Shown: positions 1 to 64,000 of the stretch, piece by piece
How positions within the stretch are numbered: position 1 is the first letter of the stretch
Layout of the letters: the number at the start of each line of letters is the position of its first letter
Assembly: GCA_964537075.1 (NCBI GenBank)
Contig: CAZIBB010000001.1
Location: 19,072 to 83,071 of the forward strand
Source of the DNA: an uncultured Bdellovibrionales bacterium
GTDB lineage: Bacteria; Patescibacteriota; Minisyncoccia; Moranbacterales; UBA1568
DNA length: 64,000 bases
Reading direction: 5' to 3'
The notes under the pieces: model-generated
What the model saw: the letters and a program-made list of their open reading frames with translations, nothing else
Databases searched by the model: none
What the model was told of the DNA's origin: nothing
Translations under genes and position numbers: made by a program

Positions 1-560
1 TGCCGAGGCCAACGGTCTTCCCAATATCGAAACCCAGTGCCGATGTATAATCACGAGCGAGAAAAAACGGTACGAGTGCCTCGGCTATCGACAGATGAAG
101 AGAATCGCCGAAGAAAAAACTGCTCGCATGAACGATGACCGCCACAATGACTGTGATCAGGAGAAAACGATACACATGAGGGATTGTCGCGGGAAGGAAA
201 AACTTGGCGATAAAACGGGAATTCATAAGGAGACCGAAGCAAACCACAATCGTAAGCATAATGAAAGCAAAAATACCGCTCGCCCGGCCGATATACCACA
301 TGAATTTCGTCGGATCACCGAGCAATCCCGGTTCCGACAGGGAAAGATTCGTCAGCTGGGAGCTGGCACTGTCAAGCGGATTTGTCCGAGCGAGCAGCTC
401 GGCACCATCAAAAATCCCGTCATTATCCGTATCCGCGACCGCGGGGTCGGTCATATACATAGTTTGCTCCGCCTCATCAGACAGGCCATCAAAATCAGAA
501 TCCCTGATCGCCCCCTGCGTCGGGAGAGCAGGAAAGACACCAAAAAAAACAATTGTCACG
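1..560 (-). CDS. Partial gene running off the window start: thrombospondin type-3 (DxDxDG) Ca-binding repeats followed by a polytopic membrane domain; start codon unresolved
   Basis: My minus-strand translation reads in frame with the upstream ORF after a TAG at 581-583: NIFFISVTIVFFGVFPALPTQGAIRDSDFDGLSDEAEQTMYMTDPAVADTDNDGIFDGAELL...FMWYIGRASGIFAFIMLTIVVCFGLL...LITVIVAVIVHASSFFFGD. It has two perfect DxDxDGxxDxxE motifs and several hydrophobic helices. There is no in-frame ATG before the first motif; candidate starts are GTG near 559 or ATG 460/454 (GGAG Shine-Dalgarno before 460). Confidence 0.45.
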
Positions 561-581
561 CTGATGAAAAAAAATATTCCT

Positions 582-1052
582 CTATTGTTCATATGAATCC
601 AGTATACCGTTGCCATTCAAATCCGTATCATCATGGTACGCGAAATCATCCTCATCATGATGTTTGTCGAAGATATTCGGCACGCCGTCCATATCGGTAT
701 CAGTGAAATATTCGCGTTGATCATGCGACGGATCCGGATCGATCGCATCGACGAGCAGATCCCCATCGCTATCGATGAGAAACTCCGGATCATTCACTCG
801 CCTGATTTCATAGGTAGTCACCTGTTGCGTGATGGTCTGCATGATGGTTTTCCCTGAAGAAGGATCCCTTTCATCCTCCTCATCTTCGTCATCTTCATCT
901 TCATCCTCTGCAAAAGCCACGAGCGAAAAAGAGAATGAGCCATTCGATGTCTTCTGTCCCTCAACCACCGCGACGATAAAGAGCGACGCTCCAAAAGCGA
1001 AGAGAACACTCAAGACAGAAATGTACGGGTGTTTCATACGATAAAAAATCAA
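582..1052 (-). CDS. Secreted acidic protein with thrombospondin type-3-like calcium-binding repeats
   Basis: 156 aa. N-terminal signal peptide (MKHPYISVLSVLFAFGASLFIVAV), an acidic run (EDEDEDDEDEEDERD), and DxDxDG motifs (DSDGDLLVDAID, DTDMDGVPN, DTDLNGNGILD). Confidence 0.55.
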   Translation of the reverse strand: MIFYRMKHPYISVLSVLFAFGASLFIVAVVEGQKTSNGSFSFSLVAFAEDEDEDDEDEEDERDPSSGKTIMQTITQQVTTYEIRRVNDPEFLIDSDGDLLVDAIDPDPSHDQREYFTDTDMDGVPNIFDKHHDEDDFAYHDDTDLNGNGILDSYEQ

Positions 1053-1438
1053 GATGTCTTCGTTGTCCTTGTCGATTTTGGCTTACTCGTCGCAACCGAA
1101 GTCTTCGGCAATTGCACCGTCACCGTCTTCGTAATCGGTACGCTCACACCTTTTTTATTCTCCTCGATCATGGCTGGCTGTTTCTGACGCAATGTATCGT
1201 ACTGAGACTTCGCCATATCCATAACATCCGAAAGCTCTGCCTTCTTCAATTCAACCGCCACGAAATATTCCTGGCGAAAACGTTCCAGGTCAGAGAGCGT
1301 CATCTGAACATCGGCCTGTGTCGCAGTCAAAACAGCGAGACGCTTCTTCTGCTCGGTCGCCAAAACTCCAAAATACGCCCCTCCGAGTATAAGGAGCTCA
1401 AGTAATACGAAAATAATCCTGTTTTTTAATTTCTCCAT
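1049..1438 (-). CDS. Hypothetical N-terminally membrane-anchored coiled-coil protein
   Basis: 129 aa, one N-terminal transmembrane helix then charged helical sequence. I recognise no family. Confidence 0.35.
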   Translation of the reverse strand: MEKLKNRIIFVLLELLILGGAYFGVLATEQKKRLAVLTATQADVQMTLSDLERFRQEYFVAVELKKAELSDVMDMAKSQYDTLRQKQPAMIEENKKGVSVPITKTVTVQLPKTSVATSKPKSTRTTKTS

Positions 1439-1499
1439 ACACGCATCCTCAGGTTTACAGATTCAATTATATCATTACGATACACATTTAAAAACAACG

Positions 1500-2762
1500 C
1501 TAATCTTTCCGCAAAGCCTCCATCGGGGAAAGTTTCGAGGCTGATACAGCCGGAGCGAGACCGAAGATGAGTCCGACAGCCATCGAGAATCCCGCGCCGA
1601 GAAAAAGCGATTGCGCCGTAAAGACGAGTTTGAGATCAAATCCAAATTTGGCAAAAATTAAAGTGAGTAAAAAAACTACCAATACTCCCAAGAGAATGCC
1701 AATAAGCCCGCCAATGCCAGTAATGATGATCGCCTCGGCAAGAAATTGCTGAAGAATCGATATCGACTTCGCACCGAGTGCCTTGCGCAAACCGATTTCA
1801 CTCGTTCGCTCTGACACCGATACATACATGACATTCATAATTCCCACTCCCCCGACCAAAAGCGATATCGAAGTCAGTGCCAATAAGAGAATCGTGATCG
1901 CCCCCAATACATCACCGAGAGTTTTCTGCGCCTCCTTCGTTGAGGTGACAGAAAAATCATCCTTATCCGGATCCTTGATATCATGTCGTTTCCGCATGAG
2001 GGCGACGATATCCGCTACCGTCTCCTGGTCACGCGTCCCATCCTTCATTTTCACGGAAATCATCTGCACATAATCGATGCCGAGAATTTTCGAGAGGAGT
2101 GTCTCGACGGGAATATAGGTCATCGCATCGAGATTGAAAAATGCCGCTGTTCCACGAGGGGCAATCACACCGATTACCCGATATTTCTCCCCTTTGATCG
2201 TGATCATTTCTCCGATGGCATCACTCTCGCCAAAGAAGGTTTCTTTCGTCTCCGATCCGAGCACGGCGACGCGCGCCAAACTCCGATCTTCTTCATCGGT
2301 GAAAAACCGACCAGATTCAAGCTTGATATTCTCATCCACGCTCTGCGCCGAGGCACTCGTTCCAAAGAGTAGAATACGCTTTCCAACCGATCCATAGGTC
2401 GCTCGCTCCTGTCCAATCGTTCCCGCATATACCGCTTCGACATTATTTATTTTTCGAATAGCATCGCTGTCCTTTACGGTAAGCGTCGTAATCTGCGTTC
2501 CCATCGATCTCCCCGAAGCATTTTCCGAAGACATTTTTCCGGTATTCGGAATTTTCACCTCCACCTGAATCAGTTCCGATCCAAAACTCTCCACCTGTCC
2601 GAGTACGAATCCCTTCACCCCTTCACCGAGCGATGTCACGACCACCACCGCGAACACACCTATCACTACTCCGAGCAACGCCAAAAATGTCCGCGCCCGA
2701 TGTGAACGAATCGTTCGAACCGCGAACATGATCGGCATAGAAAATTGTTTCATCTTATTCAT
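1500..2762 (-). CDS. ABC transporter permease, MacB/FtsX family
   Basis: 420 aa. N-terminal TM, periplasmic MacB_PCD-like domain, C-terminal FtsX-type 3-TM bundle. Operon with an ABC ATPase and an HlyD-type adaptor. Confidence 0.85.
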   Translation of the reverse strand: MNKMKQFSMPIMFAVRTIRSHRARTFLALLGVVIGVFAVVVVTSLGEGVKGFVLGQVESFGSELIQVEVKIPNTGKMSSENASGRSMGTQITTLTVKDSDAIRKINNVEAVYAGTIGQERATYGSVGKRILLFGTSASAQSVDENIKLESGRFFTDEEDRSLARVAVLGSETKETFFGESDAIGEMITIKGEKYRVIGVIAPRGTAAFFNLDAMTYIPVETLLSKILGIDYVQMISVKMKDGTRDQETVADIVALMRKRHDIKDPDKDDFSVTSTKEAQKTLGDVLGAITILLLALTSISLLVGGVGIMNVMYVSVSERTSEIGLRKALGAKSISILQQFLAEAIIITGIGGLIGILLGVLVVFLLTLIFAKFGFDLKLVFTAQSLFLGAGFSMAVGLIFGLAPAVSASKLSPMEALRKD

Positions 2763-3996
2763 ATCGCAGTGCTTCCATAGGGCTTACCTTCGACGCCTTA
2801 ATCGCAGGATAGAGACCGAATGCAAGGCCAATCACGAGTGACACGCCGAATCCGATCAGGACGGAGGAGAACGGTACGAGAAATTCCCAATCATAGCCGA
2901 GCTTTGGAATAATGATCGCCGCGATAAAAGAGAGAAAAATGCCAAAAAAAATACCGATAATTCCGCCGGTAACCGTGACGAAGGAAGACTCTATCAGAAA
3001 TTGAGTGATGATGTGGTGGGGTCTCGCGCCGACGGATTTCCGCAGACCAATTTCCCGCACGCGTTGCGATACCGAGATGAGCATAGAGTTCATAATGCCA
3101 ATTCCGCCGACGAGAAGCGAAATGGAGGCGATTGCGATCAGAAAATATTTCAATACATCTGTGATACTGGTCAACACACCGAGAGCGGCTGCGGTATTCC
3201 GTACTGAAAAATCCGCTTCCTCACCCTCTTCGATATCATGCCGATCCCGAAGGAGGCTCGTAATATCCTCCACGGTTCGATCCACATTATCCGGAGTATC
3301 GACCTTTCCTCGGGCAAAATTCAAATAATTGATTCCGAGTAAAAGCTTCTGCGCTGTCTCAAGCGGGACAAAAGCCAATACATCGGGATTTGAAAATGCA
3401 GTGGAACCCCGCTCTTCCAGCACGCCTACTACCCGAAAAGGCATATCCTTTACTTTCACCGTTTCCCCGATAGGGTTGCGATCAGGAAAAAGTTCTTTGG
3501 CACGGGTCGATCCAAGAACAATCACTCGAGAGAGATCACTCTCTTCTTCAGGAAAGAAAAAACGTCCGGAAGCGACATCGATCGATTCCACTTCGATCAT
3601 CTCCGGAGAGACCCCTTGAAAACTGACTTCGAATGATTCTCTCGGTGATTCTATCGTCGCTGATCCGGAAACATACCCTGATACCGCTACGAGATACGGG
3701 ACATTCTGCCTCTCACGTATGGCGTCGAGATCATCATTCATGAGTGTCGTCGTCACTACACCGAATGCGGCAGCCGGCGGACCATCCTCCTCCGAAGCAC
3801 CAGGAAGCACCCCCACGAGATTTGACCCCACCTTCTCAATCTGAGAAAGGATAAGTCTCTGCGCGCTCGCGCCGATGGCCATGACCATGATGACCGAAGC
3901 CACCCCGATCACGATCCCGAGCACCGTCAAGAGAAACCTTGTTTTCGAGGCGATGAGAGAACGATAAGATATTTTTATAGGATCACTGAGTTTCAT
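2755..3996 (-). CDS. ABC transporter permease, MacB/FtsX family (second copy)
   Basis: 413 aa with the same architecture as 1500..2762; the two genes overlap by 8 nt. Confidence 0.85.
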   Translation of the reverse strand: MKLSDPIKISYRSLIASKTRFLLTVLGIVIGVASVIMVMAIGASAQRLILSQIEKVGSNLVGVLPGASEEDGPPAAAFGVVTTTLMNDDLDAIRERQNVPYLVAVSGYVSGSATIESPRESFEVSFQGVSPEMIEVESIDVASGRFFFPEEESDLSRVIVLGSTRAKELFPDRNPIGETVKVKDMPFRVVGVLEERGSTAFSNPDVLAFVPLETAQKLLLGINYLNFARGKVDTPDNVDRTVEDITSLLRDRHDIEEGEEADFSVRNTAAALGVLTSITDVLKYFLIAIASISLLVGGIGIMNSMLISVSQRVREIGLRKSVGARPHHIITQFLIESSFVTVTGGIIGIFFGIFLSFIAAIIIPKLGYDWEFLVPFSSVLIGFGVSLVIGLAFGLYPAIKASKVSPMEALRYE

Positions 3997-4011
3997 AACA
4001 ACACATTACTC

Positions 4012-4051
4012 TTTTGGAGGCTAAACCTCCATGGAGGTTTAGCCTCCAAAA
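4012..4051. repeat. REP-like perfect palindrome TTTTGGAGGCTAAACCTCCATGGAGGTTTAGCCTCCAAAA flanking the transposase 3' end
   Basis: The 32-nt core GGAGGCTAAACCTCC-ATGG-AGGTTTAGCCTCC is its own reverse complement. It abuts the transposase stop codon at 4052-4054. Confidence 0.9.
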
Positions 4052-4711
4052 TTATTCCATCAACAAAGCTCTTTCAATCTGCTTTCTTTCTAAAATTCCA
4101 ATTAGGGAACTCTCTGAAAAATCTTTGTATTCCTCTTGACTGCGGAATTGTCCAAGTACAATATTTTTTTCACAATATTCGCGCTTTGTTTTTCCGATAT
4201 ATTCATTCCAACTTGAACGAGTAAGAATATCATCTTCATATCGATGCACACGAAAATTCAGATTTACATACGCACTCAAGTGCAATAAATATTCATTCGT
4301 TTCAATATGAATTGCCTTGAATGTTCCCTGGAACAGCGAGCCGCTTCGTGTATACTTTTTATTGAAATACATCGTGTATCCTGTACCAAATCGCTGCATA
4401 AACTTCTCCACCCCCTTATCTGAAACCTGCCTAAGAATAAAATGGAAATGATTCGGATTAATGCAGTATGCAATAACCTCAACCAACGGCTCTTCCTTTT
4501 CTTCATCCTTTATAACTACCTTTCCAAAACTTTTTTCATGAGATTTTTTTTCATAAATACTCCCTATAGGATTGAGTGTATTAAATTCAACCATGCTCTG
4601 CAGAAACCTCTCTGCATCAGTCACATCTTCTATAATCATTCTCTTTTCCACTCCACGATTATAAATATGATATACCTCCTCATTTGCAAATATCACTTTT
4701 CTCATAAGCAT
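4052..4711 (-). CDS. REP-associated tyrosine transposase (RAYT; Y1 HUH, IS200-like Y1_Tnp family)
   Basis: N-terminal YHIYNRG, HUH motif NPNHFHFIL, and a GSLFQGTFKAIHIE block comparable to the GxLWQxRYY region of Y1 transposases. The ORF track starts at 4756, inside the palindrome; the likely true start is M at 4711 or 4705 (MLMRKV...). Confidence 0.75.
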   Translation of the reverse strand: MLMRKVIFANEEVYHIYNRGVEKRMIIEDVTDAERFLQSMVEFNTLNPIGSIYEKKSHEKSFGKVVIKDEEKEEPLVEVIAYCINPNHFHFILRQVSDKGVEKFMQRFGTGYTMYFNKKYTRSGSLFQGTFKAIHIETNEYLLHLSAYVNLNFRVHRYEDDILTRSSWNEYIGKTKREYCEKNIVLGQFRSQEEYKDFSESSLIGILERKQIERALLME

Positions 4712-4719
4712 TGACGTTA

Positions 4720-4756
4720 TTTGGAGGCTAAACCTCCATGGAGGTTTAGCCTCCAC
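4720..4756. repeat. REP-like palindrome, second copy, flanking the transposase 5' end
   Basis: TTTGGAGGCTAAACCTCCATGGAGGTTTAGCCTCC, identical core to 4012..4051. Confidence 0.9.
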
Positions 4757-4764
4757 GATTTCAG

Positions 4765-5109
4765 CTACACCTTCGACAGGGAAAAAGCAGCTACGGACAA
4801 AATTCCGAGAATAATTCCTGCCAATTCAAGTAAAGAAAGTTTGTCTCCAAAAAAAGCATATCCGGCAATCGCCACGACGATCATATTAAAAAGAAGTATG
4901 GAATATGATGCCGCCGCAAAATCAACGAAGCGGAGTCGGTATCCATAAATCGAAAGTCCGACGACATAGAGAACGATTGCGAAATAATACCAAACAGCAT
5001 GCGTCTGAAAAAAATCTCCATTCTTTTCAGACCAATACTTCATCAAAAAATCACCAAGAGCAAGCAAAATACCAACAAACAAAAAAATCAATATATGCGA
5101 AAATGCCAT
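4765..5109 (-). CDS. Small 4-TM DMT-superfamily transporter (SMR/EamA/ArnE-like)
   Basis: 114 aa with four predicted TM helices, sitting between the ABC ATPase and the permeases. Confidence 0.5.
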
Positions 5110-5114
5110 AGTCT

Positions 5115-5837
5115 TTATTTCAAAAGTTCATTTTCATCACCTGCAAACCGTCGATTTATGACAAGTTCATCAGAAACGATTTTTCCATCAACCATACGGA
5201 GGATGCGCTTGGCATGCTCGGCGGTGAATGTCTCATGCGTCACGAGGATGATGGTTCGACCGGCGTCATTCAGTTGTTGGAGGATATGCATGACCTGGAG
5301 ACCTGATTTGGAATCGAGGTTGCCGGTCGGTTCGTCGGCAAAAATAATCTCAGGATTATTGACGAGCGCCCGAGCGATAGCAACTCGTTGCTTCTCGCCG
5401 CCCGAAAGCTGATTGGAAAAATACTGCGCGCGGTGAGACATATTGACCGCAACGAGCGCCGCATCCACCCGCGCCTTATTATTCTCCAGCATCTCATCAT
5501 CATACAGGAGCGGAAGCTCGACATTCTCGAATACCGTCGTTTTCGGGAGGAGATTGAATGCCTGAAACACAAAGCCGATTTTCTTATTTCGCAACACAGC
5601 TAATTCATCATCGTCAAATTCACTGATATTCTTCCCCTCGAGAAGATATTCCCCTCCCGTCGAACGATCAAGCAAACCCAAAATCTGCATCAGAGTAGAT
5701 TTCCCCGATCCCGATGGCCCCATGATCGAAATGAATTCCCCTCTCCCAACGGAAAAAGTCACCCCATCCAAGGCTCGCGTCTCAACGCCCTCATTGGCAT
5801 AGACTTTTTCCAAGTTTTTTATGGAGAGGAGAGACAT
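5115..5837 (-). CDS. ABC transporter ATP-binding protein (MacB-type ATPase)
   Basis: Walker [13 protein letters not shown] signature [15 protein letters not shown], Walker [13 protein letters not shown]. Likely start [12 protein letters not shown] at 5837; the ORF track extends to 5894. Confidence 0.9.
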
Positions 5838-5975
5838 ACGAGGAAAACACAAAAAATCAAACCACAAAAATCCAGACAAAGCACAGATATACAAAACACA
5901 AACTATACAAGGCTCTCGATTTTTTGTTTGGCATTTTGTGTTCTGAGCTTTGTGCTTTCAAAAAAATTTATCTTA
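5838..5975. repeat. CA-rich/TG-rich long inverted repeat, copy 1, with conserved core TTTGTTTGGCATTTTGTGTTCTGAGCTTTGTGCTTT
   Basis: ACAAAGCACAGATATACAAAACACAAA is followed by its approximate reverse complement. It lies 5' of the ABC ATPase gene; the core is shared with 6973..7135 and 62411..62563. Confidence 0.7.
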
Positions 5976-6971
5976 TTAATTTTTTTGTTTTGCTCCGATA
6001 GTCACTTCATCCCCATCCTTGAGTCCAGATACGATCTCGATCACGCCTTCATCCCCTTCAAGACCGGTCGCTACTTCCATCTTTTCAAAATTATTTTCTC
6101 CACGCCGCACCTCGGCATAGGTGATGCCATCCTCTTTGAAAAGCGCGCGGAACGGTACGATCAGAACATTTTCCCGCTTAGCCGTCTCGATATCGATATT
6201 CGCCGTCATGCCCTCCTTGAGTCGGGTATCAGCATCACTCAAACGGAACTTCACCACATATGAGACCACACCCTGCAGCACCGTGGCTGCCGTATCGATA
6301 TCCGTCGCTTCCGCGGCGAATTTCTCGGAAGTCGAAAAGGCATCGAAGGTCACAATCGCCTTCATGCCGACCTTCACTTTCGCGATATCGGATTCCGGAA
6401 CCCGAGCCTCGATAATGAATTCCTGCGGTTTCGAGATGCGTGCCACTATTTTCCCTGCGGTGACCACCTCGCCCACGCGCGCATCCATCGAGACAACCTG
6501 GCCATCGATCGGGGCGTGGAGTATACCGTTTCGTATCTGAGTGATGAGTCCCGAAACGGCCTCTCTCGATTGTTCCGAGACGAGCTTCTTCGCCAGAATC
6601 GCCTCCGATGTCGAGGAGTGGGACTTTCGTACCGAAAGCTCGTTCGCCTCCGCGATACGCACCGCGAGGCGAGCTTCATTCAGCTGCGATTGGAGTATTG
6701 TCCGGTCGACTGACGCGAGAGGAGCGCCCACCGTGACCGTATCCCCTTCCTTCACATACACCTTATCGATCACGCCGAGACCCTGGAAGGAAAGATCTGA
6801 GTATGACACCGGTACGAGTTCTCCAGTCACGCTCACGGTCTCGATAATCTCCCCTTTCTTCACGGTCTCCGTCGGCACGATGACGACGTTCGTCTTGCTC
6901 CGATAATAGAAATACCCGCCGATAAGGACGATAACGAGAAAGACGATGATAATTTTCTTTTTAGTAAACAT
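5976..6971 (-). CDS. Efflux periplasmic adaptor / membrane fusion protein (HlyD/MacA family)
   Basis: 331 aa. N-terminal TM, biotinyl/lipoyl-like half-motifs, coiled-coil, beta-barrel. First gene of the efflux operon. Confidence 0.85.
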   Translation of the reverse strand: MFTKKKIIIVFLVIVLIGGYFYYRSKTNVVIVPTETVKKGEIIETVSVTGELVPVSYSDLSFQGLGVIDKVYVKEGDTVTVGAPLASVDRTILQSQLNEARLAVRIAEANELSVRKSHSSTSEAILAKKLVSEQSREAVSGLITQIRNGILHAPIDGQVVSMDARVGEVVTAGKIVARISKPQEFIIEARVPESDIAKVKVGMKAIVTFDAFSTSEKFAAEATDIDTAATVLQGVVSYVVKFRLSDADTRLKEGMTANIDIETAKRENVLIVPFRALFKEDGITYAEVRRGENNFEKMEVATGLEGDEGVIEIVSGLKDGDEVTIGAKQKN

Positions 6972-6972
6972 A

Positions 6973-7135
6973 GATTCGTATTAAAACACAATAATCAAAG
7001 CACAAAGACCAAACAAATCACAAAACACAGGAGCCAAAAAGCATCTTACACAAAGAGATTTGTTTGTGTTTTGAATTTTGTGTTTTGTTTGACATTTTGT
7101 GTTCTGGGTTTTGTGTTTTTTAAAACAAGTTTGAT
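6973..7135. repeat. CA/TG inverted repeat, copy 2 (core TGTTTTGTTTGACATTTTGTGTTCTGGGTTTTGTGTTTTTT)
   Basis: Same architecture as copy 1, 5' of the HlyD gene. Confidence 0.7.
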
Positions 7136-7548
7136 TGTTTCGCGGCTTCATCCATGGCGCGATTCGCCTCGGCATCGGCTATCGTATTCAGCTCCCGCCG
7201 CACATGAACGAAAGTCACTTCCTTGAAATCAAGCGAGAGATTCCACACCTCGAAAAAGTATGGCTGGAGCTTCTCATTTTCAATCTTATAGATATGATTC
7301 AATTGCCTCATGGCGAGCTCGCTATCCATCCGACACTCGATATCTACTTTCTTCGCCTTTTCCTTCCCAAGCAAGGCTTTTATTTTCTTCAACCCAAACA
7401 CGATTGCGGCATATTCCGCCTCATTGTTCGTTTTCGTTCCGAGAAATTCTCCAAATCGCTTATCCAGCGTCTCGATATATACCCCTAACGCGGACGGTCC
7501 AGGATTCCCCCGTGATCCGCCATCGCTATACATCACTATCTTTTCCAT
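7120..7548 (-). CDS. rnhA: Ribonuclease HI
   Basis: MEKIVMYSDGGSRGNPGPSALGV...NNEAEYAAIV...NTIADAEANRA match RNase H catalytic motifs. Likely start at 7548. Confidence 0.8.
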   Translation of the reverse strand: MEKIVMYSDGGSRGNPGPSALGVYIETLDKRFGEFLGTKTNNEAEYAAIVFGLKKIKALLGKEKAKKVDIECRMDSELAMRQLNHIYKIENEKLQPYFFEVWNLSLDFKEVTFVHVRRELNTIADAEANRAMDEAAKQSNLF

Positions 7549-7612
7549 AGAGACAGTATAACGTATATTTATGGAAAAGAAAAAGCCACCAAACATGTCG
7601 TTCGATGACCCT

Positions 7613-8017
7613 TTAAGCATACCCTCGTCGCAAGGCGATGTCATTCTCCGCCTCCGCGATATTATTCGCAGATATGACATCAACTATTTTTAATCTTCTC
7701 GATTGAGGTTCCGTAACCCAAGAAATACTCTTACGGTTGCGCAAATGAACAAATATCAGATACTCCGGCGGAATCTCACCTAGGGCAAGCCATGAACTAT
7801 TCCATGGTTCTTTCTCGGGATCGGGTTTCCTCATCTCCCTCGGCGCCTCAGGGGCGCATAAAGCTACATCAACGAAGCCCTCACTCTCCAGGGCAGTAAC
7901 GCGACCGATCCGCCAAGCAAACTGATAGTTTTTTCCGCTGAATATCCTCTTGAGAGATTCTCGGAAAATAACCCAGTCTCCCGGCTGCAATAAAGATTTT
8001 TTTGCCATTTTTATCAA
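7613..8017 (-). CDS. Hypothetical protein
   Basis: 134 aa, no recognisable motif. Confidence 0.35.
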   Translation of the reverse strand: MIKMAKKSLLQPGDWVIFRESLKRIFSGKNYQFAWRIGRVTALESEGFVDVALCAPEAPREMRKPDPEKEPWNSSWLALGEIPPEYLIFVHLRNRKSISWVTEPQSRRLKIVDVISANNIAEAENDIALRRGYA

Positions 8018-8042
8018 ATCCTTCCATGCTGTTGGGAAATAA

Positions 8043-9734
8043 CTATTGCGATCGCATATCCAGTATTTTCAGCTGAAGCGAAGTAACGCCATTCCAGATA
8101 TTCTCCGACAGCTGACATACAGCGGATACTCTATCACCTTCTTTCAAATCCGCAAAGCGTTCCCCGAGAGAAAAAGCGATGGCATCAATACATTTCTCAC
8201 CAGAACGAAAAGCGATTTTCAAGTGTTTTTTTCCATTTCCAACGAAACGAATATTCTCGATAATGAGATTTTCAAGCAAAAATACCGGTTCTGGATTCCC
8301 CTGGCCAAAAGGTGCAAAACCCTGAATCTGAGAGAGGAAATCCATCGTCAAATGAACCGGATCGATACGGATATCGATTGATAATTCCGGCTCGGTCATC
8401 TGATTTGGCAACAGCTCCCGCACCATCATGTCGAACCGATCGCGAAACAACGAGAGATTCTCATTCCTCACGGTCAATCCTGCCGCCTGCGCATGTCCGC
8501 CGAATTTTTCCAGAAGATCCCCGCAGCGCTCGACGACCTCGATGATATTGAGTCCAGGAATGCTCCGAAGAGAGCCCGTGCTATGCTCATCATACTGTTG
8601 GAGCACCACGACCGGTTTCCCAATCTCACGCGCGATAGTACCGGCGACCAAACCAACCACGCCAATCGTGTATTCCGGATGCACGGCGATAATCGATTGA
8701 CGATCTTTTTGCAGACGAGCTTCGGCTCGCACGAGTCCGGAAATCCGCTCGGATAATTTTCGGCGATCATTGTTCAACTGCTCCAATTGATTCGCGAGCA
8801 GATTCGCTTCCGATTGATCAATCGACGAAAGCAAATCATGGGCGATTCTCCCGTGATCCATACGGCTTGCCGCATTGATGCGCGGCCCGATCTGAAATCC
8901 GATAGTCCTCGCATCAGGTTTGTTCCACTCGTCGATTTTCAGTTTCCCCACGGCATACATCTCCTGCAATCCGATATTGCGCGTCTTCGCGAGAACGATA
9001 AGTCCATAGGTCACGATAGCCCGATTCTCGCCGATAAGCGGCATTACATCCGCGACCGTTCCGACCGCCACGAGATCAAGAAGCCATTTCAATTCCCCGC
9101 TCCTCTCAGGCGCGAGCTCCTGATACAGCGCCTGGATCACCTTGAATGTCGTCCCTGCACCGCAGAGTTCCTGAAACGGATAGCCGCAGTCCTTCACCTT
9201 TGGGTTGATAATCGCGAACGCATCCGGAAATATTTTCGGCACATGATGATGATCGATGATGATGACATCCATACCGAGACGATTCGCTTCCGCCACTTCT
9301 TCGATATCCGTCATCCCGCAATCGACCGTAAACATCACGGTCACGCCCTCTTTTTGAAAAGCGATAAGTGCGTTTCGGTGTATCCCATGACCTTCTTTTT
9401 CCTTATGCGGAATATATACCGTCACCAGAAAACCAAGCCGCTCCAAAGCGGTTCGCAAAAGAACCGATGAGGTCACTCCGTCCGCATCATAATCACCGAA
9501 GATACCGATGCGTTCTCCGGAATCAAGAGCTTTCTTCATCCGATCCGTCACTTTCCGCATCGAGACGAATAAAAACGGATCATGGAAATCACGATCATAG
9601 TCCGGACGAAAAAACCGTTCAATTGACGACGCATCGGTATACCCACGATTCGAAAGGAGTGCTTCGGTTATAGGATGATACGGAGTCTTCGCTTCCCGTG
9701 TGGCTGAGTCAATTTTCACTTTCCATTTCGCCAC
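8043..9734 (-). CDS. recJ: Single-stranded-DNA-specific exonuclease RecJ (DHH family)
   Basis: DHH motifs IGIFGDYDADGVTSS, IIIDHHH, GGHAQAAG; 563 aa. Confidence 0.85.
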   Translation of the reverse strand: MAKWKVKIDSATREAKTPYHPITEALLSNRGYTDASSIERFFRPDYDRDFHDPFLFVSMRKVTDRMKKALDSGERIGIFGDYDADGVTSSVLLRTALERLGFLVTVYIPHKEKEGHGIHRNALIAFQKEGVTVMFTVDCGMTDIEEVAEANRLGMDVIIIDHHHVPKIFPDAFAIINPKVKDCGYPFQELCGAGTTFKVIQALYQELAPERSGELKWLLDLVAVGTVADVMPLIGENRAIVTYGLIVLAKTRNIGLQEMYAVGKLKIDEWNKPDARTIGFQIGPRINAASRMDHGRIAHDLLSSIDQSEANLLANQLEQLNNDRRKLSERISGLVRAEARLQKDRQSIIAVHPEYTIGVVGLVAGTIAREIGKPVVVLQQYDEHSTGSLRSIPGLNIIEVVERCGDLLEKFGGHAQAAGLTVRNENLSLFRDRFDMMVRELLPNQMTEPELSIDIRIDPVHLTMDFLSQIQGFAPFGQGNPEPVFLLENLIIENIRFVGNGKKHLKIAFRSGEKCIDAIAFSLGERFADLKEGDRVSAVCQLSENIWNGVTSLQLKILDMRSQ

Positions 9735-9756
9735 ACACGTTCATTAAAATGAGAGG

Positions 9757-10317
9757 CTACTGACACACTAATTCAGCCTCAAAAATTCGCTTCTCCTTAT
9801 CCCGCAAACGAAGTTTGATCACCGGATGTGTGCCTCCCATACACGGCAACGTTCCATCCATGCCAAGCGTTTCAAACATTCGTCCCGCTTCGGCAGAATG
9901 TATGTCAAATGGAAGAGAAAAATCAGATGAAGTGAGTAAGGATTTGATCCGGGTAACCACCTCGACCGGGGTCGTCATATCGCGAACGATAAAGTCCTTC
10001 ACGCCGAGAGCACGGGCCTTATCCTCATCTTCCTGGCGACCGAGATGAGAAATGAAAGCGACCGGTACGGCTGCCGTCGCCACATTTTTCTTCATGCCCT
10101 CCATGAATTGAAATCCGTCCATACGAGGCATGATAATACCCGTTATCACGACATTCGGCACAATCTGATTCGCCATTTCCAATCCTTCGAGACCATCATT
10201 TGCCTCTCTCACATCAAATCCCGCCATGCGAAACACCTCAGCATACATCATCCGGGTATCAGCATCATCATCGACGAGCAAAATTCGAATTGGATTCTCT
10301 GCCATAGTATTACACAT
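9757..10317 (-). CDS. Stand-alone response regulator: CheY-like receiver plus a C-terminal domain of unknown type
   Basis: IRILLVDDDADTRMMY...PNVVITGIIMPRMDGFQF is a receiver fold with the phospho-acceptor Asp. The roughly 70-aa C-terminal extension is unrecognised. No histidine kinase is adjacent. Confidence 0.7.
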   Translation of the reverse strand: MCNTMAENPIRILLVDDDADTRMMYAEVFRMAGFDVREANDGLEGLEMANQIVPNVVITGIIMPRMDGFQFMEGMKKNVATAAVPVAFISHLGRQEDEDKARALGVKDFIVRDMTTPVEVVTRIKSLLTSSDFSLPFDIHSAEAGRMFETLGMDGTLPCMGGTHPVIKLRLRDKEKRIFEAELVCQ

Positions 10318-10378
10318 TACAAGTTATCAGTTCCCCATCATTATACCGCGCATCGGGAAAAAAGAAAGGTTTCCTCCG

Positions 10379-11467
10379 TCATCTCCTGATTTTTTCCAAT
10401 TGTTCGAGCATTTTCCGTTCTTCGGAAGAGACTTTTTTCGGAATATCAATAGTCAATTCCACCAAATGGTCTCCTGCATCGAAATGACCCATACGAATAC
10501 CCTTCCCCCTGATACGAAATATTTCCCCTGGCTGCGTACCGGCAGGAACCTTGATGATTACCTCGCTATCAATGGTCGCTACGGAAATTTTTCCACCCAA
10601 AACTGCGAGAGGATAAGCGATAGCTTTTTTTGAAAGGATATTGCGACCATTCCGACGAAACTCCTTGTGTGGAAGGACATGAATATTCACATAGAGATCA
10701 CCAGGACGAGTGCCTCGTTCGCCTGCCTCACCATATCCCTCAACTGACATCGTCTGCCCATTTTCGATGCCCGCGGGGATAGAGAGGGAAAGCGATTCCG
10801 TTTCGATCACGCGACCCTCGCCATGACACCTTGAGCAGACTTCCGGATAATATTTTCCTGTGCCCTGACACCTTGCACACATCACCGCCTGATTGATGGT
10901 GCCAAAAATAGTCCGAACAGCCTGAGATATTCTCCCCGCTCCGTGACAATCTGGACAGGTTTTTTCCTGTATTCCCTTTTTCCCGCCAGTACCAAAACAC
11001 TCCGGACACATGACCCTCTTTCGCAAACTGATATCCTTTTTCACACCATGGACCATTTCCTCAAAAGTAATCTCAACATCAGTCTGTATATCTGATCCGC
11101 CGCGCCTGCCTGATCGCGACCCGCCACCAGAGAAAATATCGGAAAAAATATCTTCGAAACCGCCACCAGAGAAATTAAATCCGCCCTGAGAAAAATTACC
11201 GAAATCGAATCCCTCGAAGCCGCCGCCCGCTCCACCCGCACCGCTTGGTGCTCCATTGTCGTGAAATCCCTGCCCAAACTGATCATACTTTCGACGTTTT
11301 TCGGCATCCGAAAGCACCTGGTAAGCCTCATTTGCCTCCTTGAATTTTTTCTCATCTCCACCACCCTTGTCCGGATGATACTTGTGGGCTTGTTTTCGGA
11401 ATGCTTTTTTGATCTCATCAGCCGAAGCGCCTTTACTCACCCCGAGAATATCGTAATAATCTGCCAT
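10379..11467 (-). CDS. dnaJ: Molecular chaperone DnaJ
   Basis: J domain DYYDILGV...KYHPDK, a Gly/Phe-rich region, and four CxxCxGxG zinc-finger repeats. Confidence 0.9.
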
Positions 11468-11535
11468 ATATCTTAGAATCTGTTTAAAATCTCACTAAAA
11501 AAATCCTCACCTGATAATAGCAGAAAATAAAAAAG

Positions 11536-11562
11536 TTAGCAATCACATACGATGAGTGCTAA
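11536..11562. promoter_or_regulatory. CIRCE operator (HrcA binding site) upstream of dnaJ
   Basis: TTAGCAATC-N9-GAGTGCTAA against consensus TTAGCACTC-N9-GAGTGCTAA; 69 nt upstream of the dnaJ start. Confidence 0.75.
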
Positions 11563-11580
11563 TATCACAAGAAAAAACTC

Positions 11581-12588
11581 TTAATCAAGCAATACCACCT
11601 GCTCGGCCTCTACCGGTATGTGGCGTATCGTCAGGATATTTCCCCCCTGAAGGATCCAAAAAACGATCCAGGCACAGAAGGCCCAAAGAAAACCGAAAAC
11701 CGACCCGATGGAAAAGAGGGAGAGAAACAAGAGAAGTGCCATAACAGATCGAAGAATATTCATGGAATTTCCTTCCGCGTGAACACTGGCGAATGTACCG
11801 AACATCTTCGCATTGATGATTTCCGACAACACATCAGTCGCTCGCTCATTTCCCTTTATATCCCGGCCGAGCATATCAGTGATACGATTCCTTCCCTCTC
11901 TCAGAAAAAGTATTTTTTGAAATTCTTGGCTCATGTCTTGCTCACCCCCTATTAATCGATCATAATCTTCGCTCCTAGAATCGTCCTTCATTTCCCCTGG
12001 CACTTCCTTTGGCATCAATCCAAGCAGAAATTCGTCCACCGAGAGATCATCCTCTACCAAGGGAATGAGATTCTTATTTATCTTTCCAACTCCCTGAAGA
12101 AGCACCTTCCCCGTTCCGTCGGTAAAACTCAATCGTGGCAAAAGATTCTCGGCCGACACGTCCGAAATCATCGCTGCGTATGCGGCGACGATGACGAGAG
12201 AAAATCCGAGCGACAAAAGAAACGTCCCCATGCGGGCGCTAGAAAAGAATCGGACGGTCAGATGTTCCGAGAGTTCCCTATCGATGATACGCAGGCTTCG
12301 ATAAAAAAACAGCGAGGCAAGCACAGCCGCGATACAGGATGGCACAGACAGACCAAAGAAGAATACCGGGAGTACTGCAATCGATATGGCGAACACGCGA
12401 AAAACAGTGATCGAGAACAAAATGACACTCACGAGAAGGAACACAGCGAGAAGAGAAAAGAATACTCCCGGCAAGAGAAAATGACTCGAACCCGGGACAA
12501 GAACCGCCTGATACAGCGCCTGCCATGCCAAAAATGAACAGAGTCCCTCGAGGGAAAAAAAGAGTATTGTGATAATTTTTTGTTTCAT
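11581..12588 (-). CDS. Hypothetical polytopic membrane protein
   Basis: 335 aa with about six N-terminal TM helices and a charged central region. Confidence 0.4.
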   Translation of the reverse strand: MKQKIITILFFSLEGLCSFLAWQALYQAVLVPGSSHFLLPGVFFSLLAVFLLVSVILFSITVFRVFAISIAVLPVFFFGLSVPSCIAAVLASLFFYRSLRIIDRELSEHLTVRFFSSARMGTFLLSLGFSLVIVAAYAAMISDVSAENLLPRLSFTDGTGKVLLQGVGKINKNLIPLVEDDLSVDEFLLGLMPKEVPGEMKDDSRSEDYDRLIGGEQDMSQEFQKILFLREGRNRITDMLGRDIKGNERATDVLSEIINAKMFGTFASVHAEGNSMNILRSVMALLLFLSLFSIGSVFGFLWAFCAWIVFWILQGGNILTIRHIPVEAEQVVLLD

Positions 12589-12640
12589 AGTTTGAAGAAG
12601 AGTTTAGAGGAGAGAGATGAGAGTTTAGGAATTTTTATAA

Positions 12641-12664
12641 CGCCTGCCTGCCGGTAGGCAGGCG
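12641..12664. repeat. GC-rich palindrome CGCCTGCCTGCC-GGTA-GGCAGGCAGGCG
   Basis: Perfect 10-bp arms. Same family as 36323..36345 and 37421..37444. Confidence 0.85.
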
Positions 12665-12706
12665 CTTCTTGATCCGCCAGCCGGCGGAGTCCGCTGTAAA
12701 AAATTT

Positions 12707-13723
12707 CTACAATCCATGTAGAGATTTATTTCTCTTATGCTCTTCGAAATCGCGGGAGAAAACGGTTTCGCCCGTCTTCTGATCGGAAAGGAAATACCAA
12801 AAATCATTCGGGGTCGGAAAGAGGGCTGCCCGTAAGGCGACTATTCCGGGGTTATCGATCGGTCCCTTCGGCAATCCATTGTACACATAGGTATTATACG
12901 GGGAATCGGTCGCTATATCGACTCCCGAGTACTGAGCCTTATCGATTCCGAGCACATATCGTACCGTCGCATCGCTCTGAAGCGGCATAGCGACCGACAA
13001 CCGTCGATAGAACAGATCGGCCACGAGCTTCCGATCTGACTCGCTCCGCACTTCGACTTCAAGAAGACTCGCCATCGTAACCACCTCAAATACCGTTTTT
13101 TTCTGATTCTTTGCCTCCATCCGAAGCGTTTCATCAAAGCGCCGATCGAAATTTTTTAGAAAAATTCCCACGATGTCGTCTGCGGATGCCTGCAAGGAAA
13201 ATTCGTAGGTGTCAGGAAAGAGATATCCCTCAAGCGTACTCCCGAGAGGAAGATCATACAGCAAGGGACTGCTTTTTAAAAGGTCTTGGGTCGGCGAGCG
13301 CACCAGTTTCAAAAATTCTTCTCCAGGAAGATTACGCTCCGTAAGCCTGGATGCCATCTGTTTCGCCGTAAATCCCTCGGGAAAAGTGATTCTCTCCGAT
13401 TGCGGCACCACATCGCCTTTCGTAAGTTTCGAAGCGATGCTCTCGAAAGATGCTTCCCGAGAAAAGGCATATTGACCGGCGACGAATTTCCCCCACTGTC
13501 CCGATTCCAGGAGGTAATAGAGGAACGTCATCTCGGAAGAGATTACGCGAGCCGCCTTCAAATGCCTCGTGACATCCAATGTTCTCTCTCCGCGAAGGAT
13601 GGAAAAAGATATTGTCTTTTCAGGGAGAGCATTGACGCGAGTGCTTTCATGCTTCACATATATGTGAAATGAAAAAAACAAAACCAACGCCATGATAAAA
13701 GTACTGCCGATTATTCTAACCAT
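12707..13723 (-). CDS. mltG: Endolytic murein transglycosylase MltG (YceG family)
   Basis: N-terminal TM plus a YceG-like domain (...GYLFPDTYEF...YNTYVYNGLPKGPI). Confidence 0.8.
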   Translation of the reverse strand: MVRIIGSTFIMALVLFFSFHIYVKHESTRVNALPEKTISFSILRGERTLDVTRHLKAARVISSEMTFLYYLLESGQWGKFVAGQYAFSREASFESIASKLTKGDVVPQSERITFPEGFTAKQMASRLTERNLPGEEFLKLVRSPTQDLLKSSPLLYDLPLGSTLEGYLFPDTYEFSLQASADDIVGIFLKNFDRRFDETLRMEAKNQKKTVFEVVTMASLLEVEVRSESDRKLVADLFYRRLSVAMPLQSDATVRYVLGIDKAQYSGVDIATDSPYNTYVYNGLPKGPIDNPGIVALRAALFPTPNDFWYFLSDQKTGETVFSRDFEEHKRNKSLHGL

Positions 13724-13731
13724 ATATTTTT

Positions 13732-14358
13732 TCAGAAAGTGGAATGTCTCACGAAAGGCACAAAATTAAATCCCGAAAATTCTTCTTTATAGAATTCGCT
13801 TTCGCTCCGTTTTTCAAAGTAACAGATGCTGTTATGAAGCGGAATGACGAGCTTTCCGCCTACTTTCAGCTGATCCTTCAGCACATCAGGAACATCGCTC
13901 GCCGTCGCCGAAACGAGAATACGATCATACGGTGCCGCCTTCACATATCCTTCCGCGGCATTTCCGCTGATACATTCAACGCGACCATCCGAGAGATACC
14001 CATACTTCTCGATATTCACTTTCGCGATGGCGAAAAAATCGTCGATACGTTCTATCGTGATGACCTTCCCAGTCTTTCCAACAATACTGCCGAGGAGCGC
14101 GGCCGTCCATCCGGAACCCGTTCCGGCATCAAGCACAGAGTGGCCTTTCTTCACATCGAGAAGTTCCAGCATGATAGCCGTCGTCCGAGGCGGGGTTACC
14201 GTCTGTCCGTGCCCGATCGGAAGCGGTATCTCGGCCTCCGCCTGCTCCCGAAATTGCGGCGGCAAAAAATCCGCGCGGCTGACGGTATTCATCGCCTCAA
14301 TAGCCTCATCCGAATGAAGATATCCGTGATAGATGAGATCATTCACCAGTCGACTCAT
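13732..14358 (-). CDS. pcm: Protein-L-isoaspartate O-methyltransferase
   Basis: SAM-binding motif VLDAGTGSGWTAALL and overall PCMT layout; 208 aa. Confidence 0.85.
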   Translation of the reverse strand: MSRLVNDLIYHGYLHSDEAIEAMNTVSRADFLPPQFREQAEAEIPLPIGHGQTVTPPRTTAIMLELLDVKKGHSVLDAGTGSGWTAALLGSIVGKTGKVITIERIDDFFAIAKVNIEKYGYLSDGRVECISGNAAEGYVKAAPYDRILVSATASDVPDVLKDQLKVGGKLVIPLHNSICYFEKRSESEFYKEEFSGFNFVPFVRHSTF

Positions 14359-14394
14359 ATCATTTCTTTATAAGACGAATCGGGTACGGAAAAA

Positions 14395-14868
14395 TTACAA
14401 TCCCATCACCTGAACCAATAAATCTCTCTTTCGACTTCCATCAAACTCGACCGCGAAGATATTCTGCCGACTTCCGAGAAACAGCTTCCCCTTTTCAACG
14501 GGGATGGTTTCGCTCGATCCCAAGAGAAAGGCTTTGCAATGAGAGTGTCCGTTTGAACGTCCATCGGACACGGAATCGCGCCTGATTTCGAACAGATCAT
14601 GCGAATATTGCTCATCCACGGGAACCAGACGATAGAGAATCCTCATGAAATCCTGAAGGAGCATCGGCTCATTGTGATTGATGATCACGGAAAGTGTGCT
14701 GTGCTGGGAATATACCAGCACCTGACCCTCACGGATTCCCGAACGATCGATCACCTCCTGCACCCTATCCGTCACATCGACGAATTCGATCTGCGTTTTG
14801 GTTTCAAAGGCGACGAGCTCTTTATACATTTTCATACCCCTCCTCTTCAAAAAATTACAAAGCGGCAA
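14395..14868 (-). CDS. YjbQ/UPF0047 family protein (secondary thiamine-phosphate synthase-like)
   Basis: IEFVDVTDRV...VYSQHSTLSVIINHNE...SHCKAFLLGSSETIPVEKGKLFLGSRQNIF parallels E. coli YjbQ block for block. Confidence 0.7.
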   Translation of the reverse strand: MPLCNFLKRRGMKMYKELVAFETKTQIEFVDVTDRVQEVIDRSGIREGQVLVYSQHSTLSVIINHNEPMLLQDFMRILYRLVPVDEQYSHDLFEIRRDSVSDGRSNGHSHCKAFLLGSSETIPVEKGKLFLGSRQNIFAVEFDGSRKRDLLVQVMGL

Positions 14869-15166
14869 GATCCGCCTTCAATGTGTCTTTCGATTGGGCG
14901 CCGACGAACTCCTTCACGATCGTGCCACCCTTGAACACTTTCATTGTCGGAATGGACATGATTCCGTACTTCGACGCGGTATCGGGATTGTCATCCACAT
15001 TGAGCTTGCCTACCTTCATATTCGAGAGTTCGTCCGAAAGCTGATCCACGATCGGCCCCATCATCTGACAAGGACCACACCATGGCGCCCAAAAATCAAC
15101 CAAGACCGGCTGTTCGCTCTGTATCACTTCCGCTTCAAAATTTGCATCGGTAAATTCTAATGCCAT
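14855..15166 (-). CDS. trxA: Thioredoxin
   Basis: Active site WAPWCGPCQMMGP. Likely start MALEFTDANFE at 15166. Confidence 0.85.
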   Translation of the reverse strand: MALEFTDANFEAEVIQSEQPVLVDFWAPWCGPCQMMGPIVDQLSDELSNMKVGKLNVDDNPDTASKYGIMSIPTMKVFKGGTIVKEFVGAQSKDTLKADLAAL

Positions 15167-15496
15167 ATAAATACCCTTACATATTATAAATTCATTATAC
15201 TCCGTCTCGCAAAAAACCAAAAGGGACACAGAGAATAACGATTGTTCCCCTCCGAAGGTGGGCAGGCGCTGTCTCAGCAGCGCGTCCGATGTTTTTTGGC
15301 TTTTCTTTTTATTTTTTTCTCTTCCTCTTTTTTCTTACCTGATCCCTCTCGAACACGCCCGACTCGCTTGTTGAACAGGAAGCTGTCCAGAGAGGAACTC
15401 TGTCACGCTCGACCGTTACCGACACACTCATCGCGCATGTTACCAATTGGAATCAAAGGAATAAAAAAGAGGATGAGAAAACACTTTGTACATTTC

Positions 15497-15690
15497 TCCA
15501 GTATGATCCTTCGGGGCTCCGCGCGAAAAGAATCGCCAGAAATTCGTGACACCCAAAAGGATAGGTGCTCCAACTGGAGGAAGTGAAACGCCTTTGGAGC
15601 ATCCATACGGCGTGTCACTGAATTTCTCGATTCTTGTCGCAGGAGAGAGTTTCTTTGGCATACTTTTCTTTGCGGACAAAGAAAAGTATG
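15497..15690. repeat. Structured about 190-nt element, copy A (candidate ncRNA or palindromic MITE)
   Basis: Matches the reverse complement of 27371..27585. It folds into a long interrupted helix (AAGAATCG/CGATTCTT, AGAAATTC/GAATTTCT, GTGACAC/GTGTCAC) plus a perfect 10-bp terminal hairpin CTTTTCTTTG-CGGA-CAAAGAAAAG. Confidence 0.6.
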
Positions 15691-15743
15691 GAGAAATATT
15701 TTAAATAATTAGTTTTGAAAAGCTCATTGCCCCAACAGAAAAT

Positions 15744-17591
15744 TTAATTCTCTCCTCTCCGCAGAATGGCGAGGAATGCTTCGCTCGGGATAGAGACCTT
15801 ACCCACGTCCTTCATACGCTTCTTTCCCCGTTTCTGTTTTTCCAAGAGTTTTTTCTTCCGGGAAAAATCACCGCCGTAGAGACCGCCCGTCACATCCTTG
15901 CGAAAGGCCGATATCGTCTCCCGTGCAATCACCTTGCTTCCGATTGCCGCCTGAATGGCCACGGAAAAACTCTGACGCGGGATAACTTTTTTCAATTTTT
16001 CAACTGTTACCTTTCCCTCTTCATAGGCATTCCGCTTCGGCACCATCCGAGAGAATGCGTCTATCAGATCCCCAGCCACCATAATATCAAGCCTCACGAC
16101 ATCCGACTCCCGATATCCGATCGGCTCATAATTCATCGAACCATATCCCGACGTGGCACTTTTCAGATCATCATGGAAATCCACGATCACATCCATGAGC
16201 GGCGCATCAAAAGAGAGCAGCGCCCGACCCTGGTCGAGATATTCCGTATTCTTATATTCCGCCCGGATCTTCCCCATGAGATTCATCACATTCCCCATAT
16301 ATTCCGACGGAGCGATGATGGAAAGATCGACATACGGCTCGAATATCCTCTCAATTCCGGCCGGATCAGGCATCTCCGAAGGCGAATACATCAGAACTCT
16401 CTCCGACGAACCGCGCAATTCCAATTCATAGACGACTGATGGTGTCGTGATCGTCGGCTCCATGCCGAATTCCCGACGGAGACGCTCCTGGATGATCTCC
16501 AGATGGAGCAGTCCGAGAAAACCGCAGCGGAATCCGCGACCAAGGGCCTGATTCGATTCCGGCTCAAAGGTAAATGCTGCGTCATTGAGTTTCAATTTCC
16601 CCAAGGCATCACGCGTCGCACCGTATTCATCACCATCGAGCGGATAAAAACTCGCATAGACGACCGGCTTGATTTCCCGATACCCCGGAAGCGACTGCAC
16701 ATCGAATACCTCATGCTCCTTGGGCTCGATCGTGATGGTGTCGCCCACGCGGCATTCGGACACGTCCTTCAATCCCGTCGCGATATATCCGATATCCCCC
16801 GCGATGAGTTCTGGCATCGTCACGAGCTGCGGGGAAAAAATACCGACTTCGACGGCGCTGCTTACAATACCCGTACCGAGCATATAGAGTTTCGTGTCCC
16901 GCTTCACCATGCCATCCACGACGCGAACATACGCAACCACGCCTTTATACGAATCGTACACCGAGTCGAAAATGAGAGCGCGCAATCGTCCCTCCCGATT
17001 CCCTCGTGGCGATGGAGTTCGTTCGATCACGCGCTCTAAAACTTCCTTGACTCCGATACCCGTCTTGCCAGATGCCTCAAGAATGTCCTCTTCTTTGCAT
17101 CCGAGAATATGCACAATTTCTTTTTTTGTTTTTTCCACCTGCGCGTTCGGAAGATCAATCTTATTCACTACCGGAATAATTTCCAAACTCTGCTCGATTG
17201 CGAGGTAAAGATTCGCCAAAGTCTGCGCTTGCACTCCCTTGGTCGCATCCACGAGAAGAATCGCTCCCTCCACTGCTGCGAGCGACCGCGATACTTCATA
17301 ATGAAAATCCACATGCCCCGGAGTGTCGATTAGATTGAGCTCAAATTCTTTCTCTACCCTCTCACCTCTCTCCACTCCACTCTGTATCGCATAGCGATAC
17401 TTCATCTTCACCGGCTGAAGCTTGATGGTGATTCCTCGCTCCCGCTCCAGATCCATCTGATCAAGCAATTGCTCCTTCATTTTCCGATCCTCCACCGTAT
17501 GGGTAAGTTGAATTAACCGATCGGCCAAAGTGCTTTTACCATGATCAATATGGGCAATGATGCAGAAATTTCGAATGTTTTCTTGATTCAT
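15744..17591 (-). CDS. lepA: Translation elongation factor 4 (LepA)
   Basis: G1 motif AHIDHGKST, domain order, and the LepA C-terminal domain; 615 aa. Confidence 0.9.
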   Translation of the reverse strand: MNQENIRNFCIIAHIDHGKSTLADRLIQLTHTVEDRKMKEQLLDQMDLERERGITIKLQPVKMKYRYAIQSGVERGERVEKEFELNLIDTPGHVDFHYEVSRSLAAVEGAILLVDATKGVQAQTLANLYLAIEQSLEIIPVVNKIDLPNAQVEKTKKEIVHILGCKEEDILEASGKTGIGVKEVLERVIERTPSPRGNREGRLRALIFDSVYDSYKGVVAYVRVVDGMVKRDTKLYMLGTGIVSSAVEVGIFSPQLVTMPELIAGDIGYIATGLKDVSECRVGDTITIEPKEHEVFDVQSLPGYREIKPVVYASFYPLDGDEYGATRDALGKLKLNDAAFTFEPESNQALGRGFRCGFLGLLHLEIIQERLRREFGMEPTITTPSVVYELELRGSSERVLMYSPSEMPDPAGIERIFEPYVDLSIIAPSEYMGNVMNLMGKIRAEYKNTEYLDQGRALLSFDAPLMDVIVDFHDDLKSATSGYGSMNYEPIGYRESDVVRLDIMVAGDLIDAFSRMVPKRNAYEEGKVTVEKLKKVIPRQSFSVAIQAAIGSKVIARETISAFRKDVTGGLYGGDFSRKKKLLEKQKRGKKRMKDVGKVSIPSEAFLAILRRGEN

Positions 17592-17679
17592 ATAACCCCT
17601 AGACTACTGGAAAAATCGCTTTCAGGCAAGAAAATGCTGGGAGAAAATATTATTCACAAAAAAATATGAGAGGTGTGCC

Positions 17680-19350
17680 TTATGCCTCATTTCCTCCGTG
17701 TGTCACATTGGACTCGGCAGTGGCGATGGAACCCGGCTCCTGACGGAGCACCTTGTACCAGATAAACTCTTTTATTTCCCGAAGCTCTTCCACATGGAGC
17801 AGTGTGGCGACGATGACAAAGACCACCCCTCCCGTGCCGAGCCCGATGCTTAATTGCGTGAGCACCTCTACGAAAGTATCAAGATCATATTCCGTCGGAT
17901 TGACGAAACCAAACACATACTTCGAAAGCTGCGCCGCCACTCCGGCGACAAACGATGCCAAAACGATTTTCAGTGTCGGGAGAAAAAATGGGGCATCGCG
18001 CCACAGAGAAAAACGCCGACGCAAAAATACATACAGCAAAGCACCATTGATAATTGTCCCGATGGAGAACGCCATCGCCATACCCTGCACGCCATATATC
18101 GGAATAAGAAGCGGGAGCAGGACGATATGTATCACCTCGCTCACGAGGGCGATCAGAAGCGGAGTCCGTGTATCCTGCAGGGCAAAAAAGGCGCGCGCAA
18201 ACAGCGGTATCAAACTTTGCGCAAAGAGCGAGAAGGCAAGAAACTTCATCGTTTCGAAGGTGATGATAGTGTCATTCCAATCAAAGTGTCCCGAACCGAG
18301 AATAACGCGGACGAGTTGCGCTCGAAAAATAATGAAGAGTATGCTTGCTGGAACAACAAAAAAAAGAATTCTTCGCGTCGTCTTGGCAAGCATATCAAGA
18401 AATGCCTGATTATCACTCTTCGCCATGCATGCAGCGAGTGCGGGAAAAGCAGCAAGTGCGAAAGAAACCCCAAAGAGTCCGAGGAGGACACCCTGTATAT
18501 TATTTGCGAGCATCAATACGGCGATACTTCCTGAAGCAAGTGTCGAGGCGAACAGCGTCACCACGATCAAACTCACTTGATTCACTCCCATAGCGAGTGA
18601 CCGAGGAATCATCAGCCGCAAAACACGACGCATATCCTGGTTGTACCATAATTCCCGAAGAGAAAATGCGTACTGAAATCCTGAACGGCGAAATGCCGGG
18701 TACTGAACGAGAATATGGAGGAACGCTCCAAAAACGACGCCCCATGCCAAGCCCGATACGCCCAAAGTCGGAACGAGACAGACGATACCGAAAATAATTC
18801 CCAGATTATAGAAAATGGGAGCGAGAGAATACGCGATAAATTTTCGAAAAGACACCAAGACACCGCCTATGACCGCGGAGATCGATAAGAGTATCGGGGA
18901 AAGAAGCATGATACGCATAAGGAGCTCCGTTTCCGCCAATTTTTCCCCAGCGAATCCGGGAGCGAGAAATCCCACAATACCCTGTGAAAAAAGAAAAGCA
19001 GCTCCGGAAAGAATGCCGAGCGCGATGACAAACCACTGCAATACCGCCGAAGCGAGTTTCCATGCTTCAGTTTCTTTTTTCGACTCCACAAGCTCGGTGA
19101 ATACCGGAATGAACGCCGCCGACAAGGCTCCGAGTACAAGCAAACTATAAAGAAAATCAGGAATACGAAATGCGGCATAATACGCATCCAAAGTATCTCC
19201 CGCACCGAATTGCGAAGCGAGCAATCGATCCCGAAGCAGACCAAGCAGCCGGCTGGCGATACCGGAGATCGCAATAACAAGAGCCGCAATCGAGACGCTA
19301 TCAAGTGGCTTCTCTGACCACCAAAAAAATTTTCTGAAAAATATGTGCAT
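17680..19350 (-). CDS. murJ: Lipid II flippase MurJ (MviN)
   Basis: AYYAAFRIPDFLYSLLVLGALSAAFIPVF and about 14 TM helices; 556 aa. Confidence 0.8.
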   Translation of the reverse strand: MHIFFRKFFWWSEKPLDSVSIAALVIAISGIASRLLGLLRDRLLASQFGAGDTLDAYYAAFRIPDFLYSLLVLGALSAAFIPVFTELVESKKETEAWKLASAVLQWFVIALGILSGAAFLFSQGIVGFLAPGFAGEKLAETELLMRIMLLSPILLSISAVIGGVLVSFRKFIAYSLAPIFYNLGIIFGIVCLVPTLGVSGLAWGVVFGAFLHILVQYPAFRRSGFQYAFSLRELWYNQDMRRVLRLMIPRSLAMGVNQVSLIVVTLFASTLASGSIAVLMLANNIQGVLLGLFGVSFALAAFPALAACMAKSDNQAFLDMLAKTTRRILFFVVPASILFIIFRAQLVRVILGSGHFDWNDTIITFETMKFLAFSLFAQSLIPLFARAFFALQDTRTPLLIALVSEVIHIVLLPLLIPIYGVQGMAMAFSIGTIINGALLYVFLRRRFSLWRDAPFFLPTLKIVLASFVAGVAAQLSKYVFGFVNPTEYDLDTFVEVLTQLSIGLGTGGVVFVIVATLLHVEELREIKEFIWYKVLRQEPGSIATAESNVTHGGNEA

Positions 19351-19355
19351 AAAGT

Positions 19356-21665
19356 CTATTCATTTTCACTTGAGATTATATTCCATGCAGCCCCGAGAAA
19401 AATATTGTTCTGCAATGTCGATTCGAACGAAAGTGTCGTATTTTTTTTCTGGTATTCACCCGTTTGCCACTGAAGCTGAAAGAGAGATGGAAAATCAATC
19501 ACACTCTTTATATCGCTCAATACTCCTGGTTGTTTCTGAAACAGCACCGAATAGGAAGCATAGTCCGCCGCCGTCACACGAAACGGTAAGCGGTAACGAT
19601 ATTCTACCACTACAGACTCCCCCGGACTCACATACACCCAGTTTCCGAAAGACGTCTTTCCAAGCTCATCATTGATCCGCGTCCCGCTTTTTTCATCAAT
19701 TACTATCGATTGTTCTTCCTTCATGATATCCGGATCAGAAGTAAATCCGAGCGAGTGATAATCAACCGGAGGAAGCATGGTTTCCCGCGTCTGTCCTTTC
19801 ACGGAGAGAAGCTCCGACCCGCGAGGAACATATATTCGCATATAATCGGCATTCACCTTATTCCACCATTCATATGGCATCTGTCCACCATCATGACGGC
19901 GCGTAATCCGCACCGTGTCTATGACTGATCCGTCATCACGAATATCCGCAACATGACTGATGGATTCCCTCACCACCGCGTCCGTCTTATATCCGTTGAT
20001 ATTCGTATTAATGACAGCAAGGTAATCGAGCGGAGTCTCTTCCATCTGACCAGACCAACCCAGCGCAGTGATATTCTTCTCTACCTCCGGCTCTCTCGCA
20101 TACAGGAGGACATTCTTCTTATTGAGGTTCTCGGTCAACACTTCGAAAACCAAAAAGAGTTTTTTCGGATCCTTGGTGGCGAATACTTTCTCGAGCAGTA
20201 TCGGTGCCAAATCGGAGAGTATCTTCTTTGGCTGATTCTCCTCCCGATCATACTTTACCTCGACCTCTTCCTGGACGGCTTCGACGAAATTATCCCGATG
20301 GAGCGTCACGCCATATTCTCTCATCTCTATCGGCCCGAAAATTCCCACCAGATCCCGGATGATGTCGGGCGTGAGAGCGATAACTCCATCAACCGTCGGT
20401 CCGCCGGTCTTCTCATAAAAATACATCGCTTTCAGAGCGGAAGTAGGAAAGTCCGGCGACCAATTGGAATCATGGAGACTCCAAGAGACGCTCACCTTCT
20501 GAATCGGTGCCGGCGGGATAATCTTTTCTTTAAGCTGACCGTCCGGATTGAAGATACCGTCCACGAAAAATTTCCGCACCTTGCCATCCTTCATGTCGAT
20601 AATCCCGTAACTCCCGATAAACCCGCCCGTCGGCCGTATTTCATGATTATTCTGAAAGAGAAACAGATATTTTCTCGGGCCATTGCCACCAAGCACGTCT
20701 TCCAGAAGCGATCGCTTCTTCAGGAACGATCGTGCGGCGGCGATGGAAATCGGCAGGGTTCTTTTCGCCTTCTCGAATGCTTCCCTCTTGTCCAGGGGAA
20801 TATCATCGAGAGATACCTTTTCCAAGGATCTTTCCGCGGCCTCAAGTTCCGGCAACGCCTGTTCTATGGGTTGTCCACTTTTCTCGAGCAAATCGATGAA
20901 TGAAAAATCCTTCTGAAGCAGCGGGTTGCTGATATTCGAAACCGAGAGGAGAGTATTATTCAGGAGATACCCTGCGCGCGAGATATGTCGACCGGCTTCT
21001 ATGATATTTTTTCCCGATGCGGCTTGAGAAAGGAATGGTATGAAGCGGAACGTATCGACTGCGCCGAGTTGCCATATACCGAGATGCTCCCATGCAAAAG
21101 AAAATGACTGGTACGCGGATTCGAAATTCTGTCCTGATACGGATACATCTCCTTTCTCAAGCGATGCCACCGCCATCGAAAGATTTCGATATCCCGCTTC
21201 GCTCTCCCCGAGTACCAACCCTTTCATGGTAAATAACTCCTTTCCTGTCACCACCAAAGCAAGGAGAAACAATCCCCCTCCAAGCCACTTCATCGGAGAA
21301 GTGATACGAGAGATTTTTTTTCCGATATGCTCCTGCTCGCGTTCCAGTGGAGCATCGGTGGAAGAAAAGCCCGCATCAATCCTGGAAAAAGAATGATATG
21401 CTCCACCATCATGATTCAAGAAAGAACCCTCACCGTAGTTTTCCGTACCGAAAAACTTCTCCGCATCGCCTTCCTCCGCTGACAAGGGAGATGATCCTCC
21501 TTGTGATACGGTCTTCGCCGCCGTTCGGCCGGTCGATCGTCGCATTTTTTCCACGCGATCCCAATCAACAACACCCGACTGTTTCATCGGACGGATATCG
21601 AACATTTCTGGAAGAATATGTTTTGTCTCTTTCATTGTATCTTGTATAATATTCTCTTTTTTCAA
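19356..21665 (-). CDS. Large membrane-anchored extracytoplasmic protein, DUF4012-like (cell-envelope associated)
   Basis: 769 aa. A single TM at about residue 135 then a long extracellular domain. It sits next to a GT4 glycosyltransferase, as DUF4012 proteins typically do. The family call is from memory. Confidence 0.4.
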   Translation of the reverse strand: MKKENIIQDTMKETKHILPEMFDIRPMKQSGVVDWDRVEKMRRSTGRTAAKTVSQGGSSPLSAEEGDAEKFFGTENYGEGSFLNHDGGAYHSFSRIDAGFSSTDAPLEREQEHIGKKISRITSPMKWLGGGLFLLALVVTGKELFTMKGLVLGESEAGYRNLSMAVASLEKGDVSVSGQNFESAYQSFSFAWEHLGIWQLGAVDTFRFIPFLSQAASGKNIIEAGRHISRAGYLLNNTLLSVSNISNPLLQKDFSFIDLLEKSGQPIEQALPELEAAERSLEKVSLDDIPLDKREAFEKAKRTLPISIAAARSFLKKRSLLEDVLGGNGPRKYLFLFQNNHEIRPTGGFIGSYGIIDMKDGKVRKFFVDGIFNPDGQLKEKIIPPAPIQKVSVSWSLHDSNWSPDFPTSALKAMYFYEKTGGPTVDGVIALTPDIIRDLVGIFGPIEMREYGVTLHRDNFVEAVQEEVEVKYDREENQPKKILSDLAPILLEKVFATKDPKKLFLVFEVLTENLNKKNVLLYAREPEVEKNITALGWSGQMEETPLDYLAVINTNINGYKTDAVVRESISHVADIRDDGSVIDTVRITRRHDGGQMPYEWWNKVNADYMRIYVPRGSELLSVKGQTRETMLPPVDYHSLGFTSDPDIMKEEQSIVIDEKSGTRINDELGKTSFGNWVYVSPGESVVVEYRYRLPFRVTAADYASYSVLFQKQPGVLSDIKSVIDFPSLFQLQWQTGEYQKKNTTLSFESTLQNNIFLGAAWNIISSENE

Positions 21666-21678
21666 TAGACCTGCTGCT

Positions 21679-22827
21679 TCAGTGTCTGTCTGAAGCCGAT
21701 ACCTTTTGATAAATACTCAGAGTCGCGGTCGCCATATCATGCCAATGAAATCCTCCGGCCTGAACGAAACCCTTCTCCCGAAGCTGCATACGCTCCAAAT
21801 CAGAATATGCCAGGAAGCGACGAATGGCTCGCTCCATATCCCACCCCTTGTCCGGATCGAAAAAGATCGCGGCCTCACCATAAATTTCCGGAAGCGATCC
21901 GCGGTGTGAGGCGATCACTGGAAGCCCGTATTGCATCGCTTCCAAACCCGGCAAACCGAATCCCTCATATCGCGAGGGAAACAAATAAGCTGCTGCATTT
22001 CGATACAATACCGAAAGATCGCAATCCGTCACGAACCCGGCAAAAAAAACATTCTTCATGTCATTCGTCGCGCGCCGCAGTCGACGATAAAAGAAATCCT
22101 CTTTCCCGACGAGAACGAATTTCCACTCCGGAAATGCGAGTGCGACATCCGCGATCGATTCGAGATTCTTATGGGGATAGGCATTTCCCACATACAGAAA
22201 ATACTTCCCTATTCTACCATACGGAGAAGACTCCATTAAACCATGGCGACCGAGAACATCGAGACTCTCATTCTTCCCGACGAAAAAACATTCCTCGTCG
22301 GCAGCTTCTTTCGTCACGAATAGTTTTTCCTTCGCATGCGGATAGTGAACCGCGATATCATCCTTCGTAAAAAGAGAGACGGTGAGCACCGCTTCGGCGC
22401 GGCGCATGGCGATGGCGACGACCATCCGATAGAGAATGTATTTGAATGTATATACTCCCCATCCGAGCGTCGTGTTCTGAACGGTCGGAAATCGGAGAAG
22501 AATGAGATCGTGTACCGTCACGATGAACTTTTTTCGGTACAGTATTGGGATATTAAAATGAGGAAAGTGTACCAGATGAAGCCGGTGCCGAAGGAGAAGA
22601 AACGGAAAAAGGATCTGCTCCTGCCATCCATACCACAGATAATCTGCCAATACCTTGTGAAAATTTTCCCGCCGTGGAACATACTCGTCGAAGTTTTCCC
22701 GACGAAGGAAAATAACATATTGATTGACAGGATCGATTTCCTCCAGATGTGCGATAAGTTTTTCCGTGTATCGCCCCAATCCCTTGCCGATCGATCCGTA
22801 AAAACGAGCATCAATACCTATGCGCAT
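21679..22827 (-). CDS. Glycosyltransferase family 4 (GT-B, group 1)
   Basis: C-terminal [28 protein letters not shown] is the GT4 nucleotide-sugar binding motif. Confidence 0.8.
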
Positions 22828-22848
22828 AATGGTATATTCAACGTTTAG

Positions 22849-23036
22849 AATCTCTCTCAGATCTCACCGCAAAGATGAAAAAACAAAGACTTCTTCTGCT
22901 TGTCGCCTGAAATTCCATAATTTTGGCTGCAAATCCTGAAAAGCTCGTCGGGTTATCATGATAGCCCTCCTCACTTTTTCAGAATTTTCGCTCAAACTGA
23001 TGGAATTTCATGCCCGACATGAGATTTGAGAGAGAC
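22849..23036. mobile_element. MITE-like element, copy i (TIR flavour TCTCTCTCAGATCTCA / TGAGATTTGAGAGAGA)
   Basis: Terminal inverted repeats of 16 bp. The internal core CTGCTTGTCG..GGCTGCAAATCCTGAAAAGCTCGTCGGGTTATCATGATAGCCCTCCTCAC..TTTTCGCTC is shared with 41837..42018, 56352..56532 and 63832..64000. Confidence 0.8.
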
Positions 23037-23732
23037 TCTTTTAGAAATGCCTTTCCCGCGCCTCACGAGACAGAAAAGAAAGAGTGCCTCCGAAGCGAGG
23101 ATCTTGAATATCTCATAATCATCGAACTCATTCGATTTCTTCGGAAACACGATGAAGGCACGGAAATGATCCACGGCCTTCGGAGACGCCACCCGATAAT
23201 GATCATTTTCCAGCCAAAAATGACGTACTTTTTCATGAAGGAGAGATTCATGGGTAATATCTGAGAAAACACCTTTCTTCCCGCTCACGAAGGATCTCTC
23301 TATGCGGTGTTCCGTCGTATGTACGAAATATATGGCTACCGAATCAGCCTTGGAAAGAATCTTTACCGCATCGAGTATCGGCTGATACAGCTCATCGTCC
23401 TTGGCAGTCCGACCGAATGTGGCGAGCGTCCCCGGAAGCGCCCCAACTGACCGCTTGAGGATTTCGAATTTCCGGTTGAGTTCACCAATATATGAATACG
23501 AGCTCTCAAGATCCTTGAAAATGATATTTTTCTCTTGTCGTATTTTTTTTTGTTCCCCGCGTATTTTTCTGAGAGCGCGCTCTTTCGCGAGGTACAGAAG
23601 AAATCCTATCAAGGAAAGGAAAAAGATAAACAATGATTCCGCGTCATCCTCACTCAAAAAGAAATATCCCTGCCGAATATACTCCGGTGAGAATACCATG
23701 AGAACGAAAATAGTGAGGTATATCCAATACAC
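22992..23732 (-). CDS. Hypothetical membrane protein; its last 15 or so codons come from the MITE
   Basis: 246 aa. Two N-terminal TM helices. The C-terminus ...KRVSLKSHVGHEIPSV lies inside MITE copy i. Confidence 0.4.
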   Translation of the reverse strand: MYWIYLTIFVLMVFSPEYIRQGYFFLSEDDAESLFIFFLSLIGFLLYLAKERALRKIRGEQKKIRQEKNIIFKDLESSYSYIGELNRKFEILKRSVGALPGTLATFGRTAKDDELYQPILDAVKILSKADSVAIYFVHTTEHRIERSFVSGKKGVFSDITHESLLHEKVRHFWLENDHYRVASPKAVDHFRAFIVFPKKSNEFDDYEIFKILASEALFLFCLVRRGKGISKRVSLKSHVGHEIPSV

Positions 23733-23751
23733 TGTTATTTCTCTTAAAAAT

Positions 23752-24636
23752 CTACAAGGATATCTCTTTCAGGAATTTTCGGAGTTTCTCGCCGACCTCC
23801 GGATGCTTGAGCCCGAAGTGAATGGTCGTTTTTAAGAAATTGAATTTATCACCGGTATCCAGCCATGTTCCTTCAAGCATTCGTCCGTACATTGGGCGAT
23901 CATTCTGCAACATGATATCGAAGGCATCCGCAAGACGGATCTCACCGGATTTCCCGGAACTCATGGTCGCAAGCGTATCAAACACCTCCTTCGTGATGAC
24001 ATACTTCCCTACCGCAACTGCCGTTCCCGGGGCTTCTTCCGGTGTCGGTTTTTCCACTATTCCCCTCACTTTAATCGTTTGCTCATCAATTTTTTCTCCA
24101 TCAATCACACCGAACTTCGACACCTCGCTACGCTCCACCTCGGAGAGTCCGATGATTGGCGCCCGAAACTTCTCATAGGCATCGATCAGCTGCTTCGAAG
24201 CCGGTACGGCACTATCATAAATGCAGTCGCCGAAGATGATCAGTACCGATTCATCATCATCAACGAGATGTGCCGCCTGTAAAATGGCATGTCCATCACC
24301 GAGCGGCACTGGCTGCCGCACATAGGAAAATTTCGCGAGAGTGGATATTTTCCGCACCACCTCAAGGAGATCATGCTTGTTCTTCTCGACGAGTGTATCC
24401 TCAAGCTCATAAGATACATCAAAGTGGTCCTCTATCGCCCGCTTTCCGCGCCCGGTCACGAAAATAATCTCCTCGATTCCCGAAGCGACCGCCTCCTCTA
24501 CCAGATATTGCACCACCGGCTTATCCACTACCGGAAGCATTTCTTTCGGTTGCGCCTTGGTTGCCGGAAGAAATCGTGTTCCGAAACCTGCCACCGGAAT
24601 AATCGCCTTTTTGATCCTGGGAAAATGATCTTGCAT
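23752..24636 (-). CDS. galU: UTP--glucose-1-phosphate uridylyltransferase
   Basis: KAIIPVAGFGTRFLPATKAQPKEMLPVVDKP. GGAGG Shine-Dalgarno before the ATG at 24636. Confidence 0.85.
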   Translation of the reverse strand: MQDHFPRIKKAIIPVAGFGTRFLPATKAQPKEMLPVVDKPVVQYLVEEAVASGIEEIIFVTGRGKRAIEDHFDVSYELEDTLVEKNKHDLLEVVRKISTLAKFSYVRQPVPLGDGHAILQAAHLVDDDESVLIIFGDCIYDSAVPASKQLIDAYEKFRAPIIGLSEVERSEVSKFGVIDGEKIDEQTIKVRGIVEKPTPEEAPGTAVAVGKYVITKEVFDTLATMSSGKSGEIRLADAFDIMLQNDRPMYGRMLEGTWLDTGDKFNFLKTTIHFGLKHPEVGEKLRKFLKEISL

Positions 24637-24682
24637 ACTCTTTTTACCTCCGTTAACGGTTAATTTTCTCATGTCCGCCGAT

Positions 24683-25474
24683 CTATCGGAGCGCGACCAT
24701 CTTCTTGAATTCTACAGTAAATTCCGCGATCGCATCATTGACAATCGGATGAAATCTCTTTGTAATTCCCTTTTCCCGGACATAGAGCGACGAATCGAGC
24801 AGCGAATCCGGCGTTCCGGTATCGAACCATTCCCCCTTCATTTCCCGGACATCGAGCATTCCCCGTTCGAGATAATAATTATGTATTCCGGTGATCTCAA
24901 TTTCCCCGCGTTCCGACGGAGAGAGCTTCTTCGCCGCCTCCGACACCCGACCATCGAAAATATAGATACCAGGAATGGCGAAGTTGCTTTTCGGCACCAA
25001 TGGTTTTTCTTCGATGGAAACGACTTTCTTCTCCGCATCGAATTCCACGACGCCGAATCGCTTCGGATCCGAAACTTCTTTCGCGAATATCCGTCCGCCC
25101 TCTTCAAATGATCGGATGGCATCGGAGAAATCGTCTTCGAAAATATTATCCCCGAGCACCATGGTCGATGATCCGCCATCGAGAAAATCCTCCGCGAGGA
25201 TATAGGCGTCCGCCAAACCTCTCGGTTTCTTCTGCACGATAAATGATATGGATACGCCATGGTTCCGGAACATCGATCCGAGGAGATTCAGGAAATGTCC
25301 CGAATACTCCGGCGCGACGATGATGAGGATATCCTTGATCCCCGCCATGACAAGCGTATTCAACGGATAAAAAATCATCGGCCGATCATAGACTGGCAGG
25401 AGCTGCTTCGAAGTGACGGCGGTCGACGGCAGGAGCCGCGTCCCCGTTCCGCCCGCAAGTATTATTCCTTTCAT
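24683..25474 (-). CDS. rfbA: Glucose-1-phosphate thymidylyltransferase (RmlA-like sugar nucleotidyltransferase)
   Basis: MKGIILAGGTGTRLLPSTAVTSKQLLPVYDRPMIFYPL. Confidence 0.8.
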   Translation of the reverse strand: MKGIILAGGTGTRLLPSTAVTSKQLLPVYDRPMIFYPLNTLVMAGIKDILIIVAPEYSGHFLNLLGSMFRNHGVSISFIVQKKPRGLADAYILAEDFLDGGSSTMVLGDNIFEDDFSDAIRSFEEGGRIFAKEVSDPKRFGVVEFDAEKKVVSIEEKPLVPKSNFAIPGIYIFDGRVSEAAKKLSPSERGEIEITGIHNYYLERGMLDVREMKGEWFDTGTPDSLLDSSLYVREKGITKRFHPIVNDAIAEFTVEFKKMVALR

Positions 25475-25490
25475 AGTTTTTGATTATGCA

Positions 25491-25532
25491 TTTTTGGAGG
25501 TCGAACCTCCATGGAGGTTCGACCTCCAAAAA
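25491..25532. repeat. REP-like palindrome, third (orphan) copy, variant GGAGGTCGAACCTCC-ATGG-AGGTTCGACCTCC
   Basis: Same GGAGG...CCTCC-ATGG-GGAGG...CCTCC architecture as the copies flanking the transposase. The loop change CTAAA to TCGAA is mirrored symmetrically in the other half. Confidence 0.85.
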
Positions 25533-26774
25533 TTACTTATACAACGGAAACTGCTTGCATAACACTCGTATATCCTTACGCAACTTGTTACGTAACTTCG
25601 CATCGCCTTTATTCTTCCAGGCGGTATCGATGATACGGGCGATTTCCTTCACTTCACGCTCTTTCATCCCGCGTGTCGTGATCGCTGGAACGCCGATACG
25701 CACCCCACTCGGATCGAGCGGCCCGCGCGGATCATCCGGAATGACATTCTTATTGATGGTGATCCCCACTTCCTCCAATATATATTCCGCTTCCTTTCCA
25801 GTGAGGCCATAGCTCTTCACCGTATCGATCACGATCATATGATTCTCCGTTCCACCGAAGAGAATATACGCGCCGCCCTTATAGAGTTCCTTTTCGAGCA
25901 CCTTCGCATTTTTCAGTGTCTGTTTCGCGTACTTCCTGAACTCTGGTTTCAATGCCTCACCGAATGCCACCGCTTTGGCCGCCACGACGTGCATGTGTGG
26001 CCCTCCCTGCGTTCCCGGGAAAATAGCCTTGTCAATCGCCCTTGCAAATTCTTTCTTGCAGAGAATCATGCCTCCACGCGGTCCGCGCAGCGTCTTGTGC
26101 GTCGTCGCTGTCACGATATCGAAGTGCGGCACCGGACTCGGCAGCGCTTTCCCGGCGATGAGTCCCGCGATATGCGCCATGTCCATCATGGTCAATGCCT
26201 TCACCTTCTTTGCAATCGCGACGAACAACGCATAATCAATCTGCCGGGTATATGAAGAGAATCCCGCGAGCATGAGCTTCGGTTTTTCTTTTCTCGCAAG
26301 CGCTTCCAATTTTTTATAATCGATGCTGCCATCAGGTTCGGTTTTGTACCGAACGAAATTATACACCTTGGCCGGCAAGGTCACCGGATGACCATGCGTC
26401 AGATGTCCGCCATGAGAGAGATCCATGCCGAGCACCGTATCGCCCGGCTGAAGGAGTGCTGCATATACAGCGAGATTCGCCTGCGCCCCCGAATGCGCCT
26501 GCACATTCGCATGTTCCGCTCCGAACAATTTCTTCACGCGATCGAGCGCGAGCGTTTCCGCGACATCCGTCCATTCCTGTCCGCCATAGTACCTTTTCCC
26601 CGGATACCCTTCGGAATATTTGTTCGTGAAGACCGTCCCGAGCGTTTCCATCACCGCCTGCGAGACATAATTCTCCGACGCGATCATTTCCAATCCTTCT
26701 TCCTGCCGTTTTTCTTCGCCCATCACCGCGGCATACACCGCCTTGTCCGCCTTCTTCAGAATATCATGCTTCAT
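25533..26774 (-). CDS. glyA: Serine hydroxymethyltransferase
   Basis: PLP site [12 protein letters not shown] and the GHLTHGH block; 413 aa. Confidence 0.9.
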
Positions 26775-26842
26775 AGAGATATTTCATTAAATGTCTGTTC
26801 AAAACATCTCAATAGTATCAATAAACAGCCATTTCAACACTA

Positions 26843-26894
26843 TTGACAAAACACGTTGAAAATAATATAATATGTGGTTCAGAATGGTTCTGAA
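26843..26894 (+). promoter_or_regulatory. Consensus sigma70-type promoter (TTGACA-17-TATAAT) with a perfect palindromic operator TTCAGAA-TGG-TTCTGAA at the predicted transcription start
   Basis: TTGACA 26843-26848, 17-nt spacer, TATAAT 26866-26871; palindrome 26878-26894. Confidence 0.6.
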
Positions 26895-26932
26895 TTTTGT
26901 ACATGAACAACCCAACTCACAAAGGAATAACC

Positions 26933-27055
26933 ATGAACTCAGAAATGTTCTCGTTCAGCGTTATGTGTTTTATCCTCCTACTGCTAGGTGGTCTCACGGC
27001 CTCGACAGTGATCAAAATGCAAAGGATCGGAGCGCCTCTACGATATTCTGTATGA
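26933..27055 (+). CDS. Small hydrophobic peptide (40 aa, 1 TM)
   Basis: MNSEMFSFSVMCFILLLLGGLTASTVIKMQRIGAPLRYSV. Shine-Dalgarno AAAGGA 8 nt upstream. Its TGA stop overlaps the next ATG (ATGA coupling). Confidence 0.45.
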   Translation: MNSEMFSFSVMCFILLLLGGLTASTVIKMQRIGAPLRYSV

Positions 27056-27273
27056 CTATTGGAGCGACTCCGTTCCTCTTGTTCATGCTCTTCGCACAGG
27101 CACTCCCGCCAATAGAAGCAACACCAGACGTCATTCGACCCATATTCAGAGTCGCCGCCGTCGGGTTCGGAGTCGTTGCGTTCACAGGTGGAATAGTAGT
27201 AGGGGCGGTTGTTTCGCACATTCTGTATGTCCATTCCCAAGCCAAGCTAGGAAGGACATACATTCCCGACTAG
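27052..27273 (+). CDS. Small hydrophobic protein (73 aa, 2 TM), translationally coupled to the upstream peptide
   Basis: MTIGATPFLLFMLFAQALPP...AAVGFGVVAFTGGIVVGAVVSHIL. The start overlaps the previous stop (gtATGA). Confidence 0.45.
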   Translation: MTIGATPFLLFMLFAQALPPIEATPDVIRPIFRVAAVGFGVVAFTGGIVVGAVVSHILYVHSQAKLGRTYIPD

Positions 27274-27282
27274 ACGCATCAG

Positions 27283-27345
27283 TCACATATGAAGCCACCA
27301 GGATACCAAGCGTAACATCGCGAAGTATCCAGGGCTTTTTTTTAT
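27283..27345 (+). terminator. Rho-independent terminator of the small-peptide unit
   Basis: Hairpin CCAGGATAC...GTATCCAGG followed by GCTTTTTTTTATTT. Confidence 0.5.
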
Positions 27346-27370
27346 TTCAAAATTCTTTTTTCAAACAACT

Positions 27371-27585
27371 TCTTTCATACTTTTCTTTGTCCGCAAAGAA
27401 AAGTAGACAAAAGAAACTCTCTCCTGCGAACAAATCGATAAATTCTTCGACACCCTTATGGAAGCCTCCAAAGGCGCTTCACTTCCTCCAGTTGGAGCTT
27501 CTGTCCTTTTTGGGTGTCGAGAATTTCTAGCGATTCTTTTCGCGCGGAGCCCACGCAGGACCAAGTTTAGAGAAAATAATAAAGG
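27371..27585. repeat. Structured about 190-nt element, copy B (inverted orientation relative to copy A)
   Basis: Reverse complement aligns with 15497..15690. Helix positions carry compensatory changes: GTGACAC/GTGTCAC in A against TCGACAC/GTGTCGA in B. Confidence 0.6.
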
Positions 27586-27608
27586 TCTATTTTAAAATCA
27601 AAGATACG

Positions 27609-28553
27609 CTATTTTTCTTTCAAAAACTCTTCGAGTGCTTCCGTGTAAGGACGGAAGGGAATGAATTTCGTATTGCGGAGTGTCGAACAATGTGGCCTTT
27701 TGGCAGGCCTTGGGAAAGCATCAGATGAAACAGGCTTCACGATGATATCTTTTCTAGCAATCCGAAAGAGCTCCTTCGCTGCCTCATACCAGGTCGCCGG
27801 GTTCTCATTGACCAAGTGATAGATACCATACGGTACGCCATGCTGTATCATCACCTTGGTCGCCAGGGCGAGATCCGGTGCATAGGTGAAACAGGAGCGT
27901 TCATCATCGACTGCAGTTATTTCTTTTTTCCCCTCAGATACTTCAAGCATCTTCTCAAAAAAACTTTTCTTCCCTACAAGCGAAGCCGCTGGTTTTCCAA
28001 AGAGTTTGGAGAGTCGAATGATATAATATTTTTCAGCGCATTCCGCCACAGCTTTTTCTCCCGCAAGCTTACTTTCTCCATATTTCGAAATCGGATTCGG
28101 TTCGGCATCCTCGACATATCCTTCTTCATTCGTTCCATCGAACACATAGTCCGACGAATAATGAAACAATGTCGCATTTATTTCCTTCGAGAGCTCCGCG
28201 AGGAATTTCGGCACTTCCGCATTCAGCATCATCGCTTTTGCATATTCTTCAATATTCTCTTCGCATTGATCGACAGCATTGTATGCCACGGCATTGATGA
28301 TAATGTCCGGTACATACTCTCGAACCTTTTTCTCCGCCAAAGTGAAATCCGTGATATCAACCCGGCACCTATTGTCTTCTTCTGATTTTGTAACCAAATT
28401 TTTAGGAACACCATTTTCAGACCCACATACAATAGGCGCTGGGTAAATATCCTCCCGATCCCACCCCATCGTTTCATATCCGGGATCTTCGGAGTACACC
28501 CGGACCAATTCCTGCCCGAGCATCCCCTTCGCTCCTAATATCAAAACTTTCAT
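27609..28553 (-). CDS. rfbD: dTDP-4-dehydrorhamnose reductase (RmlD)
   Basis: Rossmann MKVLILGAKGMLGQ, ...INAVAYNAVDQCEE, YxxxK; 314 aa. Confidence 0.8.
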   Translation of the reverse strand: MKVLILGAKGMLGQELVRVYSEDPGYETMGWDREDIYPAPIVCGSENGVPKNLVTKSEEDNRCRVDITDFTLAEKKVREYVPDIIINAVAYNAVDQCEENIEEYAKAMMLNAEVPKFLAELSKEINATLFHYSSDYVFDGTNEEGYVEDAEPNPISKYGESKLAGEKAVAECAEKYYIIRLSKLFGKPAASLVGKKSFFEKMLEVSEGKKEITAVDDERSCFTYAPDLALATKVMIQHGVPYGIYHLVNENPATWYEAAKELFRIARKDIIVKPVSSDAFPRPAKRPHCSTLRNTKFIPFRPYTEALEEFLKEK

Positions 28554-28602
28554 AAAAAAATAGAATCAAAATATTTCGTACTCATTCTCCCTTATTTCAA
28601 TC

Positions 28603-28640
28603 ATTTTTGCAAAAAAAACGGCGTCAGGTAATTTTGACCT
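28603..28640 (-). terminator. Rho-independent terminator (minus strand) after the LysM-protein gene
   Basis: GGCGT-C-AGGT[AATTTTG]ACCT-A-ACGCC hairpin with an A-run on the plus strand, so a T-run follows on the minus strand. Confidence 0.5.
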
Positions 28641-28669
28641 AACGCCCTTGAAACTCATCTTCGCCCTCA

Positions 28670-29707
28670 TTACTCGATATTGAAACACAGTCCGCATTTC
28701 ATCGCATTAAAAAACCCTTGATCCGAATTTTCGATGCCAGGATCCCGTTCCATAAATGTACGGATCGAATCCCTTGCTGATCGCTCAAATTCTTCGATCG
28801 TTCCGACATACTTATATCCGCCGGATTCATCATTTCGAAAAGTACGATATCCGAGGCTCTCAGCATAGAGAGGGATAACCCGCCAAAACGAGATGGCTTG
28901 TACAGTCATCAGGTCTGTACGAAGCGTAAAAGGCACCTTCAGACAAAGCCATGTGTCATGCAAGGATCCAAGAAACTCGAATTCCGGATGAATGGGAGCA
29001 ACGGCATTGGCTGGTATCGGCCACAAGGACGGTCCTCCCGAAAGAGTTTCCAATGTCGGCGGTTCCCTGTGCTCCATGATGCCGCTTTCAGGCGACACGA
29101 CATTCACTATCTTCTTCTTCTTCAGCAAAACAACGCTCAAACATAGCAAGAGAAGCGCAATTCCAAGCGCAACGAGAAGAGCTGTTATTCGCCTTTCAAG
29201 CTTTTGATTCACCTCGACATCAGCAGTATACTGCGCGATCATCGAATAAACGCCGTGACGGATAGCCTCATCATTCTTCTGAAGCAATCCGAGCTTCGAG
29301 TGAAGCTCTTTCGCAGTCGCCTCTAACGAAGTAATCTGACTCGCTATTGCCTGCGCGTTTGCCGAATCAGTTTCCAAAGATACGGCGGGTACAGGAAATG
29401 GCACGTTTCTTTTCGAAAATGTAGCGCATCCCTGAGAAATATCAATGCTCGTTCCGGCGAAAATCAAATCCGGATTTTCGATGCCAGTTGCTTGAGCGAA
29501 AGCGCCAGCCTTCTTCATTGAAGGCGATACCCGGCATCCTTCCTTCAGGATTTTCCAGATCGTATCGCCTCGCTCTACGTTCCACTCCGCGCCGATGGCG
29601 AGATGTGAAAATACGAAGCTGAAGAAAACCGTCACCAAAATAGTGAGGTAGCGTTTCATAATATACTCCTCCAACACTGCGACATTAAAGAACTTTGATT
29701 TTTCCAC
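28670..29707 (-). CDS. Hypothetical LysM-domain membrane protein
   Basis: Signal peptide; LysM-like GDTIWKIL...NPDLIFAGTSIDI; coiled coil; a TM (LLVALGIALLLLCLSVVLL); C-terminal domain. Confidence 0.5.
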   Translation of the reverse strand: MEKSKFFNVAVLEEYIMKRYLTILVTVFFSFVFSHLAIGAEWNVERGDTIWKILKEGCRVSPSMKKAGAFAQATGIENPDLIFAGTSIDISQGCATFSKRNVPFPVPAVSLETDSANAQAIASQITSLEATAKELHSKLGLLQKNDEAIRHGVYSMIAQYTADVEVNQKLERRITALLVALGIALLLLCLSVVLLKKKKIVNVVSPESGIMEHREPPTLETLSGGPSLWPIPANAVAPIHPEFEFLGSLHDTWLCLKVPFTLRTDLMTVQAISFWRVIPLYAESLGYRTFRNDESGGYKYVGTIEEFERSARDSIRTFMERDPGIENSDQGFFNAMKCGLCFNIE

Positions 29708-29775
29708 TTATCACTCTCAAATATAAGTGAAGTAACATGATGCAACAGAATTCAAAAAATGTCAATATTAGGCAA

Positions 29776-30738
29776 TCAAGCCTTCAGATGCTTCCACCAA
29801 CTTTCATTTTCTTTGAACCACTCGACAGTTTTCTCGAGTCCTTCTTCGAGTGTCACTTCCGGCTGCCAGCCGAGCTTATTTTTTATCTTTGAAAAATCGA
29901 TGGCGTAGCGACGATCATGTCCAGGACGGTCATTTACGTACTCAATCATCGACTCATCTTTTCCGAGAATCTCAAGGATTTTCTTTATAATCCAGATATT
30001 TTCTTTCTCGCCGTTTCCCCCGATGCAGTATGTCTCGCCGATTATCCCCTTTCGGAGGATGAAGTCGATCGCGCGGACATGATCCGTTACGAAAAGCCAA
30101 TCGCGAACCTGCAGACCGTCTCCGTACACCGGGACCTTTTTCCCCTCGAGAAGATTGGTGATTGCGAGCGGGATCAATTTCTCCGGAAAATGGTATGGCC
30201 CGTAATTATTGGAACAGTTCGATATGGTGATCGGCAATCCATAGGTATGAAAATAAGCCCGCACCAGATGATCCGATGCCGCCTTCGAAGCACTGTATGG
30301 ACTCCTTGGATCGTACGGCGTCAGCTCATCGAAGGCGAGAGCATCCGGAGAGAGTGATCCGAATACCTCATCGGTCGAGATATGATGGAATCTTCTCCCA
30401 TGTTTCCGTGCGGCTTCAAGCAGAATGAAGGTACCCTCTACATTTGTTTTTATGAAAGCCTCCGGCTCCTGTATCGAACGATCCACATGCGACTCCGCCG
30501 CAAAATGCACCACGACATCGCACTCGGCCATAAGCAGGTCGACGACCGCCGCATCACGGATATCCCCCAGCACGAACCGATATCGCGGATCATCGCTCCA
30601 TCGTGACAAATTCTCTCTGTTCCCAGCATAGGTCAAGGCATCGAGATTCACCACGGTATCTTCTGGATATGTCCCGAGTATATGATGGATGAAATTCGAT
30701 CCGATAAACCCCGCCCCTCCGGTAACGAGTAGTTTCAT
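29776..30738 (-). CDS. rfbB: dTDP-glucose 4,6-dehydratase (RmlB)
   Basis: [27 protein letters not shown]. Confidence 0.9.
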
Positions 30739-30755
30739 AGTAATTTTGAATTTTC

Positions 30756-31295
30756 TTATAGTTCACTCAAAAAAGGGAGTATTCTGTCTTTCTCTGACAC
30801 TATCAGGGTTGTCGTTTCCATCGTCCACTCAATACCGATTTCTGGATCATCGTAGCGGATACCGCTCTCATGCTCTTTTGAATACGGTGCGGTTACCTTG
30901 TAAGAAAAAATAGTATCGTCTTCAAGCGTAAGAAATCCATGTGCGAAGCCCTCTGGAACCCACAGTTGATGGTGATTCTTTTCTGAGAGTTCCACTGCCA
31001 CATACTTCCCATAGGTCGGGGATTCCTTTCGAATATCGACGGCCACGTCAAGCACTTTCCCCCGAAGCACCTGTACGAGCTTCCCTTGTACCATCGGCTC
31101 ATTCTGAAAGTGCAAACCCCGAAGCACTCCTTTCTTGGATTTCGATACATTGTCTTGCACGAACTGCTCCACAGGAATCCCTGCTGCCTGATATTTCTCC
31201 TGACTGAATGATTCGAAAAAATATCCCCGCTCATCAGCGTAGACATCTGGCTCAACAATCAATACTCCGTCCAATATCGTTTTTTCAATTTTCAT
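30756..31295 (-). CDS. rfbC: dTDP-4-dehydrorhamnose 3,5-epimerase (RmlC)
   Basis: Cupin motifs ...[10 protein letters not shown]...RGLHFQ... Likely start [10 protein letters not shown] at 31295. Confidence 0.85.
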
Positions 31296-31380
31296 AAAAA
31301 TGGAATCACAAAAATAGCTCTTCCCTTCCATTGTAGCATACAAAAAGCCCACATCGCTGCGGGCTTTTTGTATGTTTGAA

Positions 31381-31749
31381 TTACGCTTTGAGCTCGTTCA
31401 TCATGTCATCAAGCGCCTTGGTCGGGTCTTCCGAGTCTGAAAGCGGTGAAACAGTCGGAGCAACCGGAGTCGCCTCCCGCACCGGACGAGTCGAACCCTC
31501 CGGCTCATTGATTTTCAGATTCACACGAGCACTGTTCCTCGCGCCAATCACGCGAAGCAAGGTGCGAAGCGCCTTGGCTGTCATGCCCTCGCGACCGATC
31601 ACCATACCCATGTCCTGGGCGTTCACATCAAGCGTGATGAGCACTCCCATTTCATCGATTTTCCGTTCCACCTTCACATCATCCGGATGATCGACGAGCA
31701 TCTTTACGACGTATTCGACGAACTCCTTGTCCTGTACATTCTCTGTCAT
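31381..31749 (-). CDS. KH-domain RNA-binding protein (YlqC/UPF0109-like)
   Basis: KH core VIGREGMTAKALRTLLRVIGA; 122 aa. Confidence 0.65.
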   Translation of the reverse strand: MTENVQDKEFVEYVVKMLVDHPDDVKVERKIDEMGVLITLDVNAQDMGMVIGREGMTAKALRTLLRVIGARNSARVNLKINEPEGSTRPVREATPVAPTVSPLSDSEDPTKALDDMMNELKA

Positions 31750-31835
31750 AACATTCTCCTACATGATTATCATGGATACCCCGCACACGCACGGATATCC
31801 TCCGCCCCTTCATTGTACAGCGACTGCAAATACTG

Positions 31836-32765
31836 TCAATTCTTTTTCGACCGATGAAAAAAATACGCGACGATACCGATAGTCGCCACAGGACTTACCC
31901 ATTCCGGAACATGAATCATAAATCCATGAGCGATCATCACCCCGCCGAGAACGAGTATGGAATACATCGCTCCGTTTTTCAAAAACGCATATTTCTTCAC
32001 TCTATCAATATTCGCCACCGTCAACTGTCGCACGACGACCGCTCCGATGCCGTTTCCGATCAGGATAAGCGGAATCGAAAGCGTAAAAGCAAAGGCGCCG
32101 AGCACGCCATCAATTGAAAATGAAAGATCAATCACCTCGAGAAAAAATACCTTGCTCCAATCCGACATCGTCGAACCTTTCATTTCCTCCTCAGCCTTCT
32201 CCGCCTGCAGCCGGAATCCATGAACAATGAAGAATGCCGTGGAGCCGACAACCGCACCGAATCCCACCATCGGATTTTCCTTCATCGCATACCACACGAC
32301 GACTGCCAGGAGAAGTGATGCCACCGCATAGAACCAGACACCATGCTGATTGACGATCCGCTCAAAACGAAATCCATACTTTTTTTCTTCGAGAAAAATC
32401 CAATGAAAGAAAAGCAGAAGGAGAAAAATTCCTCCACCCATGAGAAGCACCGGCGCGGAGGTCGCTATGGCATCATGTACTGCAGGATCATTGGAGAAAG
32501 TGGACGTGAATGATCCGATAAACCCAAGAGACGGAATCGTCACCCACACGATGAGCCATGGAAGAATGCCTCGGACGACGAACACAGCGAAAAAAATGCC
32601 CCAGGTAACAAAAAATCGCCGCGCGTTTGCCCCCATAGTCGAGAGCACATCGGCGTTGATGATGGCATTATCGATGCTTGATACCGTCTCAAACAGTACG
32701 AGGCCTATGACAATCAGCAGTATGGAGAAAAAATCCATATAGGGAGGAGGTGAGAATTTAGACAA
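31836..32765 (-). CDS. TerC/DUF475-family integral membrane protein
   Basis: SIDNAIINADV motif and about eight TM helices. Confidence 0.5.
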   Translation of the reverse strand: MSKFSPPPYMDFFSILLIVIGLVLFETVSSIDNAIINADVLSTMGANARRFFVTWGIFFAVFVVRGILPWLIVWVTIPSLGFIGSFTSTFSNDPAVHDAIATSAPVLLMGGGIFLLLLFFHWIFLEEKKYGFRFERIVNQHGVWFYAVASLLLAVVVWYAMKENPMVGFGAVVGSTAFFIVHGFRLQAEKAEEEMKGSTMSDWSKVFFLEVIDLSFSIDGVLGAFAFTLSIPLILIGNGIGAVVVRQLTVANIDRVKKYAFLKNGAMYSILVLGGVMIAHGFMIHVPEWVSPVATIGIVAYFFHRSKKN

Positions 32766-32840
32766 TAGTATATAGAATACAAAAAAAGAACGAGGTAAGG
32801 AATCAAAGAAAATTCTACTCCATATTCTCCATTCACTGTA

Positions 32841-34163
32841 TCATTTCTCCGGAATGAACGGTTTTGCGCGCCATTCGGGAGACTGGCAGCAGAGAAGCTT
32901 GAAAGCGTCTTCTGGGTGTTCCATCGATTGTTCAACGACTTTTTCCATGCGCATTCCGCGCGATCCCTTAATGAGCACCGCATCACCTTCATGAAGAAAC
33001 TCCGCAAGTGCGTCTCCCGCTTTCAGAGGATAATCGAAGGAAAACATTCGGTCTCGTGAAAATCCTCGGAGCGCGAGTGACTCGCCAAACAAGCATGCTT
33101 TCACTCCGACCAAAAATACCGCCGAGAAACCCATAGGGTAAACCTGCGTCGCCAATTCCTGATGAAATATATCCGCATTCGGACCAAGCTCCAACATATC
33201 GCCAAAAACAAATATTTTCCGCGAAGCCCGCATACGTGCAAGCGTCGTCAACGCCGCTTTAACCGAATCCGGCGAGGCATTATAGGTATCGTCGATAAGA
33301 AGCGCTCCATTCTTTCCTGCGATGAGTCTCATCCTTCCAGGAAGAGATTCGAATCGCTCTAAGGCGGTTACAATCGATACCGGATTCATCCGAAGCGAAA
33401 GCCCGACCGCTACCGCTGCCAAAGCAGATGAAACGAGATGCTCGCCTATCAGGTTCGGCAAACGCACTGGAATACTCACTCCTTCATATTTCAATTTGAA
33501 ATTAAAGCCAACGCCCGTCCGCTCATCGAAAGTATAGTGTTCACCGGAAACCGTCGCCGGTCCCGAAATCGAATACGTGTATGTCTTTGCTTTTATTTTT
33601 TCTTGAAGCGAGAGTACTCGCTCATCATCGGCGTTGAGAATGGCGATTCCCTCTTCAGGAAGACGAGTCACGAGTCGTCCCTTCTCCCTAGCAATCGCAC
33701 CAATGGTTTTAAAATTTTCGAGATGACTTTCACCGATCTTCGTCACCACTCCCACCGTAACCGGTACAAATCGCAGAAGATATTCCATATCCCCCGGATA
33801 ATCCACTCCCATTTCCAATACGAGAATTTCCGGATATCGGCAGGGAAAGATAAGAAGAAAGCAGGTTCGAAATACAAGCTGAAACCACCCGAGGAAAGAA
33901 TGTCCCTGACTTTTTTCACCGAGAATCGTGAGCGGAATACCGATCTCGTTATTATAGTTTCCCTCGCTCTTCCGGACCGAGTATTCCGATGCTAAAACAA
34001 GTGCAATCGCCTCTTTCGTCGAACTCTTTCCGACCGAACCGGTCACACCAACAATAATCGGATGATATTTTTTCAAAACAAGAACAGCAAAAAAACGCAA
34101 TGTACTTTCGAGGATCTTCCGCAAAAATGATTTTTTAGACTGTATTCCCATAATTTTTATCAT
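32841..34163 (-). CDS. murF: UDP-N-acetylmuramoyl-tripeptide--D-alanyl-D-alanine ligase (MurF)
   Basis: P-loop GVTGSVGKSSTKE, DDTYNASPDS. End of the mraZ-rsmH-ftsL-ftsI-murF division/cell-wall cluster. Confidence 0.8.
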   Translation of the reverse strand: MIKIMGIQSKKSFLRKILESTLRFFAVLVLKKYHPIIVGVTGSVGKSSTKEAIALVLASEYSVRKSEGNYNNEIGIPLTILGEKSQGHSFLGWFQLVFRTCFLLIFPCRYPEILVLEMGVDYPGDMEYLLRFVPVTVGVVTKIGESHLENFKTIGAIAREKGRLVTRLPEEGIAILNADDERVLSLQEKIKAKTYTYSISGPATVSGEHYTFDERTGVGFNFKLKYEGVSIPVRLPNLIGEHLVSSALAAVAVGLSLRMNPVSIVTALERFESLPGRMRLIAGKNGALLIDDTYNASPDSVKAALTTLARMRASRKIFVFGDMLELGPNADIFHQELATQVYPMGFSAVFLVGVKACLFGESLALRGFSRDRMFSFDYPLKAGDALAEFLHEGDAVLIKGSRGMRMEKVVEQSMEHPEDAFKLLCCQSPEWRAKPFIPEK

Positions 34164-35950
34164 TGTATCCTATGTAATCCGTCCTGTATCGCCTCTGTCG
34201 GTTGTACCTGATAATATTCCAGAAGAAATTTCATCATCTTTCCAAATACCGGAGCAGCCGATGATTCCGCCCATTCCACATTTTTTGGACGGTCAAACTT
34301 CACTGAAATTGCAAATTTCGGTTCATTCATCGGCGCATAACCGACGAAAGATCCTATCGACAAGTTCTCATCATACCCCTTTTGATCAGTCTTGGCTATC
34401 TGTGCCGTCCCCGTCTTACCGCCCACCAGATACCCTGGAACATCAGCTCTTTTCCCATGACCATTGACGACGACGCTTCGGAGCATGTCTCCCATTACTT
34501 TCGCCGTTTCCTCACTCACCACGCGACGCACCGGTTCCGGACGAACCATTTCCTCTCTTCCATTCCCATGGATAATTTTCTCCACCAAACGTGGCTTCAT
34601 CAGCACGCCATTATTACCAAGCGCCGCATATGCTTGCACGAGTTGAAGCGGCGTCGCGGTAATACCCTGTCCGAAAGAAGCTGTGAAAAAATTAATACTC
34701 TGACGAGTATCATTCATGTTTTTCAGACTCCCCGATACCTCGCCGGGAAATCCAAATCCTGATTTCTCTCCGAATCCGAAATTATTCACATATTCACGAA
34801 ACACCGAATTTCCCAATAATCGCTCGACAAAAATCACTCCCGTATTGATCGATTCATCCAACACTCGATACATGTCGCTTCGCCCATACACTTTTCCCTC
34901 AGCGTTTTTCAGATTATACCCCGCCTCCGTCACGACACCCGTATCAACATATTCCGTGCGTGGATTCACCTTTTTCTCCTCGATACCCATCGCCATAGTG
35001 AGCGGCTTCATGACGGATCCCGGTTCATACGCGATACTCGTCGCATCGTTCAAAAATATTTCATATTTCTCCACTTCACCGAACTTATTCGGGTCAAATT
35101 GTGGAAGAGTTGCCATCGCCAATATATTTCCCGTCTTCGGTTCCATGACCACGATCGTCCCGCCTTCAGCCGCATATTTCTCGATTGAGTCGCGCAGGAT
35201 CCGCTCCGCCTCAAACTGTACAGTTCGATCGATGGTCAGAATCAAGTCATCACCATCTTCTGCGGGACTCATCGTACGATCCGTCAACGATATCCATCTC
35301 CCAGCCGAGTCTCTTTGTTCTTTCAGGCTTCCATCACGCCCCTGAAGCGACGCATTGAATGCTGCTTCGAGACCATATTTCCCTTCCATACCAACCTGTC
35401 CATCCTTCCGATTGGCGACAAATCCAATAAGTGATGAGGCAAATTCCCCTCCCGGATAGTAACGGTTCGTTTCGAAACCGAGATAAATTCCCTTTATCTG
35501 AAGCGCCTTGATTCGTGATACCTCATCTTCCGAGAGTCGTTTTTTCACCAGTTCGAACGGATCATCTTTTCGTTCCATCTTCTTTTCGATATTTTCTCTC
35601 TCCATTCCCAATATCTCCGAGAGCATTTCGGCGACTTTTCCCTCATCGTCGATATCCCGCGGAACGATGAATGCATACGGCTCATCCCGATTCACCGCCA
35701 CTGAATACAGCTCGCCACGATCATGAAAAAATATCTGCCCGCGTTCGGCTTGTATCGCGTTTTTCATCGTATATTGCGATGAGGCAATCCCCTCCCATCG
35801 CTCATGATTCAGGACCTGAACAAAATACAAGCGAGTCAGTATCGCGAGGGCGCCTCCAACGACAAAAAAAACAAGGAGCCTCGCTCGCGCCGATCCCCCC
35901 TGATCATCTGTTTTCTTTCGCACATCGCTGCGACGAAATCCCGTTTTCAT
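34160..35950 (-). CDS. ftsI: Peptidoglycan D,D-transpeptidase (class B PBP, FtsI-like)
   Basis: N-terminal TM, dimerisation domain, and transpeptidase motifs SxxK (SVMK), SxN, KTGT (KTGTAQ). Confidence 0.85.
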   Translation of the reverse strand: MKTGFRRSDVRKKTDDQGGSARARLLVFFVVGGALAILTRLYFVQVLNHERWEGIASSQYTMKNAIQAERGQIFFHDRGELYSVAVNRDEPYAFIVPRDIDDEGKVAEMLSEILGMERENIEKKMERKDDPFELVKKRLSEDEVSRIKALQIKGIYLGFETNRYYPGGEFASSLIGFVANRKDGQVGMEGKYGLEAAFNASLQGRDGSLKEQRDSAGRWISLTDRTMSPAEDGDDLILTIDRTVQFEAERILRDSIEKYAAEGGTIVVMEPKTGNILAMATLPQFDPNKFGEVEKYEIFLNDATSIAYEPGSVMKPLTMAMGIEEKKVNPRTEYVDTGVVTEAGYNLKNAEGKVYGRSDMYRVLDESINTGVIFVERLLGNSVFREYVNNFGFGEKSGFGFPGEVSGSLKNMNDTRQSINFFTASFGQGITATPLQLVQAYAALGNNGVLMKPRLVEKIIHGNGREEMVRPEPVRRVVSEETAKVMGDMLRSVVVNGHGKRADVPGYLVGGKTGTAQIAKTDQKGYDENLSIGSFVGYAPMNEPKFAISVKFDRPKNVEWAESSAAPVFGKMMKFLLEYYQVQPTEAIQDGLHRIQ

Positions 35951-35958
35951 ATTCGTAA

Positions 35959-36300
35959 CTATTTCATAGCGACCACACCAGAACGCTCGACAAGAATGAC
36001 GTCCACCGCCCGCTCCATACCCATGCGAGCACCCGCCTCTTTCGTCTTCTCGAGAGAGCGTATCTCCGCCTCATATATCCGCAATTCGCCGTTCTCCTTA
36101 TCGAGCTTCGCGATCTCTTTCTCCAATGTACGGATACGGAATCCATGTACTGCATTCTGATTGATTGAAAACAGATAGTTCCCGGCCGAAAAAAGAAACA
36201 TGGCAATAATAACCAAAAAACCTTTTTGGATAAATCCGCCTTTTCTCTTGTTCGTCGCACCGCGCCTTTCGCGATACGCGATACATTCGGTATGGGTCAT
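35959..36300 (-). CDS. ftsL: Cell division protein FtsL-like (septum formation initiator)
   Basis: 113 aa, single TM plus coiled coil, positioned between rsmH and ftsI. Confidence 0.5.
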   Translation of the reverse strand: MTHTECIAYRERRGATNKRKGGFIQKGFLVIIAMFLFSAGNYLFSINQNAVHGFRIRTLEKEIAKLDKENGELRIYEAEIRSLEKTKEAGARMGMERAVDVILVERSGVVAMK

Positions 36301-36322
36301 ATTTTTTTGTTTTTATTTTTGC

Positions 36323-36345
36323 CTGCCTGCCATAGGCAGGTTCAT
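36323..36345. repeat. GC-rich palindrome GCCTGCCTGCC-ATA-GGCAGG (family of 12641)
   Basis: ftsL-rsmH spacer. Confidence 0.7.
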
Positions 36346-36363
36346 GCTCCTCCGAGAAACCTC

Positions 36364-37329
36364 CTATATTTTTTCCGCGACACGAAGTTTCGCGCTTCGC
36401 GAACGGGAGTTCTTCGCTTCCTCTTCCTCACTTGGTCCGATCGGTTTCCCGGTAATGATCTTGAGCCGGGGGGTTTTCCCGCACCGACATTCCGGAAAAT
36501 TCGCTGGACAGACACATCCCTTCGCCTCGGCTCGAAAAAATTCCTTCACGATTCGACCCTCGCCGGAATGAAACGTGATGACCACGAGCCGGCCACCCAC
36601 CGCCAATCGGCTCGCCGCGGCGGGAAGAAATACACTCAACCGTTCGAATTCCCGATTGACTTCGATGCGCAAGGCCTGAAAGACCTTGGTTGCGGGATGA
36701 ATACCAATCGCCCGACGCTCCGCACCCGAGAATACCCCTTCGATAATCGCCGCGAGTTCCGTCGTCGTCCGTATCGGCTTTCGTTTTCGCTCCATGGCGA
36801 TGCGTCGGGCAATCCGCTTCGCCTTCGATTCATCGCCATAGAGGGAAAATATTTCCGAAAGTCGCTCTTCCGAATATCGCCGCAGTATCTCTTCGGCCGT
36901 CAGGGCATCATCTTGATTCAGTCGCATATCGAGCGGTCCGTCATGCACGAATGAGAATCCGCGTCCGGATTCCTCGATCTGATCCGATGAGAACCCGAGA
37001 TCCGCCATGATACCCTGCACCTTCCCGATGCCCAGCCGATCAAGTTCGCTCTCGATATGGGAAAAGTTTTCACGGACGACCACAAGGCGCCCATCCCGAT
37101 ACGCCTGCTCCAATACGGGATCGTTTTCTATCCTCCCGAGAAAACGATCAACCGCCTGCGCATCCATATCAAATGAAATTACCTTCCCTGTCGGAAGCAC
37201 CCGCTCCAAGAGCGCAAGCGTGTGACTGCCACCGCCAAGCGTGGCATCCACGACGATATCGCCATCCTTCAGACAAAGTGCCTGTATTGTCTCTTCTAAA
37301 AGAACCGGGATATGTTTCGTCGCTTCCAT
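36364..37329 (-). CDS. rsmH: 16S rRNA (cytosine1402-N4)-methyltransferase RsmH (MraW)
   Basis: HIPVLLEE...VDATLGGGSHT. Confidence 0.9.
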   Translation of the reverse strand: MEATKHIPVLLEETIQALCLKDGDIVVDATLGGGSHTLALLERVLPTGKVISFDMDAQAVDRFLGRIENDPVLEQAYRDGRLVVVRENFSHIESELDRLGIGKVQGIMADLGFSSDQIEESGRGFSFVHDGPLDMRLNQDDALTAEEILRRYSEERLSEIFSLYGDESKAKRIARRIAMERKRKPIRTTTELAAIIEGVFSGAERRAIGIHPATKVFQALRIEVNREFERLSVFLPAAASRLAVGGRLVVITFHSGEGRIVKEFFRAEAKGCVCPANFPECRCGKTPRLKIITGKPIGPSEEEEAKNSRSRSAKLRVAEKI

Positions 37330-37344
37330 ACTCCATCATTTCTT

Positions 37345-37466
37345 AATTTCGAATTTCGAATTTTTAATTTCGAGTGAATTCTAAATGACTTCATATTTCA
37401 ATCATTCAAAAACTCATCATTCCTGCCTGCCGGCAGGCAGGGATTCAAAATTCGAAATTCGAAATT
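37345..37466. mobile_element. 122-bp mini-element with perfect 20-nt terminal inverted repeats (AATTTCGAATTTCGAATTTT) enclosing a CCTGCCTGCC-GGCAGGCAGG palindrome
   Basis: Left arm 37345-37364, right arm 37447-37466 (exact reverse complement). Internal palindrome 37421-37444. It fills the mraZ-rsmH spacer. Confidence 0.6.
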
Positions 37467-37469
37467 TCT

Positions 37470-37904
37470 TTAATAGACCCCAAGCTTCCCCAGCTGCTCC
37501 GCGATCTTCCCCGTCTGTTTCTCCGCGAGTCCCTTGTATTTCTTCCACCGATCCTCGCTCCAGATTTCCAATCGATTATAAAGACCGACCACCACGGTAT
37601 CTTTCTTCAATCCGGCGTACGCTTTCAAATAATCCGGTACGAGCACGCGCCCCTGACTGTCGAGATCGACATCCACCGCACCCGCGAGCATCATACGAGT
37701 GAAGCTTCGAGTCCCCGCTTCTCCGACTGGCATGCTTCCGAGTTTCGCCGCGATCTCCTCCCATACTTTCATCGGATACACAAAGAGACAGTCATCAAGT
37801 CCGCGAGTCACTACTACTTTCGATCCCAACTCACCACGAAATTTCGATGGCATAGCCAACCGCTTCTTCGGATCGATCGTATGATTGTATTCGCCGATAA
37901 ACAT
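37470..37904 (-). CDS. mraZ: Transcriptional regulator MraZ
   Basis: MFIGEYNHTIDPKKRLAMPSKFR..., duplicated MraZ fold; 144 aa. Confidence 0.85.
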   Translation of the reverse strand: MFIGEYNHTIDPKKRLAMPSKFRGELGSKVVVTRGLDDCLFVYPMKVWEEIAAKLGSMPVGEAGTRSFTRMMLAGAVDVDLDSQGRVLVPDYLKAYAGLKKDTVVVGLYNRLEIWSEDRWKKYKGLAEKQTGKIAEQLGKLGVY

Positions 37905-38111
37905 ATTCGTAACTTATAACAAACGACTGACAACCAACGACCAGAAAATACATAAACTAAAAACTGTCGCTGTATTGTTGTAAGTTGTATGTCGTATGTC
38001 GTCAGTTTTTATAGTTTCCCCACTTCTCACCACTTTTAGTGTGAGTAGCTCCATTTTACTCCACTTATAATACAAGCGTCAACATCTCGCCCCACCAAAG
38101 TTATCCACCGT

Positions 38112-38150
38112 CAGGAAAAACAAAAAACGGCTTATAATAACCGTTTTTAT
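38112..38150 (-). terminator. Rho-independent terminator (reads as hairpin plus T-run on the minus strand)
   Basis: AAAACGG-CTTATAATAA-CCGTTTT with an A-run before and a T-run after. Bidirectional in principle. Confidence 0.55.
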
Positions 38151-38302
38151 AAATATCCAGATTTTTCTCCTTCAAATAAATTCTTCAGCGTGACTTTACG
38201 ATCAAAAGCATGGTCTTTTTTGCTTTTAAAAAAAGTTTTGAGCGTAATGTCAGTTCAGTTTCGCTGGAAACCGAACGGCGATGGAAAATTTATTTGAAGG
38301 AT

Positions 38303-38535
38303 GATAAATGGTATTAACCCCAAAGCAAGCTCTTGACACTGAAATGAACAAAAGTTCATTTCATTTCCGCGTCCCGTCTCGCCGACGAGGTAGACAAGCC
38401 GCGGGGTATTTACCCTGTGTTACCCGCCTCGCGTCGATGAGTCCGTGAGTCGAGGCGGGCCGTCACTCTCCGTCAGCTGACGGACGAAAGTAAAAGTAAG
38501 AACTTTTAGCCTTACTCACTCACTCGGTAATAAAT
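38303..38535. ncRNA. Candidate structured RNA, family S2 copy 1 (orientation unresolved)
   Basis: Shares the 5' block ATAAATGGTATTAACCCC and GGTATTTACCC/GTTACC/CGTCACTC/ACTCACTC..GGTAATAA blocks with 43965..44126. Three hairpins carry compensatory substitutions between copies, and copy 1 has extra hairpin insertions (GCCTCG...CGAGGC, CCGTCAG-CTGACGG). TGGTATTAA resembles an extended -10. Confidence 0.5.
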
Positions 38536-38592
38536 TTTCCATCCTATATGGTAATCTCCCCCATGGGAAGCATCGCTCAAAATTCATGTCAT

Positions 38593-40314
38593 TCACAATT
38601 TCTTGCACTCTAAAAAGAACTTCGCCTGACAACGGGTGCAAGCGGACGTATCAAGAGAGGAAAAAGCATCCTTGATGGCATCTTGTTTGGAGGCGAAAAT
38701 ATTCTCTACGCCGATTGTCTTGAGAAATCCTCCTCGCTTGAGAATTTGCTTCACCGGCTCACGCAAACCGACCAGGATCATCCGTCGCCCGCTTCTCTCT
38801 AATCGAGCTTTCTCATGAACCAGGAATTCTGCTCCAGCCGTATCGATGAAATTCACATTGCGACAAAGTATAACACGCGCTTTTTCGCCGTTATCGAACG
38901 TCTCGAAATCTTTCTCAATATTCGATACGGACGCGAAGAAAAGAGACCCCTCAATCTTGAGTACCAAAATCTGTGGACAGCGCACAGCACCGTCCGATTC
39001 CACGAAACGACGATTCGCCATCGTCTTATCCGGAATACACTCGAAAACACGGGGACGGGAAATCCTTCCGAAAAAGAGGAGGATGGCAAGCACTCCGCCA
39101 AACAAGATACCATTATCGAGATGCGGGGCAAAAAATACGGTTGCAAAAAATGTAGCAAACGCAGCTAGGCCATCTGATCGATGCGTTTCCCAAAGATGCA
39201 TCATACTTTTTATATTAACGAGCCCGACAACCGCCATCATGATTACCGCGGCGAGCACTGCTTGTGGCAAGTGATAGAGAAAAGGGGTGAGAAAGAGAAG
39301 CGTCAAGAGAACAAATAATCCGGTAAAGATAGAAGACATGCTCGTTTTTGCGCCAGCGGAGAAATTCACAGCCGAACGGGAGAATGATCCACCAACCGGA
39401 AATGAGCCTATGAAACTGCCGGTAATATTCGCCAACCCCTGTCCGATGAGCTCCTGATTCGGATCGATTGACTCATGTGTTTTTGCACTGATTGCCTTAG
39501 CGATGGATATCGCTTCCATAAAACCGATGAGCGCGATGACAAGTGCCGCCGAAAACAGATTCATCACCATATGCCAATCAAAACGCGGAAATGCGATACC
39601 TGGCAGCCCCTGTGGGATAGTTCCGACAACATTCCCGCTGAAATGACTCGAGAAACCTATGAGGAAACTCGCCATGATGGATACGGCAACGACAATCAAT
39701 ACACCCGGTACCTTCGGCACGAATTTTTTCAAAAGAAACATGGCAATAAAAGCCGCTATGCCCATACACAGCGTCGGAAGATGTGCCTCAGGAATAAGAA
39801 GGAACACTTTCCAAATATCAGAAAGATACGAATCGCTTTGTTGCATCGGGACACCGAGTATCTTATTCAGCTGTGAAAATCCGATAATGAGCGCGGCGGC
39901 GTTCGTAAATCCGACGATGACCGGATGTGCAAGAAAATTCATCATGACGCCTATCCGGAGTATTCCGAGCAAGATCTGAATAACCCCGACGAGAAATGCG
40001 AGAAATATGGCGAGAATAACAAACTCTTCCGTTTTCGGAACGGCAAATACAGAAAGGGTTGATGCTGTGAGAAGAGCGACAATTGCCACCGGTCCAGTAG
40101 AAAGTTGCGATGATGATCCAAAAAGCGCCGCAGTGATAACCGGCAAAAGCGCTGCATACAGACCATAATAAGCCGGAACACCGGCAAGCTGCGCATACGC
40201 CATCGATTGTGGTACCAATACGAGAGCGACCGTCATGCCGGCGATAAAATCAGCCCGGAGCACGCCAACCCTCAAGGGAAACCACCGCAGGAATGGGAAT
40301 ATTTTCTGAATCAT
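38593..40314 (-). CDS. SulP-family anion transporter with C-terminal STAS domain
   Basis: FIAGMTVALVLVPQSMAYAQLAGVP and a C-terminal STAS domain. Likely start MIQKIFPFLRW at 40314. Confidence 0.85.
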   Translation of the reverse strand: MIQKIFPFLRWFPLRVGVLRADFIAGMTVALVLVPQSMAYAQLAGVPAYYGLYAALLPVITAALFGSSSQLSTGPVAIVALLTASTLSVFAVPKTEEFVILAIFLAFLVGVIQILLGILRIGVMMNFLAHPVIVGFTNAAALIIGFSQLNKILGVPMQQSDSYLSDIWKVFLLIPEAHLPTLCMGIAAFIAMFLLKKFVPKVPGVLIVVAVSIMASFLIGFSSHFSGNVVGTIPQGLPGIAFPRFDWHMVMNLFSAALVIALIGFMEAISIAKAISAKTHESIDPNQELIGQGLANITGSFIGSFPVGGSFSRSAVNFSAGAKTSMSSIFTGLFVLLTLLFLTPFLYHLPQAVLAAVIMMAVVGLVNIKSMMHLWETHRSDGLAAFATFFATVFFAPHLDNGILFGGVLAILLFFGRISRPRVFECIPDKTMANRRFVESDGAVRCPQILVLKIEGSLFFASVSNIEKDFETFDNGEKARVILCRNVNFIDTAGAEFLVHEKARLERSGRRMILVGLREPVKQILKRGGFLKTIGVENIFASKQDAIKDAFSSLDTSACTRCQAKFFLECKKL

Positions 40315-40414
40315 AAAAACGATACCTGACTTTTTATCAAACGGACAAAAAAAACCCTCCTCAACTTCATCCATGAATCAGCGAGGAGGAAAATGAAACA
40401 ATTTCCCTATTTTA

Positions 40415-41797
40415 TTATTTTTGGAGCATTTTGACAAGTAATCGCACAGGTGCACCAGCGGCACCTTTCGCGAGAAATTCCCCGTCGATACTCGTCATGC
40501 GCGGGGCAATATCGAGATGCACCCACGGGTATCCTACGGCGAATTGTTTGAGAAAGGCGGCGGCGGTAATCGCTCCACCATAACGCGTCTTGCCGAGATT
40601 GCTAAAGTCGCCGATAGTGCCTTTGATTTCTTCATCATATTCCTCCCAGAGTGGGAGCGGCCACACATAATCACCGGAAAGCTCGCCAAGTTCACGGAAC
40701 CTCTTTTCTAATGTCTCATCCGTCGTAAACAATGCCGAAGCCCGTTCGCCAAGTGCCGCCATCGATGCGCCCGTAAGCGTCGCCACATCCACCACGAGCG
40801 ACGGCTTATACTTCGCCGCATACGTCAATGCATCGGCGAGGATGATGCGTCCTTCCGCATCGGTATTATTGACTTCAATCGTTTTTCCTGACATTGAACG
40901 AAGCACATCGCCCGGACGATAGCTCGATCCGGACGGCATGTTTTCCACCGCCGGTACTAATGCAACTAAGTTGCACTTCAACTTCAAACGGGCAGCCGCC
41001 GCAACTGTATGCATCACCGCCGCACCGCCAGACATATCCATATTCATCCCAAGCATGCTGTTCTCGGGCTTCAAATTTATTCCTCCCGTATCAAAGGTCA
41101 CGCCCTTGCCAACCAACACGATTGGAGCGATGTTCTTCTTTCCGCCAAAATACTCAAGAATGATAAACTTCGGAGGAAGCTCCGATCCCTTCCCTACCCC
41201 GAGTACGCCACCCATACCAAGTTTCTTCATTTCCGAAACACCGAGAATCTTTACCATGAGGCCATGTTGTTTCGCGATTTTCTTCGCCTCAATGGCAAGC
41301 GTCTCCGGTGTCACATCACCCCCTGGGAGATTCGCCAGACGCCTGCAGGCATTGACCTCTTCACCGACAATCATTCCTCGTTTCACACCATCGGCGAATT
41401 CCTTGCTCGCATTTTCAAAAAGAATTTCTTTCACACTTGGAAACCCCTCCTCCGGCTTCGTCAAAAATTCCGTAAAAGAATAATTTGCCATGAGAAAGTT
41501 CGTCGCGATGAGTTCGCCAAGCTCCTGGTCAAACATGTTTACATTTTCAAAAGAAAAAATACTTGCATCTATCACGAGTGCAGGCATCTTCTTTCCTTTG
41601 GCAATCGACACGATCTTTCGTATAAAAAGAATAAGTTTTCGGTGAGTCATCTTTTCCGGATCCGATATTCCGAGTATTATTTTTTGGGATCCATCCTCAA
41701 GCCGGAATACCTCATCCTGTTTTCCGTTTCCCCGTTCCACACGCACCATCTTCGTCCTTCCATTTTTCACTGCACCCGTCATGGTTCTGATATTCAT
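40415..41797 (-). CDS. pepA: Leucyl aminopeptidase (M17)
   Basis: NTDAEGRIILADALTYA signature. The ORF-track N-terminus (to 41857) overlaps MITE copy ii; likely start MNIRTMTGAV at 41797. Confidence 0.85.
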   Translation of the reverse strand: MNIRTMTGAVKNGRTKMVRVERGNGKQDEVFRLEDGSQKIILGISDPEKMTHRKLILFIRKIVSIAKGKKMPALVIDASIFSFENVNMFDQELGELIATNFLMANYSFTEFLTKPEEGFPSVKEILFENASKEFADGVKRGMIVGEEVNACRRLANLPGGDVTPETLAIEAKKIAKQHGLMVKILGVSEMKKLGMGGVLGVGKGSELPPKFIILEYFGGKKNIAPIVLVGKGVTFDTGGINLKPENSMLGMNMDMSGGAAVMHTVAAAARLKLKCNLVALVPAVENMPSGSSYRPGDVLRSMSGKTIEVNNTDAEGRIILADALTYAAKYKPSLVVDVATLTGASMAALGERASALFTTDETLEKRFRELGELSGDYVWPLPLWEEYDEEIKGTIGDFSNLGKTRYGGAITAAAFLKQFAVGYPWVHLDIAPRMTSIDGEFLAKGAAGAPVRLLVKMLQK

Positions 41798-41836
41798 AGC
41801 GATCGAGTATATAAAAATCCTATTATTCCCTCCATA

Positions 41837-42018
41837 AGAGCCTGTTGAAAAATCCACCGCCTGTGATATAGAGATCTGCTTGTCGGCTATAATCTCAGAA
41901 TTTCGGCTGCAAATCCTGAAAAGCTCGTCGGGGTATCATGATAGCCCTCCTCACCTGTTCAGAATTTTCGCTCGAAATTCTGAAATTATAACTCGACATG
42001 ACTTTTTCAACAGGCTCT
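41837..42018. mobile_element. MITE-like element, copy ii (TIR flavour AGAGCCTGTTGAAAAA / TTTTTCAACAGGCTCT)
   Basis: 182 bp with perfect 16-17-bp terminal inverted repeats and the same core as copy i. Confidence 0.8.
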
Positions 42019-42044
42019 GAGACATTCTATTCTAACAACTTTTC

Positions 42045-42091
42045 CGAAAAAAAACAAAAAAAACGGCACCCAGGAATGTTTCCCTGATTGC
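42045..42091 (-). terminator. Rho-independent terminator on the minus strand
   Basis: GGCAATCAGG-GAAACATT-CCTGGGTGCC hairpin followed, on the minus strand, by TTTTTTTTGTTTTTTTT. Confidence 0.55.
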
Positions 42092-42116
42092 CGAGTCTAC
42101 CGAGACTATCGAATCC

Positions 42117-42599
42117 CTACGGATTGGCGAGCGCCTCCATAGGTACCGGACGGAAATCCAAACTGGCGGCACGAAGAGTTACCCTCCGCATCGATCCGAC
42201 CGTCCATGATTCCATGGGTTGTCCTTTCACTGCCGTATTTCGGAATAACCCGCGAAGGATCAGTCGAAGCGTAACGATGCCATGCCGCCCATGCCGCAAT
42301 TGTTCCTCGAGGTCATCAAAGAAATAAGAGATCGATCCCCTTCCGTTATGGTCCAAGGAAAACTTCATGAATCGGAGCGTAGCGTGCGCAGTCTCCAGCC
42401 GAGGTTCATGATATTGTGCTCCCGGCTTTCTCCGCGGTGGCCTGATGGAAACGGCCACCCTTCTGAGGCACAACCTGATTTTCTCATTGTCCGAGTCACT
42501 CATATTCCCGAGAATATACCGACCGTGAGCGACCGTGGCCGTCCAAAGTGGAATCTCATCCGGATTCTCCGGCCCATTATCATGACTGATTTCTGTCAT
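42117..42599 (-). CDS. Hypothetical 160-aa protein (GC-rich); the region could alternatively be noncoding
   Basis: Perfect Shine-Dalgarno AAGGATGA 6 nt before the ATG at 42599. Its own terminator lies 26 nt after the stop. No recognisable motif, and both plus-strand frames across it are also open. Confidence 0.35.
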   Translation of the reverse strand: MTEISHDNGPENPDEIPLWTATVAHGRYILGNMSDSDNEKIRLCLRRVAVSIRPPRRKPGAQYHEPRLETAHATLRFMKFSLDHNGRGSISYFFDDLEEQLRHGRHGIVTLRLILRGLFRNTAVKGQPMESWTVGSMRRVTLRAASLDFRPVPMEALANP

Positions 42600-42722
42600 T
42601 TTTCATCCTTTTTTTTAAAAAACCAAATAATAAAACGGCCAAGCAAAATTCTGTGGTCGTTTTTCTCCCGTGAAATCTTCTCAAACTCCACCGGACGAGT
42701 TTAGCATAAAAAGCATATACCG

Positions 42723-43958
42723 TCAAGGCTTTGCAGGCAAATCCGATTGAAAATCGATATACTTCCTCCCTATGAGTTTTTCCGGAAGATACGCCTGCCT
42801 CGCCTCCTCCTTGTTTTTGAAATCCGGAGTGTATTTGTAGTCCTTTCCGTAGCCCAATCCCTTCATCAATTTAGTCGGAGCATTCCGGAGATGCAGTGGC
42901 ACCGGCTCATTCGGAAATTTCGCAATATCTTCTTTCACCCTCGCATATCCCGCATAGAGCGCATTTGATTTCTTCGACTTCGCGAGATACACAACCGCCT
43001 GTGCAAGATTCATTTCGCATTCAGGCATACCGATATTCCTGCATGCCTCGAAAGCGGCAACCGCCTGCGGCAACGCGAATGAATTGGCGATACCGATATC
43101 TTCCGAAGCGAACCGTATGAGGCGCCTCGCGACATATAGAGGATCCTCCCCAGCCTCGAGCATCCGTCCGAGCCAATAGAGCGAAGCGTTTGCATCATCC
43201 CCGCGCATGGATTTATGCAACGCCGAAATGATATCATAATGCCATTCGCCATCCTTATCATAAAGCAGATGGGAACGCGCCATCACCTCCTCGATCAGTT
43301 TCACCGAGATCTTCGCCGCGCGCATCGCGCATGCCTCAAGCGCCGAGAGTGCCTGACGTGCATCGCCCCCCGATGCCTCCGCGAGAAACAAAAGTCCTCC
43401 CTTCTCCACTGAAATTTTTCCTGAGAGAAGCACTTCATCGGAAGCGAGCGCCCGCTCCAATAACTTCTCGATGACTGCGGCGGAAAGTTTTTCCAATACC
43501 AAAACGCGCGTCCGGGAGAGCAGTGCAGCATTCACGGAAAAACTCGGGTTCTCGGTCGTCGCCCCGATAAGGATGATTATCCCATTCTCGACATATGGAA
43601 GCAGAGCATCCTGCTGCGCCTTGTTCCATCGATGTATCTCATCAAGAAAAAGAATCGTTCGTCTCTTCGCTTCGTAGTTTTCTTTCGCGCGCGCTATCAC
43701 CATCTGCAAATCCTTCTTCCCGCTGCTGACCGCCGAAAGCTGAATGAATTCCGCGGAAAGTTCCGTCGTGAGGAGCCTTGCGAGCGTCGTCTTGCCACTT
43801 CCTGGTGGCCCCCAAAAGAGAAGCGACGGAACACTCCCTTGCCGGACCGCCTCGCGGAGAAACGACCCCTCTCCAAAAATTTTCTCCTGTCCAAAAAACT
43901 CCGAAATCGTTTTCGGTCGCAATCGTTCCGCAAGCGGGATGTTTTTTTGCTCACTCAT
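42723..43958 (-). CDS. rarA: Replication-associated recombination protein A (RarA/MgsA AAA+ ATPase)
   Basis: Walker [12 protein letters not shown], ...[16 protein letters not shown]..., MgsA C-terminal helical domains. Likely start [15 protein letters not shown] at 43958. Confidence 0.85.
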
Positions 43959-43964
43959 AATAAA

Positions 43965-44126
43965 TGGTATTAACCCCGGAGCAAGCTCCGGACATTGAAA
44001 CGAGCAAGAGCTCGTTTCAATTTCGCGGTCCCGCCATGGCGGGACGAGGTATTTACCCATATGTTACCGTCACTCGCTCGAAAGTGAAAGTAAGAACTTT
44101 CACTTTACTCACTCGCTAGGTAATAA
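43965..44126. ncRNA. Candidate structured RNA, family S2 copy 2
   Basis: See copy 1. Hairpins CCGGAG-CAAG-CTCCGG, TTGAAACGAGC-AAGA-GCTCGTTTCAA, AGTGAAAG-TAAGAA-CTTTCACT. It fills the tsaC-rarA spacer, ending 7 nt before the rarA ATG. Confidence 0.5.
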
Positions 44127-44726
44127 TTGTTCTCCGATTTCGACCGCACCAGACCGAATAAGTGTCACACGGCCATTTTCCAATTTCACGATTGTGGATG
44201 GTTTACTCTGAAGTATCCCTCCATCAACATAAAAATTAATTTTGTCTCCAAAATATTTTTTCGCTTCTTCAATCGTTTCTGCTGGACGCATTCCTTGGAT
44301 ATTCGCACTCGGTGCGATGAGCGGTCCCGTTTCACGCAGAAGGGTTCGGAGCGATTCATCGTCTGGAATACGAAAGACTAAATGTGCTGTACCACGAGAC
44401 AAATATTGTAAATCTTCATTCGCACAAGAAAGCATCACACTTACCTTTCCCGGCCATACTGTCTCAAGCCAAGTTTTCTCTTTCAATGACAATTTGATAG
44501 AAAATTTCTCAAGCTCGGAAAAATCAGCAATGAGAATGATGCAGGGTTTATCGACATCTCGCTTCCGAAGAGCATATACTTTCTCGATAGCATCTTCTTT
44601 CCAAACGCTCGCCACCATGCCGTAGAGCGTGTCGGTCGGGATGATTCCCACGCCGCCTGACTTCAGCGATTGGATGATATCTTTCCCGAACATACTCATA
44701 TCTTCATCGTGATCCCGATCGGGCAA
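44109..44726 (-). CDS. tsaC: L-threonylcarbamoyladenylate synthase (TsaC/YrdC/Sua5 family)
   Basis: GGVGIIPTDTLYGMVASVW...KPCIIL.... Confidence 0.75.
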   Translation of the reverse strand: MPDRDHDEDMSMFGKDIIQSLKSGGVGIIPTDTLYGMVASVWKEDAIEKVYALRKRDVDKPCIILIADFSELEKFSIKLSLKEKTWLETVWPGKVSVMLSCANEDLQYLSRGTAHLVFRIPDDESLRTLLRETGPLIAPSANIQGMRPAETIEEAKKYFGDKINFYVDGGILQSKPSTIVKLENGRVTLIRSGAVEIGEQLLPSE

Positions 44727-45484
44727 TGATCCGATCCCTCGACATCATTCAGGATAAAGGCATCACCAATCCTATCGATTATATTTTCACTCACGAAAAA
44801 ATAATCGATGCGCCAGCCGACATTCCGCTCGCGCGCGCGCGTCTTCATGTCCCACCAGGAATATTTCGCTTCGGTCGGATGAAGTCTCCGAAAAGTATCA
44901 TGAAATCCGACCGGCGCGAGCGTATCCATCCAGGCACGCTCAATCGGGAGAAATCCTGAAATCTTCGCATTCTCCTTCGGACGAGAAAGATCAATCTCAT
45001 TGTGAGCCGTATTCACATCACCACAAAAAATCACTTTCTTCCCCTGATCTTTAAGTGACAGAATGTATTCATAGAACTCGTCATAGAATTGCAATTTGTA
45101 TTTCAATCGCTCGTCACCGGAACCTCCGTTCGGAAAATAGATATTGAACAAAGTGAATTCTTTGAATTCCAGTTCGATCATCCTCCCCTCACGCGAAAGC
45201 AGATTCTTTCCGAAATCCGTCTTCACATTGATTGGCTGAACCTTCGTATACACCGCGACCCCGCTGTATCCCTTACGCTCCTTACAACAATTCCAGTATG
45301 CCGTATACCCATCCGGTTTCAACAGTTTTTCAGAAAGCACACCCTCGTCAAACACTTTCGTCTCCTGGACGCAGACGATATCATAACCGCTCTTTTCCAG
45401 CCATTCGACAAAACCTTTCCGCTCACCGGCGCGGATTCCATTGACGTTCCAAGAAATGATTGAGATCGTTTTTGATTCTTTCAT
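44696..45484 (-). CDS. xthA: Exodeoxyribonuclease III
   Basis: ISWNVNGIRA, CGDVNTAHNEIDL, SDHCPI. Confidence 0.9.
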   Translation of the reverse strand: MKESKTISIISWNVNGIRAGERKGFVEWLEKSGYDIVCVQETKVFDEGVLSEKLLKPDGYTAYWNCCKERKGYSGVAVYTKVQPINVKTDFGKNLLSREGRMIELEFKEFTLFNIYFPNGGSGDERLKYKLQFYDEFYEYILSLKDQGKKVIFCGDVNTAHNEIDLSRPKENAKISGFLPIERAWMDTLAPVGFHDTFRRLHPTEAKYSWWDMKTRARERNVGWRIDYFFVSENIIDRIGDAFILNDVEGSDHCPIGITMKI

Positions 45485-45644
45485 ACCGGTATCCTATCAT
45501 ATTTCCCTGCAAGAAAATAACCCTATCCCCATCAAACAACCCATTGAGCATATAAAAATGGCCATTCATAAACACTTAACCCCTGCGTATCTCTCTCATT
45601 TTTCTTTCCTAAACTCTCTCTTCCAAACTCTCATCTCTGATAGT

Positions 45645-46811
45645 TTATTTCTTCAAATATGCCCTGTCCGATAAGTCGAGCACGAGATCATCGAGCTCCT
45701 TGAAACGGCGCTTTTTTTCCTCGATTGGGATGATGTCTTCCATCTTTTCTTTGGCTACCGTTCCGGGACGCGGCGAAAACCACGCGATATAGACTTTTTC
45801 AAATCCAACTTCCTTGACGAGGTTTTTCGAATCCTCGAAATCTTCCAAAGTCTCACCTGGAAATGCCACAATGATGTCGGTGGTGAATCTGATTTCGGGA
45901 ATTTTCGTCCGGATACGCGAGATGAGATTAAGATATTCCTCCCTCGTATACCAGCGATTCATATTTTTCAGCACGGCGCTCGATCCGGATTGCACCGGGA
46001 GATGCAGGAGTCGATCGATATTCGCATGACGCGCCATGACATCGATCAGTTCGTCCGAAAAATCCCAAGGATTGGAGGCGATGAAAGAGACTTTTTTTAT
46101 ACTGGAAATCTGCGCTACGCAATCCAAAAGCTGCGGAAAGAGTGTCGGGATCCGGTGTCTATTAAGATGCTTGACCATGGTCGGCAACACCTTCGTGCCA
46201 TCAGGCAATACATATGATTCCCCTTCCTGTATTTTCTCCATCAAAAAATCCGAACCGTAGGAATTCACGTTCTGACCAAGCAAGAGAATCTCTTCGAATC
46301 CGTCCCGCGCCAACATCTCCGCTTCATTGATAATTTCCTCGAACGGCCGCGAAACTTCCTTGCCGCGTGAAAAAGGTACGATGCAGAAAGCGCAATAATT
46401 ATTGCAACCATTGGAAATCGGAAGCGAGGCGAATTTCACAGCCGTCCGTTTCGGCGCATGCCCGAATCCAACTTCTTCTATCGGCAGAAACTCCACATCA
46501 GGGAGACGGCGCTGTAATTTCTTCAGCATCTTGCCGCTTGGTTCACGCGTCGCCGCTCCGATGAGACAGCCAGTAATCACGATATGAGCATCGGTCTTTC
46601 CGTAATTTCCTTCCCGGATACTCCGAATCAAGCCAAATACTTTTTCCTCCGCCCGTTCACGAATGACACAGGTATTGAGAATGATGATATCTGCATCATT
46701 CATTTTTTCAGCGGGTAAAACTCCACGAGACTCATAGAGGCTCGCCACTCGCTCGGAATCCGCCACATTCTGCTGGCATCCGAAAGTATGGATGAAATAT
46801 TTTTGAGACAT
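45645..46811 (-). CDS. miaB: Radical-SAM methylthiotransferase, MiaB/RimO family
   Basis: MTTase N-domain FGCQQNVADSE plus radical-SAM CxxxCxxC (NGCNNYCAFC). 388 aa, apparently without a TRAM domain. Confidence 0.75.
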   Translation of the reverse strand: MSQKYFIHTFGCQQNVADSERVASLYESRGVLPAEKMNDADIIILNTCVIRERAEEKVFGLIRSIREGNYGKTDAHIVITGCLIGAATREPSGKMLKKLQRRLPDVEFLPIEEVGFGHAPKRTAVKFASLPISNGCNNYCAFCIVPFSRGKEVSRPFEEIINEAEMLARDGFEEILLLGQNVNSYGSDFLMEKIQEGESYVLPDGTKVLPTMVKHLNRHRIPTLFPQLLDCVAQISSIKKVSFIASNPWDFSDELIDVMARHANIDRLLHLPVQSGSSAVLKNMNRWYTREEYLNLISRIRTKIPEIRFTTDIIVAFPGETLEDFEDSKNLVKEVGFEKVYIAWFSPRPGTVAKEKMEDIIPIEEKKRRFKELDDLVLDLSDRAYLKK

Positions 46812-46942
46812 ATAACCGACAAATCATACCCTGAAAGCCCCAAAAAATCAACAAAAAAAGAAGGGCGTCTTTGCCTTTCTTTTTTCTTTTTCCCAGTATC
46901 TAATATCTATTATCTGGTATCCAATATCTAATATCCTCTCCC

Positions 46943-48694
46943 CTACTCTTTCGTCGCGCGGAGGATTTCTTCGATGGAGGTCATGCCGATCACGCATTTC
47001 GCGAAACCGTCCTCCACCATGGTCGCCATATGATTCTCATATCGGGCGGCCTTCTCGATGTCTTCGGTCGTGGCCGCTTGAGAGATAAGTTTGCGGATAT
47101 TACTTTCCATTTCGAGCACCTCATAGACGCCGCCGCGGCCGCGATACCCTTCGCCGCCGCACTGATCACAGCTTCCCGGCTGATAAAAGTCAATATCATC
47201 CCAATTCTTCACCTTCGCCATATATTTCACCGTCTCCTTGTGTTTCTTGAGAAAAGTCATCAGTGCATCAATATCATAATTTCTCCCCAGGGCCTCGATC
47301 TGTTTCGCGTCCAATCGATAGGGTTTGCGACACTCCGGACACAAACGCCTCACGAGACGCTGTGCGATGATCACGTTCACGGTCGAAGCGATGAGGAATG
47401 GTTCCGCACCCATATCAAGCATGCGAGGAAGCGTAGCGGCCGCGCTATTGGTATGAAGGGTCGAAAGTACAAGGTGTCCGGTCATCGCGGCATGCATCGC
47501 GATTTCAAGCGTTTCATTATCGCGGATTTCACCGACCATGATGATATCCGGATCCTGACGAAGAAGCGCCCGGAGCCCAGCCGCGAAGGTCATCCCTACT
47601 TTCGAATTGATCTGCGTCTGATTCACCCGTGGCATGCGATATTCCACCGGATCCTCGACGGTGCTCACATTCACTTCGGGAGTATTGAGGATATCCATCG
47701 CGGTGTAGAGCGTCGTCGTTTTTCCGGAACCGGTCGGTCCGGTCACAAGAATCATCCCGTTCGGCTTATTCATCTGGCGCTGTACCGCCTCAAGCGCATC
47801 TTCCGAAATACCCATTTTTTCCAAAGTAAGTCCGCTTGACGTTTCATCGAGCAAACGCATCACCACTTTTTCCCCATCGAAAATTGGGAGAATACTGACA
47901 CGAAAAGAAATCTTGTACTCGTCCTTCGCGATCTTGAATCGTCCATCCTGTGGCACGCGATGTTCGTCGAGCTTGAGATTGGAGAGCACCTTGATACGAG
48001 CCACGATTCCCGCAGCGGTATCTTTCGGAAGTGACATCGCATCATGAAGCACTCCGTCGATACGGTATCTGACATGCACTTCCTTCTCATCCGGTTCGAT
48101 ATGGATGTCCGATGCCTTCTGGAGAATAGCGTGCTTGAGGAGGGTATCCACCACACGGATGATCGGGAGATCAGCCGCGACTTTTTCCAGATTATCCCCG
48201 GGAGAGACATCCTCATCCTTCTTCACGCCATCCGTCAGAATATCTCCGAATTCCGCCTCCAAACTCCGACCATATTGACGGAGAATGACCTGAATACTCT
48301 CTTTCGTGGTAAGACATGGGATGATCTTCAGCCCCGTTTTTTTCTTGATGAAATCGATGGTCTGCAGGTCGTCCGGACTGAGCATCGCCACCTTCAGGTT
48401 CATTCCCACCTTTTCAAAGGAAACGATATTTGATTTCTTCGCAATAAGCTCAGGAATGATCTGCAGAATCTCCTCCGGTACCGCCTGCTTGGAAAGATCC
48501 ACAAACGGGATGCCGAGCACATAGGCATAGACTTTCTGCAAATCCGCCTCCGATATGAGCTCCTTTTCAAACAGTGCCTTTCCGAAGTCTTTTTGACTCT
48601 TGGTCACCTCGTCGAACACCACTTCCAAATCCTCCTTCTTCACCAGATTGGAATCAAGAAGAAATTCCTTCAATTGAGCATTACTAACATGCAT
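46943..48694 (-). CDS. pilB: Type IV pilus assembly ATPase PilB (GspE family)
   Basis: GSPII_E N-domain, Walker A GPTGSGKTTTLY, Asp/His boxes, tetracysteine CPECRKP...CDQCGG. Confidence 0.9.
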   Translation of the reverse strand: MHVSNAQLKEFLLDSNLVKKEDLEVVFDEVTKSQKDFGKALFEKELISEADLQKVYAYVLGIPFVDLSKQAVPEEILQIIPELIAKKSNIVSFEKVGMNLKVAMLSPDDLQTIDFIKKKTGLKIIPCLTTKESIQVILRQYGRSLEAEFGDILTDGVKKDEDVSPGDNLEKVAADLPIIRVVDTLLKHAILQKASDIHIEPDEKEVHVRYRIDGVLHDAMSLPKDTAAGIVARIKVLSNLKLDEHRVPQDGRFKIAKDEYKISFRVSILPIFDGEKVVMRLLDETSSGLTLEKMGISEDALEAVQRQMNKPNGMILVTGPTGSGKTTTLYTAMDILNTPEVNVSTVEDPVEYRMPRVNQTQINSKVGMTFAAGLRALLRQDPDIIMVGEIRDNETLEIAMHAAMTGHLVLSTLHTNSAAATLPRMLDMGAEPFLIASTVNVIIAQRLVRRLCPECRKPYRLDAKQIEALGRNYDIDALMTFLKKHKETVKYMAKVKNWDDIDFYQPGSCDQCGGEGYRGRGGVYEVLEMESNIRKLISQAATTEDIEKAARYENHMATMVEDGFAKCVIGMTSIEEILRATKE

Positions 48695-48864
48695 AGTATT
48701 TTTCTTTGTATTCTTTGTATTGTTTCTATTATACAACAAAAGCGTAAAAATAGAGAAAAAACAACGCAGGAAGCAAATCCTGCGTTGATTGATCATATTC
48801 ACCGCTTCTCTTTTCTCTACTCTGCCTTCTATTTCCTCACCTCTATCCTCTTCTCTCTTCTCCT

Positions 48865-50547
<1,683 letters not shown>

Positions 50548-50597
50548 TCAAAATGATTTCCCGTTTATTGTTTCCTGTTAATGGTTATCTGATTTGT

Positions 50598-50624
50598 TTA
50601 GCACTCTCTATTATAGACTGCTAA
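50598..50624. promoter_or_regulatory. CIRCE operator upstream of groEL
   Basis: TTAGCACTC-TCTATTATA-GACTGCTAA. Confidence 0.75.
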
Positions 50625-50690
50625 ACAAAGATGTCAACTTCCGGCGATTCCGACAAAAGCAGCTCATCCGTCCTGAAAAAATACTCCTGT

Positions 50691-51137
50691 TTACTTTTTG
50701 ACCCCCGTGTTCGCGGTCGATTTCGAATCGCAGGTGAAGGTATACCAGTTCGCCTTCTGTACGCCGATACCCATAGTATCGCTTGCGAGCACATTGATAA
50801 TCGTATTCACGATGAGCCAGCCGGTGAGAATGAGTGCCAGTCCCGTGATTACCCTCCAGATCATCCCTTTGGCCGTACTCATCATACCGGTGTTTCCGGC
50901 TGAAACGATATAGGTAATGCCGGCGATCATGATGAGCGCGAGTCCGATGATGACCATGACGCTCATCCCCCAGTCGATAATACCTTTGCCGCCGATGATA
51001 ATATGGCACAACGTGCATACCTCAGGATGTTCTGTCGTTCCGCAAGGAACGAGTCCGGCATCCACCGGAAGCGGCACGAACAGGAGCGGCATAAGGATAA
51101 GAGCGAAGGCAAATACGAGTCGTGCGGATGATTTCAT
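50691..51137 (-). CDS. Small secreted 2-TM protein, VirB2/TrbC-like (T4SS-pilin-like) candidate
   Basis: Signal peptide (cleavage near VDA), conserved cysteines (PCGTTEHPEVCTLCH), then two hydrophobic helices; 148 aa. Confidence 0.35.
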   Translation of the reverse strand: MKSSARLVFAFALILMPLLFVPLPVDAGLVPCGTTEHPEVCTLCHIIIGGKGIIDWGMSVMVIIGLALIMIAGITYIVSAGNTGMMSTAKGMIWRVITGLALILTGWLIVNTIINVLASDTMGIGVQKANWYTFTCDSKSTANTGVKK

Positions 51138-51234
51138 AATTTTTTCTTTAGAGCCTTTTCATATCCATTATACACCCTTTCCCTGAAAAAAATCATATCC
51201 GTATTCCCTCTTTCGATATCCTTCGTGTCTCTCG

Positions 51235-52296
51235 TCATATCTTGAAAATCATCACATCGCCATCCTGTACCCTATATTCCTTCCCTTCCAGGCGAAGCAC
51301 GCCCTGCTCCTTGGCGGCGGCCCAGGATCCGGTCGCGATAAGTTTTTCCCAAAAGATAACCTCCGCGCGTATGAACTTCTCCTGGAAATCAGAATGGATG
51401 GCTGCACCCGCCTGCGGAGCGGTGGATCCCCGAAGTATGGTCCAAGCACGGGTCTCTTGTACACCCGTCGTAAAAAAAGTCATCAAACCGAGAAGAGAAT
51501 ACGCCTCACGAATGAGTTCCGGTAAATGCGTCGAGAGACCGAATTCAGCCTGTTCTTCTTTCGTCATCTCATTTAATTCTTCCTCGATCTTGATATCAAG
51601 ACGCACGTGCGGACGAGATGCCAATGCCGGTGGAAGCGCCGCCTCGATATCCGACATATTATAGACATACAGGAATGGTTTCGCCGTCAACAGCGAAAGT
51701 TCTTTGAGAAATCTCCCGCTTTCGTTTGGATCCCCAGGGAGAATGACGGTGTTTCCGAGCAACCCCTGTTCCAATCCGGTCGTAAGCGCTTCGAGAATCG
51801 CCACTTCTTCGACGGCCCCCTTGCGATTGGCGCGGACCTCCTTCATTGTTTTATCCCTCCGCTTCGTCACCGTCTCGAGATCCGACAAGATCAGTTCCGT
51901 ATTGATCACCTCGATATCATTTTCCGGGTCAATCGTATTATGAACATGAATGATATCCGGATTTTCGAACACGCGCACTATCTGGATGATCGCATCCACC
52001 TCACGGATATTGGCGAGAAATTTATTTCCCAATCCTTCGCCGTCGCTCGCGCCTTTGACCAAGCCGGCGATATCGACGAATTCCACCACGGCCGGAACAA
52101 TTTTTTCCGTCTGGGAAAATTCCGAAAGTGCCTGCAGCCGATGATCCGGAACGGTCACGATACCGATATTCGGCTCGATAGTACAGAAAGGATAATTATT
52201 GATATCGACTTGCTTATGCGTCAACGCCTTGAACAGAGTGGACTTCCCGACATTCGGCAAGCCAACAATGCCGACCGAAAGTTTTGTATGCGACAT
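51235..52296 (-). CDS. ychF: Ribosome-binding ATPase YchF
   Basis: GIVGLPNVGKSTLF, a TGS domain, and a conserved C-terminus. Confidence 0.9.
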   Translation of the reverse strand: MSHTKLSVGIVGLPNVGKSTLFKALTHKQVDINNYPFCTIEPNIGIVTVPDHRLQALSEFSQTEKIVPAVVEFVDIAGLVKGASDGEGLGNKFLANIREVDAIIQIVRVFENPDIIHVHNTIDPENDIEVINTELILSDLETVTKRRDKTMKEVRANRKGAVEEVAILEALTTGLEQGLLGNTVILPGDPNESGRFLKELSLLTAKPFLYVYNMSDIEAALPPALASRPHVRLDIKIEEELNEMTKEEQAEFGLSTHLPELIREAYSLLGLMTFFTTGVQETRAWTILRGSTAPQAGAAIHSDFQEKFIRAEVIFWEKLIATGSWAAAKEQGVLRLEGKEYRVQDGDVMIFKI

Positions 52297-52492
52297 AATC
52301 TTGCGTTATGAGTATATGATCGATGTTTCCTTCTTCTTCCTTCGTCCCGATGCTTTTTCTGCCATACCCATTATTATCGCTCGTTTCCCGCTATAATTCA
52401 AGCCATACGGATATCGTGTTCATAGCCGGAAAATCCCCGCCGAATCGGAACACTGCGAGAATGAGAAACCCACATTCATGGATTGACTTCCG

Positions 52493-52521
52493 ATTGACGC
52501 GCCTGATACGCCGCTGTATAT
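52493..52521 (+). promoter_or_regulatory. Putative sigma70-type promoter (TTGACG-17-TATATT) at the strand-switch region
   Basis: TTGACG 52493-52498, TATATT 52516-52521, about 50 nt upstream of the first plus-strand gene. Confidence 0.4.
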
Positions 52522-52572
52522 TCAAAGTGGACGCAATCGTGGAAATATATCCATCTTCTGAAAATATCGTTT

Positions 52573-53112
52573 ATGTCAACATCCGAATCATCACCGCGAC
52601 CCGTACCAAAGGAAGAGCCACAGCCAAGCGCACTGAAAAACACGGCGCGAGCATGGGGTGGTCGTTTGGCGGCAGCTGGAGCGCTCGCAATGCCACTCGC
52701 GGGACAGGCGGCGGAAATCCCAGAAGAGCGTGTGAGTCCGCAGAAAACGGAAAAAATCATTTCTCAAAAAGAAAATCCGGATCACATTGCCAAAAGCCTC
52801 ATGGAAGCGCGACAGAGCATGCGGGAAAAAATCGACCGATTGGGAATCTTCACTGGCGGACCGGAATTCATCGAAAATGTGAAACAGAATGCGAATACCG
52901 TCCGCGCCTTTCTGGATAATCCCTCCGTCATACCGAAGCTTCCGGGAGTATTGGGTGAAATAGTAGAGCTCTATGCTTCGACACTCGTCGATGCGAAGAA
53001 ATATGCTCCTTCTCTGTATGTGGAAAACGTGAAGTTTTTTCAGCATGCTTTGGAAATCGTGGAAAAGAAACCACTCACGCAAGTCAAACAGGAATTGATA
53101 GCGCTTTTCTGA
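52573..53112 (+). CDS. Hypothetical protein (Pro/Ala-rich N-terminus)
   Basis: 179 aa; the C-terminal half looks like a folded domain. Ends 4 nt before the phosphomannomutase gene. Confidence 0.4.
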   Translation: MSTSESSPRPVPKEEPQPSALKNTARAWGGRLAAAGALAMPLAGQAAEIPEERVSPQKTEKIISQKENPDHIAKSLMEARQSMREKIDRLGIFTGGPEFIENVKQNANTVRAFLDNPSVIPKLPGVLGEIVELYASTLVDAKKYAPSLYVENVKFFQHALEIVEKKPLTQVKQELIALF

Positions 53113-53163
53113 GCGATGCGAGTTTTTTTCTTTCCTCTCTCTATCCTCTCAACAAACAATTCT

Positions 53164-54498
53164 ATGAATCCGGGAATTTTCAAAGCCTATGACATGCGCG
53201 GTATTTATCCGACCGACCTCGACGAACATGACGCGTACGATATCGGACGCGCCTTCGTCCTCCATTTTCGTCCGAAAAAAATAGCCGTGGGACAGGATAT
53301 CCGCCGTTCGAGTCAAAGTCTCTTCGAGGCTTTCATCCGCGGTGTCACGGAAAGCGGTGTGGATGTCCTCGATCTCGGTCTCACCTCGACACCGATGGTC
53401 TATTTCGCGGCCGGGACGCTCGATGTCGATGCCGTCGTCGCGATCACTGCATCGCATAATCCCCCGCAATGGAATGGTATGAAGTTCGCCCTGCGCGGCG
53501 CTATTCCGGTCGGGGAAACAACCGGGCTCTCCGATATTCGCGACCTCGCTCTCGAAGGAAAATATCTCGCGTCCGAAATGGTCGGCATGGTCGCCTCGCA
53601 TAATATCAAAAACGACTATATTAATTATTTCACTTCCTTCGCCGATTTCCAAGGGAAAAAATTCACGATCGCCGTCGATACCGCTAATGCGATGGGAGTG
53701 CTTGAACTCGACATGTATCGGAAATTTCCAGAAGAACTGAACATGGTAAATATCTACGATGATCTTTCACATCCCTTCGAATGCCATGAAGCGAATCCAC
53801 TCAAACTCGAAACCCTTGCGGAAATCCAAGCAAAGGTTCGTGAAGTGAATGCTGATCTCGGCATCTGTTACGATGGCGATGCGGATCGTGTCGGCTTTAT
53901 CGATGAAACAGGAGTGATCATCCCGATGGATCTCATTACCGGGCTTCTCGGAAAAAGCGTTCTCGAACGGAATCCAGGTGCCACCATACTCTACGATCTC
54001 CGCTCCTCCCGTGCAGTAAAAGAGGTAATCGAAGAGAACGGCGGCGTCGCGCTCGAGTGCCAAGTCGGACATGCCAATATCAAAAAACAAATGCGCGAAA
54101 CGGGTGCCATCTTTGCTGGCGAACTCTCCGGACACTATTATTTCAAAGAAAATTCCTTCGCGGAATCAAGCACCCTCGCTGCGATCTATCTCCTTAATCT
54201 CATGGCCAAGACCGGAAAGAAGATATCCGAACTCGCGCTCGATCTCCGTCGCTACGCCCACTCAGGAGAAATCAATAGCGTTGTGGCGAATAAAGACGCT
54301 GTCATCGCGACACTCAAAGAAAAATACGCCGATGGCATCATCACCGAACTCGACGGCGTGAAAATAGATTACCCCGACTGGTGGTTCAATGTCCGCCCTT
54401 CCAATACCGAGCCGGTACTGCGGCTCAATCTCGAAGCGAAGACGAAAGAGCAGATGAAAATGAAACAGACTGAATTACTCGCTCTTATCCGGGGGTGA
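53164..54498 (+). CDS. Phosphomannomutase/phosphoglucomutase (alpha-D-phosphohexomutase)
   Basis: Active-site loop ITASHNPPQWNGMKF and metal site DGDADR. Likely start MNPGIFKAYDMRGIY at 53164. Confidence 0.85.
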   Translation: MNPGIFKAYDMRGIYPTDLDEHDAYDIGRAFVLHFRPKKIAVGQDIRRSSQSLFEAFIRGVTESGVDVLDLGLTSTPMVYFAAGTLDVDAVVAITASHNPPQWNGMKFALRGAIPVGETTGLSDIRDLALEGKYLASEMVGMVASHNIKNDYINYFTSFADFQGKKFTIAVDTANAMGVLELDMYRKFPEELNMVNIYDDLSHPFECHEANPLKLETLAEIQAKVREVNADLGICYDGDADRVGFIDETGVIIPMDLITGLLGKSVLERNPGATILYDLRSSRAVKEVIEENGGVALECQVGHANIKKQMRETGAIFAGELSGHYYFKENSFAESSTLAAIYLLNLMAKTGKKISELALDLRRYAHSGEINSVVANKDAVIATLKEKYADGIITELDGVKIDYPDWWFNVRPSNTEPVLRLNLEAKTKEQMKMKQTELLALIRG

Positions 54499-54588
54499 TT
54501 GACGAGTATTCAAAGGAGCGATATACTGATTTCAATGAATACTCATGATTTGAAGAAAAAAGCAGCAGAAGCGAAACGAAACGGTTGA

Positions 54589-54614
54589 AACCGCCCTCTG
54601 GGGTGGTTTTTTTC
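54589..54614 (+). terminator. Rho-independent terminator after the phosphomannomutase gene
   Basis: CCGCCC-TCTG-GGGTGG followed by TTTTTTT. Confidence 0.55.
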
Positions 54615-54650
54615 TAGTCCTTTAAACTTCAAGGAAGAGGAGTAATCATC

Positions 54651-54863
54651 ATGGGAAACATTCATCCCTCAGACACAGTATCTCTGAACAATATCCCTTG
54701 TCCGATCATGCCGAGCGAACACCCAAACAGGTACTGCGATTGCCCGCGCGCTCTTCTCGGGTTTTCAGGAAACTGTCATGCCTCCGGCGAATGCAAGGTC
54801 ATCACACTCGTTCCCGGAGCCAGAGAAGAAGCGATCCGATTCACGGATCGGCACAGTTACTGA
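54651..54863 (+). CDS. Cysteine-rich small protein (70 aa, 6 Cys), stand-alone unit
   Basis: Strong Shine-Dalgarno AAGGAAGAGGAG 6-8 nt before the ATG. CPIMP...CDCP...CHASGEC. Terminators flank both sides. Confidence 0.4.
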   Translation: MGNIHPSDTVSLNNIPCPIMPSEHPNRYCDCPRALLGFSGNCHASGECKVITLVPGAREEAIRFTDRHSY

Positions 54864-54880
54864 TTCAGATTCAGACACCT

Positions 54881-54910
54881 GACCAAGGAACTCCTTGGTC
54901 TGTTTTTTTC
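54881..54910 (+). terminator. Rho-independent terminator
   Basis: GACCAAGG-AACT-CCTTGGTC followed by TGTTTTTTTC. Confidence 0.6.
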
Positions 54911-55966
54911 TTATATGTTCTTTGCTCCTTGTTCCTTGTTCATTGTGATGAGTTGTCCGCAGGCGGCGGCAATATCGTTTCCCATGGCGCGCCGTCGCGT
55001 CACATCGACACCCCGCTCTTGCAATATTTCCTGAAATTTCGTTACGTGCTCCTCATCGCTTTTATGATACGTGCTCGCGGTCGTGTTATACGGGATGAGA
55101 TTTACCTTCACTTTTCCGATACCGTTCGCGAAACGGGCAAGCTCCAGAGCGCTCGCCTCGGTATCATTTACTCCTTCGAGAAGAATATATTCGAGCGTCA
55201 GGTGCCGCCTCGCCTCAGGGAATTTCTCGAAATAATTCTTCGTCCAAGCAGAAAGTTTTTGCAAAAATTCTGGGTATGATGTCGGCATCATCTCCTGACG
55301 CAACAACGCATTGGCCGAATGGAGCGATATCGCGAGCCGTACCGGCGGCCATGTCGTATCATTGAGGAGCATCTGAAGCATCGGAATAAGCCCGACTGTC
55401 GACACGGTGATCTTCGTCGGTCCGATATCGGTATGTGTGAGAATAGTCTCTATGGCAGCTTTCACATTTTCGTAATTGGCAAGCGGTTCCCCCATACCCA
55501 TAAAAACGATATTACTCACTCGATCATGTTCATTCTTCAAGGCAGCCAGACGATATGCCCAAAATCGGTACTGATCAATAATCTCGTCTTCGCTTAAATT
55601 TCGACTCAATCCCATTTTTCCGGTTGCGCAAAACGTGCACGCCATGGCACATCCTACCTGAGAGGAAACACAGATAGTCCGGTATCCACGGGCATTTCGC
55701 ATCAGTACCGTCTCGATACGCGCCCCATCGGACAAGCTGAGTACCGCTTTTTCAGTATCACCATTATAACTTTTCAATACCATCACTTCCTGCGTCGAAA
55801 GAAACGGCAGAGCCGCCATCAATGATTCCCTCATATCTTTCGAGAGTGAGGTCATCACTTCGAAGGAACCGAGATTCGGGTCAAACAGCCCCTGCTTAAA
55901 CTGACGCCATCGGAAAGCTGGGGCATCGGGAAATAACTCCGAAAAGATTTTTTTTCTCATTTCCAT
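54911..55966 (-). CDS. rlmN: 23S rRNA/tRNA (adenine-C2)-methyltransferase RlmN (radical SAM)
   Basis: GCAMACTFCATG, MGMGEPLANY, and the C-terminal Cys (AAACGQL). Confidence 0.9.
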   Translation of the reverse strand: MEMRKKIFSELFPDAPAFRWRQFKQGLFDPNLGSFEVMTSLSKDMRESLMAALPFLSTQEVMVLKSYNGDTEKAVLSLSDGARIETVLMRNARGYRTICVSSQVGCAMACTFCATGKMGLSRNLSEDEIIDQYRFWAYRLAALKNEHDRVSNIVFMGMGEPLANYENVKAAIETILTHTDIGPTKITVSTVGLIPMLQMLLNDTTWPPVRLAISLHSANALLRQEMMPTSYPEFLQKLSAWTKNYFEKFPEARRHLTLEYILLEGVNDTEASALELARFANGIGKVKVNLIPYNTTASTYHKSDEEHVTKFQEILQERGVDVTRRRAMGNDIAAACGQLITMNKEQGAKNI

Positions 55967-56017
55967 AGCCCCTGATACTACACGACTAATCAGGAGCGGT
56001 CAACCGTTACGAGCAGA

Positions 56018-56338
56018 CTACTGCGCATAGAAAATATCCCGATATTCCCTCTTTTCTTCAAAAGCCTTTTCCTTCGCTGATATTTCTTTCAAGGTATTCA
56101 TAAATTTCTCTTCCTTGAAATTCGTTTCTTTCGCATGTTCGTCCAGATAGGAGCGCTTCTCTTCGTCCGTCCAATGAAACTGGTATACCGCCTGTTTCCA
56201 AAACAAAATGCCGAAAGATGCCGTCACGATCATCAGGAAGAAAAAGAGATACCGATGAGAAAAATACCACATCAAAATCAGCCGATGCAGCATGTCCCGC
56301 ACGGTCACCTTCCTTATTTTTTTACCGAATATATTCAT
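56018..56338 (-). CDS. Hypothetical small membrane protein
   Basis: 106 aa; one or two TM helices then a charged tail. Confidence 0.35.
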   Translation of the reverse strand: MNIFGKKIRKVTVRDMLHRLILMWYFSHRYLFFFLMIVTASFGILFWKQAVYQFHWTDEEKRSYLDEHAKETNFKEEKFMNTLKEISAKEKAFEEKREYRDIFYAQ

Positions 56339-56351
56339 AGTCTTTCCTCTT

Positions 56352-56532
56352 AGAGCCTGTTGAAAAATCCACCGCCTGTCAAAAAAGATATGCTTGTCGG
56401 CTTACATTCCAGAATTTCGGCTGCAAACCCCTCAAAGCTCGTCGGAATATCCCGATATTCCTCCTCACTTTTCACGGTTTTCGCTCGAAATTCTGGAATG
56501 TAACGCTCGACATGGCTTTTTCAACAGGCTCT
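56352..56532. mobile_element. MITE-like element, copy iii (AGAGCCTGTTGAAAAA flavour)
   Basis: 181 bp with perfect terminal inverted repeats. Its end abuts the pilO stop codon. Confidence 0.8.
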
Positions 56533-57248
56533 TAATCCTTGGTATAGACGACGATACTGAAAAAAGCTTGTACTAATTTTTTCGCGACCGGTTGCTCCGA
56601 AACGGAAGCAGTACCATCTGAAAATATCGGGTTATTGGTTACAAACGCACTGCCGCGCGACACGCCAGAATCACTTGGTTCCCATTGCCGTATATCAAGC
56701 GACACCACATCGATCGAATAAGACAATGACTCCAACTGATGCAAGAATTGAGCTACCTTCGCATACTCTCCCCGAACATCGAGGCGAAGCGACATATACT
56801 GATCAAACGGCAGATTCTTGAGAATACTTTCGTCTTTCTTCTTTTCCGTATTACTACTGCTTTCATCACTTAATTTGTCGGCATTTTTTGGGGCGGTGAC
56901 CTTGTTCTTCAGCGCCTGATCCTGATTCGTGATACTAATCTCCACATCATTACCATGAGCCAATAATTCGATACTTTCGATAAACGGTACCACCTGATCA
57001 TGACTGACCAAGGTATCGAATTTCCCCTCGTCCTGAAGGATAAGGTCATACTGTTCCCTCAATTGCGGCAGTTCTTTCACTCGGTTCTCTTTGCTTTCTT
57101 GCAAGGCATGATTCGCTTCGATGGTATTCGCCTTCTCAACGATCAGTCTCTGAAAAGGGAAAATACCCCACTGGAAAAGAGCCGCAAAGAGAAGGAATGC
57201 CGTGGCAATGATTCCCAAGGGGATCCACTTGTGTATGGATGAGTTCAT
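56532..57248 (-). CDS. pilO: Type IV pilus assembly protein PilO
   Basis: N-terminal TM plus coiled coil, positioned after pilN. Confidence 0.55.
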   Translation of the reverse strand: MNSSIHKWIPLGIIATAFLLFAALFQWGIFPFQRLIVEKANTIEANHALQESKENRVKELPQLREQYDLILQDEGKFDTLVSHDQVVPFIESIELLAHGNDVEISITNQDQALKNKVTAPKNADKLSDESSSNTEKKKDESILKNLPFDQYMSLRLDVRGEYAKVAQFLHQLESLSYSIDVVSLDIRQWEPSDSGVSRGSAFVTNNPIFSDGTASVSEQPVAKKLVQAFFSIVVYTKD

Positions 57249-57252
57249 AGGT

Positions 57253-57801
57253 TTACTGAATACATTCTTTTTTCACTGAAAAACCGATCTGGAAAACGAT
57301 ATCCTTCGGCGACAGCCAAGTGGAAGGAGGGATATCGATGGCGGTAAAACACGATTCCTTATTCAGATTCTTTTCGAGTAAAACAATATCGTTCCGATCG
57401 CCCGCCTTTCCGGAAAAATCAACCTCATAATCCTTGGTCGCCACACTGGAAAGAATCACTCCGGGAGGGAGCGCCTGCTCCAACTTGATCAATAATTCCG
57501 TAAAATGAAAATGTTCCTGATTCAGACGGGCGACTATATCCACCTTTCTGTTCACCTCCTGAAACTTCGCTTCGCTTTCAGCAAGCATTTTCCGATTCGC
57601 GTCCAACTCCATCTGTCTTGTCGTGTCCTGAAAAGATGTTTCACTATACTGCAGGGAGAAAAACGCCCCCGTAAGGATCACTATATACAGACCCAAGAAG
57701 AACAAAAGCATCAGCATCTGAGAGAATACGAACCGGGACCGTACCCTCTCTTTCAGGTACAGCTTTTTGTTTTCCGGCAACAAATTAAGCAAGATATTCA
57801 T
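57253..57801 (-). CDS. pilN: Type IV pilus assembly protein PilN
   Basis: N-terminal NILLNLLPENKK (the INLLP motif), a TM, and a periplasmic domain. Confidence 0.65.
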   Translation of the reverse strand: MNILLNLLPENKKLYLKERVRSRFVFSQMLMLLFFLGLYIVILTGAFFSLQYSETSFQDTTRQMELDANRKMLAESEAKFQEVNRKVDIVARLNQEHFHFTELLIKLEQALPPGVILSSVATKDYEVDFSGKAGDRNDIVLLEKNLNKESCFTAIDIPPSTWLSPKDIVFQIGFSVKKECIQ

Positions 57802-58888
57802 ATTCTTCTATATTGGGGATGGCGAGGCCGATAGCGGTCGAGTATTGTACGGAATGGTTTCGATCGATCGGGGGGATATTGTCACCCATCCTGACATTCA
57901 CCCAGGGATCGCCGAGCGTCACCGTCTTTCCGAGTTTCCAGGTCAGATACGGGATGAGCCCTTTCATATTCGCTCCGCCACCGCAGAGCATGATGGAATC
58001 GACCCGTGATGAATACTGCAGATTCTCCAGATAAAATTCGATGGATCGCTCCATCTCGCTCGCCAGATTATCCAGAATAGGATGAGCCGCGCAAAAGACG
58101 GGATTCTCATCGGTAAAAGAGCCGATGCCTTGTGAAAGCTTTATCTTTTCGGCCTCTTCGAAAGAAATGTGCATTTCTTTCGAAATCGCATCGGTGATCG
58201 CTTGGGACGACAACGGAATACTCGACGTGAAGCAGGGAATATTTCCGAGACAGACGAAAAAGCTCGTCCGTCGATCCCCAATATCGACGATGATGGTTGT
58301 TTTCTGCAGGTCCTCCGTATTGGAAAGAAGGCTTCGCGCCTGCGCGACGGCCTCGGTCTCCATCCCCACCACCTCGAGTCCGGCACGCTCTACGACATCA
58401 TAAAACGTATCGACGACATTCCGCGCGACGGCCACCACCAGCACAAATGTCTTCTCTTTCGATCGATCATGAAACACCTCATCGGAAAGCACCTGCCAAT
58501 CATAATATACCTGTTCAAGAGCAAGCGGAATATTCGCTTCTATTTCCCATTTGATCGCCTCCTCGACTTCCGATTCGGGCATATGCGGCAACGCGATGAT
58601 ACGCAAAAACGCTTTCGTCTCAGGAAGAGAGCAGACAACTTTCTTCGTCTTGATTTTTCCCGGCTTCCCCTGCTCGGAAAGTTTCCGGATAGCCGCGATC
58701 ACCACCGCCTCATCCCGGATCTCGCCATCCATCACCGCGCCATTCGGAAATGATACCGAAGCATAAGACCGGAAGACATGCTTCCCACCTTCCTCTTCGA
58801 TCCATACCCCCTTCACCGACAAGTCGCTCAAATCGAGCCCGAACGGTCGTGGGAAGAAATTGATGATTTTTTTCTGGAATAACCCCAT
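57785..58888 (-). CDS. pilM: Type IV pilus assembly protein PilM (actin-like ATPase fold)
   Basis: GLDLSDLSVKGV...VVDIGDRRTSF...MLCGGGANMKGL. Confidence 0.8.
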   Translation of the reverse strand: MGLFQKKIINFFPRPFGLDLSDLSVKGVWIEEEGGKHVFRSYASVSFPNGAVMDGEIRDEAVVIAAIRKLSEQGKPGKIKTKKVVCSLPETKAFLRIIALPHMPESEVEEAIKWEIEANIPLALEQVYYDWQVLSDEVFHDRSKEKTFVLVVAVARNVVDTFYDVVERAGLEVVGMETEAVAQARSLLSNTEDLQKTTIIVDIGDRRTSFFVCLGNIPCFTSSIPLSSQAITDAISKEMHISFEEAEKIKLSQGIGSFTDENPVFCAAHPILDNLASEMERSIEFYLENLQYSSRVDSIMLCGGGANMKGLIPYLTWKLGKTVTLGDPWVNVRMGDNIPPIDRNHSVQYSTAIGLAIPNIEEYEYLA

Positions 58889-58935
58889 GTTTTTTATTTT
58901 CTTTTTCCTCTGACTATTTTACCACACATCATCAA

Positions 58936-60414
58936 TTATAACTCTTCCCAAAGATCGATCTTATACTGCGACCCTGTCGGAAAATATGGCGGTGGACAAT
59001 ACAAAAGATTGTTGTCATAATTTATCACGCGGTTTATATAGCCGGAAACATGATTCCCGGTGGCGATATCACTCCATGCAAATCCGTATCGCTGATTACT
59101 CGAAAGCGCTCCGAAGAGCGTGATAGTCGTTTTGATATTCGTACCGGATCCGCCCACATACTGCAGCCGACCGACTCGACCCCTCTGCGCTATGAGCGCC
59201 CCATCGATGTACAAATTATCATTGCTATTCTTATATATCTCTATGTCTTGCTGTCCGACAATCCCGATCATCTCATCGCAATTATAATTCGTATATCGGA
59301 TATCCCTCCCGATATACACGCTCTTATACGCGCTCGATTGGAGATTCGCCGCGACGACCGTAATTCGTTTATTATTGACCGTTCCTTCCAACCATACGTT
59401 GTTCTCGACGAAAATCGCCCCGTTGTTCACGATGGGATAATTCTGCACGCATGCTCCTGCACAAGTGGTGCATGATCCGTTACCGGAAACCCTGTCATAT
59501 TTGTCTATTTGATTGATGGAACCCGTGACACTTTGTACTCTGCAGACATCATATGTCCCATTTGTCTTGAGGATGATATGCCTCCCCTGTCCGGTTGCAT
59601 CGAAATATTTCCCTCTTCCCGCTTGCGCCTCGCTTTTCATGAGACTGAGATCTCCGAGTATGCCATTGAAATCCACCGGTGATACTGGAAAGGATCTCCC
59701 TGCCTCAAAGACATCCGTACGTTCGGGAACTGCGCTCGGTGGCGTCTCAGCAGGACGCACGGAAACCGTAATACCAGTCGCCGGCGGTACGTTCTTGTGC
59801 GTATGCACGCCGAACTCATTGACACCATTATGATCCGAATCATCATACACATCGACCGAACTTGTCACGAGATTATGCGCCAAACCATCAACCCGAATAC
59901 CATTATTGGAGTGCATCGGTCCGAAAATCTCCGTTCCTACTCCGATTCGCACCTTCTCATTGCTCATTATGGCGTTTTCACTCCATGACGGCTTCCGCAA
60001 ACGCACCTTGATCTTCCGTTTCAATTCCGAATTTGCAGTCGTCCATCCAGTTGATTCAACGGAAATAATCGTTTGACTCGGATCTGGCGGAATGACGACA
60101 ACCGAATATACTCCATTCGAAAAAGCCCCCTCATACGCATCATGTACACCGAGCGGATACGGGCTGGTGTTTGCCCAAAATGCCTGCACCTGACTCGCCG
60201 TCCGACCGTCAAGCTGATGTGCGAGATACCATTTATAAAAATGAACACCAGCTTCCGCTATCTGCAGCGCCTGTTCCTTGTCATCCTGCTTGAGACTGTA
60301 CTGCAACTGAGAGACGATAAAACCGACGATGGATGACAAAAGAATCATCACGATTGTCATGATAGTAAGCGCATACGCGATAGCAGAACCTCTCAATCGT
60401 TTCATAGAATTCAA
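58936..60414 (-). CDS. PilX-like large pilus-associated protein (PilX_N hydrophobic N-terminus plus beta-helix-like C-terminal domain)
   Basis: N-terminal RGSAIAYALTIMTIVMILL matches the PilX_N pattern; C-terminal repetitive N/G/V-rich strands; 492 aa. Confidence 0.5.
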   Translation of the reverse strand: MNSMKRLRGSAIAYALTIMTIVMILLSSIVGFIVSQLQYSLKQDDKEQALQIAEAGVHFYKWYLAHQLDGRTASQVQAFWANTSPYPLGVHDAYEGAFSNGVYSVVVIPPDPSQTIISVESTGWTTANSELKRKIKVRLRKPSWSENAIMSNEKVRIGVGTEIFGPMHSNNGIRVDGLAHNLVTSSVDVYDDSDHNGVNEFGVHTHKNVPPATGITVSVRPAETPPSAVPERTDVFEAGRSFPVSPVDFNGILGDLSLMKSEAQAGRGKYFDATGQGRHIILKTNGTYDVCRVQSVTGSINQIDKYDRVSGNGSCTTCAGACVQNYPIVNNGAIFVENNVWLEGTVNNKRITVVAANLQSSAYKSVYIGRDIRYTNYNCDEMIGIVGQQDIEIYKNSNDNLYIDGALIAQRGRVGRLQYVGGSGTNIKTTITLFGALSSNQRYGFAWSDIATGNHVSGYINRVINYDNNLLYCPPPYFPTGSQYKIDLWEEL

Positions 60415-61031
60415 TTATCATTCAAATTCCGAAGCTCAGCAAAAGACTCGATATTGATGAAGTCCGGAGCGTGGTTCGGATCGATATTTATCATCAAATG
60501 CACCTTAACCAATCGAACATTCGATATCGCTACCGGTGTGACGAGCGGGGTATCCGCAGGGTAATCAGCATTATAATAATAAAATATCGGATCACTCTCG
60601 GTATTGACGACTGAAGTGGAAATGATATCCGTCGTCTCGTCTCCGCTTGGATAGGTGACGGGCGTTCCCGACGTCGGATTCGTGATTCCACGATACAAGG
60701 TACTCCCCGAAAGATAATAGTGTACCCGCTCGGTTATATTGTCCCTATCGATATCCAGATATACCTTCAGATCAAAATCATCACCCGACTCCACCGGATA
60801 ATCACCATTGTCCGCCTGTCGCGTCCTGCGAATTTCCTTCACAACCTGATTGACACCGCGAGAGGCTATAAGCGAGGCATTCCCCATCTCGATGATAAAC
60901 TTATTGCTCTCCCAACTGCGAAGAAAAAGTATGGTCATCGCCTCCATACCGATAGTCACTATGGCGATGGCCATAATCATCTCTATGAGGGACATCCCTT
61001 TTTTTGTCTGTGTTCTCTTCATATCTTTCAA
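60411..61031 (-). CDS. Type IV pilin-like protein (prepilin-type N-terminal cleavage/methylation domain)
   Basis: KKGMSLIEMIMAIAIVTIG: class III signal with the G/xxLIE cleavage motif. Confidence 0.7.
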   Translation of the reverse strand: MKDMKRTQTKKGMSLIEMIMAIAIVTIGMEAMTILFLRSWESNKFIIEMGNASLIASRGVNQVVKEIRRTRQADNGDYPVESGDDFDLKVYLDIDRDNITERVHYYLSGSTLYRGITNPTSGTPVTYPSGDETTDIISTSVVNTESDPIFYYYNADYPADTPLVTPVAISNVRLVKVHLMINIDPNHAPDFINIESFAELRNLNDN

Positions 61032-62410
61032 CTTGCCGTCAACGCAAACGATTTTTCCCCAAGCGCGTTCCCCGGAAGAGCGATCGTCCCGGTTCCGGTT
61101 TCAAATCCCGTTGCGGTAATATTCACGTCATACGTTCCCGCCGCAAGCGGCGTGTTCAATACCGGAAAATACGCTTGACCATATGTGTCAGTGACTACCG
61201 TTTCATCATATCCGAGAGCGATGCTCTTCAATTGGACCGACGCACTGGCTATCGCCGGTCCACTCGCTCCATTCGTTACCTTAATCAAAGCGGAAGAGAC
61301 ATTTCTATTCGCGAGAATCATGGTTATTTCCGGCGTAGTATTCGGCAAAAGATGTATCGTTCCAAATGAAGGCTCTTCAGGTGTCAGTCGAAGAAATGAA
61401 TATCCCGTCTCACCCGTCCCGAGTGCGACCGTATATACTCCCGAACTTCGATTGTTCAAGGATCTTTCACCATCGCCATCGGTAGTAGTATCCTCCGCAT
61501 AGTCGTACTTTGTCGAGGTATCAGCGTTCGTTCCGATTATCAATCCGCCGGAAATCGTAAAATTTCTATTCGGTACACTCACAGCATACGGATCTTCCGT
61601 CCGAAAATTGATCGTCGACTTCCGATCTGATACCAATGTCGTCGTCGTCAGGCTTCCTGCGACTATCGATGTATGCGTATTCGCCGGATAGAATGTTGAG
61701 GTCGGATAAGGGTCATATGTCTGATTGCTATAATACCCGTTCTTATCGACTGAGATATGATATCCCTGCACCGATGCCACGGCCCCAGGAAATGTCCCAT
61801 TGCCATTCGCATCCGTATCAAATGTCATATCGACTGACGGAGAAACGGAAATGTTCGTCACGTGCACGGTGGCACCGGACACACCAATGCCCGCATCATT
61901 CAACACATTAACCGAAAGAATACCCGTTCCGGCGGCTACCGATTCGACACCGTCAAGGGAAAACAATGATACGGCAGACACCTTCTCTGAGTCGGTAGCA
62001 CCGCCCCAAAAAACCGTAATGGTCACTTTTTTATAATCATTCGGAGCAGCATCGGTTCCAAGCGCTGCGGATCCATCCGTTGAATCATCAACGTATTGAA
62101 CTACTGTTTTGACGGTATATGTCGTCGTATTCGCTGCTATTGTCTGATTCGGAATAATAATACCCGGAGGAATACCGGCTATCGTTCCGACTTCATCGAA
62201 TGCAAGTCCTCGAATGATTTCTATCTGCTGATTGGCGACAGCCGTCGCGCCGAGTCGGTTTTTCGCATTGATGATATGTTTCGTCCCGAGCGACCATGTC
62301 TGATAAAATGAAAGGGTAATAACGGAAAAAATAAACAGGAAGGCCAGTGCCTCAATCAATGTGAAGCCTTTCTTCGTCTTTCGTCTTTCGTCTTTCGTCT
62401 TTTGTATCAT
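61028..62410 (-). CDS. Large type IV pilin-like protein (460 aa) with C-terminal beta-sandwich repeats
   Basis: KKGFTLIEALAFLFIF: canonical prepilin N-terminus. The long T/S/G-rich extracellular part suggests Ig/CarD-like repeats. Confidence 0.65.
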   Translation of the reverse strand: MIQKTKDERRKTKKGFTLIEALAFLFIFSVITLSFYQTWSLGTKHIINAKNRLGATAVANQQIEIIRGLAFDEVGTIAGIPPGIIIPNQTIAANTTTYTVKTVVQYVDDSTDGSAALGTDAAPNDYKKVTITVFWGGATDSEKVSAVSLFSLDGVESVAAGTGILSVNVLNDAGIGVSGATVHVTNISVSPSVDMTFDTDANGNGTFPGAVASVQGYHISVDKNGYYSNQTYDPYPTSTFYPANTHTSIVAGSLTTTTLVSDRKSTINFRTEDPYAVSVPNRNFTISGGLIIGTNADTSTKYDYAEDTTTDGDGERSLNNRSSGVYTVALGTGETGYSFLRLTPEEPSFGTIHLLPNTTPEITMILANRNVSSALIKVTNGASGPAIASASVQLKSIALGYDETVVTDTYGQAYFPVLNTPLAAGTYDVNITATGFETGTGTIALPGNALGEKSFALTAS

Positions 62411-62563
62411 ATTTCTTCAAAAAACACAGTCTCCAAAGCACAGAAATCAAACAAAACACAGTATTTAAAAACACAAAACTCAAACCAAGAAAGAGAGAGT
62501 TTGTGCTTTTATTATTCTGCATTGTGTTTTGTTTGGCATTTTGTGTTTTCTATTTTGTGCTTT
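62411..62563. repeat. CA/TG inverted repeat, copy 3 (core TGTGTTTTGTTTGGCATTTTGTGTTTTCTATTTTGTGCTTTTT)
   Basis: Between the pilC stop and the pilin gene start; same conserved core as copies 1 and 2. Confidence 0.7.
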
Positions 62564-63784
62564 TTACTTGATATTCTCCAATACGGAGTACATCGGAGTG
62601 AGCATCGCCACTGCGAAAAATCCCACGCCGCTTCCGATGAACAGCATGAGAATCGGTTCCAGGATGGAAGACATGTTCTTCGTGATCTGATCCACCTCTC
62701 CCTCATAAAAATCCGCCAGCCGGGCAAGGACGGTCTCGGTTTTCCCTGTCTCTTCTCCTACTTCAATGATCTGTGGTACGAGAATCGGGAAAATTTTCGG
62801 ATAGCGCCGGATAACCACGCTCATTTCCACACCTTTCTGAATCTCATTGAGCGCCTCGGTCAACGCGTCACGGTAGTATACGTTCGAGAGCGTTTTCATC
62901 ACGATAGAAAGACCGTCCACCACCGATACGCCGGATCGGAGCAAAGAACTGTAAATGCGGGCGAAACGCGCGCAGTTCACCTTGATGATGATATTTCCAA
63001 TGATTGGCAGGGAGAGAAAAAGCCAATCGAACCAGCGCTTGCCGAACGGCTGGCTATAAAGAAATTTGATGCCTACGACGAGTCCGATACACAGGCCGAT
63101 GACGATGAAATAGTGTGCGATCAAAAAATCGGAGATTCCCATGATGAACAGGGTTGATTTCGGAAGCGCCACATCCATATCTTTGAACACGCCGGTAATC
63201 TTCGGCAAAATATAGGTAAGCATCAGAACGGCGATACCGATCATCGCTATAAAAATCACCGCCGGATATATCAGGGCGCCACGAACCTTGGATGTCAAAT
63301 CATTTTCCTTCTCCAGCTGGATAGCGAGGATTTCAAGCACTTCCTCGAGATTGCCGCTCACCTCACCCACATTGATCATGTTGACGAAGAGCTCGTTAAA
63401 CACCGTCGGAAACTTCGCCAACCCCTCCGAGAGGGTGAGACCCGCCTGCAGATCATCATGTACCGACACGAGAATCTTCCGGAAGGATTTATTATTCGTC
63501 TGTTCGCTCAAGTTCGATACCGCGCGGGAAATAGTGAGTCCCGAAGAGACCATCACCGCGAGGTTTCTCGTGAAAATCATTTTTTCCTTCAACGGGATGG
63601 AGACGAAGCGATCGAAAAATTTCACGCTTGCCTTTTTTTCATCCGGCTGAAGCGATTTCAACGAAGTGACCAGCCACCCTTCCGCCCGCAGATTTTTCGC
63701 CACGTCCTGGTCGCTTTTGGCCTCGATCTCACCACCGCGCGTCTCGCCGGTCGCAATATTTCTCGCCGTATAGATAAACTTCAT
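62564..63784 (-). CDS. pilC: Type IV pilus inner-membrane platform protein PilC (GspF family)
   Basis: Two T2SSF repeats (...LSEGLAKFPTVFNELFVNMINVGEVSGNL...); 406 aa. Confidence 0.9.
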   Translation of the reverse strand: MKFIYTARNIATGETRGGEIEAKSDQDVAKNLRAEGWLVTSLKSLQPDEKKASVKFFDRFVSIPLKEKMIFTRNLAVMVSSGLTISRAVSNLSEQTNNKSFRKILVSVHDDLQAGLTLSEGLAKFPTVFNELFVNMINVGEVSGNLEEVLEILAIQLEKENDLTSKVRGALIYPAVIFIAMIGIAVLMLTYILPKITGVFKDMDVALPKSTLFIMGISDFLIAHYFIVIGLCIGLVVGIKFLYSQPFGKRWFDWLFLSLPIIGNIIIKVNCARFARIYSSLLRSGVSVVDGLSIVMKTLSNVYYRDALTEALNEIQKGVEMSVVIRRYPKIFPILVPQIIEVGEETGKTETVLARLADFYEGEVDQITKNMSSILEPILMLFIGSGVGFFAVAMLTPMYSVLENIK

Positions 63785-63831
63785 ACACGTTCTTTATTTT
63801 TCTTTTTTTGGTACACGAAATTCCATAAGTA

Positions 63832-64000
63832 TCTCTCTCAAATCTCACCGCATGAGATAAAAAAACAAAGATTTCTCCTGCTTGTCGGCTAAAATTTCAT
63901 CATTTCGGCTGCAAATCTCGAAAATCTCGTCGGAATATCCAGATATTCCTCCCTGCCCGAAATGCTACGCATGCCGTTGCAGGCGGGCTCACTTTTCAAA
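63832..64000. mobile_element. MITE-like element, copy iv (TCTCTCTCAAATCTCA flavour), truncated by the window end
   Basis: Begins TCTCTCTCAAATCTCACCGCATGAGAT...CTGCTTGTCGGCT...GGCTGCAAATCTCGAAAATCTCGTCGG. Same core as copies i to iii. Confidence 0.7.

What the first reader, a model, noticed from the sequence alone, without database searches (positions are those of the whole stretch)
37345..37466. 122-bp mini-element with perfect 20-nt terminal inverted repeats filling the mraZ-rsmH spacer, containing one of three CCTGCCTGCC/GGCAGGCAGG palindromes
AATTTCGAATTTCGAATTTT (37345-37364) and its exact reverse complement (37447-37466) bracket a GC-rich 24-nt palindrome TCCTGCCTGCCGGCAGGCAGGGA. Related palindromes sit at 12641-12664 (downstream of mltG) and 36323-36345 (ftsL-rsmH spacer). 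The mraZ-rsmH spacer is normally short and unremarkable. A TIR-bounded insertion there could affect polarity within the division/cell-wall cluster or provide an RNA hairpin or processing site. The GC-rich palindromes stand out in a roughly 47 % GC genome.
Basis: seen in the sequence. Interest (0 to 1): 0.5.

Follow-up and report, generated by a model that had tools for sequence, protein, structure and literature searches.

The report
Conserved spacer hairpin plus inserted mini-palindrome
The "mini-transposon" between the cell-division genes mraZ and rsmH is really a native RNA-type hairpin built from inverted 7-base microsatellites and shared with related bacteria, and the only piece truly inserted into it is a 20-base GC palindrome that also turns up, letter for letter, in unrelated uncultured phages.

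Summary
The sequence is as described. A perfect 20-nt inverted repeat (24 nt with one mismatch) at 37345-37368/37443-37466 encloses a perfect 20-nt GC palindrome (37422-37441). It fills the 140-nt mraZ-rsmH spacer of a Candidatus Moranbacteria (CPR) genome.

The 122-bp unit is not a MITE. Its "TIRs" are inverted heptanucleotide microsatellites, (AATTTCG)~3/(CGAAATT)~3. Orthologous hairpins with 7-nt-periodic arms sit in the same spacer in many relatives and show compensatory arm changes. In one pair they are 83% identical where synonymous sites are saturated. BLAST finds the arms nowhere else in the window or in 273 kb of related DNA.

The fold loops out almost the whole spacer. The mraZ stop and rsmH start end up about 18 nt apart, as in relatives that lack it. 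I read it as a native intercistronic RNA stem-loop that keeps the two genes coupled and is probably a processing or stability site.

The inserted piece is the GC palindrome. It is absent from all nine aligned relatives and inserted precisely, without duplication; the ftsL-rsmH copy is the same. The exact 20-mer occurs 42 times in uncultured-phage contigs (two control palindromes: 0), including inside tRNA loops and heptamer arrays. No paper in the searchable library holds it.

The parts
37443..37466 (-). 5' arm of the outer stem in mRNA sense: AATTTCGAATTTCGAATTTTGAAT, made of (AATTTCG)-type heptamer repeats. It starts 3 nt after the mraZ stop codon.
   Evidence: 7-nt periodicity z = 5.2
37345..37368 (-). 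3' arm of the outer stem in mRNA sense: ATTAAAAATTCGAAATTCGAAATT, made of (CGAAATT)-type heptamer repeats. It ends 15 nt before the rsmH ATG.
37422..37441 (.). PAL: perfect 20-nt palindrome CCTGCCTGCCGGCAGGCAGG. It forms its own stem-loop inside the big hairpin. It is a lineage-specific precise insertion: WIN reads GAATC|PAL|AATGATGA where L002 reads GAATC|AATGATGA.
   Evidence: (absent from all 9 aligned relatives)
37369..37421 (-). Inner AU-rich stem-loop of the three-way fold. The segment AATGATGAGTTTTTGAA is shared with L002.
37330..37469 (-). Whole mraZ-rsmH intercistronic spacer (140 nt, 33% GC). All but 18 nt are looped out by the hairpin.
37470..37904 (-). mraZ (144 aa)
   Evidence: Pfam PF02381, E 3e-36
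36364..37329 (-). rsmH/mraW (321 aa)
   Evidence: Pfam PF01795, E 5e-102; homologues named Candidatus Moranbacteria/Moraniibacteriota
36322..36340 (.). PAL variant CCTGCCTGCCATAGGCAGG in the rsmH-ftsL spacer. It is also absent from the closest relatives at the orthologous site.
12643..12662 (.). PAL variant CCTGCCTGCCGGTAGGCAGG, 44 nt downstream of the mltG/yceG stop codon.
37926..38006 (-). Second heptamer-repeat hairpin (CGACATA/CAACTTA units) in the mraZ 5' leader, between the MraZ-box-like GTGG repeats and the mraZ start. mraZ is therefore bracketed by two such hairpins.

Best explanation
The 122-bp feature is a native intercistronic stem-loop of the mraZ-rsmH transcript, not a transposon.

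Structure (shown). Its two arms are inverted heptanucleotide microsatellites, (AATTNNN)n paired with (NNNAATT)n. The self-complementary AATT core is fixed and the three variable bases co-vary between the arms. Versions of the hairpin occupy the same spacer in a large part of this Moranbacteria clade. In this genome it has additionally received a precise 20-nt insertion, the GC palindrome PAL, which belongs to a separate dispersed family.

Geometry (shown). The fold loops out 122 of the 140 spacer bases. The mraZ stop codon and the rsmH start codon then sit at the foot of the stem, 3 + 15 nt apart. That equals the 1-24-nt spacers of relatives without a hairpin.

How it works (inferred).
1. The hairpin is tolerated, and coupled translation of rsmH is kept, because a ribosome terminating on mraZ melts the foot of the stem next to the rsmH initiation region.
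2. The 20-24-bp perfect double-stranded stem and the GC stem-loop act as operon punctuation. They would be an RNase III-type cleavage site and/or a 3'-end protective hairpin, letting the mraZ segment have a fate different from the downstream dcw genes. mraZ also carries a hairpin in its 5' leader.
3. Slippage generates the 7-nt units. Selection for pairing, or copying of one arm from the other, keeps the arms complementary.
For: Orthology and locus specificity:
- The WIN spacer arms match only inside the mraZ-rsmH spacers of L002/L003 and L161/L162 in 337 kb searched.
- Model R1 finds the hairpin in the spacers of non-training loci: L143 at 65.6 bits, L160 at 57.7 and L136 at 45.5.
- The L127 and L142 spacers are 82.8% identical over 134 nt (E 7e-16). 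Their four-fold degenerate sites are saturated, with 28 of 98 the same.

Pairing is maintained:
- The 10-sequence alignment shows AATT invariant every 7 nt in both arms.
- RNAalifold finds a 17-bp consensus stem in which 7 pairs carry double compensatory changes, such as CG/GC/UA.
- Lag 7 is the best period in 21 of 34 long spacers. Mean autocorrelation is 0.435 against a baseline of about 0.29.

RNA-sense bias:
- Interior G.U pairs number 180 on the sense strand and 58 on the antisense strand in 55 hairpin segments.
- WIN folds to -49.4 kcal/mol in sense and -43.3 in antisense.

Geometry:
- In 22 hairpin-bearing spacers the stem starts 0-9 nt after the stop in 20 and ends 0-15 nt before the ATG in 20.
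- Hairpin-less relatives have spacers of 1-24 nt.
- In 15 of 24 spacers at least 4 nt of the rsmH -13..+3 region pair with the 15 nt either side of the mraZ stop; WIN has 8.

Not a terminator:
- 21 of 22 spacers have no T-run after the stem.
- The scan calls no terminator or promoter in the spacer.

PAL is a separate insertion:
- It is absent from all 9 aligned relatives.
- The rsmH-ftsL copy is likewise absent from L126 and L002.
Against: - There are no transcript data. Every RNA-level step is inference.
- The sense-versus-antisense folding-energy difference over 40 spacers is not significant: 25 versus 15, Wilcoxon p = 0.087. The G.U excess could partly reflect strand-biased C-to-T mutation.
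- Within the WIN/L002/L126 clade the spacer diverges about as fast as synonymous sites: 54-67% against 53-57%. Sequence-level constraint is therefore weak there.
- The hairpin is dispensable. Sister lineages lack it, for example L150 with 119 nt against L156 with 20 nt.
- Related hairpins occur at other sites and can differ between near-identical strains. L003 3403-3510 has one where L002 has none. That looks like turnover, not fixed function.
- In WIN the predicted pairing of the rsmH start region (0.48) is not above the window average of 0.54.
- No RNase III gene lies in the 64-kb window. Its presence in the genome was not tested.
Confidence: 0.55

Rival explanations
1. Function-less palindromic microsatellite. 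Replication slippage makes 7-nt tandem repeats. Intramolecular template switching copies one arm onto the other. The resulting hairpin persists in spacers of this small genome only because it is harmless, being self-folding and looped out. It does nothing for mraZ or rsmH.
For: - The spacer turns over fast and is often lost: length is 1-301 nt, and sister taxa occur with and without it.
- The WIN-clade spacers evolve like synonymous sites.
- Many other spacers in the window carry unrelated long hairpins with 7-nt periodic arms.
- Arrays matching the 19-mer AATTTCGAATTTCGAATTT occur in at least 120 stretches from many phyla, and 42 of 105 have an inverted partner within 350 nt, against 2% for controls.
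- Heptanucleotide repeats are reported as the commonest long SSR class in prokaryotes and ascribed to polymerase slippage (PMC4679880, citing Mrazek 2007).
- The sense/antisense energy test is not significant.
Against: - L127 and L142 are 83% identical across saturated synonymous distance.
- There is a threefold excess of G.U on the mRNA strand.
- The hairpin is consistently placed flush between the stop and start codons.
- The same spacer is occupied across a deep clade.
Confidence: 0.25
2. One reading: a 122-bp miniature inverted-repeat transposable element (MITE) that inserted into a short mraZ-rsmH spacer.
For: - The inverted termini are perfect over 20 nt.
- A 4-nt direct repeat AAGA flanks the unit on the mRNA strand.
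- The effective spacer without it is about 18 nt, like the empty spacers of relatives.
- A related hairpin is present in L003 and absent from the near-identical L002 at another locus.
- The genome carries an IS200-like Y1 transposase.
Against: - There is no second copy of the arms in the 64-kb window or outside this spacer in 273 kb from relatives.
- Orthologous, co-varying hairpins lie at the same site in diverged relatives.
- The termini are simple 7-nt tandem repeats that change unit between lineages, not a conserved transposase-binding end.
- AAGA is not duplicated in relatives, and the left copy belongs to the conserved mraZ end TAAAGAA.
- The Y1 transposase is flanked by a different palindrome.
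Confidence: 0.07
3. Intrinsic terminator or attenuator. The GC palindrome and/or the long stem stop part of the transcription after mraZ.
For: - PAL copies lie 23-44 nt downstream of stop codons in the window.
- In L150 they lie 23 and 45 nt downstream of tRNA genes.
- PAL is a strong GC stem.
Against: - No U-tract follows PAL. The sequence after it is AAUGAUGAG in the mraZ-rsmH spacer and CAAAAAUAAAAAC in the rsmH-ftsL spacer.
- No U-tract follows the outer stem, and 21 of 22 relatives have no T-run.
- The terminator scan reports nothing in the spacer.
- The scan finds no promoter in the spacer, so rsmH, ftsL and the PBP gene have no evident promoter of their own there.
- PAL also sits inside tRNA loops, where termination makes no sense.
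Confidence: 0.05
4. PAL, and so the look of an inserted GC element, is a sequencing or assembly artefact.
For: - Exact PAL was found only in metagenome-derived sequence. A BLAST of a tandem PAL-PAL query against 50,697 cultured-phage records gave only imperfect matches.
- No paper in the searchable library holds the sequence.
Against: - An independent Logan assembly of run ERR3094302 has the same spacer with PAL.
- The window holds two mutated variants, which implies decay in a genome.
- PAL occurs in assemblies from many unrelated projects, with unique sequence continuing on both sides.
- It matches no adapter sequence I know of (own knowledge).
Confidence: 0.02

Closest known systems
Heptanucleotide tandem repeats of prokaryotes (cyanobacterial STRR sequences; TAACTGA repeats of Beggiatoaceae, PMC4679880)
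   Same: The repeats are short tandem arrays of a 7-nt unit with about 3 copies. They are almost exclusively intergenic, often lie directly next to start codons, are phylogenetically scattered, and are ascribed to slippage.
   Different: Here two arrays of complementary units face each other and form one long hairpin that spans a whole intercistronic spacer, and the two arrays co-vary. MacGregor found one inverted set among 170 TAACTGA sets. In my samples 42 of 105 (AATTTCG)n arrays have an inverted partner.
REP / REPIN elements with RAYT transposases (PMC3116915, PMC3733652)
   Same: PAL is a 20-nt extragenic palindrome. It lies mostly downstream of genes and between same-direction ORFs, is present in several copies, is plausibly transcribed as an RNA hairpin, and sits in a genome that encodes an IS200-like Y1 transposase.
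   Different: PAL has no consistent GTAG or CGTC tag. It is not next to the transposase gene, which is flanked by a different palindrome (TGGAGGCTAAACCTCCA doublets). PAL copies are singlets rather than doublets. The identical 20-mer is shared across contigs of 38-68% GC and with phages, whereas REP families are reported as species- or genus-specific.
Small dispersed repeats (SDR, 21-27 nt) of Nostoc (Elhai et al. 2008, Genome Res 18:1484; cited in PMC4390886 and PMC3116915; details from my memory, paper not held)
   Same: Both are ultra-small, near-identical dispersed units inserted precisely. PMC4390886 states that SDR5 inserts between defined nucleotides of HIP1. As I recall, SDRs are often embedded in heptameric repeats and hairpins. 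PAL flanks are enriched in 7-nt periodicity: 8 of 80 flanks exceed the 99th percentile.
   Different: The sequence differs, the hosts differ (CPR bacteria and uncultured phages rather than cyanobacteria), and PAL is a perfect palindrome. Whether the mechanism is shared is unknown.
Intercistronic stem-loops that set differential expression within operons (E. coli malE-malF REP stabiliser; RNase III sites between phage T7 early genes; own knowledge)
   Same: The position is between two co-transcribed cistrons. The stem is a long perfect double strand of about two helical turns, with no terminator tail.
   Different: No processing, stability or expression data exist for this element. Its arms are microsatellites and its sequence is not conserved across the clade.
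UpsM, the structured 268-nt 5' leader of the dcw cluster in Rhodobacteraceae (PMC5089854)
   Same: Both are lineage-specific structured RNA added to the mraZ end of the otherwise conserved dcw cluster.
   Different: UpsM lies upstream of mraZ, contains a Rho-independent terminator and yields an sRNA. The element here lies downstream of mraZ and has no terminator features.
MITEs
   Same: The length is about 120 bp, the element has terminal inverted repeats and is AT-rich, and it folds as a hairpin.
   Different: It is not multicopy in the sampled DNA, it has no convincing target duplication, it is orthologous across relatives, and its termini are variable simple repeats.

Membership tests
MITE | Terminal inverted repeats | tested here: met
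   The repeat is 20 nt perfect and 24 nt at 96%.
MITE | Multiple near-identical copies dispersed in the genome | tested here: not met
   The arms have no other copy in the 64-kb window. No hit lies outside the mraZ-rsmH spacer in 273 kb from relatives. The rest of the source genome was not available.
MITE | Target-site duplication flanking the element | tested here: inconclusive
   A 4-nt AAGA lies on both sides. The left copy is part of the conserved mraZ end, and relatives show no duplication.
MITE | Insertion polymorphism: empty orthologous sites in close relatives | tested here: not met
   The closest relatives (L126, L002, L127) all carry a homologous hairpin in the same spacer. Empty sites occur only in more distant lineages.
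MITE | Cognate autonomous transposon with the same termini | not testable with these tools
   The only transposase in the window (4052-4705) is flanked by a different palindrome.
Heptanucleotide SSR (STRR-like) | Head-to-tail copies of a 7-nt unit, intergenic | tested here: met
   Each arm is (AATTTCG)x2.9. Lag-7 z = 5.2 in WIN, and lag 7 is the best period in 21 of 34 relatives' spacers.
REP/REPIN (for PAL) | Short (20-40 bp) extragenic palindrome in many copies | tested here: inconclusive
   PAL is 20 nt. There are 3 copies in 64 kb, all intergenic, and 2 in L150. The genome-wide copy number is unknown.
REP/REPIN (for PAL) | Conserved unpaired GTAG or CGTC tag at one end | tested here: not met
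   The flanks of 45 copies show no common tag. GTAG is present at only a few, such as L150:566 and L228.
REP/REPIN (for PAL) | Association with a RAYT gene that is flanked by the same REP | tested here: not met
   The RAYT-like gene at 4052-4705 is flanked by TGGAGG...CCTCCA palindromes, not PAL. tblastn finds no homologue in the PAL-bearing phage loci.
Intrinsic terminator | GC-rich stem immediately followed by a U-tract | tested here: not met
   The scan finds none in the spacer. The PAL copies in the mraZ-rsmH and rsmH-ftsL spacers are followed by AAUGAUGAG and CAAAAAUAAAAAC. 21 of 22 relatives have no T-run after the outer stem.
Any Rfam family | Score at or above the family's gathering threshold | tested here: not met
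   The window has no match at gathering thresholds. The best weak match is Clostridiales-1 at 20.3 bits against a threshold of 48.
Nostoc-type SDR (for PAL) | About 21-27-nt near-identical dispersed unit, precisely inserted, often within heptamer repeats or hairpins | tested here: inconclusive
   Size, precision and heptamer association resemble SDRs. There is no sequence relation, the hosts differ, and the defining paper could not be read.

The most novel reading that the evidence does not exclude
PAL (CCTGCCTGCCGGCAGGCAGG) is an undescribed, ultra-small (20-nt) mobile or copy-pasted palindrome. It crosses very wide taxonomic boundaries, from CPR bacteria to phages of hosts with 38-68% GC. 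It inserts precisely and without target duplication into single-stranded or loop positions: a tRNA variable loop, a tRNA D-loop, hairpin interiors and heptamer-repeat arrays. An unknown machinery moves it. In this reading the heptamer-repeat hairpins that fill intercistronic spacers in many phyla are its preferred landing pads, or share its origin.
Probability: 0.3. Interest if true: 0.8.

Novelty: new variant of a known kind. Interest (0 to 1): 0.5.

Why it matters
There are three reasons.

1. It corrects a tempting misreading. Perfect 20-nt "terminal inverted repeats" can be two facing microsatellites that co-evolve, not transposon ends. The same architecture, with the very same AATTTCG unit, occurs in spacers of Acidobacteriota, Verrucomicrobiota, Planctomycetota, Chloroflexota and several CPR groups. 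Annotation pipelines will meet it often.

2. It gives a concrete, testable model for how tiny CPR genomes tolerate or use long spacers inside an essential operon. The hairpin loops the spacer out, and the stop and start codons stay within coupling distance.

3. The 20-nt GC palindrome is the interesting residue. It is an exact sequence shared by a CPR bacterium and unrelated uncultured phages, it is inserted cleanly even into tRNA loops, and it is enriched next to heptamer arrays. If it is mobile, it would be among the smallest mobile DNA units known, and its mover is unidentified.

Tried and rejected
- Exact-protein look-up of the window's RsmH failed when given as a DNA reference and worked through P0001.
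- Two look-ups meant to extend the genome beyond the window returned only 2.6-3.6-kb contigs and added nothing.
- PAL as a footprint or insertion with a 7-nt or 14-nt target duplication, which would have explained heptamer arrays as transposition scars. I rejected this because the three clean empty-versus-filled comparisons show no duplication: WIN against L002, the tRNA-Met variable loop in L232 and the tRNA D-loop in L239. Direct repeats flank PAL only where it already sits in a tandem array.
- Classifying PAL sites in phage contigs as genic or intergenic by crude ORF calling. The result was unreliable in GC-rich DNA and I did not use it. The same holds for a stop-free-frame test on the (AATTTCG)n arrays, because the unit has no stop codon in any frame.
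- Recurrent proteins near PAL are ordinary phage structural genes: portal, capsid and tail tube. None is a candidate mover.
- A promoter for rsmH inside the spacer: none was found.
- A small ORF in the spacer: only 4-aa peptides or an out-of-frame 32-codon ORF.
- Strong masking of the rsmH start in WIN: not supported, with P(paired) 0.48 against a window mean of 0.54.
- Elhai 2008 could not be read.

Full report

- AATTTCGAATTTCGAATTTT lies at 37345-37364 and its perfect reverse complement at 37447-37466. The repeat extends to 24 nt with one mismatch.
- CCTGCCTGCCGGCAGGCAGG, here called PAL, lies at 37422-37441. Variants are at 12643-12662 and 36322-36340.
- Shuffles of the window give 0.01 matches to the arm and 0.00 to the palindrome pattern.
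- The flanking genes, all on the - strand, are mraZ (37470-37904), rsmH (36364-37329), an ftsL-sized ORF and a PBP gene.
- The spacer is therefore 37330-37469, 140 nt.
- On the mRNA-sense strand it folds into a three-way structure at -54 kcal/mol, z = -6.6. The parts are a 20-24-bp outer stem, the PAL stem-loop and an inner AU-rich stem-loop.

RsmH homologues place the organism in Candidatus Moranbacteria/Moraniibacteriota, a CPR lineage. An independent Logan assembly of run ERR3094302 carries the identical spacer.

2. THE "TIRs" ARE TWO FACING MICROSATELLITES

Each arm is a tandem repeat of a 7-nt unit, (AATTTCG)x2.9 and its complement (one search shows the self-shifted matches).

I collected 80 metagenome loci encoding MraZ relatives at 99-57% identity, plus L002-L005. 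I extracted the mraZ-rsmH spacer from each.
- Length ranges from 1 to 301 nt.
- About half are 55 nt or longer, and most of those fold as one long hairpin.
- Lag 7 is the best period in 21 of 34 long spacers. Mean autocorrelation is 0.435 against a baseline of about 0.29.
- The unit differs between lineages: AATTTCG here; AATTTTC in L126, L127, L142, L164 and L169; TAATTTC in L136; CGACTGA in L140, L148 and L153; GTAAATA in L200.

An alignment of ten spacers (A1) shows the self-complementary core AATT invariant every 7 nt in both arms. The three bases between the cores vary, and they vary together. RNAalifold gives a 17-bp consensus stem in which 7 pairs carry changes on both sides that keep the pair.

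3. IT IS ORTHOLOGOUS AND LOCUS-SPECIFIC, NOT A DISPERSED ELEMENT

I used the WIN spacer as a BLAST query against 337 kb, made up of the window and the relatives' loci.
- The arms hit only the same spacer of L002/L003 (30 nt at 93%, 24 nt at 96%) and of L161/L162 (17 nt).
- PAL hits elsewhere.

A covariance model built from A1 finds the hairpin in the mraZ-rsmH spacer of non-training loci: L143, L160 and L136.

The L127 and L142 spacers are 82.8% identical over 134 nt. The four-fold degenerate sites of their flanking genes are saturated, with 28 of 98 the same.

Against a MITE:
- there is no second copy;
- the only flanking direct repeat is a 4-nt AAGA whose left copy belongs to the conserved mraZ end;
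- the termini change unit between lineages.

Two caveats apply.
- Within the WIN/L002/L126 clade the spacer diverges about as fast as synonymous sites.
- The hairpin has been lost or replaced repeatedly on a rough MraZ+RsmH tree, for example L150 with 119 nt against its sister L156 with 20 nt.

The model also picks up related hairpins in mraZ 5' leaders and at one unrelated spacer. That one is L003 3403-3510, which the near-identical L002 lacks. The class as a whole is therefore dynamic.

4. GEOMETRY AND LIKELY MODE OF ACTION

In 22 hairpin-bearing spacers the outer stem starts 0-9 nt after the mraZ stop in 20 and ends 0-15 nt before the rsmH ATG in 20. With the hairpin looped out, the effective spacer is 1-18 nt in most. 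WIN has 3 + 15 nt. That is the range seen in relatives without a hairpin, 1-24 nt.

In 15 of 24 distinct long spacers, at least 4 nt of the rsmH -13..+3 region are predicted to pair with the 15 nt either side of the mraZ stop. In WIN the last mraZ codons UCUAUUA pair with UGAUGGA, which holds the GGAG next to the rsmH start.

There is no terminator signature.
- 21 of 22 spacers have no T-run after the stem.
- The scan reports nothing in the spacer.

Evidence on which strand matters is mixed.
- Non-Watson-Crick positions are biased to G.U on the mRNA strand: 180 interior G.U in sense against 58 in antisense, over 55 hairpin segments.
- The plain energy comparison is not significant: 25 of 40 spacers fold better in sense, p = 0.087.

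mraZ also carries a heptamer-armed hairpin in its 5' leader. I see it in WIN, L002, L126, L127, L130, L133, L136 and L169. In this clade the mraZ cistron is thus bracketed by two long stems.

From established knowledge, cruciform extrusion from duplex DNA is unfavourable when the arms are 74-82 nt apart. The fold is therefore more plausible in a single strand, that is, in the transcript.

My reading, inferred and not shown, is this. The element is a native intercistronic stem-loop that preserves termination-reinitiation coupling of rsmH to mraZ. Its two-turn perfect duplex probably also serves as an RNase III-type processing site or a 3'-end protective site. The main rival, at about 0.25, is that it is a harmless slippage product with no function.

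5. THE INSERTED PIECE IS PAL

- WIN reads GAATC|CCTGCCTGCCGGCAGGCAGG|AATGATGA where L002 reads GAATC|AATGATGA.
- PAL is absent from all nine relatives in A1.
- The rsmH-ftsL copy is likewise an extra 19 nt. WIN has ...GAA|PAL variant|CAAAAATAAAAAC and L126 has ...GAA|CAAAAATAAAAAC.
- In the relatives' loci, exact PAL occurs only in L150. It lies 23 and 45 nt downstream of tRNA-Pro and tRNA-Ala in a tRNA cluster.

A scan of IMG/VR viral contigs found the exact 20-mer in 35 stretches, 42 copies, on contigs of 38-68% GC, with up to 6 copies per contig.
- Two composition-matched control palindromes gave 0 hits: the inside-out version GGCAGGCAGGCCTGCCTGCC and CCGTCCGTCCGGACGGACGG.
- Versions with 1-9 extra central bases gave only 3 stretches.
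- The contigs are real phages, with portal, capsid and tail tube genes.

PAL sits precisely, without duplication, in tRNA sequences.
- In L232 it lies in the variable loop of a tRNA-Met. ARAGORN still calls a 92-nt tRNA.
- In L239 it lies in the D-loop of a tRNA fragment, GCTCAGTTGGTA|PAL|GAGC.

Its flanks are enriched in 7-nt periodicity. 8 of 80 flanks exceed the 99th percentile of controls and 18 of 80 exceed the 95th. Finding PAL inside a heptamer-armed hairpin, as here, is therefore a recurring association.

Other checks on PAL:
- BLAST with a tandem PAL-PAL query found only imperfect matches in 50,697 cultured-phage records.
- No paper in the library contains it.
- It lacks a REP tag.
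- It is not associated with the window's RAYT-like gene.

What moves or copies PAL is unknown.

6. THE ARM UNIT ELSEWHERE

About 4 would be expected from 596 Gb under uniform composition.
- The phyla include Acidobacteriota, Verrucomicrobiota, Planctomycetota, Chloroflexota, Bacteroidota, Desulfobacterota-type lineages, Gammaproteobacteria and several CPR groups.
- 42 of 105 arrays not at a locus edge have an inverted partner (at least 15 of 19 bases) within 350 nt, against 2% for random 19-mers.
- Examples such as L012 and L021 show the same layout of stop codon, hairpin, ribosome-binding site and start codon.

Heptanucleotide repeats are already known as the commonest long SSR class in prokaryotes (PMC4679880). 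The inverted, spacer-filling arrangement is the new twist.

7. VERDICT

- The MITE interpretation is not supported.
- The element is a lineage-conserved, microsatellite-armed intercistronic hairpin carrying a secondary insertion of a small dispersed palindrome.
- I rate it a new variant of known kinds (SSR, intercistronic stem-loop, REP/SDR-like repeat).
- Interest is moderate, and it rests mainly on PAL.

Noticed in passing
window 4012-4755: An IS200-like Y1 (RAYT-like) transposase gene lies at 4052-4705 (-). It scores 30.5 bits on Pfam PF01797; the NCBIfam REP-associated tyrosine transposase match (24.5 bits) is below cut-off. It has an HUH motif (NHFHFIL). Perfect palindromes TGGAGGCTAAACCTCCA|TGGAGGTTTAGCCTCCA flank it on both sides at 4012-4051 and 4722-4755, and a third copy of that palindrome type is at 25490-25533. 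This is a REPIN/RAYT-style arrangement in a CPR genome. Similar perfect palindromes fill the mraZ-rsmH spacer of L159 and L170.
   Followed up: partly
window 22840-23045, 41870-42010, 56345-56535, 63830-64000: A four-copy family of about 130-200-nt intergenic repeats, all in the sense of the - strand genes. The invariant core reads GGAGG..TATC..GAT..CCGACGAG.TTT...TTTGCAGCC.AAAT...GCCGACAAGCA, and each copy folds as a long hairpin. There is no Rfam match beyond generic hairpin noise. It may be a MITE or REPIN-like element, or a structured RNA.
   Followed up: partly
window 5846-5942, 6983-7119, 62468-62549: Three intergenic hairpins share AAAACAC-type 7-nt periodic arms, with 21-33-nt matches between them. 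They form a second family of heptamer-armed hairpins in the same genome.
   Followed up: partly
window 37926-38006 (and leaders of L002, L126, L127, L130, L133, L136, L169): The mraZ 5' leader, between the GTGG-repeat operator-like region and the start codon, holds its own long hairpin with heptamer arms (CGACATA/CAACTTA here, GATTGNA in L002). Other relatives have leaders of only 6-40 nt.
   Followed up: partly
L232 2239-2330; L239 478-545; L209 about 8576-8650: In uncultured-phage contigs the exact 20-nt palindrome sits inside tRNA sequences. In L232 it forms an extra arm in the variable loop of a tRNA-Met. In L239 it lies in the D-loop of a tRNA fragment next to a GIY-YIG-like ORF. In L209 it accompanies a 13-nt deletion of the T-arm.
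   Followed up: partly
L003 3403-3510 versus L002 3560-3595: Two contigs with identical RsmH differ at the DUF2207-mgsA junction. L003 has a 156-nt spacer with a heptamer-armed hairpin that shares CGAATTTCGAATCAA with its own mraZ-rsmH hairpin. In L002 the two genes overlap. This is a recent gain or loss of such a hairpin.
   Followed up: partly
L006-L125 (GTDB genomes): In several genomes (AATTTCG)n arrays lie directly beside arrays of other heptamers. Examples are TCTGCAA in L022, AACTCAA in L035, GGAGTTT in L044 and GGACGAA in L037. Some genomes carry many such loci: Deltaproteobacteria HYP3_US_05_8 has at least 9 and Verrucomicrobiae MFD01248.bin.2.77 at least 6. L006 (Taylorbacteria) has a PAL-like CCTGCCGGGCAGG hairpin next to the array.
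   Followed up: no
window 48803-48864, 45485-45560, 12589-12640: Several 5' leaders are purine-rich, low-complexity and unstructured on the mRNA strand, for example AGGAGAAGAGAGAAGAGGATAGAGG with a folding energy of 0. They contrast with the hairpin-filled spacers.
   Followed up: no

What the first reader, a model, noticed from the sequence alone, without database searches (positions are those of the whole stretch)
38303..38535. Two-copy structured element S2 (38303-38535 and 43965-44126) with three hairpins showing compensatory base changes: candidate novel ncRNA or cis-regulatory RNA
The copies share the blocks ATAAATGGTATTAACCCC, GGTATTTACCC, GTTACC, CGTCACTC and TTACTCACTC.CT.GGTAATAA. 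Three stems differ in sequence but stay paired. Stem one is GAAATGAAC-AAAA-GTTCATTTC in copy 1 against TTGAAACGAGC-AAGA-GCTCGTTTCAA in copy 2. Stem two is TAAAAG-TAAGAA-CTTTTA against AGTGAAAG-TAAGAA-CTTTCACT. Stem three is TCTCGCCGACGA against CCATGGCGGGA. Copy 1 also carries two extra self-complementary insertions, typical of RNA expansion segments. Covariation that preserves helices is the classic signature of a functional RNA. Both copies lie directly 3' of a minus-strand gene stop (sulP; tsaC). Copy 2 ends 7 nt before the rarA start codon. The conserved TGGTATTAA would serve as an extended -10 if they are independent plus-strand sRNAs.
Basis: partly seen in the sequence, partly recalled or inferred. 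Interest (0 to 1): 0.7.

Follow-up and report, generated by a model that had tools for sequence, protein, structure and literature searches.

The report
Mobile hairpin-rich repeat, not a regulator
The two look-alike stretches are copies of a small, heavily folded "jumping" DNA element scattered through genomes of Moranbacteria (tiny CPR bacteria) and some Bacteroidales. It keeps its fold through compensating mutations but is not tied to particular genes, so it is an uncatalogued mobile repeat rather than a gene-specific regulatory RNA.

Summary
Two homologous, highly structured copies lie on the minus strand at 38304-38534 and 43959-44126, and Rfam has no match.

They are not a private two-copy RNA and not a regulator of sulP, mraZ, tsaC or rarA. 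They belong to a large interspersed repeat family of at least 120 copies in 66 sequence clusters, found in Moranbacteria MAGs and in Bacteroidales metagenome contigs.

Relatives of the window genome have tsaC and rarA overlapping by 4 nt, with no element between them. In another locus a copy splits an IS200 transposase gene whose intact homologues show the empty site. Copies have no terminal inverted repeats and no target duplication longer than 1-3 nt. They sit directly 3' of a T-rich target (TTATT) and end in TTTATT. Their orientation relative to genes is about 50:50.

The fold is under selection. Two CUUG-loop hairpins and a long-range closing helix covary (0 of 500 shuffles reach the observed score), and G.U pairs outnumber A.C 42 to 7 on the sense strand.

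My best reading is a non-autonomous, structure-dependent mobile element of the IS200/IS605-PATE or REPIN kind, moved in trans. No cognate transposase was found, so the mechanism is inferred. This is a new variant of a known kind and of moderate interest.

The parts
38304..38534 (-). Copy 1 of the element (231 nt), in the sulP 3' UTR upstream of the terminator at 38123-38148 and of mraZ
   Evidence: model R1, 47.8 bits, E 2.6e-10 for its 3' module 38303-38372
43959..44126 (-). Copy 2 of the element (168 nt), inserted exactly at the former tsaC-stop / rarA-start overlap
   Evidence: R1 51.6 bits, E 2.3e-11 for 43959-44029
44119..44123 (-). Copy 2, 5' strand of closing helix A0 (UUACC). It pairs with 44064-44068 (GGUAA) and encloses the 5' domain
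   Evidence: MFE fold. Family covariation: TTACC/GGTAA, TTAGC/GCTAA, TTGCC/GGCAA, TTGGC/GCCAA, TTTCC/GGAAA, TTTGC/GCAAA
44083..44104 (-). The copy 1 equivalent is 38491-38508
44048..44058 (-). Copy 2, 5' block GGGUAAAUACC (copy 1: 38405-38415), a conserved unpaired or junction sequence preceding hairpin P1
44025..44048 (-). Copy 2, hairpin P1 (UCCCGC-CAUG-GCGGGA plus flanking CG).
   Evidence: Family P1 covariation
43995..44020 (-). Copy 1: 38341-38362
   Evidence: Absent in compact family members
43976..43991 (-). Copy 2, hairpin P2 CCGGAG-CUUG-CUCCGG. Copy 1: 38320-38335, CAAGAG-CUUG-CUUUGG with a G.U pair
43959..43975 (-). Copy 2, 3' block GGUUAAUACC plus terminal A-UUUAUU. Copy 1: 38304-38319. 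This is the most conserved part of the family and forms its right end
38469..38484 (-). Copy 1-specific palindromic insertion TCCGTCAGCTGACGGA in the 5' domain. The same palindrome forms P1 in locus L053
38425..38461 (-). Copy 1-specific hairpin insertion (CCCGCCTCG...CGAGGCGGG) next to helix A0. It is shared with metagenome copy L119
38280..38294 (.). One arm of a pre-existing 15-bp palindrome (the other arm is 38530-38544) into which copy 1 is inserted. Removing the element restores a 15-bp stem with a 9-nt loop
   Evidence: 100% match over 15 nt
44109..44111 (-). tsaC stop codon, lying inside copy 2. The window TsaC ends GEQLLPSE. The last three residues (PSE) and the stop are read from the element. 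Without the element the frame would read GEQLL-stop, overlapping the rarA ATG
43956..43958 (-). rarA start codon, directly abutting the element's terminal TTATT. No Shine-Dalgarno sequence is left upstream

Best explanation
S2 is a family of small (about 46-330 nt), non-autonomous mobile elements. I propose that their single-stranded form (window minus strand) folds into a conserved architecture.

The architecture, 5' to 3', is:
- T-rich target, then an optional 5' domain closed by a covarying helix (UU-NNC with GNN-AA);
- a 4-nt linker and a 5' block (GGGUAUAAUACC-like);
- a CUUG hairpin (P1), AA, an optional hairpin, GU, and a second CUUG hairpin (P2);
- a 3' block (GGUUAAUACC) and N-UUUAUU.

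Shown:
- The element inserts into new sites: the tsaC/rarA junction here, an IS200 tnpA gene, and a Bacteroidales intergenic site.
- It has no terminal inverted repeats and no target duplication beyond 1-3 ambiguous bases.
- It always sits 3' of a T-rich target, and its right end repeats that target.
- It occurs in many near-identical copies per genome.
- Its helices are kept by compensatory change with strand-specific wobble pairs.

Inferred:
- It is moved in trans by a single-strand-specific enzyme of the HUH/Y1 (IS200/IS605 TnpA or RAYT) kind.
- That enzyme would recognise the two subterminal hairpins and cut next to the TTATT motifs.
- The closing helix of the 5' domain is conserved because it keeps the left cleavage site next to the 5' block and P1 when extra hairpins are inserted.

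In this window both copies are passengers in minus-strand transcripts. Copy 1 lies in the sulP 3' UTR. Copy 2 separated the formerly overlapping tsaC and rarA genes and changed the TsaC C-terminus.
For: Family and copy number:
- The genome scan found 7 near-identical copies on 7 contigs of one MAG, plus a Moraniibacteriota copy.
- The metagenome scan gave 111 stretches in 66 clusters. Many contigs end in the element.
- Model R1 finds exactly 2 copies in the window and about 90 in the loci.

Insertion:
- tsaC and rarA overlap by 4 nt or lie 18 nt apart, with no element, in relatives with 81-85% RarA identity.
- Copy X1 splits an IS200 tnpA gene at TTTATT|AATCC. The intact homologues L141 and L142 give the empty site.
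- The element is present in 99-100% identical Bacteroidales strains but absent in an 88% relative.
- Copy 1 sits inside a pre-existing palindrome.

Ends:
- No TIR is present.
- The left flank is TTATT in the CPR-type copies. It is T or TT in 14 independent Bacteroidales sites, with no duplication.

Structure:
- P1 and P2 are 85.6% paired, with a covariation score of 0.468 against 0.246 in shuffles (0 of 500).
- A0, the apical stem and P2 are 95.3% paired, score 0.444 against 0.167 (0 of 500), and pairing drops sharply when the partners are slid.
- RNAalifold finds A0 independently.
- In P2 the counts are WC 189, G.U 42, A.C 7.

Not gene-linked:
- No neighbouring protein family recurs.
- Orientation is 41:36 and 36:34.
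Against: - No transposase with matching ends was found. The only Y1 transposase nearby (L042) is an unrelated IS200 with its own CGGGC-TAAA-GCCCG hairpins, and it is a victim of insertion.
- A Y1 HMM found nothing else in 150 loci or in the window.
- Element orientation shows no bias relative to the majority gene strand: 13:15 and 9:9. IS200/IS605 elements usually show a replication-linked bias, although gene strand on short contigs is a weak proxy.
- The 5' domain has conserved purine-rich internal loops (AGCGAG... / CGAGCGAG...) and G(CUUG)C loops. These are more typical of a functional RNA than of transposon ends.
- In one case (X1) a 3-nt ATT duplication cannot be excluded.
- The family was collected with patterns that fix the 3' block and part of P2, so conservation of those bases is by construction.
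Confidence: 0.55

Rival explanations
1. A multicopy, self-propagating small RNA gene. This would be a trans-acting structured sRNA or a guide or scaffold RNA, such as an orphan omega-RNA-like partner of a transposon nuclease. Its copies spread by the same or another mechanism, and the fold is conserved because the RNA itself works.
For: - The architecture is complex: conserved junction sequences, variable-length stems and G(CUUG)C tetraloops.
- Wobble pairs are strand-specific, 42 G.U against 7 A.C.
- Helix A0 covaries over a long range.
- Stems carry hairpin 'expansion segments'.
- The conserved scaffold ends exactly at the element boundary, as in TnpB omega RNAs (my own knowledge, not tested).
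Against: - No conserved promoter lies upstream. Flanks diverge immediately outside TTATT, and promoter scans are at background.
- There is no canonical terminator at the 3' end.
- Orientation is random with respect to host transcription.
- No nuclease gene is adjacent in about 110 loci.
- Rfam families, including HEARO and the IS605-orfB motifs, do not match.
Confidence: 0.2
2. A classical MITE moved as double-stranded DNA by a DDE transposase, with a very short (1-3 bp) target duplication. The hairpins would be incidental or selected for host effects such as termination or mRNA stabilisation.
For: - It is small, intergenic, multicopy and non-coding.
- A possible ATT duplication occurs at the X1 site.
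- Another repeat in the same window does have terminal inverted repeats, so MITE-type elements are active in this genome.
Against: - No subfamily has terminal inverted repeats. The two ends carry direct, not inverted, similarity.
- There is no duplication at 14 independent Bacteroidales sites.
- Covariation of a helix spanning 60-110 nt, and wobble asymmetry, are not expected for a duplex substrate.
Confidence: 0.1
3. One reading: a cis-regulatory RNA or a pair of dedicated sRNAs serving the adjacent genes (sulP/mraZ and tsaC/rarA).
For: - Both window copies lie in the sense orientation inside minus-strand transcription units. Copy 2 abuts the rarA start codon.
- The structure is conserved.
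Against: - The orthologous tsaC-rarA and mraZ upstream regions in relatives lack it.
- Family members flank unrelated genes in both orientations. They also lie next to tRNAs, inside a transposase gene, and in another phylum.
Confidence: 0.03
4. A small self-splicing or self-cleaving mobile RNA (intron-like). Precise removal at the TTATT repeats would restore the interrupted message, for example the tsaC-stop/rarA-start overlap.
For: - Removing copy 2 between its TTATT repeats recreates TTATTATGA, the ancestral overlap.
- The whole element, not only its ends, is structurally conserved.
- One copy sits inside an ORF.
Against: - The ORF-internal copy is antisense to the gene.
- Orientation relative to genes is random.
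- Sizes down to 46-84 nt are far below known self-splicing introns.
- No match to any ribozyme or intron family was found.
Confidence: 0.04

Closest known systems
PATEs (palindrome-associated transposable elements), the non-autonomous derivatives of IS200/IS605 insertion sequences moved by the Y1 HUH transposase TnpA
   Same: - No terminal inverted repeats and no target duplication.
- Insertion directly 3' of a short specific sequence, with a right end that resembles that target.
- Subterminal hairpins near both ends, on one defined strand.
- Non-coding and multicopy.
   Different: - No full-length IS with the same ends was found.
- The hairpins are unrelated to those of the one IS200 seen.
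- There is an elaborate conserved 5' domain with a covarying closing helix.
- No orientation bias was detected.
REP/BIME elements and REPINs, mobilised by RAYT (REP-associated tyrosine transposase)
   Same: - Extragenic, hairpin-forming and dispersed in tens of copies.
- Presumed to be moved in trans by a single-copy Y1 enzyme.
- Can be co-transcribed in 3' UTRs.
   Different: - REPs are 20-40 nt simple palindromes with a 5' GTAG, usually in inverted pairs flanking the RAYT gene.
- S2 is larger and multi-hairpin, with distinct left and right ends. No flanked RAYT was seen.
Bacterial MITE-like repeats (Correia/NEMIS, ERIC/IRU, RUP, BOX, Rickettsia palindromic elements)
   Same: - Small, structured, interspersed repeats that can land at gene boundaries or in ORFs and alter C-termini or spacing.
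- Modular, with optional internal units, like BOX.
   Different: Those with known mechanisms have terminal inverted repeats and TA or longer duplications. S2 has neither.
Transposon-associated guide RNAs (TnpB/IscB omega RNA, HEARO, IS110 bridge RNA)
   Same: A structured 100-300 nt RNA-like scaffold that ends at a transposon boundary, is multicopy, and sometimes occurs as orphans.
   Different: - No adjacent nuclease or recombinase gene in about 110 loci.
- No Rfam match.
- No evidence of transcription.

Membership tests
Any Rfam 15 RNA family (riboswitches, leaders, sRNAs, ribozymes, HEARO, IS605-orfB motifs) | Covariance-model score at or above the family's gathering threshold | tested here: not met
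   There were 0 hits in the whole window. E-value mode on both copies gave only noise of 20 bits or less. There was no hit on the element in 12 family loci.
Cis-regulatory leader / riboswitch | Conserved position and orientation upstream of a functionally coherent gene set | tested here: not met
   No neighbour family recurs. Orientation is 41:36 and 36:34. The element is absent from orthologous loci.
IS200/IS605-derived PATE | No terminal inverted repeats | tested here: met
   Ends compared in all subfamilies.
IS200/IS605-derived PATE | No target-site duplication; insertion 3' of a conserved short target | tested here: met
   The left flank is TTATT in CPR-type copies. It is T or TT with no duplication at 14 Bacteroidales sites. 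A 3-nt ATT ambiguity remains at X1.
IS200/IS605-derived PATE | Subterminal hairpins at both ends on the same (top) strand | tested here: met
   P1 and P2 are both G(CUUG)C hairpins on one strand, with covariation and G.U much more frequent than A.C. In long variants P1 is distant from the left end in sequence, and helix A0 would bring them together (inference).
IS200/IS605-derived PATE | Ends homologous to those of a full-length IS encoding TnpA (and optionally TnpB) | tested here: not met
   No autonomous relative was found among 150 loci. Whole genomes could not be scanned.
IS200/IS605-derived PATE | Orientation bias relative to replication direction | tested here: inconclusive
   Counts were 13 same to 15 opposite relative to the majority gene strand. 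This is only a proxy on short contigs. Both window copies are co-oriented with 55 of 61 genes.
REP/BIME-RAYT (REPIN) | Short palindromes of 20-40 nt with a conserved 5' tetranucleotide, in inverted doublets, flanking a RAYT gene | tested here: not met
   The element is 46-330 nt with distinct ends. The only Y1 gene seen is interrupted by a copy, not flanked by a functional pair.
DDE-type MITE | Terminal inverted repeats plus a fixed-length target duplication | tested here: not met
Group II intron / known self-cleaving ribozymes | Match to intron domain or ribozyme models; GUGYG...AY boundaries | tested here: not met
   The element gives no hit. The group II intron in L039 is a separate neighbour that starts 60 nt downstream.
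Independent sRNA gene | Own promoter and terminator; discrete transcript | not testable with these tools
   Consensus scans are at background. No transcriptome data were available.

The most novel reading that the evidence does not exclude
S2 is a previously unrecognised class of mobile structured nucleic acid shared by CPR bacteria and Bacteroidales, in which the conserved fold is itself the active agent. It could be an orphan guide or scaffold RNA for a transposon-encoded nuclease or recombinase acting in trans. It could also be a very small self-processing (ribozyme-like) element that restores interrupted messages. In either case it would be more than a passive substrate of a Y1 transposase.
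Probability: 0.12. Interest if true: 0.85.

Novelty: new variant of a known kind. Interest (0 to 1): 0.45.

Why it matters
CPR (Patescibacteria) genomes are about 1 Mb, streamlined, and thought to be poor in mobile DNA. Yet this 64-kb window alone carries several repeat families.

S2 shows that a structure-dependent, TIR-less and TSD-less mobile element is active in Moranbacteria, and that close relatives of it live in Bacteroidales. That implies either horizontal spread between a CPR lineage and a phylum of potential hosts or neighbours, or an old and widely distributed mobilising enzyme.

S2 also reshapes genes. Here it split a translationally coupled tsaC-rarA pair, rewrote the TsaC C-terminus and removed the rarA ribosome-binding context. 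It also breaks metagenome assemblies.

For RNA-motif discovery it is a cautionary case. Strong helix covariation and the absence of an Rfam hit do not by themselves indicate a regulatory RNA.

If the fold proves to be an active RNA (a guide or a ribozyme), it would be a new tool-like system from an unexplored part of the tree.

Tried and rejected
- T-box or riboswitch guess from the first look at the minus strand. Rejected by Rfam.
- tRNA or tmRNA. None found in the window.
- Promoter-carrying element. Left as unsupported.
- Cis-encoded mobilising protein. All-against-all clustering of 773 ORFs within 2.5 kb of copies gave no recurrent family. ORFs next to atypical copies were housekeeping genes or an IS4/5 transposase that had itself inserted into a copy.
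- The Y1 transposase in L042 looked like a RAYT flanked by two copies. Alignment to intact homologues showed it is an ordinary IS200 gene split by a copy, and the homologues' loci lack S2.
- Replication-linked orientation bias. None detected with the gene-strand proxy.
- Plasmid, phage and viral-contig searches. No match.
- L010 (a Bacteroidales MAG hit to the first pattern, R1 37 bits) has the two blocks but no convincing P2. Left as uncertain.
- Pairing between the 5' and 3' blocks (P0). It is possible for GGUAU/AUACC plus ACC/GGU, but it could not be tested because the search patterns fixed the 3' block.
- Integron attC. There are no RYYYAAC or GTTRRRY cores and no cassette arrays (by inspection).
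- Literature searches for a described CPR repeat or RNA motif found nothing relevant.

Full report
**1. The observation**

The two stretches are real and homologous. Read on the minus strand, which is the strand of every flanking gene, copy 1 spans 38304-38534 and copy 2 spans 43959-44126.
- They align with 77% column identity, and the differences are concentrated in stems and in three hairpin insertions of copy 1.
- blastn of one copy against the window finds the other at E = 8e-16 and 2e-11, and nothing else.
- Both strands fold far better than shuffled controls, with z from -5.2 to -6.7.
A fourth hairpin, CCGGAG-CUUG-CUCCGG against CAAGAG-CUUG-CUUUGG, was overlooked.
- 'Stem three' is a GC-rich hairpin in both copies but is not homologous base for base.

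**2. Gene context**

The flanking genes, all on the minus strand, are mraW, mraZ, [copy 1], sulP, an M17 peptidase, rarA, [copy 2], tsaC, an exonuclease and a MiaB-like enzyme.
- The tsaC stop codon (44111-44109) lies inside copy 2.
- The last TTATT of copy 2 touches the rarA ATG (43958-43956).
- Copy 1 lies in the sulP 3' UTR, 155 nt before a good minus-strand terminator (38148-38123) and the mraZ promoter.
- RarA homologues identify the organism as a Candidatus Moranbacteria (CPR) bacterium. The best hit is 87% identical.

**3. Known RNA families**

Rfam 15 gives no hit at gathering thresholds anywhere in the 64 kb. It gives only noise in permissive mode on either copy. The window has no tRNA.

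**4. Copy 2 is an insertion**

In three relatives with 81-85% identical RarA, tsaC and rarA either overlap by 4 nt (ATGA), are 18 nt apart, or tsaC is missing. No element is present there or upstream of mraZ.
- The window's TsaC ends ...GEQLLPSE, whereas the closest relative's ends ...NEETI.
- Deleting copy 2 between its flanking TTATT motifs gives CAATTATTATGAGTGAG. That restores a GEQLL-stop frame overlapping ATG AGT GAG, the same coupled arrangement as in the relatives.
- Copy 1 sits inside a 15-bp perfect palindrome (38280-38294 and 38530-38544). Removing the element restores a simple hairpin.

**5. A large family**

A scan of one genome per species, using the two conserved blocks as the pattern, found:
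- seven near-identical copies on seven contigs of one MAG (CAIZIN01, bin-301), two of them at contig ends;
- one copy in a Moraniibacteriota MAG, directly after an ftsZ-like gene, next to a 5'-domain-only copy in the opposite orientation.

A metagenome scan with a 3'-end pattern found 111 stretches. Together with the window this makes 120 matches in 66 sequence clusters. Many lie at contig ends, and more than 20 contigs from a single sample carry them.

A covariance model of the compact 3' module (R1) finds exactly the two copies in the window (51.6 and 47.8 bits). It finds about 90 in the loci, including copies that do not match the exact pattern, and none in the close relatives' loci.

Sizes run from about 46 nt (one hairpin between the two blocks) and 84 nt (two hairpins) up to more than 300 nt.

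**6. Host range**

The most abundant subfamily (L035 type) sits in Bacteroidales.
- The neighbouring ArgRS has its named relatives in Bacteroidales and Bacteroidota.
- Neighbouring genes carry DUF3857/3858, M64 peptidase and Por_Secre_tail domains.

The family therefore spans CPR and Bacteroidota. Nothing was found in phage, plasmid or viral-contig collections.

**7. Not gene-linked**

- Clustering all ORFs within 2.5 kb of the copies gives no recurrent neighbour.
- The nearest downstream gene is co-oriented 41 times and opposed 36 times. For the upstream gene the counts are 36 and 34.
- Copies lie after stop codons, flush against start codons, 7 nt and 30 nt upstream of tRNA genes, and inside a gene.

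This excludes a dedicated cis-regulatory role.

**8. More filled and empty sites, and the ends**

In L042 a copy (X1) splits an IS200-type tnpA gene (Pfam Y1_Tnp, E = 2e-16), antisense to the gene.
- Alignment with two intact homologues shows a clean insertion of about 140 nt at TGGATT-AAT|...|AAT-AAAAAT. In element orientation this is directly after TTTATT.
- That IS200 has its own, unrelated terminal hairpins, and its homologues' loci lack S2. It is therefore a victim of insertion, not the driver.

In Bacteroidales, strains with 99-100% identical ArgRS carry a copy between two genes, while an 88% relative does not.

Across subfamilies:
- there are no terminal inverted repeats;
- the right end is always ...GGTTAATACC-N-TTTAT(T), or ...CCCGTGATT in the X type;
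- the left flank is TTATT in CPR-type copies;
- the left flank ends in T at 13 of 14 independent Bacteroidales sites (TT at 9 of them), with no duplication there.

**9. Structure under selection**

- On 16 compact members, P1 and P2 are 85.6% paired. There are 33 doubly changed cells, against 10.9 in shuffles. The covariation score is 0.468 against 0.246, reached by 0 of 500 shuffles. Pairing collapses when partners are slid.
- In 13 long members, RNAalifold independently predicts a closing helix between the first bases (UU-NNC, including the last two Ts of the TTATT) and GNN-AA, just before a 4-nt linker and the 5' block.
- The observed helix versions are TTACC/GGTAA, TTAGC/GCTAA, TTGCC/GGCAA, TTGGC/GCCAA, TTTCC/GGAAA, TTTGC/GCAAA and TTTTC/GGAAA.
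- Counted with the apical stem and P2, cells are 95.3% paired, against 81.1% in shuffles. The score is 0.444 against 0.167, reached by 0 of 500 shuffles.
- Over 39 distinct P2 hairpins there are 189 Watson-Crick, 42 G.U and 7 A.C cells (17 against 7 at the positions not fixed by my pattern).
- The free middle of the P2 loop is TT in 34 of 39.
- P1, which the pattern does not constrain, has a CTTG loop in most compact members (10 of 16 by my reading of the alignment).

The structured strand is therefore the window's minus strand, and a single-stranded form (RNA or ssDNA) is what is selected.

**10. Mechanism**

Several features point to the IS200/IS605 kind of element and its non-autonomous PATEs, which are moved as single strands by a Y1 HUH transposase. 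REPIN/RAYT systems are a looser parallel. These features are:
- no inverted repeats and no target duplication;
- a fixed T-rich target 5' of the element, echoed at the right end;
- two similar subterminal hairpins on one strand, with the second 10 nt from the terminal motif;
- strand-specific wobble pairs.

On this reading the minimal 84-nt form is a left end (target, 13 nt, P1) joined to a right end (P2, 10 nt, TTTATT). The 5' domain, the middle hairpin and the loop insertions are tolerated as long as each closes on itself. That would explain why helix A0 covaries: it holds the left cleavage site next to the 5' block and P1.

This step is inference. Against it:
- no cognate transposase was found in the DNA I could reach;
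- there is no orientation bias relative to the majority gene strand (13:15);
- the conserved purine-rich internal loops and G(CUUG)C loops look RNA-like.

An RNA-gene or guide-RNA reading therefore stays open at about 0.2. No promoter, terminator or partner gene supports it.

**11. Verdict**

The element is an uncatalogued mobile, structure-dependent interspersed repeat, not a two-copy regulatory RNA.
- That it is a mobile repeat family: about 0.9.
- That it moves by an HUH-type single-strand mechanism: about 0.4.

No description of it was found in Rfam or in the searched literature.

**12. Caveats**

- The family was gathered with exact patterns that fix the two blocks (genome scan), or the 3' block and the P2 loop ends (metagenome scan). 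Conservation of those bases is by construction, and more divergent members were missed.
- ORF calls in the loci are mechanical.
- Host assignment rests on a few neighbouring proteins.

Noticed in passing
window 22860-23060, 41840-42040, 56354-56554, 63800-63990: A second repeat family with four copies of about 190 nt. It has terminal inverted repeats (AGAGCCTGTTGAAAAA ... TTTTTCAACAGGC) and a conserved core (…CCGACGAGCTTTTCAGGATTTGCAGCCGAAATT…). Each copy lies in an intergenic gap between minus-strand genes. It looks like a TIR-type MITE.
   Followed up: partly
window 4013-4053, 4720-4760, 25493-25533: A 36-41 nt perfect palindrome, TTTGGAGGCTAAACCTCCATGGAGGTTTAGCCTCCAAA, present three times.
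   Followed up: no
window 15514-15690 and 27376-27552: Inverted repeats of about 180 nt (78-94% complementary) flanking an 11.7-kb segment. This could be a composite element or an invertible or integrated region (I1-I4).
   Followed up: no
window 12634-12662 and 37422-37450; L098 about 60-90: The GC-rich palindrome CCTGCCTGCCGGCAGGCAGG recurs in the window, and the same palindrome sits inside hairpin P1 of an S2 copy in L098. Other copies (L115, L119, L053, L097) carry small hairpins inserted in the CUUG loops with duplication of GCTTG. This suggests a class of tiny palindromes that invade hairpin loops.
   Followed up: partly
L042 4058-4703: An IS200-like tnpA gene (Y1_Tnp) is split by an S2-type copy inserted antisense. 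A second copy lies 530 nt away in the same orientation.
   Followed up: yes
L033 2578-3569 (and L113): An IS4/5-family transposase ORF (DUF4096) abuts a 5'-truncated S2 copy. An IS appears to have inserted into the element's P1 region.
   Followed up: partly
L039 826-1090 (minus strand): A group II intron (RF02001, 71 bits) begins with GTGCG about 60 nt downstream of an S2 copy, directly after a separate hairpin plus T-run. This is the arrangement typical of terminator-targeting bacterial introns.
   Followed up: partly
L037 3176-3246; L087 3615-3686: tRNA genes start 7 nt and 30 nt downstream of the S2 3' end on the same strand. I could not tell whether the element supplies a promoter or merely shares the AT-rich target.
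   Followed up: no
window, whole: 55 of 61 mechanically called ORFs are on the minus strand, and there is no tRNA in 64 kb. An ORF through copy 2 (42723-44060) is open and in frame with rarA, starting at an ATG inside the element. I judged this to be chance.
   Followed up: no
L011 5645-5710: A copy of the 5' domain alone (90% identical to window copy 2) lies in inverse orientation directly upstream of a gene start, 170 nt from a full copy. The 5' domain can therefore exist as a separate module.
   Followed up: partly
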